Positions 1-64,000 of a stretch of 64,000 nt of DNA are shown here, piece by piece. The stretch's first letter is position 1, and each line of letters opens with the position of its first letter. Location: contig OZ024740.1 in assembly GCA_964016885.1 (NCBI GenBank), forward strand, positions 331,204,001 to 331,268,000, given 5' to 3'. A program made the translations under genes and the position numbers. The DNA is from Eledone cirrhosa (lineage: Eukaryota). A model generated the notes under the pieces. The model ran no database searches. It saw nothing but the letters and a program-made list of their open reading frames with translations, and was not told the DNA's origin.

Positions 1-1451
1 CTCGAGAGTCAATACGTACAGAAGGGAAGAGAGAGGGCACTCTTGACGGACCGATCGGGAGAGCCGAAATGGTTCCGAGAGGTGGCCATTAACTTTGACC
101 ACCGAGCGTGTGCCGCTGTGCATTGCAACGATCCAGCTTCTAAAGACAGGGTCGAAGCCAGCTGCTTTGAGGACAAACTCCAGATACCGATGATCGACCC
201 TATCAAATGCTTTCGATTGATCTAAATTGATCAGTGCCCCACCGAAGCCAGGTTTACACCCTACCCTCTCTATGATGTATCGCATGAGGTGGAGATTGTG
301 GTGTATGGACCTGGCTGGGATTGCGCAAGTTTGCGCCTCCCCAACCAAATCCTCGACGACAAGCGCCAATCTCTTTGCTAACACCTTGGCCAAAATCTTA
401 AACTCTGTGTTGAGCAGAGTTATGGGCCTGAAGTTGTCTAATGTATCCCTCTTGTTCTCGTCTTTCCTTATCAGCGTCACCACTCCCCTGCTCACAGAAC
501 TGGGAATACTCCCATTCTGCTGCCAGTTACAGTAGAGTGCTTCAAGGAGTTCGGAGAACAAGTCTGGCATATTTACGTAAAGCTCGTAGGGCAGGCCATC
601 CAAGCCTGGTGACTTGCGCCTCATGCAGCCGACAAGGGCGTCCTGAATTTCGGCTGAAGTAATCGGCCTTTCGCAGCGCTCAGCGTCGACCGTCGAGATG
701 CGCGGCAAGCCGTCAAGGTAGGGACTGAAATCCGCTACTCTCTCTGACCCGCCACTCTCCCCGAACAACCGAGCAAAGTGCTGGCGAAAGGCCTCACACA
801 TCCGCTTGGAATCGCTTATCTCGTGTCCGTCTCGGTCCGCCAAAGACCGAATTGTGGTTTTATTACCACGCTGCGCCTCCGCAACGCGGGCCCATCGAAC
901 AGCTTTAGTTCCCTCGTTTCTCAGCGCACGCGCCTTAGCTCTGACAATGCAACCTTCGTGTTTGGCATTGAAGAAATGGTCTAATGCCATTCTCGCCGCT
1001 AGCACGTCAGTTGCGATGCCACTACAAATAGCCTCGTCTAACTTATCTACCAGCTCCCCCTCCTTTCTATTTTTCTCTAACGCTAGTTCTTTGCTGAACT
1101 CTATCGAAGTTACTCTAATCTCTCTTTTGAGAGCCCCCCACCATCTGTTGTTGATGATCCCCCTGTCAACTTTTGCTTAACTAACTTATTGACTCGGCCC
1201 TGTAAGCCTTACGTGCCGGAAATGACATGTTCAGCTTCCAGTAACCCGGTCCTAACCTACGCGTTTTATTTAGGTCGACCGTACAGATCACAAATTTGTG
1301 ATCTGAATAGGCGACCGTTTTAAAAAGTGGACAGCCCAAACTATTTCTATCTATTTTCCTAATGAAGATTCTGTCTATATACGATCTAGATGACCCAATT
1401 CGGTTGGTCCATGTCCATACTGGCACATTGGGGAAATCTAGTCGCTACCTG

Positions 1452-1979
1452 TCAGACAGTTGGAACTGGCTGAGTAGGTGCTTGATGCTTTTGCACCCCC
1501 ACGCTCCTATCAGCTACTCCCACACAATCCCAGCGTGCGTCTAAGATGCCATTCCAGTCCCCTGCTAACAGTAAAGGGCGAGACGTACCCAGAAAGGTCT
1601 CCAGGCGCCTAAAGAAGTCAGGTCGTCCGGCCCCTGTAGGGGCGTAGGCGGCCAGCAGTCTAAAGGCACCACCTTCGCTACTGCTCACATCCAAGACCAC
1701 CAACTTACCGTCCGGGTCCCGGAAGATCGACCTTACCTCGAGATCCAGTCCTTTCCTAAACAGCACTGCCACCCCACCCCCCATTCCCGCCCTGCTAACA
1801 GATGCGAAGATCTGATAGTCGTCGAAAATGGGGGCTAGTGCACGCGTGTCGGAAATTCTGGTCTCGCTTACGGCAATCACATCCATTTCCAGCGACCGGA
1901 GGTCGTTGAGCAGGCGACCCTGCTTCCAGGGTGACCCCAGGCCGCGAACATTTAAACTTCCTACTCTTAATATGGCCAT
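1452..1979 (-). pseudogene. LINE ORF2 N-terminal apurinic-like endonuclease domain, frameshifted
   Basis: ORF MAILRVGSLNVRGL...LLLAGDWNGILD; continues in frame 1181..1426 (SYIDRIF...YSDHKFV...GYWKLN). Confidence 0.9.
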
Positions 1980-1988
1980 ATTGGTAAG

Positions 1989-2648
1989 CTAAGAGAGAGA
2001 GAGGGAAGGTTTACTTACCTCCCGGGTCTTGTGAAGGTCGGGTGGTTCGACCTCCATGGTTGGTGGGGTTTCTTTTGGGAACCCCTTTAAAAGTCTTGAT
2101 GTGGGTTTCACATTCGGGTTTCCCACGTCTTGAGGAAAGCTCTCTCGAATTTCTTTGAAATAATTGAGTGACATTCGGACCAGAAGCAAATCTTCTGGCA
2201 CGCAAAATGTGCTCATTTCCAAAATCTCCCCCTCTGTTTGAATGTCCTCGCTTCGCGCTAAGAGGGCCATCAGTTTATCGTTGGCCCTTCTGACAAGCAC
2301 GAAGTTTTTAACATTTTGTTGGTGTGGTTTTATTTGTTTTCGTTTTGGTGAAGGTGGTGGCGATGGTTTTGGTGGTGTTGTTTCGGGTATGTCTATGTTT
2401 GTTGTAGGTGTGGTATCTGCAATTTCAGGTATTTGTGTGTATATTTGTACTTGTGTTTGTTTAGGTTGTTTGCGTTTCGGGGATTGTGGAGGTGGTGTCG
2501 ATGTTGCTGATGGTGCTGATGTTATTGGGGAAGTGTCTGCGTTAGTGGTGTCTGTATTTTTTGTTGTGTGTGTTTTTGTGTTTTGTAGGGGCTTTTTTTT
2601 TTTGTGTGAGTTTTCTCTGTTTTTTTGCACTTTTGGGTTTTCCTTCAT
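1989..2648 (-). pseudogene. C-terminal K/T/P-rich part of LINE ORF1
   Basis: 219-aa ORF immediately upstream of ORF2; nucleotide similarity to 34.35-34.95 kb (e.g. cccaaacgcaaacaacctaaaca). Confidence 0.7.
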
Positions 2649-2868
2649 CTTCGCTGCTGGAAGACAAAGGGTCTGTGTCTGTGAGTGTCTCTGTGTCTGT
2701 GTGTGCGTTTATTTTTTGTTTGTCTATGTATATAGTTGGGGACAGACACCACCCTCCTGGACATCAAAAGGACAGAGAGAGAAGACTGGTCCGGAATGGA
2801 TTTGGAGATTCTTCTCCAAATGAAACTGGAGGATATAAATAACAATAAGTAGCAATAATGATAATAAT

Positions 2869-3069
2869 CATTGTTTCTACTTCTGGCACAAGGCTCTACT
2901 TCTGGCACAAGGCCAGTAATTATTCCAGTGTACTGGTACTTTATTTTATCGACCCCGTGAGGATAAAAGGCAAAGTTAACCTCGGAGGGATTTGAACTCA
3001 GACCATAAAGGGATGTAACTATTTGCTGCAAACATGGCGTCATACCCTCTACTGATACTGCCAATCCAC
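2869..3069 (-). mobile_element. tRNA-derived Meta-type SINE with a small internal duplication near the tail
   Basis: On the minus strand: A box TGGCAGTATCAG, B box GAGTTCAAATCC, core GCCTTTTATCC...GGGGTCGATAAAATAAAGTACCAG, AGAAACAAT tail. Confidence 0.85.
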
Positions 3070-3249
3070 AATAACAACTATAATGATGACAATAATAATA
3101 AAAAGAGAGGGAAACAAAAGGGAAGAAAGAATAGGGAAATATGAACACAAAATAGAGAAAGAAAGAAGAAAAGGAACGGGAAGATGAGGGGATGAGAAAG
3201 GCTCCGGTTTCACAGAAGAGAGGGGAGGTGTGAAGGGAGAGAGTGATTG

Positions 3250-4200
3250 GGCTTTGGTCCTAGGGTAGGAGGACAGAAGAACTGCGCCCCGCGGACAAGA
3301 CGGCAAAATCATTCCCGCCGACGATGGCCAGTGACACCCGCTCCAACAGCCACCCAATCTCGCTGGGCTTCCTCCCCAGGCAGGCCGCTGACGCTCCGAT
3401 CTTAAGGAGGGGCGCGGCAGTAGAGGGTCAAAGTACGTGTACGCTGACGTCTCGGCGGCGACCGGCGTGAAGTGGAAGCGGCAGGACAAACCCTGGTATT
3501 TGTTTATTTTACGTTCTTCTGGGAGTCGGGCCGCGATGTCGTGATTTGTGACCGAAGCTACTAAGTTAGAGGCTGAGAACGTGTCACTGCAGGTGGCTTC
3601 CGAGATGAGGGATCTACTTCCTTTGAATGGGGAGAGGGTAATTCCGTCGGGACGCTTGCCATCTCCGCTGTTTAGACCGCTGGGTCCATTTGAGATGGAA
3701 AGCCAGCCGCGTCCATGCCTCTTCTCAATATGTCGTTGAGAGCAGCGTGTTGGGGAACCAGCCAACGGCCTGGCCGCAAGAAAGAGGGTGCAGGCCGAAC
3801 TTGTCAACTACCACCCTGCAGCGGAATTTATGAGGCTCAACACGCGGAGGCCTAGGCTTCTCCGATGGGAGTGCACTTATCATTTGATAAGGAAAGCCCC
3901 GAATTAATCCACGCACCGCTATTGGACTGAGAAGCGGAGCGGAGGAAGTTTGGGAGGTGTTGGTCCAAGCCAGATACGATCCGCCTGGCTCAAACCGTAG
4001 TAAACTGTGGGATAGAGAGATATTCGCGAAGGCCATTTCTATCTAAGTGGCCAGAACCTCACTAATGAGGGCGCGAACAGAGCTTATACAGGAGCGGCAG
4101 GCAGGTAAAGCTTGATCCGAAGCTAATCGGGTTCGAGGCCACCTGTTGTCAGCCTGCACTGTCGAAACTGACATTGCCGATGAGTTCCGCACAACATCGA
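3250..4200 (-). mobile_element. CRE-like non-LTR retrotransposon 3' fragment (Zn knuckle plus restriction-like endonuclease)
   Basis: CRVVVDKFGLHPLSC...RH, then GKRPDGITLSPF...ATCSDT...EERKINKY...FTPVAAET, the RLE signature; frameshifted. Confidence 0.8.
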
Positions 4201-4204
4201 ATGG

Positions 4205-5320
4205 TGGCGTCATTTTCCCAACACAAAGCTACTGAACAGAACACAAACAAATAAATAGCTAACAAAAAAATAAAGAAACACAACACCATCGCATTGTATT
4301 GGCTCCAAACTTTAGCCGAGACAAACCAACAGCAACAACAACACCATCGACACAATACCAATACCACACCCCCACTGCGACAGTTTATATGTACCAAGAA
4401 ACAGAGGAGGTAGTTGACTGATAGGCTGTGAGTACTGCATTAGAACTGAAGAAAATAACATGTCGTAGTACATAAAACATTCCACAGAACAACTGTTGCT
4501 AAAAGTAAGAATGTCAAAGATGTGGAAAATAGAAGATTGCAAAGAAAAAACATAGAACCAACATTTGAAAATGGATGAAACAGAAAGAAAATGGACAGAA
4601 AAAAATAGTGTATGGACAATTCCATAGGCATGTTTAAGATAGGACAAATAATGGAAAAGGGTGGTTATGGATGAATAAAACTGTTCTAAAACCAGAAACA
4701 GAAGTATCAATCTGTTCCGCTAAAGAACAAGCACTAAGAACTAACTGCATCAAGCATAGATTAGACTAAACAGCAGTAAATGTTAAGTGTAGAATTTGGG
4801 CATGAAAGTAGAAACTCTATGGCATATTATCAGTCAATGCATGCCACTAACCCAGAAATAATATAAGATACATCACGACAACATAGCAATGATAGTCCAT
4901 TGGAATTTTGTAGCAAATACGCATTTGACAGAGCAGAAAGGTGGTACGAACACGGCACTGAGGGCGTCATCGAAAATGATGATGCAAAGAATGTGTGATA
5001 CAGTATGATCATGATATTGAGCATAGGACACCATATATTTTATTAATTGAGGAAGAAAGCAAACAGTGTTGGATGATAGATATAGTCAGTCCAGCAGATA
5101 ATCAGGTATGCAATAGAGACACAACAATTTGATAGAATTGGGAGAGTTGTGATCACTGAAAAAGGTGGTGGCAATACCAGTAGTAGTTGGAGTCTTGGGG
5201 ACTGTGAGTAAAGATTATGAGAAGTACATTAAACAAACTGAGACTGCAATAGGGATGGAAAACGTACAAAAACAGAATTGCTTGTAACACCTCGAATACT
5301 CCGGAGGTGACTCGAAAAAT
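4205..5320 (+). mobile_element. R4/Dong-like RLE retrotransposon 3' fragment, heavily decayed
   Basis: LYVPRNRGG, EQALRTN, KCRI...ETLWHIISQC, WYEH...VIENDD with many stops. Confidence 0.75.
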
Positions 5321-5379
5321 AAGGGTTGTTTCCCCAGTTAACTTGTAGTAAACAGCTGTCACTGTAATACATTCTGAGG

Positions 5380-7566
5380 CGGAACAGACTAAGACATTCT
5401 GGAGAGGAATATGGGAGCAGAATGTTGAACATAATAGTCAGGCAGTGTGGATTGAGACAGTACAAAAGTAGATTAGTGAACAAGCACACCAACAAACTGA
5501 TTTGAGTATCACAGTTGAAACACTTAAAGGGCAGGTCAAAAAACTAACCAACTGGAAATCACTAGGTCCAGATGGTGTACAGGGGTATTGAATTAAAAAT
5601 ATAACATCCCTCCACTCGAAACTGACAACCATGTTCAATGACTGCTTGATGTCAGGTGAGGTACCAGAGTGGTTGACAAACTGTCCCACAGTTTTGGTAA
5701 TGAAAGACCGAATCAAGGGTAATGATGTTACCAACTATAGACCTACCACATGCCTGTCCGTAATGTGGAAACTGTTAACAAACATTGTGTTTGAGGAAAT
5801 CTACCATCAATGCCACATAAACAACTTGTTACCCGACGAACAGATGGGATGCCGAAAGAAGTCCTGTGGTACAAAGGACCAGTTACTTATTGATAAGATG
5901 GTAATGAGGAATTGCAAGCGGAGACACACTGGTCTTGTCATGGCATGGATAGATTATAAAAAGGCATTCGACATGGTACCTCATTCTTGCATAACCAAAA
6001 GCCAAGTTGGCAGATAATATCAGACAGTTGTTGAGCAAAAGTATGAAGTCCTGGGAAACACAGTTGACATCTGGTGGAGAATCCTTGGGAGGCGTGAAGA
6101 TCAAGAGAGGTATCTTTCAGGGAGATTTTTGTCCGCTCTGCTGTTTGTCCTTGCCCTGATACCCCTGACCGTTATATTGCGAAAAGTGAGAGCAGGATAC
6201 AAGTTGAGAAAAGGAGAGGTTACCATCAACCACCTCCTCTTCATGGATGATCTTAAACTCTTTGGGAAGAATGAGAAGGAGTTGGATGTACTTGTTGACA
6301 CTGTCGGTATTTTCAGCATTTTAATTTGGTATTAATAAGTGTGGAGTCCTAGTGATGAAGAGGTGTAAATTGAGCAGGAGCAACGGAATCCAGGTACCAA
6401 CAGGTGAGATGATAAAGGAAATTGACACTGAAGAAGGATAGAAATATTTAGGTGTTCTGGAGGCAGATGACATCAAGAAGAAAAACAGGAAGGAATTCAT
6501 AAGATCTGAGTAAATTAGGAGAGTAAGGAGCGTATTAAATTCACATCTAAATAGCAGGAATGTCATAAGTGCAGTGAATTCCCGAGCTGTGTTTATTATT
6601 AGGTACATTGCGGGAATTCTGAAATGGAATGTTTCTGAACAAAAATAAATGGATAGGAAGACTAGGATACTATTGACTATCTACAACATGCTCCACAAGA
6701 GGAGTGATGTAGATAGACTCTACTTAAAGAGATCTGAAGGTGGAAGAGGACTTATCAGCATAGAGGACTGTGTTCAGATGGAGAAAAACAACCTGCACAA
6801 ATACGTGACTGACAGTAGGGAGCCAATGCTCAAAATTGTACTGAAGGAGAAGACAATAGACCAGGGGATGTCCAAGGAGGAAATAACAACAAGGAGGAAG
6901 AGCAACCTTCATGAAAAATCCCTTCATAATACCTTCTTTAAGAAAGCTGAATATAGAGATCCACAGACATGGAACTGGTTAAAAAGAGGAGACCTTAAAA
7001 AGCATATAGAAGGAATGCTAATGGCTGCGCAAGAGCAGGCCATCAAGACGAAGTGGCTGAAACACAATATTTACAAGGAGGAGTCTAGCCCACTGTGTAG
7101 GATCTGTAGAGACAAAGAGGAGACTGTGGCTCACATTGTATCCGAGTGTAAACACCTAGCCCAGACTCACTATAAAGGCTGGAGACATGATGTGATGGGC
7201 AGGGTGATCCACTGGCACCTACGCAAAGTAAACGATTTACCACATTCTTAGAAGTGGTATGAGCATAAGCCATAGTCGGTGATAGAAAACGATCAGGTGA
7301 AGGTGGTATGGAATTTTTGGATACAGACCGAAAAGAAATTAGAACACAATAAGCCTGACTTAGTGGTTTTAGACAAGGAAAAAAGATCGTGCCTGATTGT
7401 AGATTTAGCCTGCCCATTTGAGACGAGAGTGCAAGAGAAGGGGGGGGGGGGAGAAAATTAATCGATACCAGAATTTAAAGTGCGAGATAAAACGGATTTG
7501 GAACTGCCATGAATTCAAGGTCGTTTCGATTGTCATAGGTGCACTAGGTACTATCTCAAACGTTCC
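5380..7566 (+). mobile_element. R4/Dong-like RLE retrotransposon (RT, CCHC and RLE domains), decayed
   Basis: NYRPTTCL, WIDYKKAFDMVPH, GIFQGD, HLLFMDDLKLF, RLYLKRSEGGRGL, CRIC...ETVAHIVSEC, HNKPDLVV, IVIGALG (ORFs 5631, 6129, 6649, 7279). Confidence 0.92.
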
Positions 7567-8371
7567 CATCAATGATAATGAAATGAATGTGGATGAAATT
7601 ATGATCGAATGGATGAAAATGAAAGAATCTGACATGGGGGAACTCCAAATAAAAACCAAAGGATAATACGCAAGACTAACATAGCTCTCAGATACATTAT
7701 CATCACAAATAAACTAAATATTCCTGATCTATATCATCTCTACTATGAATACTCCTAATGATGGCACTCCACGCTCATCAGCAAGAAATCCAAAGAAAAA
7801 GAGAGAAAAATGGTCAATGGAAGGCAATAAAGAAGTGCTTGCGGCTTTCTACACTGCCATGTACTACCCATCAAATAGATCGAATATTGAAGAATCATAT
7901 ATCAACTTAAAATACAAACATCTGGAAAACAGAAACTATATTGGCAGTAATAAACCAGCTAATATACGTAAACACATTGTTAAGAAGAAATTGATCAGAT
8001 CAAGCAATTAGCGCAAAGTCAGCGAAGGGAAAATGAAACATGTGTCAGTGAAAACGAAGTAAATTGTAACACTTTAAATACCAGTGTCGGGGCGGAATCA
8101 CTGACAGCAGAACAAATTAAAGAAAGGATCGAAAAAGTGGAAAGAGTTGCATGCCAAAGATGAAACTCAAAATGAAAACAATGAGATCATCAATGATAAT
8201 GAAATGAATGTGGATGAAATTATGATCGAATGGATGAAAATGAAAGAATCTGACATGGGGGAACTCCAAATAAAAACCAAAGGATAATACGCAAGACTAA
8301 CATAGCTCTCAGATACATAATCATCACAAATAAACTAAATATTCCTGATCTATATCATCTCTACTATGAAT
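7567..8371 (+). repeat. 184-bp direct duplication (7567-7750 = 8188-8371)
   Basis: Near-identical catcaatgataatgaaatg...ctactatgaat copies 621 bp apart. Confidence 0.93.
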
Positions 8372-9600
8372 CGGCTAGATTCAACATTCACTTATGTGGA
8401 GTGGAAATGAAAAAAAAGGAATGCCCACAAAAAACCTACTTTGCAAGAGAACATCAATCGCCAAATAAACCTTCTCCGATCTGACATAGAAATTCTAGCA
8501 AACTACAAATGAGGTGAACATGTTAAACAAACTAAACTCAGAAAATTGAAAAGAAAATACAATATAAAATCAACTAGCGCATAGACATGATGATAGAAAC
8601 AATCAAGCAAAATGTGTCGGCCAAAGTTGCACGTATAAGGCGCTTTAGCTCTTAGAAAATCCAGCAAATGGAAATCCCCAGGGAAAGACAAAATAACAAA
8701 TGTTTTTATAAATGCCTTCACAGTGTCTCATGAGCTGTTAGCCCAGCTTTACAATGAAATGGTTAAGGAGCCAGAAAAGACACCATCATGGCTATTTAAC
8801 AGCATTACATTCCTACTTCCGAAGAATGATGAGACAAATAATCCAAAAAATTACAGACCGATAACTTATGCATCGTACACATACCATTAAATAAAATGCT
8901 CAATGAAACAACATGGATATAAAGTCTATGACAAAACCATTAATCACTTGTTCTACATGGATGACCTGAAACTATTTGCAAAAAAATGATGAGCAAATGT
9001 TAAGGCTATTATCCACTGTGAAGCAGTTCAGTGATGATATTAAAATTGATTTTCGACTAGATACATGCGCCAAAGCCACGTTCACCAGAGGAAAGCTGCT
9101 TAGAGATAAAGAAGTTTTGATCGGAGGCATGTGATAAGATAACTTGATCAAGAGGAAACTTACAAATATCTAGGTGTCTATGAAGGAGACGGAATCAAGC
9201 ACTCTAAAATGAGGGAAAGGATAAGGAAGGAATGTTACAGCAGAGTAAGAGCAATCTTAAGAACGGAGTTGAATGCAATGAATAGGATCGATGCCATAAA
9301 TACACTTGCCATACCAGTAGTAACTTACAGTCCCAATGTCATCAACTGGTCAAGCACAGAGATCCGTAGGTTCGATACAAAAATTAGAAAATTCTTAAGC
9401 ATGCACAGAATTCATCACCCTAGGCGTGGATTAATCCAGTTAAATGTTTCTTTGAAAACTGCGACAATTGGATTATCTACATATGTAAGGGAGGCACATG
9501 GGTGGATGATCAAACTCGTTTTGAAACAAGAAAGCATCAAAAAGATCATACTTCATTACAAAAGATGCACAAAGATACAGTAATGAACCACAAATTACAG
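7745..9600 (+). mobile_element. Third R4/Dong-like element: N-terminal region plus internally deleted RT
   Basis: ORF MNTPNDG...REKWSMEGNKEVL; WKSPGKD, KNYRPIT, NHLFYMDDLKLF, YKYLGV, AINTLAIPVVTYS, MHRIHHP. Confidence 0.82.
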
Positions 9601-10414
9601 AAGGTAATTGGCAGCAGGTAAGGTGTGAAATTGTCAGTACCACAGCGCTGCTCAACAGAAGTGTGGAGAAAAGTAATTGATAGTATTCTTTAAAGAAAAA
9701 GTAAATTCAAATGGTTGTTTACAAATTCTAAAAATATTTTAAATAAATTATCGGAGTAGGAAATTTAGAACAACAACGAGTATAAAACATACATTATCTG
9801 TTTTCGAATCATACAGCAAAGAAACGACGTGTGAAAATGTTCTCTAATTTCAAAATTATAATTTCTATAGAGAAAAAATATTATTCACTTAAAATTAGAA
9901 TTCTCTTGTACGTACGGAATATTCTTAGTACAAATAAAGTTGAATAAATACGAAGTTTGTCAAGGTGTTTCGCGGTTGATTACTTATGAAAGTAATATGC
10001 TATAGGAAGTAATATACTAGTGAAATTCTGCTCAAGACAGAAATAACACATTATTTGAAATTATATATGGTGCATGCAGAATTAAAAGAAGACATCTGTT
10101 TGTAACAGTATATACAAATAAATTGTGGACGAAATATTACCTTACTAACATTGGTTATGCATATATCTTCCTATGTGCATAATATGAAAACTATTTAAGT
10201 CACAATCATAAAAAACCGAGAGCTAGGAGGCAAAATCAAACAAATCTTAATGTTACAAACAAACAAGAAAACAACTCTATTTCTGAATAGCCACTATGGC
10301 TCACTGATTATGCAATGGTGATATTCAGAGAATGAACGATGTTTGCAAACATATCAAGAAAACATTAAGATGAGAAAACCGAAAATGTGTTAGGAAATTA
10401 GTTATGCTTGGAAC

Positions 10415-10449
<35 letters not shown>

Positions 10450-10474
10450 TAGATAGATAGATAGATATAGATAG

Positions 10475-10573
<99 letters not shown>

Positions 10574-10600
10574 TGTGTGTCTGTGTTTGTGTGTGTGTCT
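10415..10600. repeat. Compound microsatellite (TA)(GA)(GATA)(GT)n
   Basis: Direct reading. Confidence 0.95.
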
Positions 10601-12631
10601 GTATTTAAGTATATACAAGGAGAACATAAATTCACATGCACTAATATAAATCCCAAATTACGCCTAAATCGGCAGGAAGCAAAGCAATAGAAGACTGCAT
10701 TTCTCTATAGAAAATATTTCTGCGAGGAGAAGCTCCAGGAAAACATGTTATAGAGCCAATGGTTTAAGCCAACGGAAGTGTAAGCACTATGAAAATTGAA
10801 TGTGAAAGGGGAGAAAGGAATTTGTTCATCACGTACGTGAAAGGTAACAGTAACATATTATTTAAAATTACTAACCCAATATTAAAGTGTGATATACTAA
10901 CAGAAACACAAAAATAGGATTAGCTTAAAGGCAGCTGTTTAATCTCTAGTCAGTATGTGTAGGAAACCTACGCAAACGCTAAACATCATGCCAACTCTTT
11001 TTCAATAACTTGTATGACCCATTTAGTTTCATTATGAATGTAATGGAACATCAGAATATTGATATTCAAGATGATGCACTTAAATATATATTTAAAAAGT
11101 GATATGTGGTAACCGTTAATGGGAATCCTCACATATTAAGGGCAACAGGTAACTCAGTCACGAAACATAAATAGCATTTAATTAATCGTGAAAAAACTGC
11201 AACATTTCGGAGGAGCAAAAATGATTAATTATAAGACCATTGCATGCAGAAATGATTGAAGTATACCACATAATAGTATATCTCATACGTATTTGTAAAA
11301 TATATTTTGTGGCGAAGTTAATGTACGGTATTATATAAAGCAATGCACTTAATATATACTCAAAGAATATTCCTATAAGAGCAATGCATGTTTACAATTG
11401 ATGTTTATACGTTATCTTTATTTTATCTATTAAAACCGTCGAAATTTTAAAAGTAATATGATGTTATAAATTTACATTGCGGTCATATGAATTTAGATTA
11501 AAAAAAAGATTTTAAGATTAATACACAGGAAAGAAACATTGAGTTTTAGTGAATGGTTTGAATTCTGAATAGAGCAGTACTGTTAATAATAGTTGTTTAT
11601 GATCGGACAACTAGCATGGATTGAGTTGATATGTGGCGATGACACTAACATTTATTAATGCAAAATTATATATGCAAATCCACGTTTCAGGCTGTTCTCC
11701 ATATCTATGAATGGATATTATGAAAATGATATAAGTAAGAAGATTATAGACAAATATGGAGCCTGTATAATGGCGATTATAAGAAATGCCTTTTAGATAT
11801 AGGGGATGTGATTTAATTCAAATATATTGACGGAAAGGAAGAGATCGATAGTTCCAAGATTAACTTGCTATATATATATATATGAAATTAGAGAACATGT
11901 ATGTGAAATAAGTATGAATTAGAGAAAAACGAATTTTTGAATATTCAAATACACAAGATGTAGTGGATTGTTGAGGTAATTTAAGAGAAAGTGTGGTGGA
12001 CTGTAAATAACTGTGAGAGGAATTATTATAAATTGTGAATTATGCCGCCTAATGTGTTACAATTTTAAAATTGTGAGTTGAGAAATTACACACCATTAGG
12101 AACTTATTTCCTCTCACATTCTATAGTCATGGAAACAAAAACATCTAAAATATTCAGAAATATATATTTATGTATTTATACATTACAAATGCAATCTAAA
12201 TATATTTGTATATAAAAGAAAATGTAAAGTAATTGTAACTTCGCTTAAACACTAATTAGTTTCTAATTAAAATTAATAAGATTTATTTTAAATTGGTTTT
12301 ACTTTTTCCTGATTCAGAATATGACATACAAGGCATAACATAACGAAGAGTTTGTTTCAAAAACAAAAACAAGCATGTCAAAATAAAAAGTTTAAAATTT
12401 GCTAAAACTTCCACGCTAAAATGAATTAATTATGATGTGTTGCTGAGTAAATTGGATTTATAACATAATACGTAATAATGGTCATCTGATTAAAATATAT
12501 ACGGATTACATAAATATTGTGTTTGAAGTATGTTTATACAAACTCACTTATTCAGAATCATACTCGAAAAAACACTAACGAACACAGACACGTACGCAAG
12601 TATATGTGTATATACGCGCACACACACACGC

Positions 12632-12690
<59 letters not shown>

Positions 12691-12972
12691 CATATATAGA
12701 TAAACGCAAAAATGAAACGAAATTTCATTTCTCACTCTTAGCACGGCTGTTACTTAAATGTAAGTATGTATACGTACATACATATATGTATACAGACGTA
12801 CAGTAGTATGTATATATATATATATACATACATGCACACATACATATATGTACGTATGGATTCACCGAACACTTATTATAATGCTCGGCTTGTTTGTATA
12901 CAAACATCCCGAATTAAGCCGTACAGTGTCTAGCAACCATCGTTGCTCATTTGTTCAACACTGACAAAGGAA

Positions 12973-13013
12973 CGCTGTACTAGTTTCAAGCTTATTAGCT
13001 ATCGTCAGCAACG
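12973..13013 (-). ncRNA. Minimal type I hammerhead ribozyme
   Basis: CGUUG-CUGACGA-U-AGCU-AAUA-AGCU-U-GAAA-CUAG-UA-CAGCG; stem I CGUUG/CAGCG, palindromic CUAG loop III. Confidence 0.85.
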
Positions 13014-13150
13014 TATACCTTCCTGAAAGATGGTTGAACGTCTGAAAGTATATACTTTCCTCATGCATATTAACAGCTGAGCAAACTAATTTGCATATCG
13101 AGTGAGTTAATCGGCCGGGGTACCGAAAACGATAAACGGAAAAAATGAAA

Positions 13151-13191
13151 CGTTGCTGATGATAGCTAATAAGCTTGAAACTGGTACAGCG
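13151..13191 (+). ncRNA. Minimal type I hammerhead ribozyme (CUGAUGA, loop III CUGG)
   Basis: cgttg ctgatga tagctaataagctt gaaa ctgg ta cagcg. Confidence 0.8.
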
Positions 13192-13584
13192 TTCATTTGT
13201 CAGTGTTGAATAAATGAGCAACGATGGTTGCTAGACACTGTACGGCTTAATTCGGGATGTTTGTTTACAATCACGCCGAAAATTTTAATAAGTGTTCGGT
13301 GAATCCATACGTACATATATGTATGTGTGCATGTATGTATATATATATATATACATAGTACTGTACGTCTGTATACATATATGAATGTACGTATACATAC
13401 TTACATTTAACTAACAGCCGTACTAAGAGTGAGAAATGAAATTTCTTTTCATTTTTTACGTTTAACATGTTTCGGTACCCCGGCGGATTAACTCACTCGG
13501 TATGCAAATTAGGCTGCTCAGCCGTTAATATGCATAAGGAAAGTATATACTTTCAGACGTTCAACCATCTTGCAGGAAGGTATA

Positions 13585-13625
13585 CGTTGCTGACGATAGC
13601 TAATAAGCTTGAAACTAGTACAGCG
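13585..13625 (+). ncRNA. Minimal type I hammerhead ribozyme
   Basis: cgttg ctgacga tagctaataagctt gaaa ctag ta cagcg. Confidence 0.85.
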
Positions 13626-14019
13626 TTCCTTTGTCAGTGTTGAAGACATGTGCTACGATGGTTGCTAGACACTGTACGGCTTAATTCGGGATGTTTGTTT
13701 ACAAACACTCCGAGCATTATAATAAGTGTTCGGTGAATCCATACGTACATATATGTATGTGTGCATGTATGTATATATATATACATATACATACTACTGT
13801 ACGTCTGTATACATATATGTATGTACGTATACATACTTACATTTAAGTAACAGCCGTACTAAGAGTGAGAAATGAAATTTCGTTTCATTTTTTCCGTTTA
13901 TCGTTTTCGGTACCCAGGCCGATTAACTCACTCGATATGCAAATTAGGCTGCTCATCCGTTAATATTCATAAGGAAAGTATATACTTTCAAACGTTCAAC
14001 CATCTGGCAGGAAGGTATA

Positions 14020-14060
14020 CGTTGCTGACGATAGCTAATAAGCTTGAAACTAGTACAGCG
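14020..14060 (+). ncRNA. Minimal type I hammerhead ribozyme
   Basis: Identical to 13585-13625. Confidence 0.85.
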
Positions 14061-14202
14061 TTCCTTTGTCAGTGTTGAACAAATGAGCAACGATGGTTGC
14101 TAGACACTGTACGGCTTAATTCGGGATGTTTGTATACAAACACGCCGAGCATTATAATAAGTGTTCGGTGAATCCATACGTACATGTATGTATGTGTGCA
14201 TG

Positions 14203-14310
<108 letters not shown>

Positions 14311-15585
14311 CTACTGTACGTCTGTATACATATATGTATGTACGTATACATAAATAACCATTTTTACAGTCGTATGATATGATGCTACTAAATAATATTA
14401 CCCGTTCACATGCTTCAGATTGTTAAAATTCAAATGCGACAGAGCAATTTCGACTGTATGAAAGCCAATATATAATAATCTATTTTTACTCGTTTTCGTT
14501 GTTTCTTAAGTGGCAGCTTATTAATAGTATATCATTTTAAAGACCTTCAATACTGCCCCCCCGCACACACACACACACACCTATCATTGACAGAGAAAAT
14601 TGCATGCAGGGAAGGTAAGACGGCATATGTGGGTTGCAGCTAACTCGGCCTCCATTCTTTGGACGCCAAATCCCCACAAACATAATTGGATTAATTCCAG
14701 CGCATCACAATTTCGGAATGCATGGTAAACCTTTCTTATCTGCATCATCTGGTATGTTTTCATCCACCTGAAAGCCTTGCACAACTGCTCAACTGAACGC
14801 TTTGCTCAAGTGGTAAAATGGTATCAAGGCCTCTCCATATCCGGTTTCACCATATCTGTGAAAATCACAAATGGTTCTGTTCCATGGAGGTCACTTAGGG
14901 CCTTCATTCATAATCGCGGCGTTTGATTTCACGACATCAACATCATAAAGTGTATCACAGGCTTCACCTAGGAGCTCGTACCGAGGTGTTACAACGAGAG
15001 GATTGCAAAAGTCTAGATGACGAAGCTATACTTCTGTTCCATGGATTTACGCTCTTCATGCTGGAACGTAGAGTGAAATCTTTCCAATCTTTAAATGTCT
15101 AAATTCAGCAACACGCCTGTTACTTTGCATGACAAGCTGAGGATTGTGAGTTGTTGAAGTACTCGGCACTTATCAATAGGTTTAATATTGGACGTAAAAT
15201 AATGTAAACCTCTGTTGCTCTGGATATCCGAAGCTTCTCCCTTTCTATTAATGTTTGCCACTCGCAAGGATGTGCCTGTCAGGTGATCATGCTCTTTCAG
15301 CATCTCATGTTTTCTATCCTCCACGTAACGTCTGCCCGCTTAGACTATGCTATAAACCCTACCAGAGCATCTGCACATCAACGTGATCAAAGGAACTAAC
15401 GAAAATACGAGACACGTTCGCTGACTGTTTCCATTGACCAGTCGATGTACAGAGACATAGTGGAAGCCAACTAGTTTCTGAGTACGACCACTCCTTAAAC
15501 AAAGAAAAAGGACATTGTTATTGAAGTTGCTTTAGAAGGCTCATGAAATGAGGATGAGGATATGACTTGCATGTCATACCATGAA

Positions 15586-15767
15586 ATAATTGTTTCTACT
15601 TTTTGGTACAAGGCCAGCAATTACCCAGTACATTACTGGTACTTTATTTTATCGACCCCGTAAGGATGAAAGGAAAAGTTAACCTCGGTGGGATTTGAAC
15701 TCAGAATGGCAAGGGCCGTAACTCTATGCGTCAAATCGTGGCGTCCGACCCTCTACCGATACTGCCA
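15586..15767 (-). mobile_element. Meta-type SINE
   Basis: A box, B box, core and tail as in the other copies. Confidence 0.88.
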
Positions 15768-17640
15768 TAAAATAATACCTCTATACCCTCCTATATACAC
15801 ACATACATACAGGATTCATATATACATACATGATGGCTGCCCCCTCGTTATCGAGTATGGCCATTGCACGATATACCATTATTTATAATTATTAATCAAT
15901 TCTATCGTGCAATGCCTGGGCAGGAAGATTTTTTTTAAGTGAGGAAAGACTGTGCACTGAGCCAAACCCACTCTCTGAACGACAGTAGCTATAACCCCAA
16001 AAGAAGAAAAGATCAACATCATCGGTAACTACTGAGCTGCAGGTTTTATGTCAGAGTCATCCCAGTTGCATGAGTTGACTACTCCTTGAAGAATGCCATG
16101 AAAAACTCTAGGGGTGCTTCACTCCCTGTGATTTAACCACGCGATCGGGTATCCAGCCCAACTATTTCTCTGTCCCCGCGCATATACATACACATGCACA
16201 CATGCATACGCATGCACACATGCATACACATGTACACGCACACATGCATACGCATGCACATATGCTTCACATATATACATATGCATACATATGTACATGT
16301 GTATATACATATGTGCATGTGTATATATATGTTTACAGATTTTGGATGGTCGTGATGCTTATGTGTTCTCCCGCCGTTTGTCAGGTTTTGTTTTTTGTCC
16401 TTCAGGGTGTCAAAAATCACCTTCCTCACAAAGTACACTTGGTGGGTTGCTGGTTTAGACGCCGACCATGCGGTAGGCTGTACTGTGCTACAAGTAGCAC
16501 TCAAGAGTGACCTGACATGCATATATACACACATACATATTTACATACATACTAACATTCATACATTCATACTTACATACTAGATGAATATTGCCGTTGT
16601 CAGTCATGTTTTATTTTAGGCATATTTGGAATTCAAAATGAGAGATTGGCGTTAGGCCGTTGCGGACGATGTCAGTTTCCAAAAAATGTTGAGTTATCGT
16701 TTACATCTTAATACGTATGATCAAGACAAGTGATGTCGGTAATAAAAGATTAAAACATATTAACTACAACATATGAGAATCATTTTAATTTGAACTGTTC
16801 TATGAGAGCAGTTTATATTTTTCTCTAAACTCTACATTTTATCAAAATTAATGTTTGGTTCATTATGTAATGAGTCGTAGCTTAATGTCACAAGCAATTG
16901 TATTTTTGCTACTCGTTATATCATTCACTGCTGTGTTAATGCAATCTTTATTTAGTCCTCGAAGTGCAGTAGCTAGCTGCAGAACTGGTTTCAAAGCACA
17001 CTCTAACTGCTAAAAAAAATAAAACAAAACAATCATAGATATAAAAACGTAGGATGGCTATTACTGGATAGCCTTTGATCATACATCCGCAAGAACATGG
17101 CTGACTTAGCCCTATTACATAACTTTATAATAATATTCTATTAGAGAAAAATACGAAGCCGGTGCAAATTTAATTGTATATACAAAGTGAAAACAAATAA
17201 AATATTACCAGAAATTTGCAACGCTGTGCTTATTTTTGCATGGCTCAATGGTCTAATGGGATTTAGGGATTAAATGTAAATAAGTATGCATCTTTTTTTA
17301 CATAATTCATGGTTACGAAAAACAAATAAAATTAACAAATAACTGTAATTTTCTATGCAAAAAGGTTTTGAAAATTTTTGATAGAAAATTAGTTGGGATA
17401 ATTTTCTTTCCATTTGCCGGGAATATATGTTGCTGCAGATAAAACTCTTGAAGAAAATCAGAAAAGAAATACAAAGTATATAAAGGAATTATGATTAATA
17501 GGTTCAAAAATATTCAGAAAAAAATAAGAATTTATAACAAAGTATCACAATGAGAAAATTATTTTTATCACTAGCTTATGTGGGTTGGAGGAATTATTCA
17601 TTGATTAAACACATAGACATGATACGAAGCACATACATAT

Positions 17641-17721
17641 ATACGCAAGGTCTTACGCCTAAATATATTGAAATATAATGTATAGTGAAACAGTTTAATG
17701 TACACACACACACACACACTC

Positions 17722-17809
<88 letters not shown>

Positions 17810-17892
17810 GTATATATATGAGTGTGTGTATACATGACACTGTTTCACTGTACATTATATTTCAATATATTTAGGCGTAAGACCATGCGTAT
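17641..17892. repeat. About 50-bp inverted repeat enclosing a (CA)/(TA)n tract
   Basis: cgcaaggtcttacgcctaaatatattgaaatataatgta... versus ...tacattatatttcaatatatttaggcgtaagaccatgcg. Confidence 0.85.
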
Positions 17893-18037
17893 TTCCAGCA
17901 TAGTTACGTCCCTTTACGGTTTGAGTTCAAATTCCGCCGATGTTAACTTTGCCTTTCATCCTTACGGGGTCGATAAAATAAAGTACCAGTAATGTACTGG
18001 GTAATTGATGGCGCTGTGCCAAATGTAGAAACAATTA
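17893..18037 (+). mobile_element. Meta-type SINE, 5'-truncated
   Basis: gagttcaaattcc...gcctttcatccttacggggtcgataaaataaagtaccag...tagaaacaattat. Confidence 0.85.
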
Positions 18038-18071
18038 TGTCTATGTGTTTAATCAATGAATATACACACAC

Positions 18072-18215
<144 letters not shown>

Positions 18216-19499
18216 GGTGTGTGTGTGTGTTTGACTGGAAAGTATTAATTAGCAGTAGTAATAACATAGCGTGCTTCACAATAAAGTGTGTAGGCTGATA
18301 TCAAATGAGAAACTAAACATATTGATTCAGTTTGAATGAAATCTATCACTCATAGGGCAGGGTCTTGGTTTGATTGACATACGGGGAAACCTATAAGGAA
18401 AAGAGAATATGTGATGAGACATCACAGGTAAAGAAGGGGAATTTGGGGGATGAAATATGACAAACAGATGTATTACGAGATTGAGGATTTCATAAGGAAT
18501 ATTTGTATATATAAATCAATATTCTGGTACCGTTGGTAAGATTGATGTCTGCTATCTATCGTATGTTGTATAACGTTAATGCTTAATGATTTATTGTGAA
18601 ATAATGTGTTGCCAGTTCCGAGACATCGTCCTTTAATATGAGTCAAAAGTAAATATATGATTATGTTCATATAGAAGAATATTGTGTGCTTTATTGGGTG
18701 AGTATTTTCGTTGCGTGTTGTAAGTGCGTGTTGTGACAGAGTTAGGTAGTAAAATAGTTCTAAAGTAGGTTAATAGATAAATTTAAGTGATGTTGAGGGC
18801 ATGTTGTATAAGCCTTTCTTTGGCTATAAACTTTGGTTGGCTATTCTGAATTACTATATATATTAGTGGTGACGTTATACCTATCATTGTATATGGCCTA
18901 TTCAATAGGAAATATTTTGATAATGTAGACGCAATTGTGTTGCACTTTTTAGTATGCCTTTAGTTTTATGAGTATACCTTCTATCACTATTGTTGAGGGA
19001 TATAATTGTTAATGTTTTGTGTATATGCCCTAATATATATGTAACTCGTAAAAGAAAAAAAATGTTTTCATTACTGTATTAATCCAATACCTGAGTTAGT
19101 TTACAGAATGTACATGGACATGTTAGTTTATAGAATGTACATGTAAAGCGCCGTTTCATTGTGGTTGTTAATATTGTACTCTTGTGTACGGATATCAGAT
19201 TCATATGCATAACTTCAATTTGGCGTTCGTATCTATTCCTAACTATAATTATTCATTCAAGCGATCGAAATGCGGTTTATGCGAAAGATATTCTAATAAT
19301 ACATGATAGATTGCGCAGCCAGACATCACGTCTCGTTACAGGTAGAGTTGCTACTTCTCCAAGCCGAAAGATCACATCTCTGCTAATATGGATGTGTGTT
19401 TATATTTTCTAAGGAAAGAATATCTGAGTAGGTTAAACGGCAGGAGACACATCACTGAGCTCGTTTGGTCTCACGACCTTCGTAGGATAAGGAAGCAAA

Positions 19500-19723
19500 G
19501 AAGAAGAAGAAGAAGAAGAAGAAGAAGAAGAAGAAGAAGAAGAAGAATAAGAAGAAGAAGAAGAAGAAAAAGAAGAAGAAGAAGAAGAAGAAGAAGTAGA
19601 AGAAGAAGAAGAAGAAGAAGAAGAAGAAGAAGAAGAAGAAGAAGAAGAAGAAGAAGAAGAAGAAGAAGAAGAAGAAGAAGAAGAAGAAGAAGAAGAAGAA
19701 GAAGAAGAAGAAGAAGAAGAAGA
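19500..19723. repeat. (AAG)n microsatellite
   Basis: Direct reading; explains the poly-Arg ORF. Confidence 0.97.
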
Positions 19724-20844
19724 AACAGTTATATTCGTGGTTATCTGGATGTGTGCGATGCGGAGGATATCGTTATGGTGTGCATTGTATTATAAGGTCA
19801 CAAAAATCAGTGCCTTATGAATAGATAAGAGAGTCTACAATTTTAGAGACAAACCATATATAAATGCCATGCAAATATTAAAAGCCGTGTTAGAATAATT
19901 ACATCACATTGTATGCTGATCACTTGGCCTGAAACATATTTAAGCTATAAAAACAGATTCGGATAGAAATGCATTTGTGAAACCCATATACAATTTGGAC
20001 GTTTACATTCGATTAATGTTTCTGAGAATAATAACAGACACAAATACAACTAAATATATTGTTATAGCTATAAGGAAAGACTCTGATGACAATGATGACG
20101 TTTATGAATTACAGTTATGGAGAAAATATTGTAGCATTTTGAAACCGTAAGATAATTTATGAAAGACATACCACTCATAATCAGTTAGGCAAAGAAAATA
20201 GGCGCCTTGTCAATTGTGTGACGTGTTTTGACAATCAACACCGAAAATGTATCTGAATTAAAAAGTTGCCAGCATATATACATATATTCTTTCAACCTAG
20301 TTAACGTTATTTGGAAAATATAATCACGATTTACTGATGCAAACATAAGTTGCACATTACAAATATTGATTCATTAGATTTGTTTCAGATAAGCTCAATT
20401 AATATGTTGCATCATAATATGGTATAACATTTGGACCGTCCTAAAATCAGAAAAGATAATCCACAGAATATTTGTCACGAAACGTCTGCGTCCATCAGGT
20501 ACACAAACAATTGACACTGATGTTCTTGAATCTTTTTCTAATAGCAATGACCATGGTGTACTACGAATTGTTGATGTTTGATTGAAAAGGCGTTGTAGTA
20601 GAAATTGTAATTTGAGGTTATATCTGTGCAAAATATCAGGCTAATCAACAATTTGTAATTAAGGGTCCACATACTTCCATGTTTATAACGCTGGAATAAA
20701 TTATTCAGAAAACTAATCGACTTGAAATTAAGTTTCAAAAATGTAATCTTAGATATATATACGTTGAAACTGCTGCAAACAATTAACGAGTGAGAAACAC
20801 AACCAAATAAAAAATAATTGCTCAGAGGAATATGATAAACGCAT

Positions 20845-20920
20845 AATAATTGTTTCTACTTTAGGCACAAGGCCAGCAATTACCCAGTGCATTACTGGTA
20901 CTTTATTTTATCGACCCCGT
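20845..20920 (-). mobile_element. Meta-type SINE 3' fragment
   Basis: Tail and half of the core only. Confidence 0.8.
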
Positions 20921-21052
20921 AGTTAAAACAATGAGAATAATATACGTCATCCCAAATAAAAGTATTAGTAATTTAAAATGTAGTTTGTGCAGTAGTAGTT
21001 GATATCTATGATAAAGACGCATAGAAGCTTAAATGGTTTGCAGGTGTAGACA

Positions 21053-21244
21053 ATAATTGTTTCTACGTTAGGAACAAGGCCAGCAATTATCCAGTGTATT
21101 ACTGGTACTTTATTTTATCGACCCCGTAAGGATGAAAGGCAAAGTTAACCTCGGCGGGATTTGAACTCAGAATGGCAAGGGCTGTAACTCTATGCGCCAA
21201 AGCATGGCATCCGACACTCTACCAATATTTCCAATCCACCGCCT
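21053..21244 (-). mobile_element. Full-length Meta-type SINE with 20-bp TSD
   Basis: TTGCAGGTGTAGACAATAAT at 21038-21057 and 21244-21263. Confidence 0.92.
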
Positions 21245-21539
21245 TGCAGGTGTAGACAATAATGCAATAAAATTAGTTTCCGCAATTATCATATGCCAAT
21301 AATATGACTACACAGAGATATAGTATTCACTAGAAATAGTAGTAATTCTTTATTATGTATAGAAAATAATTATATAATTTTAACCTTAGGACTAAAACAA
21401 GTGTGCGTATGTCCAAAATTTAAATACACTAGAAATATAGAAAACATGTATTTTTTGTGAAAATGACGAAATTTAGTGAAATAACAAGCAGTAAATTGTC
21501 AAGCAAAGATATAATTCGAAAATATTATATTATGGACTG

Positions 21540-21715
21540 TAAGTATCGGTAGAGGGTCGGGCGCCATGCTTTCCAGCACAGTTGTCTCCCTTTATGGTCT
21601 GAGTTAAAATCCTGCCGAGGTTAACTTTGCCTTTCATCCTTACGGGGTCGATAAAATAAAGTACCAGTAATGTACTGGTTAATTGCTGGCCTTGTACCAA
21701 AAGTAGAAACAATTA
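21540..21715 (+). mobile_element. Meta-type SINE
   Basis: gtatcggtagagggtcgg...gagttaaaatcc...core...agtagaaacaattat. Confidence 0.88.
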
Positions 21716-22018
21716 TATTATGAAGTCTATGAGAGTGAAGATTCCACAAATAATAAGTAATATTATTTAGAAAAGTAAAAGCGGATATACAAAATATACT
21801 CAGGAATGCCTGAGAAGTATAGGAACCATAAATCTGTACACTTATATGTTTTTATAACCCTTTCCTGTTGTTAAGAACCGACAAAAATCTGGAATGAAGC
21901 AAAAACAGACGACGGAATATGTGGAAGAAATGTCGGGTCAATCAAACAAATTGATGGAACCTGTTACTGTTACACTCATACACAAACCCCCACGTATATA
22001 CACACACACACAAACACC

Positions 22019-22051
<33 letters not shown>

Positions 22052-22052
22052 A

Positions 22053-22098
<46 letters not shown>

Positions 22099-23006
22099 GC
22101 GCTGAAACTTAAGTTTAAGTTAACAATATATATATTTATGCATGTGAGGGATTAAGTGCATATGTATGTGAAGGCGGGTGCATCTGTATGTGCGTGTGCT
22201 TGGGTGGGTGTGTATCTGAAAGTTGAGTGAGAGACTGACAGAGAAAGGGAGGAAGAGTGTTTGCAAAGCTAGTAGACTTGAAATTCTTCCAGAATTGAGC
22301 AAAATGTATATAAATGTGTTCGTAAAATTATATATTATGAAGAGTCTGGATGAAAAACATTGACTATATTTTGACAAATCACAATTCATATAGAAAGGCA
22401 AAGTGATTGATGTAATTCTCTGAGTTAATACGCACAAACCTCATTTGGGAATGCAATGCATAATTATTTATGCATCAACTTCAACGGCTGACAATATATC
22501 TCCTCAGGAGCTGGTGTATCAATCATATTATATGGACCTTAGAATAGTGATATGTAGAATAAAGGTAGGAATATTCTCATATTAATGTGAGACATAAATT
22601 GTAGAGGTGTAAATAGAAACACACAAAACAAGAATGCCCTGCTTTAAACAGGTATATGCATCGACAATCCCGCAACTTGGCTCCATAAATCTTATACGCA
22701 GTGCATTCCTAATACATTACAAGAAAACACGTATATATATTCCAGACTGTGCATACTCAATAAACGTTGCTTGTGCTTTAAAGCCACATATCAACAGAGC
22801 TATTGAATTTATAGTTAAACTATTTACAATCTACCACGATACTTTTATGACAGTGTTGTAGATATTTATGACTATAGAAATCATTACAAGATTTAAAATT
22901 TTAAATCGTTACATTATATATGGAAATACCACGAAATAACTAATAGTTGTTCAAATGTATTTATTAGATCCACCCACACACACATATATATAGTATATAT
23001 ATTTAT

Positions 23007-23069
<63 letters not shown>

Positions 23070-23073
<4 letters not shown>

Positions 23074-24720
23074 ACGGAACACCCGCCAATCTCCTTAGAG
23101 TCGAACAAAGAACCATCTTCATCTTACAGACCCACACTCCCCCCAGCCTGAACTCCCCACCCTTATTCCTTTAGACTTTGACCGCCCCCTCCCCCCACAC
23201 ATATCCCCCACTAACACCACTAACATGCCCCTCCTTTTCACCGCCCACCCCACAACTAACAATACTAACACCTCCACTCCACCCCTCATCCGACCACCCT
23301 TCCCCAACTAACATACTAACATCCCTAACTTCTTCTCCCCCCCCCTCCTTATCACACGCACACACCCACCGGCACATATATACACGCGCTCACACTAAAC
23401 ACACACCCTACTACCACCACTAACCCTCACCCCCACACCTCCATCCCACCACCCCGCAACTAACCTCACTAAGACCCCCTGACCCCAAGCACATGAACAC
23501 ACGCACCCACTTACACCACCCACCCCACACGCAACTAACATCACTAATACAACCCCCCCCAACCCCACGCACATGTACCCACACACCCTCGTACACCACC
23601 AACTCTACACACCCTACCACCACTAACCCCCACCCACACCTGCATTCAACCCTTTCCCCACCTCCTGTATACTAACACCCACTAACACCCCCTTCATCAA
23701 ACTACACACACACCAGTACACCACACTCCCTCCATCGAACTACATACACCCTTCTCTCCCCGCTCCACCCACACCCTCGCCCCACACTCACTCATCCCAC
23801 TAACACCTCTACTAATACACACACACACCCTCCTCACTCCAACTTTCACACCTACCCATCCTCGCCCCTTTACCATTCCACCCGACTGCTGCTATGCCCT
23901 CTGACCACCTCCCAGCACAAACAGACACACAGCACTCCCACCGCCTTGACAACTTCCTGTTGCGCGCGCACCCCACATCTCTCCTCTTCCGACCATCTCT
24001 TCATGGAATACTCGTATGTGGAACTTGACCACCGCGGAATCTACTAACATCATAGGAATTTACCAACATTTCAACCATCCTCTTACGGAATCACCTATAT
24101 AACTCACCCACACACACACCCAAAATTTTTTTTTTCTCCCACACGCCACCTACACCCACAACAAGCTTAAACCCCACACACACGTGCTTTCCACCACATA
24201 TTTACACCCTCAGCCTCCTGATTCCTCTTCCCCCATCCCTCTATCCACACAGACACTCCGACCTACACCCCCCACATACACCTCTTCCTGAACATGCAAC
24301 CCCGTTCTTCCCCCAACCCTTGCTTTCACATACACACACACGTACACCTACACACACACACCACCTTCAACCCTCCCCGCTCGGACACCCTGTCTCCCTC
24401 TCCACCCGCCACCACCCCTACACACCCACACCCTTCCACCACCTGTTTTACTCCTTTTTAGTTTCAGTTTATTTTGATCATGCTTTTATATTTATTTTTA
24501 TTTCATTCCTTTTATTTTGATCATGCTTTATTTTTATTTTTATATTTAATTTCATTCGCACCGTCTCCTTTCGCTATATGCCTCTCCACCCCCCCCCCTA
24601 CACATCCTTTGAACTCTGTTCCCACACACTTCTCACCTGAGGAAGGGCTTATGCACTCTCCAGAGCGTGAAATTAATAAACATTCGTTGTACTGCCTCTC
24701 TGTTTTGTTCCTGTTCAAAT
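23070..24720 (+). mobile_element. Probable Penelope-like 3' end: last codons of the GIY-YIG domain followed by a long C/A-rich low-complexity UTR with a decayed hammerhead
   Basis: LRVEQRTIFILQTHTP at about 23096 resembles the PLE endonuclease tail (EQxxIFxLxTxxPxGLN); CTGAGGA...GAAATTAATA at about 24637-24678. Confidence 0.5.
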
Positions 24721-24949
24721 TTTTCCATTATATATATATATATATAGCTTTTACACCTATTCAAAATTGTAAATAGTTAGGTATTTAATTAATTAACTTA
24801 AATGTCCATATGAATGAAATAATAGAATGATATTATACAAAAATCAATAAAATAGATGCTCTTCGTGATGTTTTTCCTGCTAAATATTTTGGTTGATTCT
24901 ATGAAACAACAGCTCGTATTAACGGTTGATCGACCTAGAAAATTAAAAT

Positions 24950-27600
24950 GGGATTAATATTTTATTTTAGTAATTCTGATAATTTTACTTGAAATATATA
25001 ATCGCATACACATTATGAGTGTTCTCCACACAAACAAAAGGCTGCTTCCAGTAAGCATACTTGTCACTATAGAGATTTAGGGGATGTAGATAACGCTTTA
25101 CGTTGATAACTGAATCTTTGTTTGCCTGACATTCAGTAGCACATATATGACGAATTATTCGCGAGAATGCGTAGTTAAATTTTGAAATTTTAATTTCAAA
25201 ACTTCGCAAATTTTACCACTTTTCTCTAGCATTATTTAACTGTACTTTTACTATATTCGACATTTTCCATTGAATTCGTATGATATAGTGTTTAAATTAT
25301 TGTTGTTATTTTATCATTTTCAAATAAAATATAATCTATAATTAAAGAATGTTTCAATTGTAATTAACAAAACTAATTTCCATTGATTGAAGTGTTCCCA
25401 TATCATATAAACTATTATAAATAAAGGGACTTTGCTCATCGTATTCATAGTCGAATTTCAATATGTTATCATTCTGTAACATGCTACAATACATACTATA
25501 TAATAATGACATTTATGCATTTCATAATATCCCGAATATTCTAAGAACTTCCATATCCTAACCACCCGACAAAATTTGACCCACCTGAACAAGCTACCCG
25601 TTGGGAATATGCTATGAGTTAATTAAATTTGCCTTTCATCCTTACAGGGTCGATGAAATAAAGTACCAGTAATACACTAATTTATTGCTGGCCTTGTGCC
25701 AAAAGTTTAAACAATTATTAATTGTTTCTTTTTTAAACTTTCTATTATTTTATATGTTAAGGACTCGGATGATGTTTATATAAACGATGTGTTTTTATTT
25801 GAATATAGATGGTAGCCATGTACTTTTTATCGATAATATTGTTAATAAATGAGCAGCAGATAATTCTTTTCCGTGGGACATCATAAAAGAAATCATCTTA
25901 GTTGATTGCGGAAATTGCCAAAAACAGGAAGATAGGCAATGCGTAACAATATCCAACAACCACATAATAACCGAGAATTTCATATCATTTTAACGTATAT
26001 TTTCACGTGTTTATACGATAATAATTGATATTTTGCGTTAGTTTACAGATTTACATTTTTGAAAACATTTTGGCAGTGAGAATCTTCTCATGATCTTTCC
26101 TAAACAGATATATAAATACATTTATTGCTATTAATAATTGCTTAATTATATATAACGTACGGCATTGATAACTAGTAGATTCGAGAAAATATATTATATA
26201 TTAAGGGTGTTTTAAAAAGTAGGTATTTCGCTCATTTTGTAGCAATCTATAAAGTTGCATGGATGTTTTCCTTTATAGTGACCATCATTAGACATCTCGC
26301 TTTTAGAATGTTATATATAATGCTAAACGGATCTGTTTTACAAGATAAAATTGAAAAATAATTAAACACGGAGAATCTTATGGAAGTCATTGAAGTAGAT
26401 TATTTGAAAATAATCGAAATGCATCTGGTTTTTAATGTTGGTTTACAAGGATAAAGATAGTGCAATGATGGAAGATATTTTAAATAGAAAGTTCAGTTCA
26501 TGACAAGCGATGTTATCAACTAATGTATTTCTCTCGGTGATTATTTTATTTCTATGGATTGTAGAAAAAAATAAACATTTTATAACCAATTTGAAATAGT
26601 TTTCTTCATTCGAATTTTGAACTAAGCTTCTAAGATTTAAAAATATTTCTCCTCTCTCAGCCAAGTTATAGGTTTACCATAACTGTTTTATAACACAATA
26701 GTTTAATTAGTAGAATAATAGTCCTTATGATCTGGTTGAATGATATATATATTTATGAGCTTTTGATAGGTTTATTGTATGATAAACCATCCATAGATAC
26801 GGATGCTTTAGTAATTTAATTATATTATTAAATAGCTTTAATATTAATTCTTGCATTACATTCAATGTTTTATTAATGATTAAATTTGTTATTTCCATTG
26901 ATCCATTAGTAGATTCTACTTTGAAGCTGATAATGATTTCCGTTAACTATACCATTATCATTGCGATAATTTATTAACGGTTCTTGTTTTATTTTAAATA
27001 TTTTTTATTCATCATTGAATTGTTTGTATTCCATATATCAAACATTGTTGCCATATTAGTTTACTTACCCCCAATATATTTTCTACTTGTTTCGCTTTTA
27101 TCTTAATGTTTGAAATGCTTTAAATATATCATGTTCAGAATATATAGGAGGGCATTTACATTGTTTGTTTATTTTTTGTATAAGTACATATGTTGATAAT
27201 TTCTATTCTCCATTTCATGATGCTTTAATATAATTGAAACAATTATTTGGATTAAAATTTAGAATATTTAATTTTTGTTCAGTGTTCAATTTTTGTTCGG
27301 TTTTCAATTTTCTGAAATATTTGTAGTCATGTTTTTAATTTATTTAGTTGATTGTATATTACAAATTTTGTTATGAGGTGATGATAAGAATTCCAAATAA
27401 TTAGTGATATTTTTACAGTCTATCTTCTGAAATCGATATTTACATACTTTCAATTCGATAGTTTATGATTAGAGATTTCTTCCTTGAAAGAATAATTATA
27501 TTGAAAATACAGATGACATGGTTACATTCGGCGACATATTTCATAGACAAATATTCATTTATATATTTAAGCAGAGGATGATAACGAAAATCATAAATCA
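24950..27600 (-). mobile_element. Possible very old Penelope-like remnant
   Basis: Weak motifs only: GEIFLNLRSLVQNSNEENYF (ORF 26443-26664) and VIYI...YTG near 25.1 kb; boundaries are guesses. Confidence 0.3.
25615..25719 (+). mobile_element. Meta-type SINE 3' half
   Basis: tttgcctttcatccttacagggtcgatgaaataaagtaccag...aaacaattatt. Confidence 0.8.
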
Positions 27601-28249
27601 TCATTAGTTATGCTTCTATTATCAAAATGTGTGAATGGTGGGTATTTTTTATTCTACATGTAAACAGAAATATTTATTTAGAGTCTGTAAGAAGTATTTT
27701 CATTTTATGTGTTTTCTTTTTTTTCTTTTTTTTCTTGTATTAGAAAACCAAAACAGTTGGCATTAATTAACATTACAATAAATGAAAATTACATTTCGAG
27801 AGAGTGAATTTCTGAGAATTATTTTACGTTCCTTATTATCGCTATATGCCCCCACCCCTCCCGTTTTACATGAAATAGATTTAATTTAAAGCATATCGAT
27901 TGTTTTTCATTATAGACATACAGGCATTAAGACCTGTGACACTTATTTAAATTGAAGGCAACTTTCATCTTCATTCTCCTCACATCTATACCAACAGTAT
28001 ACAAACCAACTTGCTGACGAGTGGGTTTGCGATGGCTAAATCTACGCTAGTTTCACTCGATGCATCATCCTATTTTTCTGACGACATAAAGCAGTAATTC
28101 TCTTATGAATCTTCCGTCCCTAGTTTGATATTCACTATGTCAGGTCCTCTGTCGGTCTTTCTCGAACTGAGGACATAAGATATCGTTCAAAGATTTTAAT
28201 AATCACAAATGTAATTGTTGTGCCCATTTTGTTATTTTTAACTCAGTAA

Positions 28250-28860
28250 AGGAAGAAACCAGTAATGTGGTTCTCCCTTACATTCCTTCACAATGATACG
28301 CCCAACGTAAGGAGAAAATACTTAGACCATACTTACAAGCACTTCCCCATAGACCATAAGCAAATACACATGTTTAACTGACATTGATGGAAAATCCGCT
28401 ACTTATGCATCTAAAGCACGAAAGGACGAATTAACAACAATCGCAAAAGCGTTCACACAGCAGAAAGGTAGAATCACACCTCTTGTTAAGCAGTGAAATA
28501 CACCAGCTTTGGCTTTTAAAACCAAAGTAACCTCCAGCCAACCTAATCAGCATCAGGCCGTCAATATATGTGTGAGTATGTCAGAATGTCGTTACAAAAG
28601 CCGATTCTTAAACCTCGAAATAACCTTTTCACATCAGGATAAACGTGCACCAACGAACCTAGCAACTCATCTTTGGTCCCTCAGAATGCTGGTGCAGACT
28701 TCGCCATTAAACAGAAAATCATGAATAGATCAACCCCTTACAAAAAGAGTAAGTAATCATGGAAAGTATGCAACAATGACAGATGTAATGATTTAAGTCT
28801 TATACATGGTACGGAAACACTTCTAAATACGAGGGCCGACTTTTCAGCCGTTTTCTGCAT
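28250..28860 (+). mobile_element. Penelope-like element linker and GIY-YIG remnant
   Basis: KYLDHTYKHFPIDHKQIHMFN and CVSMSECRYKSRFLN...FSHQDKRAPTNLATHLWSLR match the PLE motifs KHFPxxHxLHKIFN and YIGxTExxFKxRxxNHxxSF...TxLSxHIWxLK. Confidence 0.65.
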
Positions 28861-29087
28861 ATGTTTAAATACATCTAAAATCTGAAGAAACCTGGATAAC
28901 ATCTAGACAGCGAAAATCCTGATCATCACCTCGACATTAATTTCTTACATCAAGAACCACTAAAAAGGATACCGCTCCAAGAAAACTCTAAATTCTGTAA
29001 TATCTAACTAGCAGCGAAGAAACCATTTAGAAAAAACACCCTGCTCAATTCTTCTGGTCCATGTAATAAAATTCCCAAACATATGTA

Positions 29088-29276
29088 ATAATTGTTTCTA
29101 CTCTTAGCACAAGGCCAGCAATTATCCCAGTGTATTACTGGTACTTTATTTTATCGACCCCGTAAGGATGAAAGGCAAAGTTAACCTCGGCGGGATTTGA
29201 ACTCAGATCATAAAGGGCCGTAACTCTTTGCTGCAAAGCATAGCGTCCGACCCTTTACCGATACTACCAATCCACC
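29088..29276 (-). mobile_element. Meta-type SINE with 18-bp TSD
   Basis: CCAAACATATGTAATAAT at 29075-29092 and 29275-29292. Confidence 0.92.
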
Positions 29277-29797
29277 AAACATATGTAATAATATAACCCA
29301 TCTATTTTGCACATGACTAAATAAAAGTTATTCCTCGTTATACAACTCACAATCGAAACCGCTAAGTTAGTTTCCATTCCATAAGAACTCTCTAGTAGAA
29401 CTTTAATCTTCACATCTATAACAAATAGTGTTGAAGTAAGGTAATATGGTGAACTATGATGAATTAGGGTAATAATAATTTCCTCTGCGAAACACGGGGA
29501 CGCAACAACAGTAGTGCTTGAGGCGTCAATTTCTATGTACATCAGTGGGTTAGACTGTAAATATGGTGTTATATATTGGTGTGATGTGAGGGATTTCTGC
29601 ATTTCCTCCAGACTAATCTGGAATCATTTAGGAATCATCAAGTAAGGAAAGATGCGGTGGATACTTGATGGTCATTGCGTTATGATGAAACATGATGAAG
29701 TAATGCGGCAAACTATTCTTAGACAGTATAAAATGTAGCCGGAGAAGAGGATGACGTGAGTAAAGCTGGAGGAGAAGACATTTCCATATCTTTGAAC

Positions 29798-29839
<42 letters not shown>

Positions 29840-30296
29840 ATAAATTAACGGAGCCATAGACTCTCGCTATTCCCTGTCATTAATGTGCTCAAAGGAGAAG
29901 GAATCCCGAGCCCTTTATAATACAATATGTAGAAAAGATAACACACCAGGCAGAGAGATAGTGCGCCATCAGTCAAACAGGGAAAAACCACCAGTGTATG
30001 GAATCTATAGCCCATCGTGTGTTATCTTTTCTACATATTGTATATATATATATATAAGTCTGTGTGTGAGAGTGGGAGTATCTCTGCCAGTGCGTGTGTT
30101 CGTGTATATATGTGAGGGAGAGGATGGTAGATGTATGTATATGTGGGTGCAAGATTTGTTTACACATGTGGATAATGTGAATGTGTGATTTATATGTGTA
30201 GCACAGATGTGCAGGTGGGAATGCTTATGATGTGTATGTATGTTTGAATATTTATTTGTGTAAACAATAAGTATGCATATTCCAGTATATAAATAT

Positions 30297-30416
<120 letters not shown>

Positions 30417-30419
30417 GTA

Positions 30420-30930
30420 GTATGTATTTATATGGACATACATATATGTATAGAGACGTACAGTAGTATGTATATATATACATACATTCACAAATATATA
30501 TATATATGTACGTATGGATTTACCGAACATTTATTATAATGTTCGGGTTGTTTGTTTGTAAACAAACAAACGGCCCGAATTACGCTGTAAAGTGTTCAGG
30601 GAACCATCGTCGCCCTTTTGTTCAACATGAAACAGGAACGATGTACTAGATTCAAGCTTATCCTCAGCAACGTATACCTTTCAGCCAGACGATTGAACGT
30701 CTGAAAGTATATACTTTCCCTATGCATATTAAAGGCTGAGCAGCCTAATTTGTATATCGAGTGAGTTAGTGGGCCGGGCGCACGGAAAACGATAAATGGA
30801 AAAGAAAGAAACGAAATTTCACTTCTCACTCTTAGTACGGCTGATACTTACATATAACTATGTATACGTACATGCATATATGTATACAGACGTACAGTAG
30901 TATGTATATATATATACATACATGCACACG
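30420..30930. repeat. Diverged copy (slightly more than one unit) of the 434-bp hammerhead unit, ribozyme broken
   Basis: Colinear with 12700-13150; the minus strand at 30639-30672 reads CUGAGGA-UAAGCUU-GAAU-CUAG-UA. Confidence 0.85.
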
Positions 30931-31043
30931 TATATATATATATATATATATGTGTTTATATACACATGAAGAAGTATGTATACGTACAGTAGTATGTATA
31001 TATATACATGTATACATATATATATCGATACATGCACACATAT

Positions 31044-31735
<692 letters not shown>

Positions 31736-32049
31736 AGCTGTTATTTGAATCGAACATAAGCTGGATTGTAATGTCATATATTCATGAATATAACTGTTTT
31801 TATTTTTCAGCTTTCAAGTAGAATTACTCTTTTTCTAGCTCTATATGAATTAAATATATTATTCCCAAACAAATGGAAACATCAGTTTTTTTCTTCCCTC
31901 ATCACAATGAAAAAAGTAATCATGCTTGATATGGGAAATTTCTGATGTTTGTGTTTCTCTTTTCTCTCCCTTTGCGTCTCCTCTTCAACCATTCATATAT
32001 TCATCCGTACATATATACATATATATGTATATACATACATATATATATA

Positions 32050-32161
<112 letters not shown>

Positions 32162-33389
32162 CAAATACCTTCCCTCGTAGACAAACAAGTTCAAATATAT
32201 TTCTATATGCATGCATATATAAACATGCATGTGTATTAATGTGTATTCTTATGTATATGTGTATGTATCTGATATTGTATGTGTTTATGCGTATGCATAC
32301 ATGATTAAATGTGCAACGTACTGTGATTAACAGAAGGCAAATACAATAAAGTTATCTGTGATTTTTTTTTTATATTATTCTTTTGTTCTCGATATCTATT
32401 TTAGAACATAATGTAATGTTCCCAGAAATGCGATCACTTACTCTCATGCATGAATATATAGAATGTCACCAATCTCACTAAAGCTTAGTTCGAGTGAATT
32501 GTATACATTTAAGAAAAGTAACTACAATGCGTATTACGTCTACATATTTCTTTGTAGTTGAATATTATAACATAGGAAAGTGCAATCTGGAAAGAAAATA
32601 TCCTTTCATTTCTCTTAGATAACTTTTCTAGTCCCTTCATATAACAGGCGTAACAATACAATATTAGAATTTAAATATTTCTATTTTAAATTTCTTCATA
32701 AATCTATTCGATTTACTTTTTATATTTATTTTGCAAGATTCTTGTGCGAAATCATATATTCTTTTATATTGAGACGGTCAGGATACAATGAAAACGCACG
32801 TATTAATTGAATTTATGTTCAGTATATTATTAGTTGAATAACCCACGCATTTTTCGTTTAGTTTAGTAACCGTCTTGTGGTTTCATTGCTAACTGTTATA
32901 TTAACTGTCTTTCACCACACAACATGTAGCCTCTTCAATAAATATCGTTGTCAGTGTGTGTATCTTCTTCGTCATTTATATAGAGTGCATATCCAATGAT
33001 TCTGGGTGTCGTTGATTTTCTTTATATCCACCAGAGTTAAATAAGTATCAAAGGTGTCCATAGTTAAAGACAAGGGTTGTGAATCACAGCTCTAGACAGT
33101 ATATATAACTAATTAACATCCTGCAACCTGTCCAGACTCAATAAAGGCTGTAGATTAACTCTGTAAAGCGAATGAAAAGGTTTTTCGTTGTTTAGGCTTG
33201 ATATTTCTTTATCAAATTTGTTAGTGTTTTTCGTCTGTCCGCAACTACTCTTGTTATAAACAGGAATGTATTTCGGCCTATAGAAATACCTTTCTTAAAT
33301 ATTCAAGGCATCAGTTTAATTTAAGAACAGGGCAACAACAGCAACAGCAAGAAAAACGATAACAACAACAACAGCATCACCAACAACAC

Positions 33390-35150
33390 GACCAACAACA
33401 AAAATAACATTACCAACAACAAGCACACATTAATTGTGGTAACAGCTAAAAAGAGGCCATGGTTCAGCATAGACCTCACGAACAAAGATGAAAAGTTGGC
33501 CCAAGCCTGGTAGCTCATCACGCAAGAGCAAACCTAAGTCAACATAACTGTCTCGGCAGAAACAATTGAAGCTGTAGAGCGTAGAACGGTGCATTTCAGA
33601 TGCATCTCAGGAGAAACAGAGGTGGCTTAATAGCAGATGTTGAAGCCACGCTGATGTGGATCAGGGATGACACTGAATACATAGTGAGGGGAAGACAATA
33701 CAGCATCATTTCGGTGCTGTTTAAATCAGATGCCCTCACTATAAAACATACAATGGCCCCTTGCAAAACCAGCAAGGCCATTTTGTACCCCTCCCACATT
33801 GGAAAACGAACGGATCGTGTCTGCATTCCCAGGAATCCACCAGGACATGACATGTGGTGGTTCCTGGGATGCATGATATTAGGGGAGACGGATGCCGCCC
33901 CGATAGAGGTTACAAGAACTGCCAGCGAGAACTGGTATTGGGTAGACTTGGAGAAACTTCTCCAGATCACGCCCAAGAATGAAAAATAAACCTTGGACCA
34001 CACCCGTCCCCAGTACGGGACAGTTGTACATATAATGACTGAGGGCAAAAGGCTGCATTGTTTCGTTTGCGGAGAAACAACACATTTGCGCGCATTCTAC
34101 CCTCAACTTCTGAAAAGTGCAAGGGGGCGAAGGGTTCCACTGCTGCCAACGCCGGAGCGAGGACGACCACCAACACCAGCACAGGCAAAATCGCCTGCAA
34201 CAACATTGGAAACGCCACCACCAACATTGGCCAACCAGGGGGGAAACAAGGAATGCTCTACCATTCCCCCCAAAAAACAAATACATACATGAACAAAAAC
34301 ATAACCACACACCCACCAAAACACAGACATACTTACTCATCTTCTATTAGTGAAGATGTGGGAAAACAAAAATACCCCAAAAAGCAAAAAAGAAAACACG
34401 CAAAGAAAAAACTCCACAAAGCACATAAACACCCACAATAAAAAATGTAGACACCATCCACACAAACATCTCCCCAACCTCATCTATATTAACACCAGCA
34501 GCACCATCACCATCACCAGAATCCCCAAACGCAAACAACCTAAACAGACGCAAGAAGAAATACATACATAAACAACTGAAACCGCAACACCGCACTCTCA
34601 ACACCAACAAAATCACCACCAACATAGTCACGTAAACAAATAAAACCGCAACAACAAAACATACAAAACTTAATGCTTGTCAAATGGGCCAACAAAGAAC
34701 TGATGGCCCTCGTAGCACGAAGTAAAGAAATATAAACAGAGGGACAAGTTTTTAAATTGAGTACATATCGTGTGCCAAAAGATTTGTTCCTAGTTCCAAT
34801 GTCGCTCGATTCCTGTAAGGGAATTCGAGACAGCTTTCCTCGGGACGTGGGAACCCCGAACGTAAAACCCATATCCAGAAACCCCACCAACTAGGGAGAT
34901 AGAACCAGACGACCTTCACAAGAGGTGGGGGGGGGGGGGGGTAAACATTTCCTCTTTCTTTTAGCCTGCCAACATCTCCATATTAAAAGTAGGCCTGCGG
35001 TCACCCTGGAAACAATGTCACCTGCTCAACGACCTCAAGTCTCTAGAAATAGACATAATTGCCGTCAGCGCGACCAGGATTTCCGACACGCTCGCACTAG
35101 CACCCAATTAAGATAACTATCAGTTCTACGCATTTGTTAGTCAGCCAGGA
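33390..35150 (+). mobile_element. Tx1/L1-like LINE 5' portion (ORF1 and start of APE), paralog of the element at 1-2830
   Basis: ORF1-like segments with a degenerate knuckle CFVCGETTHLRAFY; 34.35-35.15 kb is colinear with the reverse complement of 1.8-2.64 kb; ends shortly after the IAVS APE motif. Confidence 0.8.
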
Positions 35151-37361
35151 TGTTGAGCTGCGTAAATTATATGATTTGTTTTGAAGTATTCGTTAGCAGT
35201 CAATTTAATTATGTCAGTATTATTGCAAGTGGAATGCTGCAGTGAAATATGTAGCAAACGCTATAACATTTATATTAGCAGAAGGTGAATGGCAGGTGTG
35301 AGAATATAAACAGTAGAAACAATTAGCTACATGATGAAATGGAATAATTTACCTATTTATGTAAGATAGATGAAAGCAGTTTGAAACCAATCAATTCCTT
35401 TAGAATGCCTCCGATAACTATCTAGAGATGTTTTGTTGTAGATGATTAGTTTAAGATTTTCAATGGAATTAATGTTTTTGGAAGTATTTGTTTCATGACA
35501 TCAGATATATTTTTCGATAATATCTCTTGATATTTAATTCCTGATTGGTAATATTGATTGATACATCGACTTAAAATACATAGCGTTATTCAGTTACAAA
35601 TTGTCATCAGGTAAAATGATAATTTATTTAACGCTCAGAAAATAACAACAGATTTCTTCAAGAGTACTAACTGTGTAAGTGAATTAACGGTTTGCTTTCG
35701 TTGTTACTCTGAAATATTAGATAACAAGTTGAACAGATACTGAAATATGCTACATATATTACATGACAGAACGTTAAAATGATATTATTAAAGTTTTCCC
35801 TGTAGAAAACCAGCAACAACTTTAAAACCAATAGAATATTAAAAGAAAATAGTGTTGCTTCTGGCTTCGATAGAATATGTAGATTAAAATATATAAATAT
35901 CTGAAGGAAATTGTGATACTTAATATTAATTCCTTTTGCTGTATATTAGAAAGTGATTTGTGAGACATCAGTTGCTGACACTTATCTTTCAAAATTAGGA
36001 CGAGCAACGTTATTTCGACAATAAGATTCAGGATGACATATTTAATTGTACGTCAGGAAATAACGGAAGCGAAGATAAAGTAGACTAGTATAGTATTCTG
36101 TAAAACAAGGTCTCTAACTTCACAGCTTAGGGATTTATAATATTCAACGTCATCTCTTGCTACTTAAATGTAAGATTAAATTTGGGATATCAAGCGATCT
36201 ATTTAGTGATGACATACAAGTTTTCGAACTAACGAAGTTATGAAGTAGGAATTTTAAATCTGCATTTGCATTGTTGATACATTTTTGCAACTGAACAGAT
36301 GCTGGTGATATATAATACAATGAACGAAATAAATTTTATAACTCATTCTATATTATATGCAGCACAAAACCCCTGGTAAGTTAAGGTTATCTAAAATCAT
36401 GATTGTTTGGAATATCATTATGTTCATAATAATATACATCAGTTTATTCTGACATTCAACGTATTTGAGATGTGTACCATGCAAACCGACACAACTAATT
36501 AGAGGACAGTTAAGATGACATCATACAGTTGAAATTGCATACCTCACATTGTGGCCATCAATGTATATATAGATTATTGGTGAGAAATTTAACATCTCCT
36601 CATAATAAGAATATAAGAAATGCAAACGTCATCCCTATATTTTGCACGTGAGTGAGAAATAAATTACAATATTTAACACACATTTCCCTCCGCGAAATAT
36701 AAACGACACATCATAATGACATCGTCTTTTATTCTCTAAATAATTCACGTTTCATTGACTTTATTCAATTCATCCTTAAAGCATTTGTCTAAAATTGGGG
36801 AGGTAATTTTGAATTACATTTTCGTTTATGTATTCAGTCATGAATTCATACAATAAAGGGAATTATATACATATAAATACTGTTCAGTGCTCAACGCATT
36901 AATGTATAGTTTGTATATAAGTGATCGATATAAATTAGTTGTAATATGGAAGGAATTCGGATAATAATCGTACACTATCTTATTATTTTTTATTTCGTGC
37001 TAAATTTAAGTGCTATAGTAAAATCACTGAATTTGTCATATTTCCAAGTGGATAGAATACATTACTTTCGTTGACTTTTCTGACACTTGTTTAATAATTC
37101 TTATGAAATGTTAAATGTATAAAACACATTTGTCATTAATCCAAATTTTACATTGCTTATACACGAACAGAAATATTTTCTACACTTATTATATATTTAT
37201 ATTTGTAATACATTATATCATACACTACGAACATGAATCTGGATAGGAAGAAGGATAGTGAACAATATATCGAAATAGGAGTGGTACTTATATCACAACA
37301 TAATACTAAAATGATATATATGAATCTTTAAAAAGTACACTCGCGGTTGATGACGTGATAT

Positions 37362-37551
37362 ATAATTGTTTCTACTTTAGGTACAAGGCCAGCAATTACC
37401 CAGTACATTACTGGTACTTTATTTTATCGACCCCGTAAGGATGAAAGGCAAAGTTAACCTCGGCGGGATTTGAACTCAGACTGTAAAGGGACGTAACTAT
37501 GCTAGAAAGCATGGCGTCCAAACCTCTATTGATACAGCCAATTCACCGCCC
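37362..37551 (-). mobile_element. Full-length Meta-type SINE with 16-bp TSD
   Basis: TGACGTGATATATAAT at 37351-37366 and 37552-37567. Confidence 0.92.
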
Positions 37552-37719
37552 TGACGTGATATATAATAAACAATCGTGACTTGTTAATCATCAATCGGAC
37601 GGGTCTTCCAAAGTATAACGTGTCCCATATTATACATGTGACATTGAAGCCCACATACGTTCTCATGCACATATCTGCATGATATACTCTAACTGATATA
37701 TATACATATATATATATAT

Positions 37720-38548
37720 ATAAATTAATATTTTATGAACATCTACATGTTATAGTTGCAATTGACTAATAAGATCGCTAGAGTGAAAAATCTTAATTCA
37801 ACAACATAAGGTCTGCCTGTACGATCTAGAAAATAATAAATCAATACTCACAGACTCATATTGGCAAAAAGCTTTGGTACCTAGACACGTTTAAAATTCA
37901 AAATACAAACTTTTTCCGCAGATCGGTCAGAACTTCAAACTTCAAACATGTTTCACAAAGGATGGTATAATAGTAAAATAATTAACTAATTAGCAGTGAG
38001 TTAATCAACTTTTTCTGTGTTTATCAATAGGCACCCAGATAAAAATAAAATAACTCAACCTTAGAAAAATATCTAAGGTCTGGTTAGCGTAGCGAAAATA
38101 CACGAGGTTTTGCACACGGCTTATTCCAGTCCTCTAATGTCCCACACATAGTGCTAGAAATAACAGCCGTTTGTATGGGATTACAAAATTCAGCTCACCT
38201 TGGGGAGCAGTGATAAATAGCTTAGAGTTTAGACTCAGAGAGGTCATTTACAATCATTTCAGCTCTAGGAATTGCTTCTGAGCAGTATAAATTAATATTT
38301 GATGAACATTTACATGTTATAGTTGCAATTGACTAATAAGATCGCTAGAGTGAAAAATCTTAATTCAACAACATAAGGTCTGCATGTACGATCTGGAAAA
38401 TAATAAATCAATACTCACAGACTCATATGGGCAAAAAGCCTTGGTACCTAGACACGTTTAAAATTCAAAATACAAACTTTTTCCGCAGATCGGTCAGAAC
38501 TTCAAACTTCAAACATGTTTCACAAAGGATGGTATATAGTAAAATAAT

Positions 38549-38554
<6 letters not shown>
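37720..38554. repeat. About 267-bp direct repeat (37720-37987 and 38287-38554), both ends abutting (TA)n
   Basis: taaattaatattt...agtaaaataattaacta occurs twice, about 567 bp apart. Confidence 0.88.
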
Positions 38555-38619
<65 letters not shown>

Positions 38620-38724
38620 CCAAAAGTTTATATGGTTCGCTGATTATTGAACGAATTCAAATTTTACAATAGATTAGAATCACTTGACAGTTGTTTATCT
38701 GGAGTATCTATAATACTATTCAAA

Positions 38725-38965
38725 ATATTAATAAATGAGAAATATCATAACAAAGTGTATATTGTATTATACATATTTCAAAGGTACAATCGTATTCAAG
38801 AACGTTTTCATCAGATAAAATATATAAGAGTTTGGATATGCGACCTACTGCTAAGGTACGTGACTCATCAATTCCTGTAGTGGCAGTACAGAAACACCAT
38901 TGTACCTTTGAAATATGTATAATAAAATATATACTTTGGTTATGATATTTCTCATTTATTAATAT
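38725..38965. repeat. About 65-bp inverted repeat with decayed hammerhead-like cores in the spacer
   Basis: atattaataaatgagaaatatcataac...aaaggtacaat versus its reverse complement; minus-strand CTGATGA...GAAT. Confidence 0.75.
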
Positions 38966-38976
38966 TGTGTATAATA

Positions 38977-39064
<88 letters not shown>

Positions 39065-39340
39065 CATAAAATATGTCTATAGAATCACCAGATAAAATAT
39101 ATACCGTTTCCTCTCCCAATTAGCAAAATCAACCATATAAAAAATCAATTAGACCAAGCTATAAGAATAAAGGCTCCTATGAAGAAATCTCCGACAAATA
39201 ACCGAAAGCAGGCTCTTCGCGGCGGTTGCGACGGAGTATTTATTGAATATTTCGACAGCATGAATAAATCGAGCAGATATACAGTCAACTAAACAGAATT
39301 AGGTGTAAAATAAACTAGAAGAAAAGTGTACACATTTAAT

Positions 39341-39420
39341 TACCTCTACCATGGTTTCGTCCGCATTTTAAGACATCCGATAACATTGGAAATCTAGAGC
39401 TTCGGATTCTTCAGGAGTTA
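39341..39420 (-). ncRNA. Type I hammerhead with long stem-loop II (A10.1-C11.1 mismatch in this copy)
   Basis: UAACUC-CUGAAGA-AUCCG...CGGAC-GAAA-CCAUGG-UA-GAGGUA. Confidence 0.65.
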
Positions 39421-39997
39421 GCTCAAATTTAGACAATTAATTTTCCAAAGTGATCGCGCCAAGAATACATTCAAAAATGGCTAAGAATCGTGACGTGGCA
39501 GCGGTCAAGTTAGAAAGGGTGTGATTAGTTGCTTACGGCTGGTAGGCTTTTTGCTAGAAAGCGCAGCCCAATATAGCAAAGATTGTATGTCAACCTAACG
39601 GGATATTATTACATATAAAGGTTTACATATATATATAAAGTCATAGATATATATGTGTTTTGCAACGGGTCACTTTGTGGCTCAATGAAGAATTAATAAA
39701 TTAAATAATCAGAGCAATATATAATAAAACATGTCTATAGAATCACCAGATAAAATATATACCGTTTCCTCTCCCAATTAGCAAAATCAACCATATAAAA
39801 ATCAATTAGAACAAACTATAAGATTAAAGGCTTCTATGAAGAAATCTCCGACAAAGAACCGAAAGCAGCCCCTTCGCGGCGGTTGCGACGGAGTATTTAT
39901 CGAATATTTCGACAGCATGTATATATCGACCAGATATGCAGTCAACTAAACAGAATTACGTGTAAAATAAACTAGAAGAAAAGTGTACACATTTAAT

Positions 39998-40077
39998 TAC
40001 CTCTACCATGGTTTCATCCGCAGTTTAAGACATCCGATAACATTGGATATCTAGAGCTTCGGATTCTTCAGGAGTTA
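39998..40077 (-). ncRNA. Type I hammerhead with long stem-loop II
   Basis: CUC-CUGAAGA-AUCCG...CGGAU-GAAA-CCAUGG-UA-GAG; palindromic ACCAUGGU stem III. Confidence 0.72.
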
Positions 40078-40654
40078 GCTCAAATTTAGACAATTAATTT
40101 TCCAAAGTGATCGCGCCAAGAATACATTCAAAAATGGCTAAGAATCGTGACGTGGCAGCGGTCAAGTTAGAAAGGATGTGATTAGTTGCTTACGGCTGGT
40201 AGGCTTTTTGCTAGAAAGTGCAGCCCAATATAGCAAAGATTGTATGTCAACCTAACGGGATATTATTACATATAAAGGTTTACATATATATATAAAGTCA
40301 TAGATATATATGTGTTTTGCAACGGGTCACTTTGTGGCTCAATGAAGAATTAATAAATTAAATAATCAGAGCAATATATCATAAAACATGTCTATAGAAT
40401 CACCAGATAAAATATATACGGTTTCCTCTCCCAATTAGCAAAATCAACCATATAAAAATCAATTAGAACAAACTATAAGATTAAAGGCTTCTATGAAGAA
40501 ATCTCCGACAAAGAACCGAAAGCAGCCCCTTCGCGGCGGTTGCGACGGAGTATTTATCGAATATTTCGACAGCATGTATATATCGACCAGATATGCAGTC
40601 AACTAAACAGAATTAGGTGTAAAATAAACTAGAAGAAAAGTGTACACATTTAAT

Positions 40655-40734
40655 AACCTCTACCATGGTTTCATCCGCAGTTTAAGACATCCGATAACAT
40701 TGGATATCTAGAGCTTCGGATTCTTCAGGAGTTA
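40655..40734 (-). ncRNA. Type I hammerhead with long stem-loop II
   Basis: Same core as 39998-40077. Confidence 0.72.
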
Positions 40735-41084
40735 GCTCAAATTTAGACAATTAATTTTCCAAAAATGATCGCGCCAAGAATACATTCAAAAATGGCTAAG
40801 CAGCGGTCAAGTTAGAAAGGATGTGATTAGTTGCTAACGGCTGGTAGGCTTTTTGCTAGAAAGCGCACCCCAATGCAGCCAAAATTGTATCTCAACCTAA
40901 CGGGAAATTATTACATTTAAAGGTTTACATATATATATATAAACTCATATTTTCGAAACAGCGAGTTGGTTTGAAATTATTAGAAATGTAAGCTATCGCC
41001 GTATTTTGACTAAAGAAATTAAAGAAATTATTTAGCCTGATAGTGGGGTTAAGTAACCTCGGAGAAATGGAAAAAAATGAGTAT

Positions 41085-41156
41085 TAACGTACATGGGAGT
41101 CGAACCCACATCTTTGGTTATCCGGACCACTGTGCTACCATTTACACCAACACATC
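41085..41156 (-). pseudogene. 72-nt tRNA-like cloverleaf (pseudo-tRNA or SINE head; loop CCGGAUA)
   Basis: GATGTGT-TG-GTGT-AAATGGTA-GCAC-A-GTGGT-CCGGATA-ACCAA-AGAT-GTGGG-TTCGACT-CCCAT-GTACGTT-A; A and B boxes present, many G-U pairs, no U33. Confidence 0.65.
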
Positions 41157-41857
41157 ACCCATCTTTTTCCCTTCAAATTAGAAGCTATAAACTTAGTGAC
41201 TATAATGTCAAGTAAGAATATTTGACCCAACATAGTCATCTAGCCCCATTTTTACTTGTAGCTAATAAGTTAAACAGCTATAACTAACTGAGATAATTAT
41301 AAGTTACCTCCCCTATATTGTCTCTCAATTAAAAAATTAAAAAATTAGCACTTAAGTATAAACTACCCACAATTTCTAATCTCTCGAGGAGTTACTTCCC
41401 CTGAAACCACCTTCTAATTAGTAAGGTAAATCTGTCCATTGGCGGCCATCTTGTTACCCATAGGCAGATCACACACAATGCAGCCTCGACAGATGAATAC
41501 TGCTTGATTATGGCTGAGAATTGATACACCCAGGACACCATAGTGAAATACCAATATATGGAACATTACATTATGTAACATTCTCTCCTTATTTTAATTT
41601 ATATTCCTTTGAAGTTCCGATGAGCCGCTCTGTTTATAAATTTGTTAATTATTTTCAACTGAACGAGATCAATAATGATATATAATCATGTTATCCAGAA
41701 ATATTATATGGAGTAGCGAAACAATTGTAAACGGACATGATTATTATTAATATTATTATTATTATTCTCTACATTCCTTACATCAAACTAAATTATGTTG
41801 ACAATCTTTTAATAATGTCTACCATGTGAAATGTGTGGTCTTGTTCTGCTTAACTAA

Positions 41858-41958
<101 letters not shown>

Positions 41959-42220
41959 GTATATATATGCATATACATTATTCAAATGAAGCTACTTAGC
42001 CGATGTATACTTAAGAAAATACTATATATTTTCAAGCGTTCAATAGACTGGCAGAGGTATACAGACTTGATGAAGGGTACTTACCCAGAAACATGTTGAT
42101 TGTTCCTCAAAGCCAGTGTTTAACAAACAGGTGACGATCGATCACCGGCACGACGCAGCTTCAAATCGGGCTGAAACTTGTTATTAATGTTCGATACACC
42201 CATACCTACATATGTATATG

Positions 42221-42337
<117 letters not shown>

Positions 42338-42407
42338 GTTTGTGTGTGTTTGTATGTATGTATTCATATAGATATTTATATATACACACACACATATATA
42401 TCTATAT

Positions 42408-42485
<78 letters not shown>

Positions 42486-42658
42486 TATATATATAATATA
42501 TACTGCCAAGACTGGAATTGAAACATCAGCACAGTTGTCAGACATCTATTTATTTTATATGATGAGGACGTACTGATGAAATAGCTCAGTACCTATGAAA
42601 CATGTATAATAAAATATATTTGACCACATGAATTTCTATATTTATTAATATTTTGATG

Positions 42659-42710
<52 letters not shown>

Positions 42711-42774
42711 AAAAATAGATGAAAACTATTCTGTAGTCTTTATAGCGATAAAGACTATAGAATAGTTTTCCACA

Positions 42775-42900
42775 TAAGGGTGCAAAAATGTAATGAAAAC
42801 TTGTTCACGTGACAGCCAAATTTCATTTATAACCAATCAAATCACGTTTATTAAAAAAATTCCTTCGTGAGCCACCTTTTTTTAAAGTAAAGAAATTCAA

Positions 42901-42933
<33 letters not shown>

Positions 42934-43242
42934 CACACACAAGCACAAAAATAAACACACTTATCTTTACTTTCTGTATTCAATAGAAAATCTGAATTCT
43001 GACACCCCAGCGAACTAACCATATTCACTGAACCAGAACAATTCTCCCATCCCTTTCTCTTGACCATTATCTTTCACTTATCAAAAGATTCGCTAAAAAA
43101 AAGGCTACAGAATGGATTTCCAAATAAGGGCACAAAAATTTAATGAAAATTTGCTCACGTGACAGCCATAATTTCATTTTTAACCAACCAAAAAAAAGCC
43201 TTCGTGAGCCTCCTTTTTTCAAGTAAAAAGAAATTCAAACAC
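42775..43242. repeat. Diverged about 125-bp direct repeat (42775-42904 and 43125-43242)
   Basis: taagggtgcaaaaatgtaatgaaaac...cacgtgacagcc...ccttcgtgagcc...aagaaattcaaacac occurs twice. Confidence 0.75.
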
Positions 43243-43679
43243 TCATATATGAAAAAAACAACCTTCAACCCCCCCCGCCCCTCTTATTTGCAGAACTATT
43301 GTAACGCGAACTGGCGCGAAATTTATTATAATTATTGACAAACCAATCAAATTACTTCTCGAAAAACCTGGCATTTCGAGCCACTTTTTCCATATAAAAC
43401 AAGTAACATTCAGAGACCAACCAGATGTGAGAAAAATCACAGACCCTCCATCTCAACTCACTTTTCGAAAAGCAGAAGAACTGCGAAACCGGTAAAGGAA
43501 CCAAATAAATATATATATTTTTCAAATAAATAAGACTCCAGTTGCATTTTCGATTTCATCTCTTTTTCTTTATACTTTCACTCGTGTAGGACACCTCGGT
43601 TATGTTTCATTTTGTAAAAAAAACCTCACTTTCTAATATATATATATAAAGTAGTTTCAGATGTTCAAGTCCTTTAATA

Positions 43680-43869
43680 ATAATTGTTTCTACTTTAGGA
43701 ACAAGGCCAGCAATTATCCAGTGCATTACTGGTACCTTATTTTATCGACCCCGTAAGGATGAAAGGCAAAGTCAACCTCGGCGGGATTTGAACTCAGATC
43801 ATAAAGGGACGTAACTATGCTGGAAAGCATGGCGTCCGACCCTCTACCGATACTGCCAATCCACCGCCC
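43680..43869 (-). mobile_element. Full-length Meta-type SINE with TSD; the empty site is present in the paralogous repeat
   Basis: CCTTTAATAATAAT at 43671-43684 and 43868-43881; single copy at 45125-45138. Confidence 0.95.
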
Positions 43870-43881
43870 TTTAATAATAAT

Positions 43882-43955
43882 GCTGTGATATATATTTCAA
43901 TGGCGACACTGGCCACACTGTTCTGTGTGCGAGTGTCGTGACATCATCAGACAGC
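43882..43955 (-). ncRNA. Type I hammerhead candidate
   Basis: GCUGU-CUGAUGA-...CGACACU/AGUGUCG...-GAAA-UAUAUA-UC-ACAGC; base of stem II imperfect. Confidence 0.65.
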
Positions 43956-45138
43956 TTGTTACATAATAAGGTTATGTTTCCGAGGCAATCCAAATTGAAT
44001 CGACATGGGAACGGATGAAATGCGTGCTTTTGGGTTTATCACCCGTTCCCCTGTGAGTACCAATTCACCCCCACCGGTCTGCGCGTGCGCATGTCCGAAG
44101 GAAGTTGACCATTAGCTACCGCAGATTTCAACGAAATTCGCTTAGTCAGTTCACCCTCTCAGTTACACAATGGCCCGTACCATAGGTTACTGCTACCCAT
44201 CTCGACTGTGGTAGTCAGTCGAAAGCCAGAGGGGTGGGAGAGTGTTAGTTTTTATAGGTCATAATACTACCTCTCACCTAGCGTGGACAGTACGACTGAC
44301 GATAAACTTAATTCTAGGTATCATGATTTTATATTGTAAGTTAAGAGTGAGAGTTGGAAATAAAAATTAAAATCCTAAATCAAGTATCAGAAATTATAAA
44401 TTAAACAATTAAAAAATAAAAAAATTAACAATTAGTAATTAGAAGTTAGAAATTTTTTCCAAGTGAGAATTCGGATTGAGGTGAGTAAAAAAATATAGAT
44501 TGAAGTGAGTAAATAATATGGAGAGAGATGTTTAAGTAAGAAGTTCTGAGAGGGGTTCTAGTGTCACAGTTACTCTATCCACATATTGAACGACAGTGCC
44601 GTACATTAGAACGGAGGGTAAGCTACAGCATTTAAGGCAGTAGTCAATCTGGTACACAGTCATAATTCCCATTACATGGAACAATACCAAAGAAAAACAG
44701 ACATAGAAGAAAAAATGCAAAAACACAGAGTACATATATGCAAAATGATCCATATGATTGTCAATCTGTCCATGTATATTTTGAATTGAGGGGGCTTCTG
44801 TTCAAATCGATTTAGTGCAGGGAAATAGGGGTTTATCTTATTTTTTGTTTCCGTGTATTTATCCTGCCGAAAGTTACTATTATGTCCGTCAAGTTTCAGG
44901 GGTTTCCATCCCCATGGTAGAGGGAATTTCCGGGGCAACTCATGGTTGGTTCCTCTCTTCTCCACCATATCGGTTACATCATAGAGCGCTCAACTAATTG
45001 GAGCTAAATTATTAGGGTAAACATTGATGCAATTCAATTCAAGCACTCAACGTACTTTTTCCACATAGGAGTGACGGAGTAAATATCGAATAAGGAAAAG
45101 CGAAGTAGTTTCAGATGTTCAAGTCCTTTAATAATAAT

Positions 45139-45212
45139 GCTGTGATATATATTTCAATGGCGACACTGGCCACACTGTTCTGTGTGCGAGTGTCGTGACA
45201 TCATCAGACAGC
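45139..45212 (-). ncRNA. Type I hammerhead candidate
   Basis: Identical to 43882-43955. Confidence 0.65.
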
Positions 45213-45559
45213 TTGTTACATAATAAGGTTATGTTTCCGAGGCAATCCAAATTGAATCAACATGGGAACGGATGAAATGCGTTCTTTTGGGTTTATCACC
45301 CGTTCCCCTGTGAGTACCAATTCACCCCCACCGGTCTGCGCGTGCGCATGTCCGAAGGAAGTTGACCATTAGCTACCGCAGATTTCAACGAAATTCGCTT
45401 AGTCAGTTCACCCTCTCAGTGACACAATGGCCCGTACCATAGTTTACTGCTACCCATCTCACAGGGGAACGGGTGATAAACCCAAAAGCACGCATTTCAT
45501 CCGTTCCCATGTCGATTCAATTTGGATTGCCTCGGAAACATAAGCTTATTATGTAACAA

Positions 45560-45633
45560 GCTGTCTGATGATGTCACAACACTCGCACACAGAACAGTGT
45601 GGCCAGTGTCGCCATTGAAATATATATCACAGC
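45560..45633 (+). ncRNA. Type I hammerhead candidate (inverted copy)
   Basis: gctgt ctgatga ... gaaa tatata tc acagc. Confidence 0.62.
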
Positions 45634-45760
45634 ATTATTATTAAAGGACTTGAACATCTGAAACTACTTCACTTTTCCTTATTCGATATTTACTCCGTCA
45701 CTCCTATGTTGAAAAAGTACGTTGAGTGCTTGAATTGAATTGCATCAATATTTACCCTAA

Positions 45761-45856
<96 letters not shown>

Positions 45857-45865
45857 TATATATAT

Positions 45866-45938
<73 letters not shown>

Positions 45939-46080
45939 GACAAGTAACGAATGAATCTGCCGAATTGCAGTAATGCAACTACAACCAGCTGTTCAGAATG
46001 CACACATTTAGTTAATAACAGTTACGGATGCTGTGTTTTGGCAGAGATAAAACTTTATATAATTGTGTGCGTGTGTATGT

Positions 46081-46118
<38 letters not shown>

Positions 46119-47449
46119 TTGTATGTGTGTCCGTGTGTATGTGTATGTATGTGTGTGTGTTTGTGTGTGTGTTTTAATGTATATGCCGACATAAAGTTCC
46201 ACACATACGTATATGCGATAGCCTGTATTTATATTGTATCTGATTTAATGTGGTATGTGTTTATACACGAAACTACATCTTTCCCTTTCTTCAAGTTCGT
46301 TTATATAAAAATGTTCTGACCTATTTCCGTCCCTCCTGATAAGAACAGTTTTGAAAATGTAATAAAAGATAATAACTACGTCCCCTATGTCTCCTTGGAA
46401 TACAGAGATAACTTTGAAAAATAAGTTTTATATTTACTCGACATTTATTAATCAATTATCTTCTAAGATATAGTACAACATATGATTCTATATCTCTAAA
46501 TTAAATTTGTTTTATGTTTTACATTTCCCAGTTCAATATTAGTTACCATCATGACATTTCGATTTAGATTATTGCCCGGGACATGATACACATTTATGAA
46601 CGGTAAAAGATGTCATGTCAGTAACAATATATTACGAAAAGTGTATCAGTAGGGTATTGTAAATGGAAATCCATTAATATGGTCCCTGGCTAAATAGATT
46701 CGTAGTGTATGCTATAGTACAAAGAGGCGTACGATATTGATAAACAATTATATTTTCTGACTTGCGAAGTTTAAAGGAAAATATATATTATTATTTTATA
46801 TTTTATAGATAAATTTAAACACAACCGCAAATTAAGCACTTGTTAAATTATGTGTGTCATAGATATCGCTGGTCAATATCCATTTTCATTGCTCAACACA
46901 AGCAAATGTCTCGAACGATGTTAGAAGGAAGCTACATTGGAGAGATGTAAGTATAATTTGCCTATCCATCCAACGTAGTAACATCATATTAAAATAAAAC
47001 AGGCCTCAGTTTCCACTGGTCTAATCACACAGTTTTATGGTAGTGGAGGGAAATCCAAGCGAATAAAAAGCGGTAATCATGCAGAATCATTGTGGTGCCA
47101 GCAAAAATATTTTGTTACGTCTCTTTGGATTCTTGGTGGAAAACGTCGGCCTTAACTCTCAACCGCCGGAGGTCGATGAGCTGCAGTAGGATTGGAAATA
47201 TATGTTGACCAGTGATGTATAAGGACCCCAGAAAGGATGGTTGACGAAATTATATAATGAAATCACACGCCAATTTAACATGATGCATTTCAAATGCATA
47301 ACGGTAGTATGCTTTGCAACCACATCGGCTCAATTTCAACAAAAAGCCACAAACCATTCGTTAAGTGTTGCCGGCTATATTCCTGTTGACGAATTCATTA
47401 ACAATAGTATCTGTAGGCAAAATGTGTATGTATACATATATATATATAT

Positions 47450-48670
47450 TCCCATTATGCCAAACCCATGACTTCCAAATATCTGATCCACCGAAACTCA
47501 GCTGTTTCGGACCATAACAAAATCAACATACTGATCGCGGATTTAGTACGGGTGATAAGAAACGTGTCCCGCATGTGCAACCCCGAAGAACTAGAGAGAC
47601 ACATACAACACTTCATCCACCGTATGCAGTTCTCTGGTTACAATCAGAGAGATAAAATCAGAGTGTATATAGGAGCCAGAACAAAATGGGAAACATGGTA
47701 AATAATGACACAAATGGGACCTGCCCCTTGTATAGGAGCAAATTTTGGAATAGAATAGAAAGAACTAGGAATAAGGCTAATAGAATAAACTCATGGTATG
47801 ATAGCAACACATACCAGAGTGTAATGTTCATCGATACAACCCCTAGAGGTGAATTAGCTTACAAATTTAGAAGGGCCCTAGATAAACATAAACTCAATAT
47901 TAAGATAGTAGAAAGACCAGGTACCTCCGTAAAAACACTTATTAGCAAGACATACCCTTTTCAAAGACCCCCCTGTATAGATAAGAAATGTATAACCTGT
48001 AAATTAAGCCCCCATATTAACTGTAAAACTAGAAATGTAGTATATAGCATGAGATGAACTGAAGGACTATGTAGAGACAAAAATATAGTGTACATAGGTG
48101 AGACAGCTCGTAGTGTAGGGGAACGGATAAATGAACACTGGCGAGACCTTCAAGATAGTAAAGAATCATCTGTACTCTACCAACATGCTAAAATAGAACA
48201 TAAGGGTAAATTAGAGAACATAGAAATAAAAATAAAATCAACACACAGTAAAGATGCAATGTTTAGACAAATCACAGAGGCAAAAAACATAAATGAATTA
48301 CAACCAAAATTAAATAGAAATCATGAGTGGCACAGCAACATCACAACTTACAATTAAGGACACAATGAAAACACACACGCACATAGAACAAACAACCAAC
48401 CTGTAACATGTAAATAAACAAATAAATAAACGAACATAAACACACACAGACACCCGGATGTGGCACATGCGCAGACTGAGCACACAACACACACACAGAA
48501 ACATGATGTCGTAGGACAGAACAAAGAAGAGGCACAAAAACAAAGAAAATAATCCCCAGTCACTGAAGAGGTCACATAATGTGTGACGAAAGAACTTTGA
48601 CAATATATAAACAACCATCTGGTTGTGGAACCAACCAACCAACCGGAAATTTATAAATTCCTAAATTTAT
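47450..48670 (+). mobile_element. 5'-truncated Penelope-like element: RT thumb, linker, GIY-YIG endonuclease and 3' UTR with hammerhead
   Basis: RMQFSGY; CIDKKCITC...NCKTRNVVYSMR*TEGLCRDKNIVYIGETARSVGERINEH...RQITEA...PKLN (ORFs 47468, 47686, 48088). Confidence 0.92.
48559..48601 (+). ncRNA. Minimal type I hammerhead in the PLE 3' UTR
   Basis: GUCA-CUGAAGA-G-GUCACA-UAAUG-UGUGAC-GAAA-GAAC-UU-UGAC. Confidence 0.75.
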
Positions 48671-48807
48671 AAATTTACTATAATAAATTGAAGTGAAGGC
48701 ATGTGGTGCGTGTGTTTCTTATTGGCAACATGACCCTCCCAAAGTATAACAATATCGGTTTCAACACACGTTTTCAGATAAAGAATCTTGCTAAACAAAT
48801 TCAGAAA

Positions 48808-48854
<47 letters not shown>

Positions 48855-49159
48855 TTATTTTATCATGAGTTAAGGCTCTACTGATATTTCCCCGTATTTC
48901 ACTAAATTCCGTGGATGAATCTATATCCTGATTTTCTTTGAGATGAGTTTGAATTATTTTTCCCACATCTTACGTTAACTATTTTTCCCATTTTGACGCT
49001 ATAGTCACTTATATATATTATGGAATACTGTTGACTTTTCGCTACAATGTTTTCTATACCTTTCATTTATATATATATATATATATATAACGAAGTAAAT
49101 GTGGTAAGGAACCAGGTGGACCATAACACACCTCAATACTTAGGTTAGTAGAGTGGGTA

Positions 49160-49260
49160 ATAGGAACCAGTAAGACCCCGGCGGCTAATTCTGGACTGAA
49201 TTAGTCCAGAATTAGCCCCGTCGAAACGGCTTCAGCTCAGCCGTCGGGGTCTTACTGGTT

Positions 49261-49264
<4 letters not shown>
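49160..49264. repeat. About 105-bp nested hairpin
   Basis: taggaaccagtaagaccccg...cggggtcttactggttccta outer arms; inner gctaattctggact/agtccagaattagc. Confidence 0.85.
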
Positions 49265-49342
<78 letters not shown>

Positions 49343-49350
<8 letters not shown>

Positions 49351-49873
49351 TAAACGGAATAGAAAATGCTGACAAATTGTTCACAGTGAAAAATAGTTTA
49401 ATTAGGAATAAGTGATAATTAGTAATAGTATTGTTTAGTATTCAGTTTTGGTTTTAAGTTTTGCCGGTTGCGCATTTCTAATGATTTTCACAAATAATGT
49501 TGAGATAGAGCGTCCGTGATGTTTGCTCTGATCTGATTAGTTTGGGAATTGACCTCTACCGACCAATCAAAATTGTTTTGACCACAATCATTTTTGCAAC
49601 ACGAATTGGCGCAAAACTTATTTTAATACCGCTGGAGTCACTTTTTTAACATAAAAACGCCTAGAATTCCCAAAACTAATCAGATCAGAGCAAACATCAC
49701 GGACGCTCTATCTCAAAATTATTTTTGAAAATCATTAGAAATGCGCAACCGGTAAAACTTAAAACCAAAACTTAATACTAACCAATACTATTACTAATTA
49801 TCACTTATTCCTAATTAAACCATTTTTCACTGTGAACAATTTGTCAACATTTTCTATTCCGTTTACCAATATA
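49343..49873. repeat. About 530-bp foldback (about 208-bp arms, about 115-bp spacer)
   Basis: 49343-49550 is the reverse complement of 49664-49873. Confidence 0.92.
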
Positions 49874-49933
49874 TCATAACTTGTGTGTTACACCTCTATT
49901 CTTTAAAATATATATATATATATATGTGTGTGA

Positions 49934-49994
<61 letters not shown>

Positions 49995-50025
49995 ACTCAA
50001 TAGTATTGAATGATTAATTGCTTAA

Positions 50026-50880
50026 CTGGATTATACCATCATTTCCAACGGTCCGGGTAAATATTTCAATCATTTATTTTGTTTGACCCGTTTAGCTTGC
50101 TTCGTTTTTTTTGTTTTTTTTTACTGAGATGGTTGATAGCTTTTCAGTTTGATTTATAACTTATGTTTATTGCTCTGGTCTCTTTTGGTCTCTTTTGGCG
50201 CTTGCAACACAAATAGGAAATTGCGTTTCGCTTATTTCTACCCACCGAAATACAATTCTCGCTGAATTTATATTCTTATTCATCTCCCGAGTCTAACAAT
50301 TAACCAGTTAATTTTTTTTAGATAATTCTATTGACTGATGAATTGCTTAAGTTTATTTTAAAAATTACCAGGTTGAGAGCTTAATTTGATTTGTGCTGTT
50401 TTTGCAATTTTTGCATCGATTACACATACTGAATTCATTTGCCAAAATTTGGGGTTTTCTTCCCTGTAAAGGTACACATGTGCTTTCAAAACACTATGAG
50501 ATTCAAAACGCTAGCGCAGAACAAAATTCCTGTTGAGAAAGTGATATCCTTGTTCGATGATTATACCAAAAGCTTATTTTTTTAAGCAGACAGTATTATT
50601 GATTTAGGTGTCGCAGAAACCCTGTACTGGATTATACCATCATTTCCAACAATCCGGGTAAATAATTTCACTCATTTATTTTGTTTGAGCCGTTTAGCTT
50701 GCTTCGTTCTTTTTGACTTAGGTGGTTGATAGCTTCTTAACCGCCGTCTCCGTTTGTATGGATTTATAACATATGTTTATTGCTCTGGTCTCTTTAGGTT
50801 CATGGAGCTCTTGGCGACACAGTCCGGAAATTGCGTTTCGCTTACCTCTACCCGCCGAAATACGATTCTCGCTGAATATA
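50026..50880. repeat. Diverged about 245-bp direct repeat, 600 bp apart
   Basis: actggattataccatcatttccaac...attctcgctgaat at about 50026 and about 50626. Confidence 0.82.
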
Positions 50881-51026
50881 TATAAAGATATATATGTAGA
50901 TAAATCTACCAAAAGATATGGTAGTGTCCAATCCGTATGAAGAACTCAATGTAATCCAAATATCATGAAAAGAGAAGATGCATTCAAATTTTTTCGATGA
51001 GTTAAGATAAATTAATGAAAACAATG

Positions 51027-51272
51027 AATAAAAACAAAGAACAAGTTCCGTATATTACAAAGTTCATCATTTTACGATCGTTTCTAGGATATATATGTGT
51101 GCTGGTATGCTGAAGACAGCATATATATGTGAAGGTATGTATATTTCCTCTGATAGTTTGTAAAATGTTTACATAGATCTATATGACATACATACCAACA
51201 CACAAATATATCCTAGAAACGATCGTAAAATGATGAATTTTTAATATAAGGAACTTGTTGTTGGTTTTTATT
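51027..51272. repeat. About 70-bp inverted repeat containing the hammerhead 3' half GAAA-CGAUCG-UA
   Basis: ttcatcattttacgatcgtttctaggatatat versus atatatcctagaaacgatcgtaaaatgatgaa. Confidence 0.78.
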
Positions 51273-51273
51273 A

Positions 51274-51358
<85 letters not shown>

Positions 51359-51381
51359 GTGAACAACACAATATATAACTA

Positions 51382-51449
51382 CTCTATTACCAAAGGTTTC
51401 AGGAACCTAGAAAATATTAATATACGTCTAGATCGTTCATCAGACAAAG
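51382..51449 (-). ncRNA. Type I hammerhead candidate inside an inverted repeat (51355-51535)
   Basis: CUUUGU-CUGAUGA-AC-GAUCUAGA...UCUAGGUU-CCU-GAAA-CCUUUGG-UA-AUAGAG. Confidence 0.6.
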
Positions 51450-51606
51450 ATGTTATGGCTAGAAAATATTAATATTGTCTAGGGTCCTGAAACCTTTTGT
51501 AATGGAGTAGTTTTATATTGTGTTGTTCACTTTCTTTATAATTAAATTGCTCTGTTCTATACATAGAGTAATCCTTTTTCCCTTGCTTTTTCTTTGGAAT
51601 TACCTA

Positions 51607-51652
<46 letters not shown>

Positions 51653-51677
51653 ACAAACACACACACATATATATATG

Positions 51678-52230
51678 ATCAGCTTCTTTGCGTTCAGTCG
51701 CTTTTCTTGCATCGCCTTTGACAGTATTATCCTTTCCTCATCTCGTATCAAACGTAGCGAATGTCTTCATGTACCACCAGCCTAATGAGCTTTTCATCCA
51801 CGCCTTTCTCCCTTGCAATGGCACGCATCGGCTTGCTAGGTTAATTGTTGATGATATCCTGAACTTCTGCGACGAACTCGGGCATTCTGAAGGCGTCAGA
51901 TCGTCGATCATGAGTTTACCTATCTGATGTTGCTTCGTAGTCGAATCCTGAATCTTCCAATTCCTTTTTGACCTTTTCCACCATTCTCCTGCTGACGCTG
52001 AGAAAGTCTGAAATGTCCTTATTTGTCCTCCCGGCGCGGATTCCAAGAAGAACTCCGTGTCTCTTCCACAAAATTGGAGGTTCAAAATTATTCATAATCA
52101 ATTATTCTGAAAATAAATAATGGAAATATAGTCACTGTTTTAATAAAGACAAGAGTGACAACGGAATTTTGAAAAAAATTTGCATAAAATTAGCAGTTGA
52201 AAATTCAGAATAAATATCGTCCATACCCTG
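51678..52230 (-). mobile_element. Tc1/mariner-superfamily DNA transposon 5' fragment (terminus plus HTH domains)
   Basis: TA-CAGGGT terminus at 52230; GRTNKDISDFLSVSRRMVEKV and PSKPMRAIAREKGVDEKLIRLVVHEDI HTH-like segments; no DDD domain. Confidence 0.75.
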
Positions 52231-52544
52231 TATATATGCATACTTAATCTATGAAATTTAAAACATTTCCTTATTCTGGGACAAATATCTGAGACTACTC
52301 ATTACGAGCTAGGTTAATCAGTGTATTGTTAAAGTGAAAGACAATCACAGTTTTCTGTGTACACATATTATTAACGAAATGAAACATTTCGTATGGAAAT
52401 ATTAATTATTCACATTAGAATATGTTTTTTTAAGGAATTACGTAAAGTTTAATATGACTGTATACCCGGAGACATAACATCTTTTTCTAATATAAATTCC
52501 AAGATGCTAGAATTTCCGACTAAGTGATGTTTATTTTAAACCAC

Positions 52545-52735
52545 TAATAATTGTTTCTACTTTTGGTACAAGGCCAGCAATTACCCAGTACATTACTAGT
52601 ACTTTATTTTATCGACCCATAAGGATGAAAGGCAAAGTTAACCTCGGTGGGATTTGAACTCAGACCGTAATGGGACGTAACTATGCTGGAAAGCATGGCG
52701 TCCGACCCTGCACCGATACACCTAATTCACCGCCC
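52545..52735 (-). mobile_element. Meta-type SINE with degenerate TSD
   Basis: taaaccactaataat / taaaccattaaataat flanks. Confidence 0.88.
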
Positions 52736-53124
52736 TCTAAACCATTAAATAATATGGATTTACTTATGATATATATTTAAACACTTAGTGGAGAGACGAA
52801 AAACGATAACTTGGATAGCTCAATCAACTTTAACAAAAATTAAATGTAATTAATAAATAATTTTACTCATTTTCAAACAACAAGGATTACTATAACTCTA
52901 TATATGAATATAAATATAATCGACAGCAATTAAAATATATGAATTACGAAAGCATTTTCCCAATCGTGTTATCAAATCAAAATAAACTAATCAGAAATTT
53001 GAGTGAACAGATGTTCTGCCTAATAATCAACGATAAATACTTACATAAAACGAAACACCCACGTACGCCCAAGATTAAGAATTTAAATAGGTTGTTTACA
53101 ATAGTTTATAACATTGCTTATTAA

Positions 53125-54595
53125 TCAGTATGGTGAGTAAATGGGGTCCCACGTGCTAGCCTCCCGGCAGCCCCAGTGGACCCGATGGAGGAGGAGTTTC
53201 CCCGGAGGATAGTAAGGGAGATGCGCTTGAAAAGCCATACCAACTCGCGAGGCTCACTCCTGTGGATGGCTAGCTCAACTCCTATGGTGGGGAATAGGGA
53301 GGTAGCCCTAGGGCCAGGGACACCAGAAGTCTCCGCTGCCAAGAGCACGACCGCGAACCTGTCGGAGAGCGACTGGTACGTGGAGAGTTTGGCCTCCTAA
53401 GCCCAACGTGCAGCAGTACCTGGGTTAGTCGCAGACTTCACCAGGTTGCGGCTGGAGGTGTCGCTGCAAGTGGGATCCCAGGGGTTTCTCAACACGAAAT
53501 GGGAAGATGGTCATACCAGCTGGCCTTTTGCCATCCCCTCGGTTCAGCCACACCGGCTTGAGCTGGGAGAGGAAGCCTGCAGCGTCCAAGCCATGCTTAA
53601 TGACCTCGTTGAGGGCAGCATGGCGTGGAAGACGGCTGGAGTCTGAAAGAGACCACGGTAGATCCACAGCGACATTTATGTGGGTCGCAGATCCGGAGTC
53701 CAAGTCTCAAGGAAACGCCGATGCGCAGGCTATCGTTATCCAGCTGCGTGCCAATGGCGAAGGTGGGCAAAGCATGGAGCCAGGCACCACTGTAGACTTG
53801 GAGGCCGCGTAAAAACAGGCAAGATGGTGCTGGTCGAGCTGGCGGTGCGTGACACTGTCATAGGCCAGGCTGCACTGGATGGCATCCCATACGCTTTGGG
53901 GGTACTTGACGTCAGCGGGGACAGAAGGGGGAGGGACGTCTACCTGGCTAAGTCCCAGCGTGTCCCATGTCTCACAGGCGATCTCGTGTTCCCTGAACAC
54001 AGAGTGTTCTATTGTGCTTTGGATAACCCTGCTGACGAGGACGCGTCATGAGGTTACCGATGAAAGAAATGCCTGCAAAGCCAGCGAGATCGGCGACCGA
54101 AGAGCAAAGCCGCCATATCTGACAGGTAAAGTGGCCTATTGCCATCCAATGTCGCCAAACCTGACGTTGCATATCTCCCCAGCTGCCGCTCAGATACAAG
54201 TATCGGGATCAGCGAGTAGAGATGCGTGGCCGTAGCACGGAACGCTGTGAAGAATGTAGAGGAGCTTCGGCATGGCAATGCATTTCCTCAACATGAAGAG
54301 AGCTGGGTGTCCGTCGATCAAGCCCAGTCGGCTCCTGAGGATGTGCAGTTGCTGGAGCCTAGACCTGGTGGTGGAGCGGTGACCCGGGGATGAGGACATC
54401 CTCTTTGGGGGTCACCTGTACTTCGTAGAGATGGGACCGAACGTCCAGGACGGAGGCTTGAGAGCTCTCAGCATCATAGCTGACATTCACAACCTCCGAC
54501 TTGGATGAGTTGACCTGGAGGCCGATTCCCGCCAGAGTATGAACCACCGATTGAAGGTCATGGCAGACAGACTCCACGGGCCCGCCCACCGTAGC
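53125..54595 (-). mobile_element. CRE-like non-LTR retrotransposon, 5'-truncated (end of RT, thumb, RLE)
   Basis: IGLQVNSSKSEV, AMPKLLYIL, TLPVRYGG, PRHAALNEVIKHGL, GKRPAGMTIFPF, AAETSG, FKRISLTILRGNSSSI. Confidence 0.85.
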
Positions 54596-55687
54596 AATAA
54601 CTGAATATCTTGTAAATGTTATTCCGAAATGTATCGCTATTGGCAATAAACCGTATAAGTTATTTGAATGGCAAAAGACCACAGTGAAATGTATTTGCCT
54701 TTTCAGCGATATGAACATCATTGCAATTAGCAAGTACGGTGAATTGGTGTTAGCATTCATGAAGGACGTGTTCATGTAAAACGATTTACGCTCTCTAAAA
54801 CAAAAAAATAATTAATCATGTATGCCAACAGATATCAGTGAAAAGTATCGATATGAGGATGATTTGTAAAACTGAGTTATAATGATTCTTCTTGATCGTA
54901 AATGTATTAAAAAGAAGTAATATTCAGCCAGCTTGCATTCACTCTATGAAAGTTTATGTATGAGGAATGATTTACAATTCACGAGGGGAATAAAAAATAT
55001 AGCGTTCATTGTGCATATAAGAAACACCTTCCACCTGAATCGAGTCACTTGTGGCAACAACAAAAGAAAGACACTAAGTTGAAATGTCACAACTTAAATT
55101 ATCTTATACCTTTCAATGTATGTGTGTGTATATATATATATTTGCACATAAATCTCTAACGAAATAATTTACGAATAATAGAACTTTGGCTTTCCCACTC
55201 ATTATAGAAACTGATAAATAATTCATGCGTGCATTCCTTTTGAATCACTATATTCAAACAAATATGCTCGAATTAATGTGATAGTTTGTCAAACTTGTTT
55301 GACACAAACTTATCGGTATTCTTTTTTCTGTGTACGAGAACATTATCTGTATGTATTTATTGATTTCGTAGATTAAGCAACGGCCATATCAATTAAAGGA
55401 AAGAACATCTCTGTATAGTCATAAGCATGACTGTTAAATTAACTGAATATGAGGGGGAACATATACCAATCAAACTAAACAGCTTATCGCTGGTTTGATT
55501 TGCACCGGTAAAAAACAAGAATTATCAAACAGCGGTTCTTATTGTGATTGAATATGTAAAGCTATATTTCATAATTATAAGGGCAGTGCTAAAATACTTA
55601 TTATGGATCATTAGTAGTGAAAACAAATAAAATGCCACTTGTAATCTCCTATTGGCTGTTACGAATCCGGCATCTATTTTGTTCTTT

Positions 55688-55723
<36 letters not shown>

Positions 55724-55733
<10 letters not shown>

Positions 55734-56362
55734 CGTAAAATAAGAAAATCTTTTAAAAAAATTTTTATTTTTTTTATTTTTTACTTACTTACTTAAATTT
55801 TCACTCCAACTAATTAGTTTCTGCAATGGGATAAAGACAGTTACGTAATCTAACTGTCGAGAATTCATTGCGTCATCAGGGAGTCTATTCTCAGCTAAGT
55901 CTCCAGGAAATGCGCGGACACTGGAGGCTCATATAAAAATAATAATAATTCGGTAGATGGAACAGCTAGCGAGGACTGAATTCCATGCACTGAAATCCTC
56001 ACTGCTTCTAGTCAAATGGCCGATTCTAAAGAATCAATCACGTGACACAGAGGCTAGTCAGAAGGAATGGGATGGTAAGATGACTGACGCCTACTAACAC
56101 CCCCCAAACAATTTTTTTTAGAAGTGGTTTTGGCAGGTTTGCTCGACAAATCAGTGATTTGGAGATAAATATAGATAATTTAATATATCAACTAACATAA
56201 GCGCACAGATGCACGCCTATGCCAGCAAATACACAGGTTATGTCATAGTACCTAGGTGGTTCAATGCAGGAGGATGCAGAACAATAATATAAAAGACGTA
56301 AAATAAGAAAATCTTTTTAAAAAAAAAATTTTTTTTTTTAATTTTTTACTTACTTACTTAAA
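55724..56362 (-). mobile_element. About 563-nt hammerhead monomer with about 75-bp direct terminal repeat (retrozyme-like)
   Basis: atataaaagacgtaaaataagaaaatc...ttacttacttacttaaattt at 55724-55800 and 56288-56362; flanked by TA/TG tracts. Confidence 0.72.
55804..55883 (-). ncRNA. Type I hammerhead ribozyme
   Basis: CUCC-CUGAUGA-C-GCAAUG...GACAGUUA/UAACUGUC...CAUUGC-A-GAAA-CUAAUUAG-UU-GGAG; stems I, II and III all pair, palindromic stem III. Confidence 0.8.
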
Positions 56363-58365
56363 TTTATATATGTTTGTGTGTGTGTGTGTGTGTATGTGTA
56401 CATATGTATGTGTATGTATGGCTTTGAAATGTAGTTGTCACAATAGACGATAGGGGAGAAAATCATGTAAGCTACACCTTGAAACAGAAAAATATGGTGA
56501 ATACTGAATGCAAATTGTTTAACATACATCGCAGATAAAGTTGAGATATAAGAGTAAAGACATATATACACAGAATCCCTTTACACCCTCAATAAGTCTT
56601 CCCTATGCATTTCCTAATTTATAATTTTTATTTAAGCTATATTATAATATATGTTTTTATTCAACGCTAGAATTGTTCATTCAGCTTATGATTCATTATC
56701 CAAAAAAAAAAAAATAATAATCTCAGATCTTTTCATGCAAAATGTGTCTTTATTCCTTACTCCAGGCAATGTTTTTACACACCGCATCTTCATCAGAGAT
56801 ATAGTTTAAGCTGTCAATGCATTCTGGACCTTTAACAATGCATTTACTATAATTTATACAATGACACAGTTAATTACAAATTGTGTTATAGCAATCTTGC
56901 ATACAGGAATAATAATATTAACTTTTTGTTCGCCTAGACGTGGTAGTTGTTATTCTTTGTTACATTCTATATACGTTCGTGTTTTTAATATTTTTGAATT
57001 CTTATTGTTAATGGTGTTCTATTGTTGTCAATGATAGAGTTGGTCATATGTTAATATGATTAAGAATATAAAAAAAAACCTTCACGATGGAAATAATTAC
57101 TGAGTTAGTTAAAACATTAACAACATATAATTTCATATTCTTGATACTGTTTTTATTCTTGATACTTCCGCTGTTCAATTATGAACATTGTACGAATTTT
57201 GTGAAGCACAACTATGAGCAGATACCATTTATTTTGATGCGTAAAGACTTTGTAAATTTATTTCAATGTCTCGTATTCAAAAGCAATCAGGATTGAAATT
57301 GTTTTTTTCTAAATACAAGGATTGTTGTATTACGTAGATTCCTGGAATATTGGGGTTTAGTTGTATGTGTGCGTTTGTGCATGTGTCCAAATCTATGGTT
57401 ATATTCATAAATAAATTAACACATAAAGGCACACTGAAGCAACCACACACATGCACTTACAAATACACACACATACACACTTGCACGCCCGCACACACAG
57501 ATACACATGCACACACACACATACACACACACACATATATATATATATAATTATGTAATAAACAACATGAGACAGTTATTCCATTTACCAAAGTTTTCAC
57601 GAAGACAGACGAGCTCAGCAGAGACGTCTGTTAAATGGCTCTGTAGCATACATAGAGCCCTCTCCTTTCCTTTACCCTTCCTACGGAAATACTTCATATA
57701 TATATATATACATATATATATGTGTGTGTGTGCGTGTGTATACATATATATCCGTACAGATTGAACCTTGGGCTGATCAATAGTGGCACGCGCGTCACTA
57801 CTCCATAAACGCAATGAAGACATAACAAATCGTCTTTTTTTATTATATTATTACTTACACTCTGCTTAGTACTACATCTCTATACTTACTGGAAAGTAGA
57901 AACCGAGTGCTCACTCTGGTGAATCTACAGTAACTGGACGTTACAATCCATATATATAAATATATATAGAAAAAAATTTATAATAAAATTAGAATTTTAT
58001 TTCTCGCCCTAGCACAACTGATACATAAATGTAAGTATGCACACGTACACACACATATATATATACACACACACACACATATTGGTTATATCAAATATTA
58101 TTAATAATGTTCGATTCGTTTGTAAACAAACGGCGAGATTTGAAGCTGTACCGTCCGGTGACAGATCGTCACTTGAGTGTTCAATACTTTCTTCGAGGAA
58201 CAATCAACATGTATCTGGGTCATTACTCTTCATCAAGACACTATAACTCTGCCAGGTATACAGTCTTCAACTGAACGGTTTAAAATATATAGTATTTTCT
58301 GAAGTACACATCGGCTGAGTAGCCTCATTTTCAAGCCAAGCGAGTGCGACTGCCCTAGCCGAATA

Positions 58366-59350
58366 TCTATATATATAAAACTGAGGATGCCTGTCTGTGT
58401 GTGTGAGTTTGAATCCCTAAAACTCGAGAAACACCCAACCGACTGTTTTCAAACTTTACACACGTAATACTTATGTTTCAGGGAGTGTTCTGAGCAAAAG
58501 AAATTTCAAATTTTCAATGCCCGAGGGACCACATTAGGCGATTTAGCGATATCTCTCTATAATTCTTAGCCTTTCTCTTTTTAGATAGATACATAAATAT
58601 AATGTCGAGCCCTTATAATATTTGTCTGTATGTCTGGCTGTCTGCATTACGTCACTTCCCACAATTCCATCTGTGCCCAGAACGTGCCCTTATAATATCT
58701 GTCTGTATGTCTGCCTGTCTGCATTACGTCACTTCTCTGAGGATGTCTGTCTGTGTGTGTCTGTGTGAGTTTGAATCCCTAAAACTAGAGAAGTATCCAA
58801 CCGACTTTTTTCAGACTTTACACATGTATTACTTGTTTCAGGGAGTGTTATGCACATAATAGAATTCAACTTTTTGATCACCTAGGGCCCGTATTAGGTG
58901 AAAAACTGCGTTATTTAAGCTTGTTAGGGGTTTTTTGAGGCGTTACTTCAGACCGATTTCCTTGAAATTTTAACTATGTATTAGTCAGTCTCTTCTTAAT
59001 GCCGTGAGCAAAGAAAATCCAACCGTTTATGGCCTAGAGACCGCATTAGGTGAACAACTTCATTTTTTCAGCTTCTTGTGGCTTTTTTGAGGCGTTACGT
59101 CTAGCTGGTTTTCCCGAAATTTCAAGGCATATTATGCACATAAAAAAAATGTATTTTCTTGATCTCCTAGGTGAAAACCTGCATGTTTCCTGATTCATCG
59201 AGTAAAATCTTAAAGATCATCCAGCCATCAGATTATTCGGTTTATTTTCTTTACATACTGTCCAGTCATGCAGTTTTTCCACGATTAGGTCAATTGGCGG
59301 CCCGCGTTCCAAAATAGATTATTCCGTGCAACGCCGGGTACCACTGCTAG
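58366..59350 (+). mobile_element. Non-autonomous Helitron
   Basis: A|TC 5' end (tctatatatataaaa), subterminal ccgtgcaacgccgggta, CTAG|T 3' end, no TSD; internal duplication 58381-58490 and 58737-58850. Confidence 0.82.
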
Positions 59351-59372
59351 TTAAAAATAAAATGAGAATTCC

Positions 59373-59459
<87 letters not shown>

Positions 59460-60256
59460 GGGTATCGTAAAAGAGGATAGAAAGAAGAGATATATAGAGG
59501 AACTGTATTATATAGTGTAAGCACCCCAGGAACCCATAAATAGTCGGGCCGAAACTGTCATCAATTGCGGCCACCGACTACAACAATAATACTACAGATG
59601 GACCCCAGAAATTGAATAACTGAGGCTCTCAACACTTCTCCCTGGCCTGACCCGTGGGCGGTAGGTTTACCATTATACAACGGGGAATAACACCATCATC
59701 TACCCACTCTTTTCCCACCAGGAACCTGCACAGCATATATTCAGTCGGGCCTGCTCCGCTCTATTATTTCTCTTGGCCGGATCAGGTTTCAGTAATCTTA
59801 CGAACTTGCTGCCTGAACCCGAATAACCTCTTAGATAATTGATCATATGAACATACAACTTCGTTTTAAATTGACATTATTTTTCTAGGCCTTCAAATTT
59901 GCACACAGCGTGCTTTCTTGCATTAGGTATACCAATGTGTAGTGTTTATCGACTTTACCAACAGTCTATCATATTCACATCTAAGCACGGCATCATTTAT
60001 ACTGAGTTGACCAACCCAATAATATTGTTTTCCATAGCTGGATACTGGTCATAAGTTATGCAATAAACTTACTACGGGTACTGGTAATTACCTCCCTTAG
60101 CGAATCATACTCCTCTCCCTGTATTTATACCCATAACATCTAAAATCACTATGCATGGCGGTGGGATATTATTATACCCTCTCAGGGTTCGTAATTAAGG
60201 ACGTTGCTTATTAATATCTGCCTCCAATGAATCCCCCCCCCCCCTCCCTGGGCGAA

Positions 60257-60404
60257 ACACGTGCAAGAGTTATATAAAGATATGTTTTAACGGCTTGTAA
60301 TTCTTTCACTCACTCATACTTTTGCTAATATATAAGCAAATGAATGTGTGAATGAAAGAGTTACAAGCCGTTAAAACATATCTTTATATAGCTCTTACAC
60401 GTGT
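60257..60404. repeat. About 57-bp inverted repeat
   Basis: tatataaagatatgttttaacggcttgtaa versus ttacaagccgttaaaacatatctttatata. Confidence 0.85.
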
Positions 60405-60929
60405 GTGTGTGTGTGTGTGTGTCTATGCATATATATATGCGGTGACCTTAGTCGACACTTTAACGTCTTCTATTGTAAATGGTTTTTATTGACTATGGTA
60501 TAATTAATCCCACCCTCTTTCTTCATTTAGTTTGGTTACAATGTAATTATCAATTGTATCTTCATATTTACTTTCACTTATTTTTCTCATCAGAATGTTA
60601 TGTCTTCTTCTAAATCAATATTCTGTCTGTATGTGTTGTTTCTAATTTTTCGTCTCAATTTTAGGCATTGACGACTCATGTGACGCAAGGGTTCAGCATT
60701 GTTCCATGAAAGTGTTATTCTGGTGATGTCTGGGATGCAATGATCATTAAAATACTTGTACCTGGTGCAACGAATAATGAAGAATTTCTCCATAAAGCAA
60801 TTATTATGAATTTCTGGATCGTATCAGACCTCATATCTTCAATTGGTTTGTTGGTTCTAATTGTGGTTTTATTTCATGTCATAGCAATTCATGAGATATT
60901 CGGGCATCCCCTATTGTTTTTAGTTGTGG

Positions 60930-61044
60930 AAGTAGAAGTAGGAGTAGTAGCAGTAGTAGTGGTGGTGTTGATGGTGGCGGTGGTGGTGGTGGTAGTAGTA
61001 GCAGAGCAGCAGCAGCAGCAGCAGCAGTAGTAATAGTAGTAGTG

Positions 61045-61088
<44 letters not shown>

Positions 61089-61135
61089 TGTTGTTGTTGT
61101 TGCTGTTGTTGTTGTAGTAATAATAATAGTAGTAA
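60930..61135. repeat. Compound trinucleotide microsatellite (GTA/GTG/GCA/GTT)n
   Basis: Direct reading; explains the poly-Val and poly-Gln ORFs. Confidence 0.93.
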
Positions 61136-62127
61136 CTTTTGAATTCGAAACCCCTATCTTGTATTTTCAGTGGATTCCTTTAATATTCTGGAAATATGAA
61201 CTTTCGAACTCTTCAAAGAAGAATCTCTCTCCTGGATTTTTTCACGTAGTGAAACTTATACATGTACACCAGCCAAAGGAACCAAACTCCCACTGTCACT
61301 GTTTCCGTATTTCTCGCTCCCCACATCTTTCACTATTATGAGGAAATAGGGGTTTATGTTCTTTTAAATTTGTAATTTAAGGAAAATCTCTAAATTTCAA
61401 ACGTTTTATTTGTTACGAAAGTGTTTTTTCTTTATGCCATGCTTCGAGTGTGATAGTAAATCTTTACTACTTTATATCATTTAATAGTTGATTTCATTAA
61501 GGATGGGAAAAGTTTTCCTCTATTTTAAATCTTTTTCGAAGATTCACCACCATATAACTTAACTTTAGGTAAAACTTGTGTGTTTATTTTAATGCTTTTA
61601 AGCACATTTCATGATACGACATAATCTGCTTCGTAACCGGGTTTAAATTGTCGTTGCTGGATTTATATTAGAATTTGATTTATGATGCAAAGTACATTAT
61701 TTTCAGAGTTCCTGGATATGGATGGGCTCTTGTCAGTATTTTATTTTCAGGTGGTCAGTGTTCTCTACACAGCAGTTCGGGTGATGTGCGTTCAATAATT
61801 GTGCTGTAACTGTCTAGAGAGTTGGAGTATAGTTTAGCTGAGTTATTTAGGTTGCATTTTAAAGTATCTGATATTAAGTGATTTCTATGGAGGGTTAGTG
61901 TTTATAGACTAAGTGCATATTATATGGAGTGTTTTGTATAGAGAAATTGTACTGCTTGCTGTGTGTTATTGAAAGAATAATGTTGACTGTTCCCAGTAGA
62001 GTTATAGTTTGAACTGTGTGAAATGTGAAAGCTGGTATAGTGTGTATGAGTTTGTTCATATACGTTGTTTTAACAATTCATTTTCCGATTACTACTAACA
62101 AAGTTTATATACATGTTTGAGTGTGTG

Positions 62128-62168
<41 letters not shown>

Positions 62169-64000
62169 ATATAGAGATGAATTAACATTACGACAGTAAT
62201 ACTTTAACTTCAAAATAAAGGAAGCTATGGTTATCTATAGGTATACTATGGTTGTTTTATTAATATTGAATTATTTGCGCCTGGTGAACGCTAGGTAAAC
62301 GCTAGAATACACTGGTGAACGCTAGGCTATATCAGAAATTCCTTTCCATAACAATGGTGGTCTTGCAAAGCATACATCGTATGAGGACAACACCTACACA
62401 TTCAACATATCGAAACAGTTTTCGTCTGAGAGAATTTCGAATTATTTTCTGTAGTATTGATAGTCACAAAAATGCTGTGCAATTATTTTGCTATTTTCAT
62501 ATTTTGTAATTATCCTTTCTAATTAGCGCAATTAATATTACAATATTTTCAAGTAAATTTCGAACGTTTTAATAATTTTTTTCTGTGTGGTTGTAGATTC
62601 AACTTTAATTATCCCTATCACAGTTGTTCAAATAGTTCACAGCGTGCATTCAAGAAAACTATTACAATTCATATATAATGACATATATGTAGTTGATGTG
62701 AGGTGAAACATAACTGAAATCCTGGCATACCAGAATAAACGCAGTGTTCATGAATTCATTTAGATATTGGAAATGTTTTCAATTTTGATTCATTTTGTTC
62801 ATAATAACATTATATGTAATATATTAAATTATATAGCCTGACATGTATGTTTATGTTTAAATGGTCACATTCCAATTATCAGGTGTGCCCTTCGTATTAT
62901 TTTGTAATAAAATGTCTATGAGTTTGCAATGCGATGAACATGTTTTATCAAATATGATATCTAATGGGAGTGTATGTGAGTGTACTGAGTGTTACACATA
63001 TTTACACGCACTGTTGACGGAGGTAAACATGTCTGAGACAATCAGCGGGAGTAGAAAGTAATACTATATCCGAATCAGTGTATAAGCACTCTAAGTAAAC
63101 CGAAAATATAACACATTTACTCCGACACTGTCCCGTTTTCTTCATTTCACCCTCCAAAATTAAAGTACTCTTATACATCTAATCGGGTTTGCTAAATAGT
63201 TTATGTAATCTACAGTCTGAAATATGAATCACGTTTTAAATGCAGCAGAATTATTACATGTGACATGTCTTTCAATGAATCATAGTTTTGTTATATTATA
63301 AATAGAAATTTGGGACTATTCAACTAAAGCGTGGAGAAGTAATAGCAGCATTATGGTTTGGAAAACGTACTTAGTAAAGTGAGCATTCTTAAAATTGTGC
63401 AAATGCTGGGAATATTTAGACAAATGTGTGTACAATAAAGTAACAATTGCCAAAAATTGTCTTGAAAAATTCCGTTTGTATACTTTCTAAAGAAATTATT
63501 TTGTATAGCGAAGATTCGTTAGAAAAGTTAAATGGTGGAATAATTAAAACGTGTATTCTAGTAATTAGAATGATATTGAACCAGAAATGTATTGAATGAA
63601 ATGTGTGTTGTTGGTATATTTAATAGAATTGAAGATTTCACATTAATTTTGCAAATAATAATTTCAAATAATCTTGCTGAATATGAATATTGAATGAACG
63701 ATCACCATAACTGTATCACTAATAATTCAAACTAGCATTCAATGAAGAATAAAATTGTAAATACAGTGAAATTTGAAACTTTGAATGGGAAAATATGTAG
63801 ACATTACATAGCTGATACGAGTAATAGCCAGTAAATGATGAACTACTCATCTTTGATAATATGTTGTGCCATTCACACTATGTATAATATATTTTAAATG
63901 TTCAGAGGAAAATATTAAATACATTTACATGTGATAAGAAACGGACGAAATATAACTGAATATTAGTTGTAACATGAGTTGTGAAAACTTGTTTCTGAAT

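Follow-up and report, generated by a model that had tools for sequence, protein, structure and literature searches.

Does the 5' end of a hammerhead-bearing insertion record self-cleavage of the RNA from which it was copied? The question is raised by a minus-strand insertion in a 64,000-nucleotide stretch of the Eledone cirrhosa genome (the window). The preliminary description of this locus had inferred either an RNA template whose 5' end was made by self-cleavage or a little more than one pass around a circle. The function of the hammerhead in Penelope-like elements (PLEs) is called unclear (PMC8557442), and the ends of insertions are a natural in vivo read-out of its role in the transposition of PLEs and animal retrozymes. 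With some 90 young insertions, older subfamilies for internal comparison, two priming sites that are defined and a substrate of 640 nt, the family described here makes the choice between a cut linear RNA and a circle directly testable.

Samples and scoring of ends

Copies were collected with the terminal 29-mer of the insertion, which has 150 exact matches. Sample 1 comprised the first 100 of these (62 loci, minus two segmental duplicates and the nested locus L068; the window copy was excluded). The remaining matches formed a held-out set of 29 loci, with nine already collected and one left out. Sample 2 consisted of 55 insertions in the first 95 Mb of contig 1 that were chosen by the hammerhead pattern, with L265 and secondary fragments dropped; its subfamilies differ by 2–11% from the young one and are mostly older. 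The 5' phases were hand-curated from BLAST ends. An initial copy set was left out of the statistics because its full-length query favours long copies. A further DNA search for a fresh sample returned nearly all known loci and one new locus (L274), which was not counted. In four sequencing runs, with repeats skipped, neither an empty site nor a circular joint was found.

The insertion in the window

The insertion spans 642 nt, or 1.14 turns of a non-coding unit of about 565 nt: one unit from cut+8 round to the cut, followed by cut+1 to +84 (Table 1). Strand, hammerhead core and predicted cut all lie where they had been placed previously. The element does begin with sequence equivalent to 55800, as described, but its first base is 56365 rather than 56362. 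The proposed start about 7 nt past the cut agrees with the seven nucleotides found to be missing; the 5' end is given as +8 to +11 because AAA is common to insert and flank, so that up to three A's may belong to the latter. The unit length of 563 nt holds at the 3' markers and becomes 565 nt at the 5' markers, since the A/T tracts differ. The repeat of about 75 nt after one unit was recovered as a terminal repeat with 92% identity over 79 aligned columns. No target-site duplication is readable at the window copy, which has microsatellite flanks on both sides, and six-frame translation of the insertion gave no long ORF. Its local GC is 0.32–0.38, and the fold of the unit is more stable than 100 of 100 shuffles (z −5.25). 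With one hammerhead, the copy is a 'monomer' as Li et al. use the term.

Table 1. Features of the insertion and its flanks (window positions)
Feature	Position	Strand	Basis or remark
Whole insertion	55724..56365	-	One unit plus overhang to +84
5' end at cut+8	56363..56365	-	56365 corresponds to 55800; AAA also in AT-rich flank
Terminal repeat, 5' copy	56287..56365	-	Stops at internal site-1 copy (TTTTATAT)
Terminal repeat, 3' copy	55724..55800	-	Stops at 3'-end site 1
3'-end site 2, an ATAT tract inside the unit, about 118 nt past site 1	56169..56182	-	End in other copies and in second arms of inversions
(TA)19 microsatellite, 3' end of insertion	55691..55728	.	Likely target
AT/AC microsatellite flank, 5' end of insertion	56366..56420	.	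Sequence
Type I hammerhead fold	55803..55884	-	Predicted; compensatory stem II changes in relatives
Hammerhead stem I	55884-55880 pairs 55807-55803	-	Predicted, 5 bp
Hammerhead core	CUGAUGA 55879-55873; GAAA 55821-55818	-	Sequence
GUU triplet	55810-55808	-	Sequence
Stem II	55871-55866 pairs 55828-55823; inner hairpin 55858-55851 with 55843-55836	-	Predicted
Stem III, palindromic	55818-55809	-	Predicted
Predicted cleavage site, after GUU	55807..55808	-	Hammerhead consensus; window copy reads through intact

The hammerhead motif

On the minus strand, 55884-55803 reads ACUCC-CUGAUGA-C-GCAAUG...CAUUGC-A-GAAACUAAUUAGUU/GGAGU, which is the layout of a type I hammerhead. In the 3.0-Gb genome the pattern is matched exactly 3,812 times and the reversed control not once; with the compensatory variation in stem II, this argues that the motif is not due to chance. 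Stem II is GCAAUG/CAUUGC in 309 of the 369 motifs tallied and the doubly compensated GUAAGG/CCUUAC in 33; these motifs come from fetched loci, and overlapping loci enter repeatedly. GUU is the triplet in 368 of the 369, and in 359 the base of stem II carries a C.A mismatch; the window copy conforms in both respects. The earlier wording, 'well-formed hammerhead', thus holds for the layout and needs qualification for the mismatch, the GUU triplet, a stem III of 3 bp in the monomer and the Rfam result, as no hammerhead match to the window motif was obtained at the gathering threshold or at E up to 10. The active monomer fold is computed to lie 2.5 kcal/mol above the minimum; stem III is a 10-nt palindrome with a computed self-duplex energy of −9.0 kcal/mol. 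Stem I with its predicted extension pairs out to about +20.

3' ends and inverted insertions

Of the 150 exact matches to the terminal 29-mer, 54 lead into ATAT and 94 go on within the unit (148/150 together); as a background, (AT)4 follows only 2.9% of window positions. Mapped arms end at site 1 (about cut+85) or site 2 (about cut+205), which are about 118 nt apart, are both internal ATAT tracts and read +87 and +209 in reference-locus numbering. Past either site the arms continue into (AT)n, at times via (CT)n. The overhang of the window copy is therefore a fixed, family-wide 3' end, the shorter of two PLE-type start sites, a point absent from the preliminary description.

Microsatellite targets, 5' truncation and inverted 5' copies are all present in the family. 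The two alternative 3' ends occupy opposite sides of the inversions, as the two ends of a PLE 'tail' would: in 72 of 73 head-to-head insertions one arm ends at site 1 and the other at site 2 (26/26 and 36/36, with very short arms read by eye, and 10/11 in the held-out set, where L305 is the exception). An optional 3' tail, an inverted 5'-truncated copy and a (TA)n bias form the published PLE signature (PMC8557442), the tail spanning the stretch from one internal start site to the other (PMC11167929). As judged from the genomic sequence, the 3' ends, inversions and (TA)n bias match this footprint (PMC8557442; PMC3846280; PMC11167929).

In five inversions (L065, L254, L259, L262 and L314) the start phases of the two arms coincide or nearly so, which gives a palindromic junction. 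A sister family (L185-L214) has a 523-nt unit of about 76% identity, in which stem II shows compensatory changes; its 3' ends lie near +60 and +180 and behave like those of the main family.

5' ends relative to the predicted cut

Among the 84 arms of sample 1, 20 begin at +1 to +21 and three at −20 to 0 (p=2.4e-4), with six at +1/+2. When this sample is confined to the young subfamily the counts are 19 of 66, two and six, respectively. The 42 held-out arms gave five at +1 to +21 (p=0.019 versus uniform), none upstream and none at +1/+2. In the pooled, pattern-defined young set, 25 of 126 ends thus fall at +1 to +21 against three at −20 to 0, with six at +1/+2, and a count of 25 was never reached by any 21-nt window in 20,000 uniform simulations. 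The mostly older sample 2 (91 arms) had two ends at +1 to +21, two upstream and one at +1/+2, so that, in the present data, only the youngest subfamily has the cut-side pile-up. A 4-bp stem I occurs in many, not all, older copies and is only a lead to the missing pile-up there. In the sister family, ends were read by eye from the 30 top-scoring loci, a biased sample with several arms uncallable from an internal inverted repeat, and are given little weight; two lie at about +1 (L198 and L204), four at +7 to +12 and two at −12/−13.

Over all arms, seven of 217 end at +1/+2 (p=1e-5 as a 2-nt window; 1e-3 as 4 nt). Four of these (L083, L094, L014 and L230) join G-rich sequence with microhomology of at most 1–2 nt; at L026 the +1 end carries a short snap-back. 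Roughly four in five of the 5' ends in the young set lie outside +1 to +21. The homopolymer zone at +22 to +62 is enriched in every sample (15/84 in sample 1, 14/91 in sample 2 and 10/42 in the held-out set), so that sequence context also shapes the ends.

From this distribution, self-cleavage probably produced the template's 5' end in the young subfamily. The plot of copy ends against the cut that had been suggested for this locus gave an excess just past the cut in sample 1, a weak one in the held-out set and none in the older sample. The self-cleaved 5' end originally proposed for the window copy is supported for the young subfamily as a family; the older sample lacks it, and for a single copy at +8 it is unprovable.

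The main rival to a self-cleaved template end is stopping that is driven by structure or AT content. The retrozyme would again be mobilised by a PLE, but the reverse transcriptase would stall at the 3' edge of stem I, or the AT-rich stretch after the cut would join readily to (AT)n, with cleavage uninvolved. Such stopping would place ends where most of the pile-up lies (19 of 25 at +6 to +18, where stem I and its predicted extension to about +20 end and the sequence is AT-rich), and it is in keeping with enrichment at +22 to +62 in three of three samples and with the 0/42 at +1/+2 in the held-out set; it sits poorly with the ends at +1/+2 in G-rich sequence and with the few ends in the AT-rich stretch at −13 to −1. 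The older subfamilies are similar in AT-richness and predicted pairing, yet show no pile-up. We consider this explanation unlikely.

Linear or circular template

Nearly all longer copies read through at least one ribozyme site. A substitution-only pattern search found 110 read-through junctions, all precise, of which 100 are identical. Arms of the young subfamily stopped at the first site that they met in seven of 56 cases and at the second in 11 of 23; the typical product is therefore one unit plus an overhang, as in the window copy. Although they begin about 118 nt apart, arms from site 1 and from site 2 share their stop phase, and exact one-lap ends show no enrichment (3/84 and 5/91 arms, in 16-nt windows). 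It follows that the distance travelled does not set the length, and the second alternative of the preliminary description, slightly over one turn of a circle, is not supported as the length-setter.

In the published retrozyme model (PMC4209133; PMC7229834) the template would be a monomeric circular RNA, with slightly more than one turn setting the length. The precise junctions would be expected of such a template, as would the lower divergence of units within one insertion (1.4–1.9%) than between loci (3.3%), but neither the shared stop phase nor the lack of enrichment in whole-lap ends is, and a closed circle has no end at +1. Private variants were confined to one lap in 64 of 70 cases, with three in all laps and three in some (L068, L088 and L016 left out). 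In L018 and L075 one variant occurs in the same lap of both arms and is missing from the other laps, as expected from a linear mixed oligomer; gene conversion could mimic this, and L062 and L075 also display the opposite pattern, so that variant sharing among laps favours neither template. We regard a circle as the general template as improbable, while circles may serve some multi-lap copies.

Alternatively, the RNA 5' end could be the transcription start of an internal promoter that coincides with the ribozyme site or lies just past it. PLE repeats are thought to contain promoters (PMC3846280; PMC11167929), and a subfamily-specific start would account for a subfamily-specific pile-up; the start would nevertheless have to coincide within 1 nt with the predicted cut in seven arms, and we give this explanation very little weight. 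Random 5' truncation, with the near-cut end of the window copy due to chance, fits the older subfamilies (2/91) and yields an expected background of about one in five of the ends at +1 to +21 (4.7/25) for any single copy, but it is disfavoured for the young subfamily by the 25 of 126 ends (scan-corrected p <1 in 20,000) and is the least credible of the readings considered.

Proposed mechanism

The window insertion is a dispersed copy of a non-LTR retrozyme. Its insertion at a TA microsatellite likely relied on a borrowed enzyme, a Penelope-like reverse transcriptase-endonuclease, and its template was likely an RNA with a 5' end cut by the ribozyme. This reading draws on the absence of a long ORF, the two fixed 3' ends, the paired inversions, the read-through of the last ribozyme site and the young 5' pile-up. 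The older sample, the held-out set with no +1/+2 ends, the C.A mismatch and GUU triplet of the hammerhead and the energy of its active monomer fold weigh against it. An oligomeric transcript would be partly self-cleaved, probably via paired (dimeric) hammerheads. The PLE enzyme would nick (TA)n and start cDNA synthesis internally on the RNA, using site 1, site 2 or, for the two target strands, both. It would copy past an uncut or religated site and run off at an upstream cut, and the cDNA end would be joined to the target with the loss of 0–20 nt, often at AT-rich microhomology. Under this scheme the window copy would have started at +84, read through once and stopped at +8.

A stronger version is put forward tentatively, as slightly short of an even chance: the genome would record in vivo hammerhead cutting that sets the 5' boundary of new insertions, the preferred template being a linear RNA cut at the first ribozyme and uncut at the second rather than a rolling circle, and the PLE enzyme would prime both strands of the TA target from two fixed ATAT sites. 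If so, cleavage efficiency would differ among subfamilies and be legible in their insertion ends.

The family and its arrays

The element class is already known, and the element is very probably a new family within it, the non-LTR retrozymes, with a clear PLE footprint. Tandem genomic copies of the unit range from dimers to long arrays; the unit has low GC, no protein-coding frame and, as judged from fold and covariation, one type I hammerhead, as expected of a retrozyme. The type III hammerhead in LTRs and the 4-bp target-site duplication of plant LTR retrozymes are not found, the topology being type I and the flanks microsatellites. A frame with reverse transcriptase and GIY-YIG domains, as in an autonomous PLE, was present neither in the window insertion nor next to the other copies examined.

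About 155 of the ~565-nt units form an 89-kb array at G000:C2:312,577,955-312,666,754 (L177, L167-L170, L101-L103, L171 and L172). It has higher-order repeats near 7 kb, and the inverted 5' part and a site-2 end in (AT)n are kept, as if a single insertion had grown in place to give a satellite. This array, on contig 2, has an older haplotype and the same end anatomy. It was rejected as the source of the window copy, as all 65 units measured have eight variants that the window copy lacks. At G000:C1:399.27-399.33 Mb a segmental triplication (L057, L059 and L095) has placed one insertion at three positions with 28.4-kb spacing.

Candidate partners and other elements of the window

The genome contains at least 150 GIY-YIG matches. 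Among the 46 of these loci that were examined, no autonomous element sharing sequence with the unit was found; they held only incidental unit insertions (L138 and L158) or matches of A/T tracts. The PLE partner is therefore one that we infer. L152 has a 938-aa open frame with reverse transcriptase, CX4CxxC linker and GIY-YIG domain, and the long frame together with the repeats on either side of it, which are 99–100% identical, marks it as a recent insertion. It carries a minimal hammerhead, and its end in (AT)n falls at an internal ATAT tract, about 65 nt past the point at which the relative L135 ends. Neptune-type PLEs of E. cirrhosa thus show retrozyme-like end anatomy, the anatomy being common to both, with no sequence shared among the 46 loci examined. 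In the Neptune-type families L152:1773-7960 and L121-L148 the repeats bear a U3-A8 variant of the minimal hammerhead with an ACCGGU stem III.

The window holds further repeats with hammerhead-like cores. A 435-nt tandem and inverted repeat at 12699-14268 has cores at 13156, 13590 and 14025 (plus strand) and 13008 (minus strand), a palindromic CUAG stem III and (AT)n flanks, with a near-identical core in L145 and L161. Three 657-nt units at 39059-40949 (minus strand), with hammerhead-like cores at 39414, 40071 and 40728, end in (AT)n and are probably another retrozyme family. At 43868-45762 a segment of about 300 nt occurs in direct and inverted copies with a CUGAUGA...GAAA core (43950, 45207 and 45565) and long adjoining (AT)n. 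One tRNA-like Rfam match lies at 41085-41156 (minus strand). We take 1452-1988 (minus strand) to be a LINE-type fragment of an APE-like endonuclease and 6649-7251 (plus strand) to be a reverse-transcriptase-associated fragment, also of LINE type.

Comparison with known systems

The hammerhead resembles the minimal type I hammerheads of metazoan PLEs (PMC4209133) in its 5-bp stem I, long stem II, extra base after A9, G10.1-C11.1 pair and palindromic helix III suited to dimers. It differs from them in a second extra base (A) before G12, which gives the C.A mismatch, in U at position 17 and in a stem II with a large internal loop and a further hairpin. The predicted energies, with a weak stem III in the monomer and a strong self-duplex, fit the dimer-type minimal hammerheads of PLEs (PMC4209133).

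With animal non-LTR retrozymes (PMC7229834; bioRxiv 10.64898/2026.07.22.740005) the family shares a tandem unit that is non-coding, low in GC and furnished with a single type I hammerhead, the occurrence as monomers, dimers, multimers and a long array, and the presence of PLEs in the same genome. The unit length falls inside the 51–972 bp range of Li et al. (bioRxiv 10.64898/2026.07.22.740005) and exceeds the 170–400 nt of the RNAs that Cervera and de la Pena tested (2020; PMC7229834). RNA circles belong to the published systems, whereas the present family is known from genomic DNA alone. The available text of the two retrozyme papers contains no mapping of insertion ends, whereas the ends here reveal a pair of fixed start sites, which are strictly paired in inversions, and a stop close to the cut; a search of accessible main texts located none that plots where retrozyme insertions end relative to the cut.

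EN+ PLEs of the Neptune type (PMC8557442; PMC3846280) are likewise truncated at the 5' end, form partial tandems, have an inverted 5' copy and a tail at just one end, and use (TA)n targets without a readable target-site duplication. The family differs from them in having no ORF, in a tail of about 118 nt rather than 30–40 nt and in a unit without sequence homology to the 46 GIY-YIG loci examined. In Poseidon of Anolis (PAc), the sole reconstituted PLE, cleavage is dispensable in vitro, and none of the RNA reads ended at the cut (PMC11167929), two points that weigh against a template cut by the ribozyme. Homology is not required for PAc priming; here, by contrast, each of the two sites is an ATAT tract that matches the target. 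As in the present family, PAc has two internal start sites downstream of the hammerhead and primes both strands, and by subtraction from the published positions (PMC11167929) one of these start sites lies 85–92 nt past the PAc cut, compared with about +85 here.
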